Positions 1 to 11,067 of a stretch of DNA of 11,067 nt are shown one piece after another (positions within the stretch are counted from its first letter, which is position 1; the number at the start of each line of letters is the position of its first letter). The DNA is taken from assembly GCA_048884785.1 (NCBI GenBank), contig JBHLQM010000001.1, positions 82,576 to 93,642 on the forward strand, in the 5' to 3' direction. Position numbers and translations under genes: made by a program. The DNA comes from Candidatus Thorarchaeota archaeon (GTDB taxonomy: Archaea; Asgardarchaeota; Thorarchaeia; Thorarchaeales; Thorarchaeaceae). Below the pieces are notes generated by a model that saw only the letters and a list, made by a program, of their open reading frames with translations, had not been told where the DNA came from and ran no database searches.

Positions 1-297
1 GAGAAGCTCCTCTGCAGCAGCACCGATATCCCCTGTCTTTCTAAGAACCTTTAGAACTTCATTCTCTGATGCGGAGGCGGCATTTGCCAAAACTTGCACA
101 GCCATCTTCTCCGCAAGTCCAATCTCAGGAAGACCCATCCAATCAGGATGTAGTTTTCCTATTGTTAGTGCTACAATAGGACCTACTTCTTTTGGTTTGG
201 CTTCCTGAAGCAACTCAGAGAAGATGTTAGTCTTCTCTATTGATCCTGCAGAGGTCTCTATGGTATCGTATGCCCGTGCAAGCTGTTCGTAGAGCAA
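1..297 (-). CDS. lig: ATP-dependent DNA ligase, N-terminal DNA-binding domain (partial; continues beyond the left edge of the window)
   Basis: My translation of the minus strand from TTG at 297 is open to base 1: MLYEQLARAYDTIETSAGSIEKTNIFSELLQEAKPKEVGPIVALTIGKLHPDWMGLPEIGLAEKMAVQVLANAASASENEVLKVLRKTGDIGAAAEELL. It matches the archaeal ligase N-terminal pattern (GKLxPDWxGxPExGxxEK ... GDxGxAAE). An alternative in-frame GTG lies at 306. Confidence 0.9.
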   Translation of the reverse strand, partial: MLYEQLARAYDTIETSAGSIEKTNIFSELLQEAKPKEVGPIVALTIGKLHPDWMGLPEIGLAEKMAVQVLANAASASENEVLKVLRKTGDIGAAAEELL

Positions 298-332
298 TAA
301 CCACACATCCAGAATTGGGAGCAACCATATGC

Positions 333-340
333 TTTATAAA
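333..340. promoter_or_regulatory. Palindromic TATA box (TTTATAAA) between divergent lig and rps17e
   Basis: Self-complementary match to the archaeal TATA consensus, about 35 nt from the lig TTG and 50 nt from the rps17e TTG. Confidence 0.65.
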
Positions 341-378
341 CACAATCAGGAGCAAACCACAAACTGACGACCATTTAC

Positions 379-383
379 GGTGA
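379..383 (+). promoter_or_regulatory. Shine-Dalgarno motif GGTGA for rps17e
   Basis: GGTGA ends 7 nt upstream of TTG 391. Confidence 0.65.
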
Positions 384-390
384 GATTGAA

Positions 391-639
391 TTGGGAAGCA
401 TTCGACCAGGCTACATTAAGAACGCGGCACGTCTGCTGCTGCAAAGCTACGCAGATGAATTCACGACTGATTTTGAAACAAACAAGCGTCTGGTTGAGCA
501 GTATACCGACGTGACATCCAAGAAAGTCCGAAATAGAATAGCAGGCTACCTTGTTAGAATGGTCAGAGTAGAGATCGCCGATGCAGAAGCCGAAGCCACA
601 CAGGGCGGCGAAGAAGTAGTCGACGATACTGAGATGTAA
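391..639 (+). CDS. rps17e: 30S ribosomal protein S17e (eS17)
   Basis: MGxIRPxYIK start, then FTTDFETNK and SKKVRNRIAGY signature of eS17; TTG start with SD. Confidence 0.97.
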   Translation: MGSIRPGYIKNAARLLLQSYADEFTTDFETNKRLVEQYTDVTSKKVRNRIAGYLVRMVRVEIADAEAEATQGGEEVVDDTEM

Positions 640-654
640 TCATCACCTATCTAA

Positions 655-695
655 TAGAAAAAGAAGATTTCACGGGAGTCAGTGCGACCCCCGTG
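655..695 (-). terminator. Stem-loop followed by a U-rich tract; candidate terminator of the 901-aa gene
   Basis: Minus-strand RNA CACGGGGGUC-GCACU-GACUCCCGUG forms a 10-bp stem with one G-U pair, 9 nt after the stop codon, followed by AAAUCUUCUUUUUCU. It lies between convergent genes. Confidence 0.6.
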
Positions 696-704
696 TCCTA
701 CGAC

Positions 705-3410
705 CTATATCTTCAGTTCTTTCTTCTCTTTTGTTATCTCTGCTGCTTCAGCCATAGCCTCGTCATAGATATCAATAGGATAGCGATTATGAAGAGGTGA
801 ATACTTGGCACCAAAGGCAATGGAACCATAGAATCTCCTAGCAAACCATCCAACTCCTCTCATACGTACCATGCTCGACGCTCTCTTGAACTCCTCCAGG
901 GTTCGCTCGTCCCAGGTGCCGGTAAGACCACTGAAGAACGAATAGAGATACAACGAGGGTACGATTCCTATAAAGAAGATGAGGGCTGAAGAAACCAGGT
1001 CATTCACTCCACCCCAGAGGGCTTGTGAAATTATCTCCAATATGATGTAGTTTGCAATGGCTGCAATTCCAGGACCAATATAGCTCTGCCACGTGTAGAA
1101 CTTGGGTGCCGAGATCTCTCTGCGAATGATAATCCATGCCACAATATCCTTGACGACAAGCCCAACAACATAACCTATGATAATTCCAGGCATTCCTCCA
1201 AGATAGATCCCGAATACCACTGGTTCATACCACACAAACAGTGTCATGGCTATTGCACGAATCACTTGTTCGAGGACCCATACACTCGCAGCAAGACCAG
1301 TACGCTCGGCTCCGGCGAACATCCAATCGCCAAGCCAGCTAAAGAAGCCTATAAGCTGGAAAATCAGGAAGAACTGTAGAAGAACAGCGGCATATGCCCA
1401 GTCTGACCCTGCTGCACCAAGAATGGCTCGTGCACCAGTTGCCGCAAGGACTGATATTAGCCAAAAGACGAAGAATGCGCCATATTTCAGTCCCTGAGCC
1501 GTATAGAGTTCAGTTAGCTTCTTCTTGCCACGAGAATAGGACTCAGAAATACCTCCGAGCATGCCTTCCATGAACAGACCCACAACTGATACAATGATTG
1601 CAAGATCCCATGCCAATTGATATTGGCCTTGAAGTGCTGACCAGTTTAGTAGATTCGTACTAATGAGAAGCATTTGATAGAACCAAACAAGGGGAACAGT
1701 TGCTGCTCCAACGGTCCATTTGGCTCCAAACTTCAACGCCTTTCGAACTTGCTCTCTACCAAAATCGATTCTAAAGAGAGTTGAAACACTAAATCCTAGT
1801 TTCTTGAAGAGAATTATGGATACACCAAATATGAGCCATTCTGAGAAATACGATCCAATTGCCTGTCCAATTGCTCCTCCGAGAGCTTCTCCAAAGATAG
1901 GATTCTGTGAACCCCACCAACGGAAAACAAGAATGAGCACATATGGTCCAAGCGCATCGAAAACCACATACTTCAGAATATTCGTGATTTGTTGGTAATC
2001 TATACGATTCATGCCTCTGAATACATGAATAAAGAGCAATGTAAACCCAGGAAACTGGAAGAGAGAGTGCGCAATGAAAACATACGATAGATGAGCGAGA
2101 TAGGTGTGTGGGAACACAATGGATCCTACGAAGGCTACAATGGATATCTGTACGACACCTGTGATACATTGGAACCACACAAAGATTTGCGCATACTTTA
2201 CGGCCTCCTCAGGATGTGTGACCCTGTATTCAGCGAAATACTTTGCAAGAGCCACACTTGTTCCTAAGTCAAAGAGTGTCCATACTCCAAGAAAGAGATT
2301 AACACTAAAGGAAAACCATCCTGCGGCTTGTGGGAAAGGCATAATGAAACGCGGGTATATCATTATGGTTAGAACTACTCTTGGGATTACTAATAGAAGG
2401 GTTAGGAACAACTGAATGAGGAAGCCACCAAGTTGTCGGTGCATGCCAACTTCCTCCCATTCACTGATTTCATCAGTGACTTCGACGAGGAGCTCCGCTC
2501 TTTCAATTTCAGTAAGTACCTCTGTCCTCGCTTTACTCTTCTTTTTCATTGCTCGATACGAGGTGGCTGTAATTATTCCAATGACTACAACAACACCACC
2601 AATGATCAGCTGTTGTTCGAAGTGTGGAACTGGAGAGTAGTTCCATTCAGCATAAGTAAGAGGACTTTGATCTGACAGATAGATGCAGGATGAATAGAGA
2701 AAATAATTGAAGTAAGGCCACAGCACTATTTCATAGTTGATTTGAGGGGTTTCTGCAGTGCTATTCAAGGTGAGCCAGGGGGTATATATCAGGATACTGC
2801 CACTGCCAACTGGAGTAAGGGTGAGCAATGGAGAACCACCCGTTCCGAACCCAGTATCATTGGCAAGAAGCGTGACAGTATTGGAGTCAAGTTCCGGAAG
2901 AATGCTGATTTTTTCAGCAGGAGGGGCTGAAGACCAGTCATAGCTAAATGCTGGATGATTCTGTACCATCATCCGCGTGACTACGTTCGCCATTTCCTTG
3001 CTTTCTACAACTTCATCTGACGTGGTGACATTGAAGTAAGTAAAACCTGTCGCATCTTCAGTGATTGCTGGGCCCATAATAATGAAAAGACCGCCCCCAC
3101 CATTCAGAAAGGAACTCAAATCAGTGAAATCGGATGGAGCGATTGGAGTATCGATTAAGACCAGCGTATCCACATCAAGTGAGAGCGCTTCCGAAATCGA
3201 TGAAGAGGTTGCGACGTTTAGTGAACTATCATCAAGTCCGAGAGAATTGGTCACTGCAGGGGCATTTGGGGCCCCTACAACTATAACATCAATGCTCGTT
3301 GGGGCTTGGGCCGGCGTTAGAGGACCAGCAACAACTAATCCAATAATTACACCGGGAAAAACGAATATCGCAAGAATCATTGAAATTATCATAGCTCGGG
3401 TTTTGTCCAT
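705..3410 (-). CDS. Large membrane protein: N-terminal TM anchor, extracellular GATase1-like (non-catalytic) domain, second TM, then a MOP-superfamily (Wzx/MurJ/Rft1/MATE-like) flippase/exporter domain
   Basis: Hydrophobic aa ~7-29. Soluble acidic domain aa ~30-267 with a DTLVLID...FLNGGGGLFIIMGP pattern. TM aa ~268-285 followed by KKKSKAR. Then roughly 12-14 hydrophobic segments with Wzx-like motifs (FDLGTSVALAKYFAEY; RKALKFG; ISESYSRG). SD GGAGGA at 3421-3426. Confidence 0.7.
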   Translation of the reverse strand: MDKTRAMIISMILAIFVFPGVIIGLVVAGPLTPAQAPTSIDVIVVGAPNAPAVTNSLGLDDSSLNVATSSSISEALSLDVDTLVLIDTPIAPSDFTDLSSFLNGGGGLFIIMGPAITEDATGFTYFNVTTSDEVVESKEMANVVTRMMVQNHPAFSYDWSSAPPAEKISILPELDSNTVTLLANDTGFGTGGSPLLTLTPVGSGSILIYTPWLTLNSTAETPQINYEIVLWPYFNYFLYSSCIYLSDQSPLTYAEWNYSPVPHFEQQLIIGGVVVVIGIITATSYRAMKKKSKARTEVLTEIERAELLVEVTDEISEWEEVGMHRQLGGFLIQLFLTLLLVIPRVVLTIMIYPRFIMPFPQAAGWFSFSVNLFLGVWTLFDLGTSVALAKYFAEYRVTHPEEAVKYAQIFVWFQCITGVVQISIVAFVGSIVFPHTYLAHLSYVFIAHSLFQFPGFTLLFIHVFRGMNRIDYQQITNILKYVVFDALGPYVLILVFRWWGSQNPIFGEALGGAIGQAIGSYFSEWLIFGVSIILFKKLGFSVSTLFRIDFGREQVRKALKFGAKWTVGAATVPLVWFYQMLLISTNLLNWSALQGQYQLAWDLAIIVSVVGLFMEGMLGGISESYSRGKKKLTELYTAQGLKYGAFFVFWLISVLAATGARAILGAAGSDWAYAAVLLQFFLIFQLIGFFSWLGDWMFAGAERTGLAASVWVLEQVIRAIAMTLFVWYEPVVFGIYLGGMPGIIIGYVVGLVVKDIVAWIIIRREISAPKFYTWQSYIGPGIAAIANYIILEIISQALWGGVNDLVSSALIFFIGIVPSLYLYSFFSGLTGTWDERTLEEFKRASSMVRMRGVGWFARRFYGSIAFGAKYSPLHNRYPIDIYDEAMAEAAEITKEKKELKI

Positions 3411-3527
3411 ATATTACATGTCCTCCAATGCATATGTGGCAAACGTTCCAGTAAGTAATCGGTCTAATATCAATGTCGGATTTCATCAAGACTCAAAAGG
3501 AAATGCATTATTTCTACTTCGAGCTTT

Positions 3528-4565
3528 ATGAGCGACTGGCAAAATATCATGTATCAAGCGGATTGCTTAGAATGCATGGATACAATACTCAATGATTTCA
3601 GGGGAATGTTCAAACTGATCTATATCGACCCCCCCTATTTCTCTGGGACAGACTATTCGTTAAGAATCAGAGAAGATGAGTCAGAAGGTTCATCTCCGAG
3701 AGTAAGCGAGCAGCCAACTTATACTGATAAATGGGAGGGAGGTCTATCGGAGTATCTTGATTTCATGAAACCTCGTCTGTCGCTCATGAAAGATTTGCTG
3801 GGGGATGGGGGCAGTCTGTGGGTCCATCTTGACTTCCATGTTTCGCATTATATCAAGACCTTTCTGGACGAGCTATTTGAGTATGACAATTTTGTGAATG
3901 AGATAATATGGAGAAGGACTAACAGTCCAAAAACTCAGAGTAGGGGTTTTGGATCTCAACATGATGTAATACTTCTGTATGCAAAGGATGCCTCCAATTT
4001 TCACACCAGTCCCATTTTTCGTCCTCACGATGAACGGTCTCTCAAGCCATATAGCTATGAAGATGAGAGAGGAAAGTTCAGGCTTATCGAGATTGAGGCA
4101 CAAGGCATTCAGCGCTCAGAATCTAGGAAGCAATTCGAATGGAGAGGCCGAATGGCACCATATCTCTATCGAAAAGAAACTCTCGACCACTGGTGGCAAG
4201 AGGGCGTGATTTACGAAAGCCGAAACGGAAGATACACGAAAAAGCAATATCTTTCGGATGTGCCTGGAATTCAAGTATCGGATTTGTGGTTGGACATACC
4301 GCCTATCCAGGGTTCATCACACGAATACACGGGTTTTCTTACTCAGAAACCTTTTGCGCTTCTTGTCAGAATACTGGAATCAGCCTCGTCAGAAGGGGAC
4401 CTTGTTGGAGACTTCTTCTCAGGGTCAGGAACAACTGCTATTGCTGCTCAGGCGACTGCCCGAAGGTGGATAGTGTGTGACTCAACGAGCGTTGCGATGG
4501 ATCTTTTGAAGTCAAGACTGGTAGGTATGGGGGTCTTTGATAGTTTTAAGACAGTGAAGCTTTAG
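3528..4565 (+). CDS. Site-specific DNA methyltransferase (N6-adenine/N4-cytosine, beta class, N6_N4_Mtase / Mod-like)
   Basis: Catalytic motif IV IYIDPPY near the N-terminus, NEIIW, TQKP, and SAM-binding motif I DFFSGSGTT near the C-terminus (beta order). Confidence 0.93.
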   Translation: MSDWQNIMYQADCLECMDTILNDFRGMFKLIYIDPPYFSGTDYSLRIREDESEGSSPRVSEQPTYTDKWEGGLSEYLDFMKPRLSLMKDLLGDGGSLWVHLDFHVSHYIKTFLDELFEYDNFVNEIIWRRTNSPKTQSRGFGSQHDVILLYAKDASNFHTSPIFRPHDERSLKPYSYEDERGKFRLIEIEAQGIQRSESRKQFEWRGRMAPYLYRKETLDHWWQEGVIYESRNGRYTKKQYLSDVPGIQVSDLWLDIPPIQGSSHEYTGFLTQKPFALLVRILESASSEGDLVGDFFSGSGTTAIAAQATARRWIVCDSTSVAMDLLKSRLVGMGVFDSFKTVKL

Positions 4566-4629
4566 ACCGGATAACATTTGTAGAGGCTTTGCTTTGCAAA
4601 GATTGTATCTCTAATCATGGGTGAAGACA

Positions 4630-5103
4630 GTGGCTGAAAAGATTTCTGGGAAAAGAGGAGAGCTTCTGAGGATCGGTTTGGCAGCAAGAAACTGGGCCCT
4701 TACTCATATCGACGATGATGAAAGTATAATGGCTTGGAAATGTCAGGATTCTAAAAGGTCATCCGCTGAGATAGCAACCCATATTTCCTTCACTCTTGTG
4801 GCCGTATGTCACCATATAGCTGGAGAGCTGGGACTGACTATCGATATTAATGAGCCTCTTGCAGATGAAAGCGGTTCTCAACTAAAGGCCGAAATCAGAG
4901 GAGCGTATGATGCTTTCAAAGAATTATGTACCCATATGAGTGATGAGATGTTGGAGTATCCGACGACTTTGCCTCCTCCTGCAAGAATTCAAGAGAGCTC
5001 GGTAGAAACGATTCTTAGAATAATTGCAGGGTACCACACAATTCATCATAGCGGACAGATTGCAATGCAAGTCAAAATGGCAAAACGTGCAATCAAGAGT
5101 TGA
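4630..5103 (+). CDS. DinB/YfiT-family four-helix-bundle putative metalloprotein
   Basis: RSxAEIxxH and HxxHHxGQI motifs supply the typical His triad. GTG 4630 is preferred over GTG 4621 because GGTGA (4620-4624) sits 5 nt upstream of it. Confidence 0.8.
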   Translation: MAEKISGKRGELLRIGLAARNWALTHIDDDESIMAWKCQDSKRSSAEIATHISFTLVAVCHHIAGELGLTIDINEPLADESGSQLKAEIRGAYDAFKELCTHMSDEMLEYPTTLPPPARIQESSVETILRIIAGYHTIHHSGQIAMQVKMAKRAIKS

Positions 5104-5117
5104 GTGTCGCAGTATAA

Positions 5118-6188
5118 TCAATCAAGCCAGATGGGCTCTTTCAGCAATTCTTCATCTTTCCAGAGTTCATTGAGTATAGCTAGGTCGTGGCGTCTCGTAT
5201 GAAAGTAAATCAGAGCAATACCTCCCAGACCAGATAGAAAGATGGCGTAGATAATCACTAGGGATGATGCCAGTGCAAAAATTGATGTGCCAAATGCAAT
5301 GAATGATACAAGACTAAGGAGGACAATCAATCCGCCTCCAAGAATTGATATTGAGTAACGCCTCTCCGCTCTTCCGGCTTCTTCTTCCTTCCTAATCTTC
5401 TTTAGGGATTCAATGATGTCCGATTCAGACATCTCAGTGTCTCGTAGTATCATCCTTTCAGCAAGCCGCGGATGCATTCCAAATTCGCGTGTTATATGGA
5501 GGGGGGCATCACCGGATTCACGTGTGGCACCTCTTAAGAGAAGGATCAATAGAAAGACCGCGCCTGCAGGATATGCGAAGTATTGAGCCATTGAAAGAAT
5601 ACTGAAGATGCCAATGTACGGAAGAAGCATTCCAAGAATCTGAAAAAGAGAGAACAAGAAGAAATAGCTAATCGGTAGAGTCAGTGTCACCAGCACACCG
5701 GAAATCAGCATGGAATAGAACCGGTTTCCTCGGTCAGCCCTCAGCAATTTCTCAGCTATAACAATTACACCTTCAAGAGAATGTTGTCTGATTGCCGCAA
5801 TCATTGGAGGAGATATGATTATTGCACGATGCAGCGGTGATACGTATTCCTTGACATAGCTCTTTCTGCTATCTCGAATCCAAAGTGAGATGAGGTTTTT
5901 TGTAAAGACGCGCTTTCTTGCCTGGTCACAGACATCCTGCAACTCGTTCTGTGGATTACTATATCTACTAGCTTGGATGAAAACTTCGATGATTGAAAAA
6001 AGGGCCCCTATTACAACTGCAATAATAATCAGATTCGGAATGTCCCAATATTGTAGCGGCATTAACATGACCAGTGAAAATGAACATGCGATACCTAGTA
6101 TGATGGCAATTAGAAAACTAAAGAGTGGTGTGAGTAAAGGTATTGGACTTCGAAACACACCATCCCAGAATTTACTAATTCTCTCCAT
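5118..6188 (-). CDS. Multi-pass membrane protein, possibly a degenerate (HExxH-less) M48/HtpX-like peptidase homolog
   Basis: 356-aa ORF with paired TM segments at the N-terminus, middle and C-terminus, an ATG start and a GAGGT SD. The soluble segment resembles the HtpX core by eye. The CDS is well supported; the family call is tentative. Confidence 0.6.
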   Translation of the reverse strand: MERISKFWDGVFRSPIPLLTPLFSFLIAIILGIACSFSLVMLMPLQYWDIPNLIIIAVVIGALFSIIEVFIQASRYSNPQNELQDVCDQARKRVFTKNLISLWIRDSRKSYVKEYVSPLHRAIIISPPMIAAIRQHSLEGVIVIAEKLLRADRGNRFYSMLISGVLVTLTLPISYFFLFSLFQILGMLLPYIGIFSILSMAQYFAYPAGAVFLLILLLRGATRESGDAPLHITREFGMHPRLAERMILRDTEMSESDIIESLKKIRKEEEAGRAERRYSISILGGGLIVLLSLVSFIAFGTSIFALASSLVIIYAIFLSGLGGIALIYFHTRRHDLAILNELWKDEELLKEPIWLD

Positions 6189-6195
6189 CCACGAA

Positions 6196-6228
6196 ACCTC
6201 TCGTTACTAATTACGTGAGAGGTATAAA
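6196..6228 (-). promoter_or_regulatory. TATA box (TTTATA, 6228-6223) plus inverted repeat ACCTCTC-N14-GAGAGGT overlapping the SD of the 356-aa gene
   Basis: Read directly: arms at 6196-6202 and 6217-6223; TATA about 35 nt upstream of ATG 6188. Confidence 0.5.
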
Positions 6229-6239
6229 GGCTTGTGACT

Positions 6240-6968
6240 TCAAATCTTCATCTTACGAATGGCACCACCAGGCGCAACTCCCTTCGGGCATGACTTGACA
6301 CAATTCATAATCAAGTCGCACTTTGGTACACCATTAGGTCCTCTTGCTGCATCGAGATATCTTCCTCTATCAGGGGTTCTAGTGTCTTGGTTGAATCTAA
6401 AGGCTTTTGCAAGGGCTGCAGGGCCGAAGTATTCATTGTCTGAGGAATTTATTGGACATGATCCATAGCAAATTGCACATAGAATGCAATTGACATATCT
6501 ATCGATTCTATCTCTATCGTCGGGACTTTGGATTCTTGTTCCATCACCAGTCACAGGGTCGGACCAGAGTTTCAATTCCTCAAGTGCAGAGTAGAACTTG
6601 GACATATCCACAATCAAGTCTTTCAGTAGGGGAAGATTAGGCAGAGGCTCTACCAGTATTTCTGAGTCCGCATTCCATCCCAATGGTCTTTCTGATATTG
6701 CCTCAAATGTTTTCAGCTTCATTGGTTCAAATGGCACTGATGAGATTTGAGTTCGACAGGCAAGTCTAGGTTCTTTGTTTATCAGCATAGAGCAACTCCC
6801 GCATACTGCACCCCTGCAAGAATATCTGAAGGATAGTGACGGGTCCATCTTATCCTGAATCTGAAATAGTGCATCCAGGACAGTCATGCAATTTCTGACT
6901 TGCACCTTGTACAAATCATAATGTGTAATCTCCCCGCCGTCTCTACTTCTTGCAATACGGAGTATCAT
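6240..6968 (-). CDS. sdhB: Succinate dehydrogenase / fumarate reductase iron-sulfur subunit
   Basis: SCRGAVCGSC...LAC [2Fe-2S], CILCAICYGSCP [4Fe-4S] and CDLIMNCVKSCP (CX5CX3CP, [3Fe-4S]-type); LxxDLxVD motif; TAATG stop/start overlap with sdhA. Confidence 0.95.
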   Translation of the reverse strand: MILRIARSRDGGEITHYDLYKVQVRNCMTVLDALFQIQDKMDPSLSFRYSCRGAVCGSCSMLINKEPRLACRTQISSVPFEPMKLKTFEAISERPLGWNADSEILVEPLPNLPLLKDLIVDMSKFYSALEELKLWSDPVTGDGTRIQSPDDRDRIDRYVNCILCAICYGSCPINSSDNEYFGPAALAKAFRFNQDTRTPDRGRYLDAARGPNGVPKCDLIMNCVKSCPKGVAPGGAIRKMKI

Positions 6969-8650
6969 TAGTAAGTTCTCTCCTTTACTTCGAATTTACC
7001 AAGGTTCACATCTTTGTATTCAACTTCAAGTTCTTGGTCAATCTTTTTGACAAGAGTGTGCTTCAGGAATCTCTTGTCATTCCGATTTGGGAAATCCAAT
7101 CGCCAATGAGCACCTCTGCTTTCCTCTCTCCTGAGCGCACCTATCGCGATGGCTTCAGCAAGATCAATCATGTTCTCCAGCTCTAGAGCGCGTACTAGAG
7201 AGTAGTTGAATCGTTTGTCGGTTTCACCTATGGATACCGATTCAAACCGTTTCCTTAGTTGTCGAATTACTCCCAATGCGTCCTCGATTTCCTCATGCCG
7301 TCTGAATACACCGACCTTCGAATCCATTATCTCAGTTAGGTCGCGTCTTATTTCTGCAGGTGCAGTCCCTGTTCCTGCAATCAACAGTCTGTGCAGCTTC
7401 TGTCGAGTTCTAAAAACATCATTTTCAATTTCGGCTGTATATGGATTCTTTGTATTCGCGAGGAAATCGCCTACTGCATCTCCAACAACTCGTCCAAAGA
7501 CAAGAGTTTCAAGTAAGGAGTTGCCACCCAGTCTATTCGCTCCATGAACACTCATACATGATGTCTCACCAACCGCATAGAGTCCTTCAATTATTGTAGC
7601 TCCATTCCTATCACAATCTATACCGCCCATCGAGTAATGCTGCCCAGGTTGAACAGGTATCGGTTCCTCTATGGGGTCTATGCCTGCGAAGTAGATGCAG
7701 ATCTCTCTGATACCAGGTAGACGCTGCTTGATCCGTTCTGCTCCTAGATGCCGCAAATCAAGGTGTACATACTCGTTTTCGAATCCTCTGCCTTCAAGGA
7801 TTTCTGTTCTAATTGCCCTAGCAACAATGTCCCGAGGAGCCAGCTCCATCTTTTCAGGGGCATATAGACTCATGAAACGTTCGCCTTCGGAATTTATTAG
7901 ATACCCACCTTCACCTCTTGCGCCTTCAGTGATTAGTATACTAGACCCATAGAGTGTTGTTGGATGAAACTGCACAAATTCCATATCCTTTAGAGGAACA
8001 CCGGCCCGCAAAGCAATTGCACATCCGTCCCCAGTGTTAATCAGCGCATTGGTAGATCTTGAATATACTCTACCAAAACCACCTGTGGCAATAACAACAG
8101 CCCTAGCAAGGAATCCATGAACATCACCCGTAGCTATCTCTAAAGCGGTCAATCCATTTATTCTACCATCTACAATTGAGAGTGAGGTGGCAAAAAACTC
8201 CTCGTACATCTTTACGCCAAGACGAAGGGCTTGCTCGAATGTAGTATGAAGTAGATTGTGTCCTGTCCGGTCGGATGCATAGCAGGTTCTGGGAAATCCT
8301 GCGCCACCAAAAGGCCTCTGTGCAATTCTTCCGTCTTCCGTTCTCGAGAATGCCGTGCCCCAGTGCTCATTCTCAATTACTGCGCTAGGAGCTTCGCGGG
8401 TCAGTATTTCAACGACATCCTGATCTGCAAGATAGTCGGAACCTTTGACAGTATCAAATGCATGCGCCTCCCAAGAGTCTTCCTCTCCCAAAGCTGCATT
8501 GATGCCGCCCTGCGCGGCCACTGAGTGTGACCTAATTGGGTGCACCTTGGTGATGATTGCCACGTCATATCGTTCAGCGAGCTGAATCGCAACTCTCAAG
8601 CCAGATAGTCCCGCACCAACAATCAGGACATCATGATTATGTATCAACAA
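6968..8650 (-). CDS. sdhA: Succinate dehydrogenase / fumarate reductase flavoprotein subunit
   Basis: GAGLSG FAD loop, RSHSVAAQGG covalent-FAD His motif, QFHPT, EGARGEGG, ELAPRD, HYSMGG, HGANRLGGNSL and ESRGAH. Reaction direction (Sdh or Frd) cannot be determined from sequence alone. Confidence 0.96.
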   Translation of the reverse strand: MLIHNHDVLIVGAGLSGLRVAIQLAERYDVAIITKVHPIRSHSVAAQGGINAALGEEDSWEAHAFDTVKGSDYLADQDVVEILTREAPSAVIENEHWGTAFSRTEDGRIAQRPFGGAGFPRTCYASDRTGHNLLHTTFEQALRLGVKMYEEFFATSLSIVDGRINGLTALEIATGDVHGFLARAVVIATGGFGRVYSRSTNALINTGDGCAIALRAGVPLKDMEFVQFHPTTLYGSSILITEGARGEGGYLINSEGERFMSLYAPEKMELAPRDIVARAIRTEILEGRGFENEYVHLDLRHLGAERIKQRLPGIREICIYFAGIDPIEEPIPVQPGQHYSMGGIDCDRNGATIIEGLYAVGETSCMSVHGANRLGGNSLLETLVFGRVVGDAVGDFLANTKNPYTAEIENDVFRTRQKLHRLLIAGTGTAPAEIRRDLTEIMDSKVGVFRRHEEIEDALGVIRQLRKRFESVSIGETDKRFNYSLVRALELENMIDLAEAIAIGALRREESRGAHWRLDFPNRNDKRFLKHTLVKKIDQELEVEYKDVNLGKFEVKERTY

Positions 8651-8687
8651 TTTTTCCCCCTAGGAAGGAAAACGCACATAGTTCTGA

Positions 8688-8705
8688 ATTCATATAATTA
8701 TGAAT
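8688..8705. promoter_or_regulatory. Palindrome ATTCATA-TAAT-TATGAAT overlapping a minus-strand TTATAT TATA-like box upstream of sdhA
   Basis: Perfect 7-bp arms at 8688-8694 and 8699-8705; TTATAT at 8697-8692, about 42 nt upstream of TTG 8650. Confidence 0.5.
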
Positions 8706-8724
8706 CATTCCATGTGGCGTCTAA

Positions 8725-10110
8725 CTACACCATTTTTGTTGGATCTAGCAATTCATCAAGATTCTCAACCTCAAGACCCATTTCTTCTATGGTTTCTCGA
8801 ATGGTCTTTCCAGACTCATATGCAGCTCGCGCTATCAATCCCGCCTTGTCATACCCAATTACTGGTGAAAGACGTGTTACAACCATCAGGCTCCTTTTCA
8901 GGTGTTCCTCAATTACTGGAAGGTTCGGTGCAAGGTCCCGTAGACACTTATTAACAAATGACTCGATTCCGTTTGAAAGAATACCGAGTGCGTCAAGTAT
9001 GTTTACTATGATAAGGGGTTTGGCCACATTCAAATCAAGCAAACTACCGTGGCTTTCACCCATGGCAATAGCGGCATCTAACCCAATCACTTGAATGGCA
9101 ACCTGAATTAGTGCTTCGGATTGTGTTGGATTTACCTTCCCTGGCATGATAGACGATCCGGGCTCGTTTTCCGGCAGAAGCAATTCGCCAAGACCAGCCC
9201 GAGGACCGGAAGCCATCCATCGTATGTCATTTGCCATTTTAAAACAAGCCAGTGCCAAGAGCCTAAGTGCGCTGCTTATTTTAACAAAGACTCGGTGCGA
9301 GGCTATACCTTCCGCCTTGACTGGGTTTAGCTCAAAGGGAAAACCAAGGTTTTTGGAGAGATGCTTTACCACTCTTTCAGCAAAACCCTTACTGGCATTT
9401 AGTCCCGTACCAACAGCCGTTCCTCCAACTGGCAGAGAGATTAAATCGTCTCGAGCAATTTGCAGTTCATTAAAACTGGAAATAACCTGTGAACGATACA
9501 CACTAAATTCGAGTGACAGGGGTATTGGTACTGCATCCTGCAAGTGTGTTCTTCCAATTTTTATGACATCTTTAAACTCCCTAATCTTGTCATCTAGAAT
9601 TTGAAGGAGTGTTTCCACTGAAGGCAAAAGCTCCTTTGAGAGAGCTACTAGAGAAGAAACATGCATAGCTGTAGGAATTATATCATTGCTTGATTGACTC
9701 ATGTTTACATGGTCATTAGGATGGACGGGAGATTTAGAACCCAGAGGATGACCTAGAATCTCATTGGCTCTGTTTGCAAGGACTTCATTCATATTCATGT
9801 TGGTCTGTGTTCCAGAGCCTGTTTGATAGACATCAACAGGAAACTGATCAAGAAACATATCATGGAAAATAATCTCATCGGCGGCTTTGATGACAGCATC
9901 CCCAAGTTCCGATTCGATCTCTTCGTTGTCTACATGTGCCTGCATACATGCCTTCTTCACGTGAGCGAGGGCCACGATGAATTTCTCAGGCATCTGTCTT
10001 CCGCTTATCTTGAAATTTCGTAGAGCTCTCTCGGTATTAATACCCCAATACACTTCAGCAGGAACCTCAAGTTCTCCGAGTAGGTCCTTCTCCTTTCGCA
10101 TCTTTCCCAA
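8725..10110 (-). CDS. fumC: Class II fumarate hydratase
   Basis: GSSIMPGKVNP signature and GRTHLQDA. QTGSGTQTNMN and SQSSND match FumC rather than aspartase (GGAGTS / STND). TTG start with GGGTGG SD. Confidence 0.93.
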   Translation of the reverse strand: MGKMRKEKDLLGELEVPAEVYWGINTERALRNFKISGRQMPEKFIVALAHVKKACMQAHVDNEEIESELGDAVIKAADEIIFHDMFLDQFPVDVYQTGSGTQTNMNMNEVLANRANEILGHPLGSKSPVHPNDHVNMSQSSNDIIPTAMHVSSLVALSKELLPSVETLLQILDDKIREFKDVIKIGRTHLQDAVPIPLSLEFSVYRSQVISSFNELQIARDDLISLPVGGTAVGTGLNASKGFAERVVKHLSKNLGFPFELNPVKAEGIASHRVFVKISSALRLLALACFKMANDIRWMASGPRAGLGELLLPENEPGSSIMPGKVNPTQSEALIQVAIQVIGLDAAIAMGESHGSLLDLNVAKPLIIVNILDALGILSNGIESFVNKCLRDLAPNLPVIEEHLKRSLMVVTRLSPVIGYDKAGLIARAAYESGKTIRETIEEMGLEVENLDELLDPTKMV

Positions 10111-10192
10111 AGATAGCCACCCGCCTTGATGATGATTCGCCTTTTTCCTCTTAAGATTCTACATATGACACGATAAGAGATACATACTTGCC

Positions 10193-11059
10193 TTAGAGTA
10201 GAAGCTCATCCACCTTCTCCTGAAGTAGTTTCAAATCTGTCTTATGGTCTTTTAGTTGGCCCTTATCTGGTAATGCAATTCCAGATGCAAGATCAGGTGA
10301 ATCGACCTCGTAAAACACTCCGATGGGCATTCTATCTCCGTTTTGGAATGCTTTCTCAATCGCAAGGAATCTATTGGATGTATCATGTCCCTCTTCTTGG
10401 AGCGAGTATGTATGTTCATTGTAGAATTTCCAGGTTAATTGCTTATTCCAAGTAACACATGGTTGGAGAATATCTACAACTGAGAAACCCTTGTGAAGTA
10501 CTGCTCTTGTCATGAGATCCAGGAGCATCTTCTGGTCTCCTGAAAAACCTCGAGCGACAAATGTAGCTCCTCCAGTGATTGCAAGTCCTACAGTATTTAT
10601 AGGATCCATTGGAGCCCCAGGAGGGGGCGGTGAAGTCTTTGATACATATCCTCGTGGAGCTGAGGGCGAGAACTGACCCTGTGTTAGTCCGTTGACTCCG
10701 TTATTGTGGAGGAAGAGGGCTATATTGACATTGCGTCGTGCTGCATGGAGGAGGTGACCCAGTCCTTCACCAAGTGTATCTCCATCACCTACATGAACCA
10801 GCACCTTTAGCTCTTGATTCACCATGTGAACACCTGTGGCAATTGGTATGGCTCTTCCATGAAGCGTGTGAAGTGCGTTCAAATTGATATAATGAGGAAT
10901 TTTGCTACCGCAACCAATACCCGAAACCAGCACGAAGTCTTTTTGAGCGACTCCCAAATTCATAACGGTCTTCTTCAATGCCGCTAGTATCCCAAAATTG
11001 CCGCAACCTGTGCACCAAGTTTCCTTCTGTTTTCCTGTGAGCTGTTCTGCAGTAATCAT
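10193..11059 (-). CDS. korB: 2-oxoacid:ferredoxin oxidoreductase beta subunit (TPP-binding; KorB/PorB type)
   Basis: WCxGCG, SGIGC, LHGRAIP, GDGD...NN TPP motif, GLTxGQxSP and QPCVT. Substrate specificity is not determinable; korB is suggested by context. Confidence 0.88.
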   Translation of the reverse strand: MITAEQLTGKQKETWCTGCGNFGILAALKKTVMNLGVAQKDFVLVSGIGCGSKIPHYINLNALHTLHGRAIPIATGVHMVNQELKVLVHVGDGDTLGEGLGHLLHAARRNVNIALFLHNNGVNGLTQGQFSPSAPRGYVSKTSPPPPGAPMDPINTVGLAITGGATFVARGFSGDQKMLLDLMTRAVLHKGFSVVDILQPCVTWNKQLTWKFYNEHTYSLQEEGHDTSNRFLAIEKAFQNGDRMPIGVFYEVDSPDLASGIALPDKGQLKDHKTDLKLLQEKVDELLL

Positions 11060-11067
11060 AGCAAATT
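11056..11067 (-). CDS. Possible last codons (N-L-L-stop) of an upstream gene, expected to be the oxidoreductase alpha subunit
   Basis: An ATGA start/stop overlap exists at the beta-subunit start. The identity is inferred only from the usual alpha-beta gene order. Confidence 0.3.
   Translation of the reverse strand, partial: NLL

What the first reader, a model, noticed from the sequence alone, without database searches (positions are those of the whole stretch)
705..3410. MOP-type flippase fused to a probably glycosylated extracellular GATase-like domain
Seen: TM1, a ~240-aa acidic soluble domain (nt ~2610-3323), TM2, a basic KKKSKAR linker, and a ~570-aa polytopic domain. The positive-inside rule puts the soluble domain outside. 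It carries four N-glycosylation sequons (NVT, NDT, NST, NYS) and the 'DxLVL...FLxxGGGLxIxxG' pattern of GATase1-like folds (GldG/IFT52 GIFT, DUF4350-like), without the nucleophile Cys. Known: characterised MOP flippases (Wzx, MurJ, Rft1, AglR) are usually stand-alone ~400-550-aa proteins, and the prokaryotic ones often sit in glycosylation clusters. No glycosyltransferase lies nearby here. Inference: a lipid-linked glycan or lipid exporter with a built-in external substrate-receiving or sensing domain, possibly an uncharacterised archaeal surface-glycan export system relevant to the ancestry of Rft1.
Basis: partly seen in the sequence, partly recalled or inferred. Interest (0 to 1): 0.72.

Follow-up and report, generated by a model that had tools for sequence, protein, structure and literature searches.

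The report
Asgard flippase with docked outer cap
This Asgard-archaeal gene joins a MurJ/Wzx-type membrane flippase to an outward-facing, non-catalytic amidotransferase-fold domain that is predicted to sit as a cap on the transporter's outer face; the design is real and conserved, but its cargo is unknown.

Summary
ORF 705-3410 (-) encodes 901 aa: an N-terminal hydrophobic segment, an acidic sequon-rich domain (aa ~38-263), a TM helix, a basic/acidic linker, a 14-TM core and a conserved tail. Predicted structures are confident (pLDDT 84 whole, 93 ectodomain). The core matches MurJ (Z 24.1 over 487 aa), WzxE (22.4) and MATE (19.6), and passes Pfam Polysacc_synt. The ectodomain has the class I GATase-like fold (STM3548 Z 18.9, ThuA-like, IFT52, OST48) and no conserved Cys. 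K/R counts (37 inside, 4 outside) put it outside.

New here: the two modules are predicted to dock (ipSAE 0.78, best control 0.00), through the invariant outer loops and invariant ectodomain motifs. One relative carries them as adjacent separate genes. The family carries only Asgard names and occurs in 40 of 90 high-quality Asgard genomes. It is absent from a Thor genus (0 of 28) that keeps AglB (28 of 28), so it is not the obligatory N-glycan flippase. I found no glycosylation neighbours, no Rft1-specific signal and no specific OST48 kinship.

Verdict: a new variant of a known kind, cargo unknown. The scan found the same architecture before on other DNA (e1-5426297).

The parts
705..3410 (-). 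Whole gene, 901 aa plus stop codon (705-707)
   Evidence: ORF list and translation. 102 homologues, mostly 870-930 aa.
3321..3392 (-). N-terminal hydrophobic segment (aa ~7-30): a signal anchor or a cleavable signal peptide, followed by A-Q-A at aa 34-36
   Evidence: Hydropathy. Helix 3-28 at pLDDT ~60. A small residue about 7 positions before the first strand recurs in the Thor and Heimdall rows of A3. Cleavage is an inference.
2622..3299 (-). Extracytoplasmic class I GATase-like (ThuA/STM3548/GIFT-like) cap domain, aa ~38-263. Acidic, with sequons N127, N184, N216 and N257. Invariant motifs are DW.S.P (157-163), WPYFNY (231-236) and W.YSPVPH (256-263).
   Evidence: Model pLDDT 93.2, pTM 0.91. 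2gk3 Z 18.9 rmsd 2.5 over 192 aa and 3rht Z 18.3. Foldseek 2gk3 E 3e-10. Alignment A3. Sequon statistics.
2547..2621 (-). Transmembrane helix (aa 264-288) that returns the chain to the cytoplasm
   Evidence: Hydropathy. Helix 264-294 in the model. KKKSKAR follows directly.
2445..2546 (-). Cytoplasmic linker (aa 289-322): basic KKKSKAR, then an acidic low-confidence stretch, ending in the conserved W318-E319..G322-H324-R325-Q326
   Evidence: pLDDT below 50 at 303-318. Invariant columns. K/R count.
924..2444 (-). 14-TM MOP flippase core (aa 323-829). The Pfam Polysacc_synt hit covers aa 360-610 (nt 1581-2333).
   Evidence: PF01943 E 9.3e-12, 45.4 bits against a cut-off of 28.2. MurJ 7wax Z 24.1 rmsd 3.2 over 487 aa, spanning model 325-841. 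WzxE Z 22.4 over 399 aa and MATE Z 19.6.
1644..1646 (-). N589 of the conserved N-[WY]-S in the outer loop between core helices 7 and 8
   Evidence: Sequon present in 46 of 50 members. The residue lies in the predicted interface with the cap (chain 1 residue 270), so its conservation is probably structural.
708..923 (-). Conserved cytoplasmic C-terminal tail (aa 830-901), three helices, family consensus ..GAKISPLHNKFPIDIYEEAM.EA.ELT.EKK.L.I
   Evidence: Consensus and invariant columns. Helices 835-846, 853-870 and 882-898. No Pfam family.

Best explanation
The gene encodes an Asgard-specific two-module membrane machine. The C-terminal module is a 14-helix MurJ/Wzx-type MOP flippase with both ends in the cytoplasm. 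It most likely moves a polyprenyl- or dolichyl-phosphate-linked glycan head group from the inner to the outer leaflet by alternating access. That step is inferred from family and fold, and the cargo is not identified. The N-terminal module is a non-catalytic class I GATase-like domain, exported and held by one TM helix. It docks as a cap on the outer loops of the flippase, mainly those of the first six helices plus the loop between helices 7 and 8. The dock is predicted, not measured. I infer that the cap shapes or gates the outer exit, or offers a platform for whatever takes the flipped glycan next. The conserved cytoplasmic tail may receive the substrate-building side. The product is probably an accessory surface glycan and not the universal AglB donor, because the gene is present in under half of good Asgard genomes.
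For: Fold and family: PF01943 is over its cut-off. MurJ gives Z 24.1 over 487 aa including helices 13-14, WzxE 22.4 and MATE 19.6. The whole model has pLDDT 84.2 and pTM 0.83.

Topology: 37 K/R in 216 residues of the 'in' segments against 4 in 346 of the 'out' segments.

Cap fold: 2gk3 Z 18.9, 3rht 18.3 and 1t0b 16.3. No invariant or nearly invariant Cys occurs in 29 sequences.

Docking: ipSAE 0.78, 0.79 and 0.74, with the best of 3 controls at 0.00. That mark was reached by 116 of 157 solved complexes and 2 of 215 mismatched pairs. Runs agree in at least 93% of contacts and the partner's pLDDT is at least 86. The interface holds 9 of the 15 invariant cap columns and the invariant outer-loop residues Q361, G429, S430, P434, A439, H440, G507 and S584.

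Fusion and fission: in G166 a 354-aa cap gene and a 584-aa flippase gene lie adjacent and divergent.

Conservation: full-length frames of 870-990 aa occur across Asgard classes.

Accessory role: the fusion occurs in 29 of 86 Thor-family genomes while STT3 occurs in 80 of 86. Genus g11 has 0 of 28 against 28 of 28.
Against: No experiment or expression data exist. No substrate-pathway genes lie nearby in the window or in any of the three lineage-specific neighbourhoods. The structural and docking evidence is prediction from alignments of one family, and the two chains are natural halves of one polypeptide, so proximity is expected anyway. A cap bound to both lobes could hinder outward opening, so the gating idea is untested. 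Sequence similarity to characterised flippases is weak: profile searches of PDB sequences found nothing. In the own genome this is the only PF01943 match, which would fit a housekeeping flippase better than an accessory one.
Confidence: 0.62

Rival explanations
1. It is the dedicated lipid-linked-oligosaccharide flippase of AglB-dependent N-glycosylation in Asgard archaea (the AglR/Rft1 role). The cap hands the flipped glycan to the oligosaccharyltransferase.
For: It is the only PF01943 match in the own genome, with no PF13440 or MurJ match. It is conserved across Asgard classes in housekeeping neighbourhoods. The cap shares its fold and membrane side with OST48, for which a review relays a proposed role in LLO recruitment (PMC7226087, passage read; 6s7o_G Z 11.8).
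Against: It is absent from 28 of 28 genomes of Thor genus g11, and from g10 and g16, while STT3 is present in 80 of 86 family genomes and in 23 of 23 high-quality ones. Only 40 of 90 high-quality Asgard genomes carry it. Same-genus genomes carry 3-4 PF01943 matches each, among them ordinary ~500-aa flippases. It is not linked to aglB, which lies on another contig.
Confidence: 0.2
2. It is a MATE-like ion-coupled exporter of a small molecule, or a lipid scramblase, and not a glycolipid flippase. The cap would then be a sensor or a stabiliser.
For: MATE transporters share the fold (6fhz Foldseek E 1.6e-7; Z 19.6). There are no glycan genes nearby.
Against: The Pfam match is to Polysacc_synt, not MatE. 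MurJ and WzxE score higher than any MATE, and the MurJ alignment runs on to aa 841, covering helices 13-14, whereas the MATE alignments stop near aa 770.
Confidence: 0.1
3. The cap is an active enzyme, such as a hydrolase or amidase acting on the exported glycan, and not a structural cap.
For: The fold is shared with enzymes (GATases, gamma-glutamyl peptidase). D60, S161, S259 and H263 are invariant.
Against: There is no conserved Cys, and M-G-P stands where I recall the GATase nucleophile. The nearest folds are ThuA-like/STM3548 proteins and the non-catalytic domains of GH42 enzymes, IFT52 and OST48. Nine of the 15 invariant columns lie in the predicted interface.
Confidence: 0.08

Closest known systems
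MurJ, lipid II flippase (MOP superfamily; PDB 7wax, 7wag, 6cc4, 6nc9)
   Same: 14-helix MOP fold. Z 24.1, rmsd 3.2 over 487 aa, covering model residues 325-841 including helices 13-14. N-in/C-in topology.
   Different: No match to the Pfam MurJ model. About 12% identity. From recall, MurJ has no exported cap domain and serves peptidoglycan, which archaea lack.
Wzx/WzxE and the PST family (Pfam Polysacc_synt PF01943; PDB 9g9n, 9g9p)
   Same: Passes the Pfam gathering score (45.4 against 28.2 bits). 31 of 50 members match at E <= 1. Z 22.4 over 399 aa.
   Different: The WzxE alignment ends at aa ~765, after 12 helices. No ectodomain. Ordinary ~500-aa PF01943 proteins coexist in sister genomes.
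ThuA-like / STM3548-like class I GATase-like proteins (PDB 2gk3, 3soz, 3rht, 1t0b, 4jqs)
   Same: Best structural matches to the ectodomain: Z 18.9, 18.3, 16.3 and 15.7.
   Different: 2gk3 and 3soz are titled cytoplasmic proteins. No significant sequence match (best E 0.23).
GldG / ABC_transp_aux and other GIFT-type domains (PF09822, PF23355, DUF4350, DUF7408)
   Same: Weak hits in 20, 2, 3 and 6 of 50 members, and one member passes the DUF7408 cut-off. From recall, GldG also has the TM - ectodomain - TM layout and accompanies a transporter.
   Different: All but one hit are below the curated cut-offs. The partner here is a MOP flippase in the same polypeptide, not an ABC transporter.
OST48/DDOST/Wbp1, non-catalytic oligosaccharyltransferase subunit
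   Same: Same fold class (6s7o_G Z 11.8; 6s7t_G Foldseek E 5e-6; the chain is named). Extracytoplasmic or lumenal side, followed by one TM helix, and part of a lipid-linked-glycan machine.
   Different: No PF03345 match on this gene. The cap profile hits no OST48 in PDB sequences. hhalign against Heimdall WBP1-like proteins aligns only 42 columns at 77% probability. Bacterial ThuA-like folds are much closer. Separate WBP1-like genes exist in Heimdall genomes, as reported by Eme et al. 2023 (PMC10307638, passage read).
Rft1 (eukaryotic candidate LLO flippase) and AglR (Haloferax)
   Same: MOP superfamily and the presumed cargo class (from recall). The origin of Rft1 is stated to be unclear in PMC4973528 (passages read).
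   Different: No Rft-1 family appears among the 25 of 31 listed Pfam families for the 50 members. The Atlas neighbours are Asgard and Bacillota, not eukaryotic. AglR was not compared here.

Membership tests
MOP superfamily, PST/Wzx family (Pfam Polysacc_synt PF01943) | Match to the family HMM above the curated gathering score | tested here: met
   E 9.3e-12, 45.4 bits against a cut-off of 28.2, aa 360-610. 31 of 50 family members match at E <= 1.
MOP superfamily | Two-lobed fold of 12 core helices, superposable on solved MOP transporters | tested here: met
   Predicted model only: MurJ Z 24.1 over 487 aa, WzxE Z 22.4 over 399 aa, MATE Z 19.6 over 409 aa. Foldseek gives 64 matches at E <= 0.001.
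MOP superfamily | Both termini of the core in the cytoplasm | tested here: met
   Positive-inside count on the model's helices: 37 K/R inside against 4 outside. This is a prediction, not an experiment.
MOP flippases | Demonstrated translocation of a lipid-linked glycan | not testable with these tools
   Needs reconstitution or genetics.
MurJ family (Pfam PF03023) | Match to the MurJ HMM | tested here: not met
   No PF03023 hit on the protein at E <= 0.1 or in the genome at E <= 0.01, with the control ringing in 12 of 14 genomes.
MurJ family (Pfam PF03023) | Two extra C-terminal helices (13-14) beside the 12-helix core | tested here: met
   The alignment to 7wax runs to model residue 841, while Wzx and MATE alignments stop near 768.
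Rft1 family (Pfam PF04506) | Match to the Rft-1 HMM | tested here: inconclusive
   No hit on the protein, and none among the 25 of 31 listed families for the 50 members. The genome search found none, but its control rang in no genome. No solved Rft1 structure appeared in the fold searches.
Class I glutamine amidotransferases (catalytic) | Class I GATase-like alpha/beta fold | tested here: met
   2gk3 Z 18.9, 3rht Z 18.3, and many true GATases at Z 10-13.
Class I glutamine amidotransferases (catalytic) | Conserved nucleophilic Cys (with His/Glu) at the elbow after the central strand | tested here: not met
   No invariant or nearly invariant Cys in 29 ectodomains. The sequence after the 'GGGLFII' strand is M-G-P. 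The position of the elbow is recalled, not superposed residue by residue.
GIFT / GldG-type domains (PF09822, PF23355) and DUF7408 (PF24157) | HMM match above the curated cut-off | tested here: inconclusive
   The window's protein has no hit. ABC_transp_aux appears in 20 of 50 members, best E 1.1e-4, below cut-off in the members seen individually. DUF7408 appears in 6 of 50, and one of these (P0042) scores 29.1 bits against a cut-off of 27.
OST48/Wbp1 (Pfam OST48_N PF03345) | HMM or profile match to OST48 | tested here: not met
   PF03345 matches two other places in the genome weakly, not this gene. The cap profile A3 finds no OST48 chain at E <= 10. The Heimdall WBP1-like profile does (E 0.0076).

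The most novel reading that the evidence does not exclude
The cap plus its single TM helix is the archaeal cognate of the OST48/Wbp1-type GIFT module, and the fusion marks an ancestral physical coupling between flipping of the lipid-linked glycan and its transfer. On this reading, Asgard archaea once ran a flippase-OST supercomplex whose cap half survives in eukaryotes as an OST subunit. A weaker form: the fusion is the functional LLO flippase of those Asgard lineages that have it, and it docks to AglB through the cap.
Probability: 0.08. Interest if true: 0.85.

Novelty: new variant of a known kind. Interest (0 to 1): 0.5.

Why it matters
From recall, the characterised MOP flippases are bare membrane proteins. 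How the flipped head group is released and passed on is not settled for MurJ or Wzx, and the role of Rft1 itself is disputed (PMC4973528). This is a natural flippase with a permanently docked outer domain, restricted to the archaea closest to eukaryotes and occurring as both fused and split genes. It offers a tractable system for asking what happens at the outer exit. The predicted interface residues give direct mutational targets. The cap shares its fold and membrane side with OST48, which makes a link to the eukaryotic N-glycosylation machinery testable, although my data do not favour specific kinship. For annotation, database names such as 'lipopolysaccharide biosynthesis protein' hide the second module.

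Tried and rejected
1. Sequence searches of PDB chains with the protein, the full-length profile and the cap profile gave nothing significant.
2. NCBIfam gave no family.
3. 'Sole flippase of the genome': true for G000, but sister genomes carry 3-4 PF01943 matches each, so I rejected it as a general rule.
4. Conserved glycosylation neighbourhood: clustering ORFs in 80 related loci gave only lineage-specific housekeeping neighbours. These were DNA methylase, ligase and PTPS in Thor; POR-gamma, a hydrolase, MutS and MutL in Loki/Hermod; a PK_C-like protein, YdjM and GH31 in Heimdall.
5. Linkage of Heimdall WBP1-like genes to the fusion: no overlap between the loci.
6. Split genes next to stand-alone cap paralogues: in 13 short loci none had an adjacent match to the flippase profile. 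One true split pair turned up later in G166.
7. P0039 (545 aa) looked like a flippase-only form, but it starts at internal M357, inside the core. I take it as a gene-call artefact.
8. Atlas search with the cap gave only scores below 0.9, which are leads only.
9. Expression: no RNA holder was listed for this stretch, and read laying was not used.
10. Ribophorin I search of the own genome: no match, but the control rang nowhere.
11. Literature: searches on Asgard with flippase and N-glycosylation, on Asgard with Wbp1, OST48, DDOST and ribophorin, on GIFT/GldG/IFT52/OST48, on DUF7408/PF24157, and on Asgard with AglR, Wzx and dolichol found no description of this fusion. bioRxiv supplements are closed, and the ESP tables of Eme et al. 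were not read.
12. I could not obtain model coordinates, so domain contacts come from the complex job, not from the single-chain model.
Full report
**What is there.** The minus-strand ORF 705-3410 encodes 901 aa.
- There is an N-terminal hydrophobic segment.
- An acidic stretch at aa 30-267 holds 3 K/R against 25 D/E.
- A second hydrophobic helix is followed by KKKSKAR.
- A long polytopic part follows.
- There are four sequons, at N127, N184, N216 and N257, plus one more at N589.

The neighbours are S17e, DNA ligase, a divergent N6/N4 DNA methylase, DinB_2, an unassigned membrane protein, SdhB, SdhA, fumarase and OFOR-beta. None is a glycosyltransferase.

**Folds.** AlphaFold2 with a 50-sequence alignment gave a confident whole-protein model (pLDDT 84.2, pTM 0.83). 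Only aa 32-35, 303-318 and 898-901 fall below pLDDT 50.

Foldseek finds MATE, MurJ and WzxE structures. The VIA second look ranks them as follows:
- MurJ 7wax first: Z 24.1, rmsd 3.2 over 487 aa, model 325-841.
- WzxE 9g9n next: Z 22.4 over 399 aa, ending at 765.
- MATE 6fhz: Z 19.6.

The core therefore has MurJ-like helices 13-14. By sequence it belongs to Polysacc_synt (45.4 bits against a cut-off of 28.2), not to the MurJ model.

The ectodomain folded alone is very confident (pLDDT 93.2, pTM 0.91). It is a class I GATase-like fold:
- STM3548 2gk3: Z 18.9, rmsd 2.5 over 192 aa.
- 3rht: Z 18.3.
- ThuA-like 1t0b: Z 16.3.
- Then GH42 middle domains, IFT52 (Z 12.9) and OST48 (6s7o_G, Z 11.8). 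One search confirms the chain's name.

Family-wide Pfam scans give weak hits: ABC_transp_aux/GldG in 20 of 50 members, DUF7408 in 6, DUF4350 in 3, IFT52_GIFT in 2 and ThuA in 1. No Cys is conserved among 29 ectodomains.

**Topology.** I took the model's helices as membrane spans and alternated sides from an N-in start. The 'in' segments hold 37 K/R in 216 residues and the 'out' segments hold 4 in 346.

Across 50 members the ectodomain carries 217 sequons in 11,351 residues (1.91 per 100 aa; 134.6 expected from shuffles). The rest carries 72 in 32,200 residues (0.22 per 100 aa; 60 expected), and 46 of those are the conserved N589 site. The members are related, so these counts are not independent. 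Both lines put the domain outside.

The first hydrophobic segment may be a cleaved signal peptide. A small residue lies about 7 positions before the first strand in the Thor and Heimdall rows of A3. This is untested.

**Docking.** I folded the ectodomain (aa 34-264, alignment A3) and the core (aa 320-901, alignment A6) as two chains.
- The scores were ipSAE 0.78, 0.79 and 0.74, and the best of three controls was 0.00.
- That mark was reached by 116 of 157 solved complexes and 2 of 215 mismatched pairs. These counts hold only roughly with my own alignments.
- The runs agree in at least 93% of contacts, and the partner's pLDDT is at least 86.
- I know of no similar solved complex.
- The chains are halves of one polypeptide, so proximity is expected anyway.

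On the core, the interface is made of the outer loops at 359-362, 429-446, 504-510 and 584-592 (including N589), plus residues 669 and 729. On the cap it is made of 157-164, 227-235 and 253-264. It contains 9 of the 15 invariant cap columns and eight invariant core residues. This explains why short outer loops are invariant across the phylum. It also suggests that the conserved aromatic motifs WPYFNY and W.YSPVPH are structural rather than sugar-binding.

**Spread.**
- A word-indexed search found 102 proteins, most of 870-930 aa. Every lineage name given is Asgard: Thor, Loki, Odin, Hermod, Hod, Hel, Sigyn and 'Asgardarchaeia'.
- Among species-representative genomes, 181 loci encode a relative. 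The best 80 include Heimdallarchaeota, and every title that names a lineage names an Asgard one.
- A cap-only profile finds only 211 representatives at E <= 0.001 among 1.84 billion proteins.
- Of the best 150 of these, 46 are at least 800 aa with the flippase part and 21 are shorter with part of it. A further 45 are under 300 aa and 7 are over 500 aa without it.
- The remaining 31 are 300-500 aa without a flippase. Most of these carry an N-terminal and a late hydrophobic segment, and many end in a charged tail.
- Of the 20 clusters looked up, seven carry an organism name, and each of those is Asgard.

In genomes at least 90% complete, the flippase-part profile (E <= 1e-40) matches 72 of 189. 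Among genomes at least 90% complete and at most 5% contaminated it matches 40 of 90. It matches 26 of 57 genera. Nearly all matches lie in frames of 870-990 aa. The single-sequence cap query gave the same 40 of 90. Some genomes carry 3-5 matches.

One genome has the two modules as adjacent, divergent genes: 354 aa and 584 aa, in L109. Another has a flippase-only paralogue of 625 aa with no cap gene within 7.5 kb.

**What it is probably not.**
- In the Thor family the fusion occurs in 29 of 86 genomes (11 of 23 high-quality). It is missing from all 28 genomes of genus g11.
- STT3/AglB occurs in 80 of 86 genomes, 23 of 23 high-quality ones and 28 of 28 in g11. The fusion therefore cannot be the obligatory flippase for AglB.
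- The own genome has no other PF01943, PF13440 or MurJ match. Sister genomes, however, carry ordinary ~500-aa PF01943 flippases as well.
- Neighbourhoods differ by lineage and are housekeeping genes.
- No Rft-1 signal was seen. The genome-level Rft-1 search is uninformative because its control rang nowhere.
- Specific kinship with OST48 is not supported. Separate WBP1-like genes exist in Heimdall genomes, in line with Eme et al. 2023 (PMC10307638, passage read).

**Mechanism, with status.**
- Shown by prediction: a MOP flippase fold, an outside cap and a conserved interface.
- Inferred from family: the cargo is a polyprenyl- or dolichyl-phosphate-linked glycan moved by alternating access.
- Speculative: the cap gates or shapes the outer exit or recruits the next enzyme, and the conserved cytoplasmic tail (aa 830-901) meets the assembling side.

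**Known or new.** Public records call these proteins 'oligosaccharide flippase family protein', 'lipopolysaccharide biosynthesis protein' or 'hypothetical'. Five literature searches found no description of the fusion. From papers I saw passages only: PMC10307638, 10.64898/2026.10.28.762692, PMC7226087, PMC4973528 and 10.1101/2025.10.15.682550.

This scan met the same architecture earlier in another genome (e1-5426297). Its two claims were a docked cap and split adjacent genes. I re-tested both here and both hold.

I rate it a new variant of a known kind, of moderate interest.

Noticed in passing
window 5118-6188 (-): A 356-aa ORF with several hydrophobic stretches and no Pfam or NCBIfam family. 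It sits between DinB_2 and the sdhB/sdhA/fumC genes.
   Followed up: no
window 6240-11059 (-): A same-strand run of SdhB-like (Fer2_3), SdhA-like (FAD_binding_2, Succ_DH_flav_C), class II fumarase and a 2-oxoacid:ferredoxin oxidoreductase beta subunit. In my simple ORF calls, OFOR subunit genes also lie a few genes upstream of the flippase in related Loki/Hermod-type loci.
   Followed up: partly
window 3528-4565 (+) and related Thor loci: An N6/N4 DNA methylase lies divergently next to the flippase gene. The same neighbour cluster sits at position -1 in 12 related loci and at -2 in 3.
   Followed up: partly
L023:13760-16156 and 10 other loci sharing the Heimdall-type neighbourhood: A GH31 glycoside hydrolase lies three genes downstream of the flippase in 11 loci. 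GH31 is, from recall, the family of eukaryotic ER glucosidase II. I did not test whether this linkage means anything.
   Followed up: no
L103:1342-2394, L106:994-2058, L107:907-2094, L104:1051-2337: Heimdall WBP1/OST48-like proteins of 350-428 aa with a late hydrophobic segment. L106 and L107 also have an N-terminal one. All are sequon-rich by eye, and the three shorter ones end in Lys-rich tails. Their profile hits human OST48 at E 0.0076.
   Followed up: partly
L094, L098, L099 (G283, G144, G134): Stand-alone cap paralogues lie beside other small ORFs that have one early and one late hydrophobic segment and no Pfam family. This suggests clusters of such ectodomain proteins.
   Followed up: partly
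L105:514-1881, L108:493-1851: Heimdall proteins of about 455 aa with no hydrophobic segment, a weak OST48_N match at the N-terminus and a long charged tail. hhalign against the cap gave only 9% probability.
   Followed up: partly
G000:C49:8876-9400: The genome's only STT3/AglB match covers model positions 1-173 in a 698-aa frame. Sister genomes have ~926-aa frames matching the whole model. The gene may be divergent or cut here.
   Followed up: no
L075 (CP070760.1) and G065:C1:1871724-1872623: In one Heimdall chromosome, tblastn matched only query residues 61-616. A single-contig genome of similar size shows a 662-aa frame in place of ~880 aa. This may be a disrupted copy. I did not check whether the two records are the same genome.
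   Followed up: no
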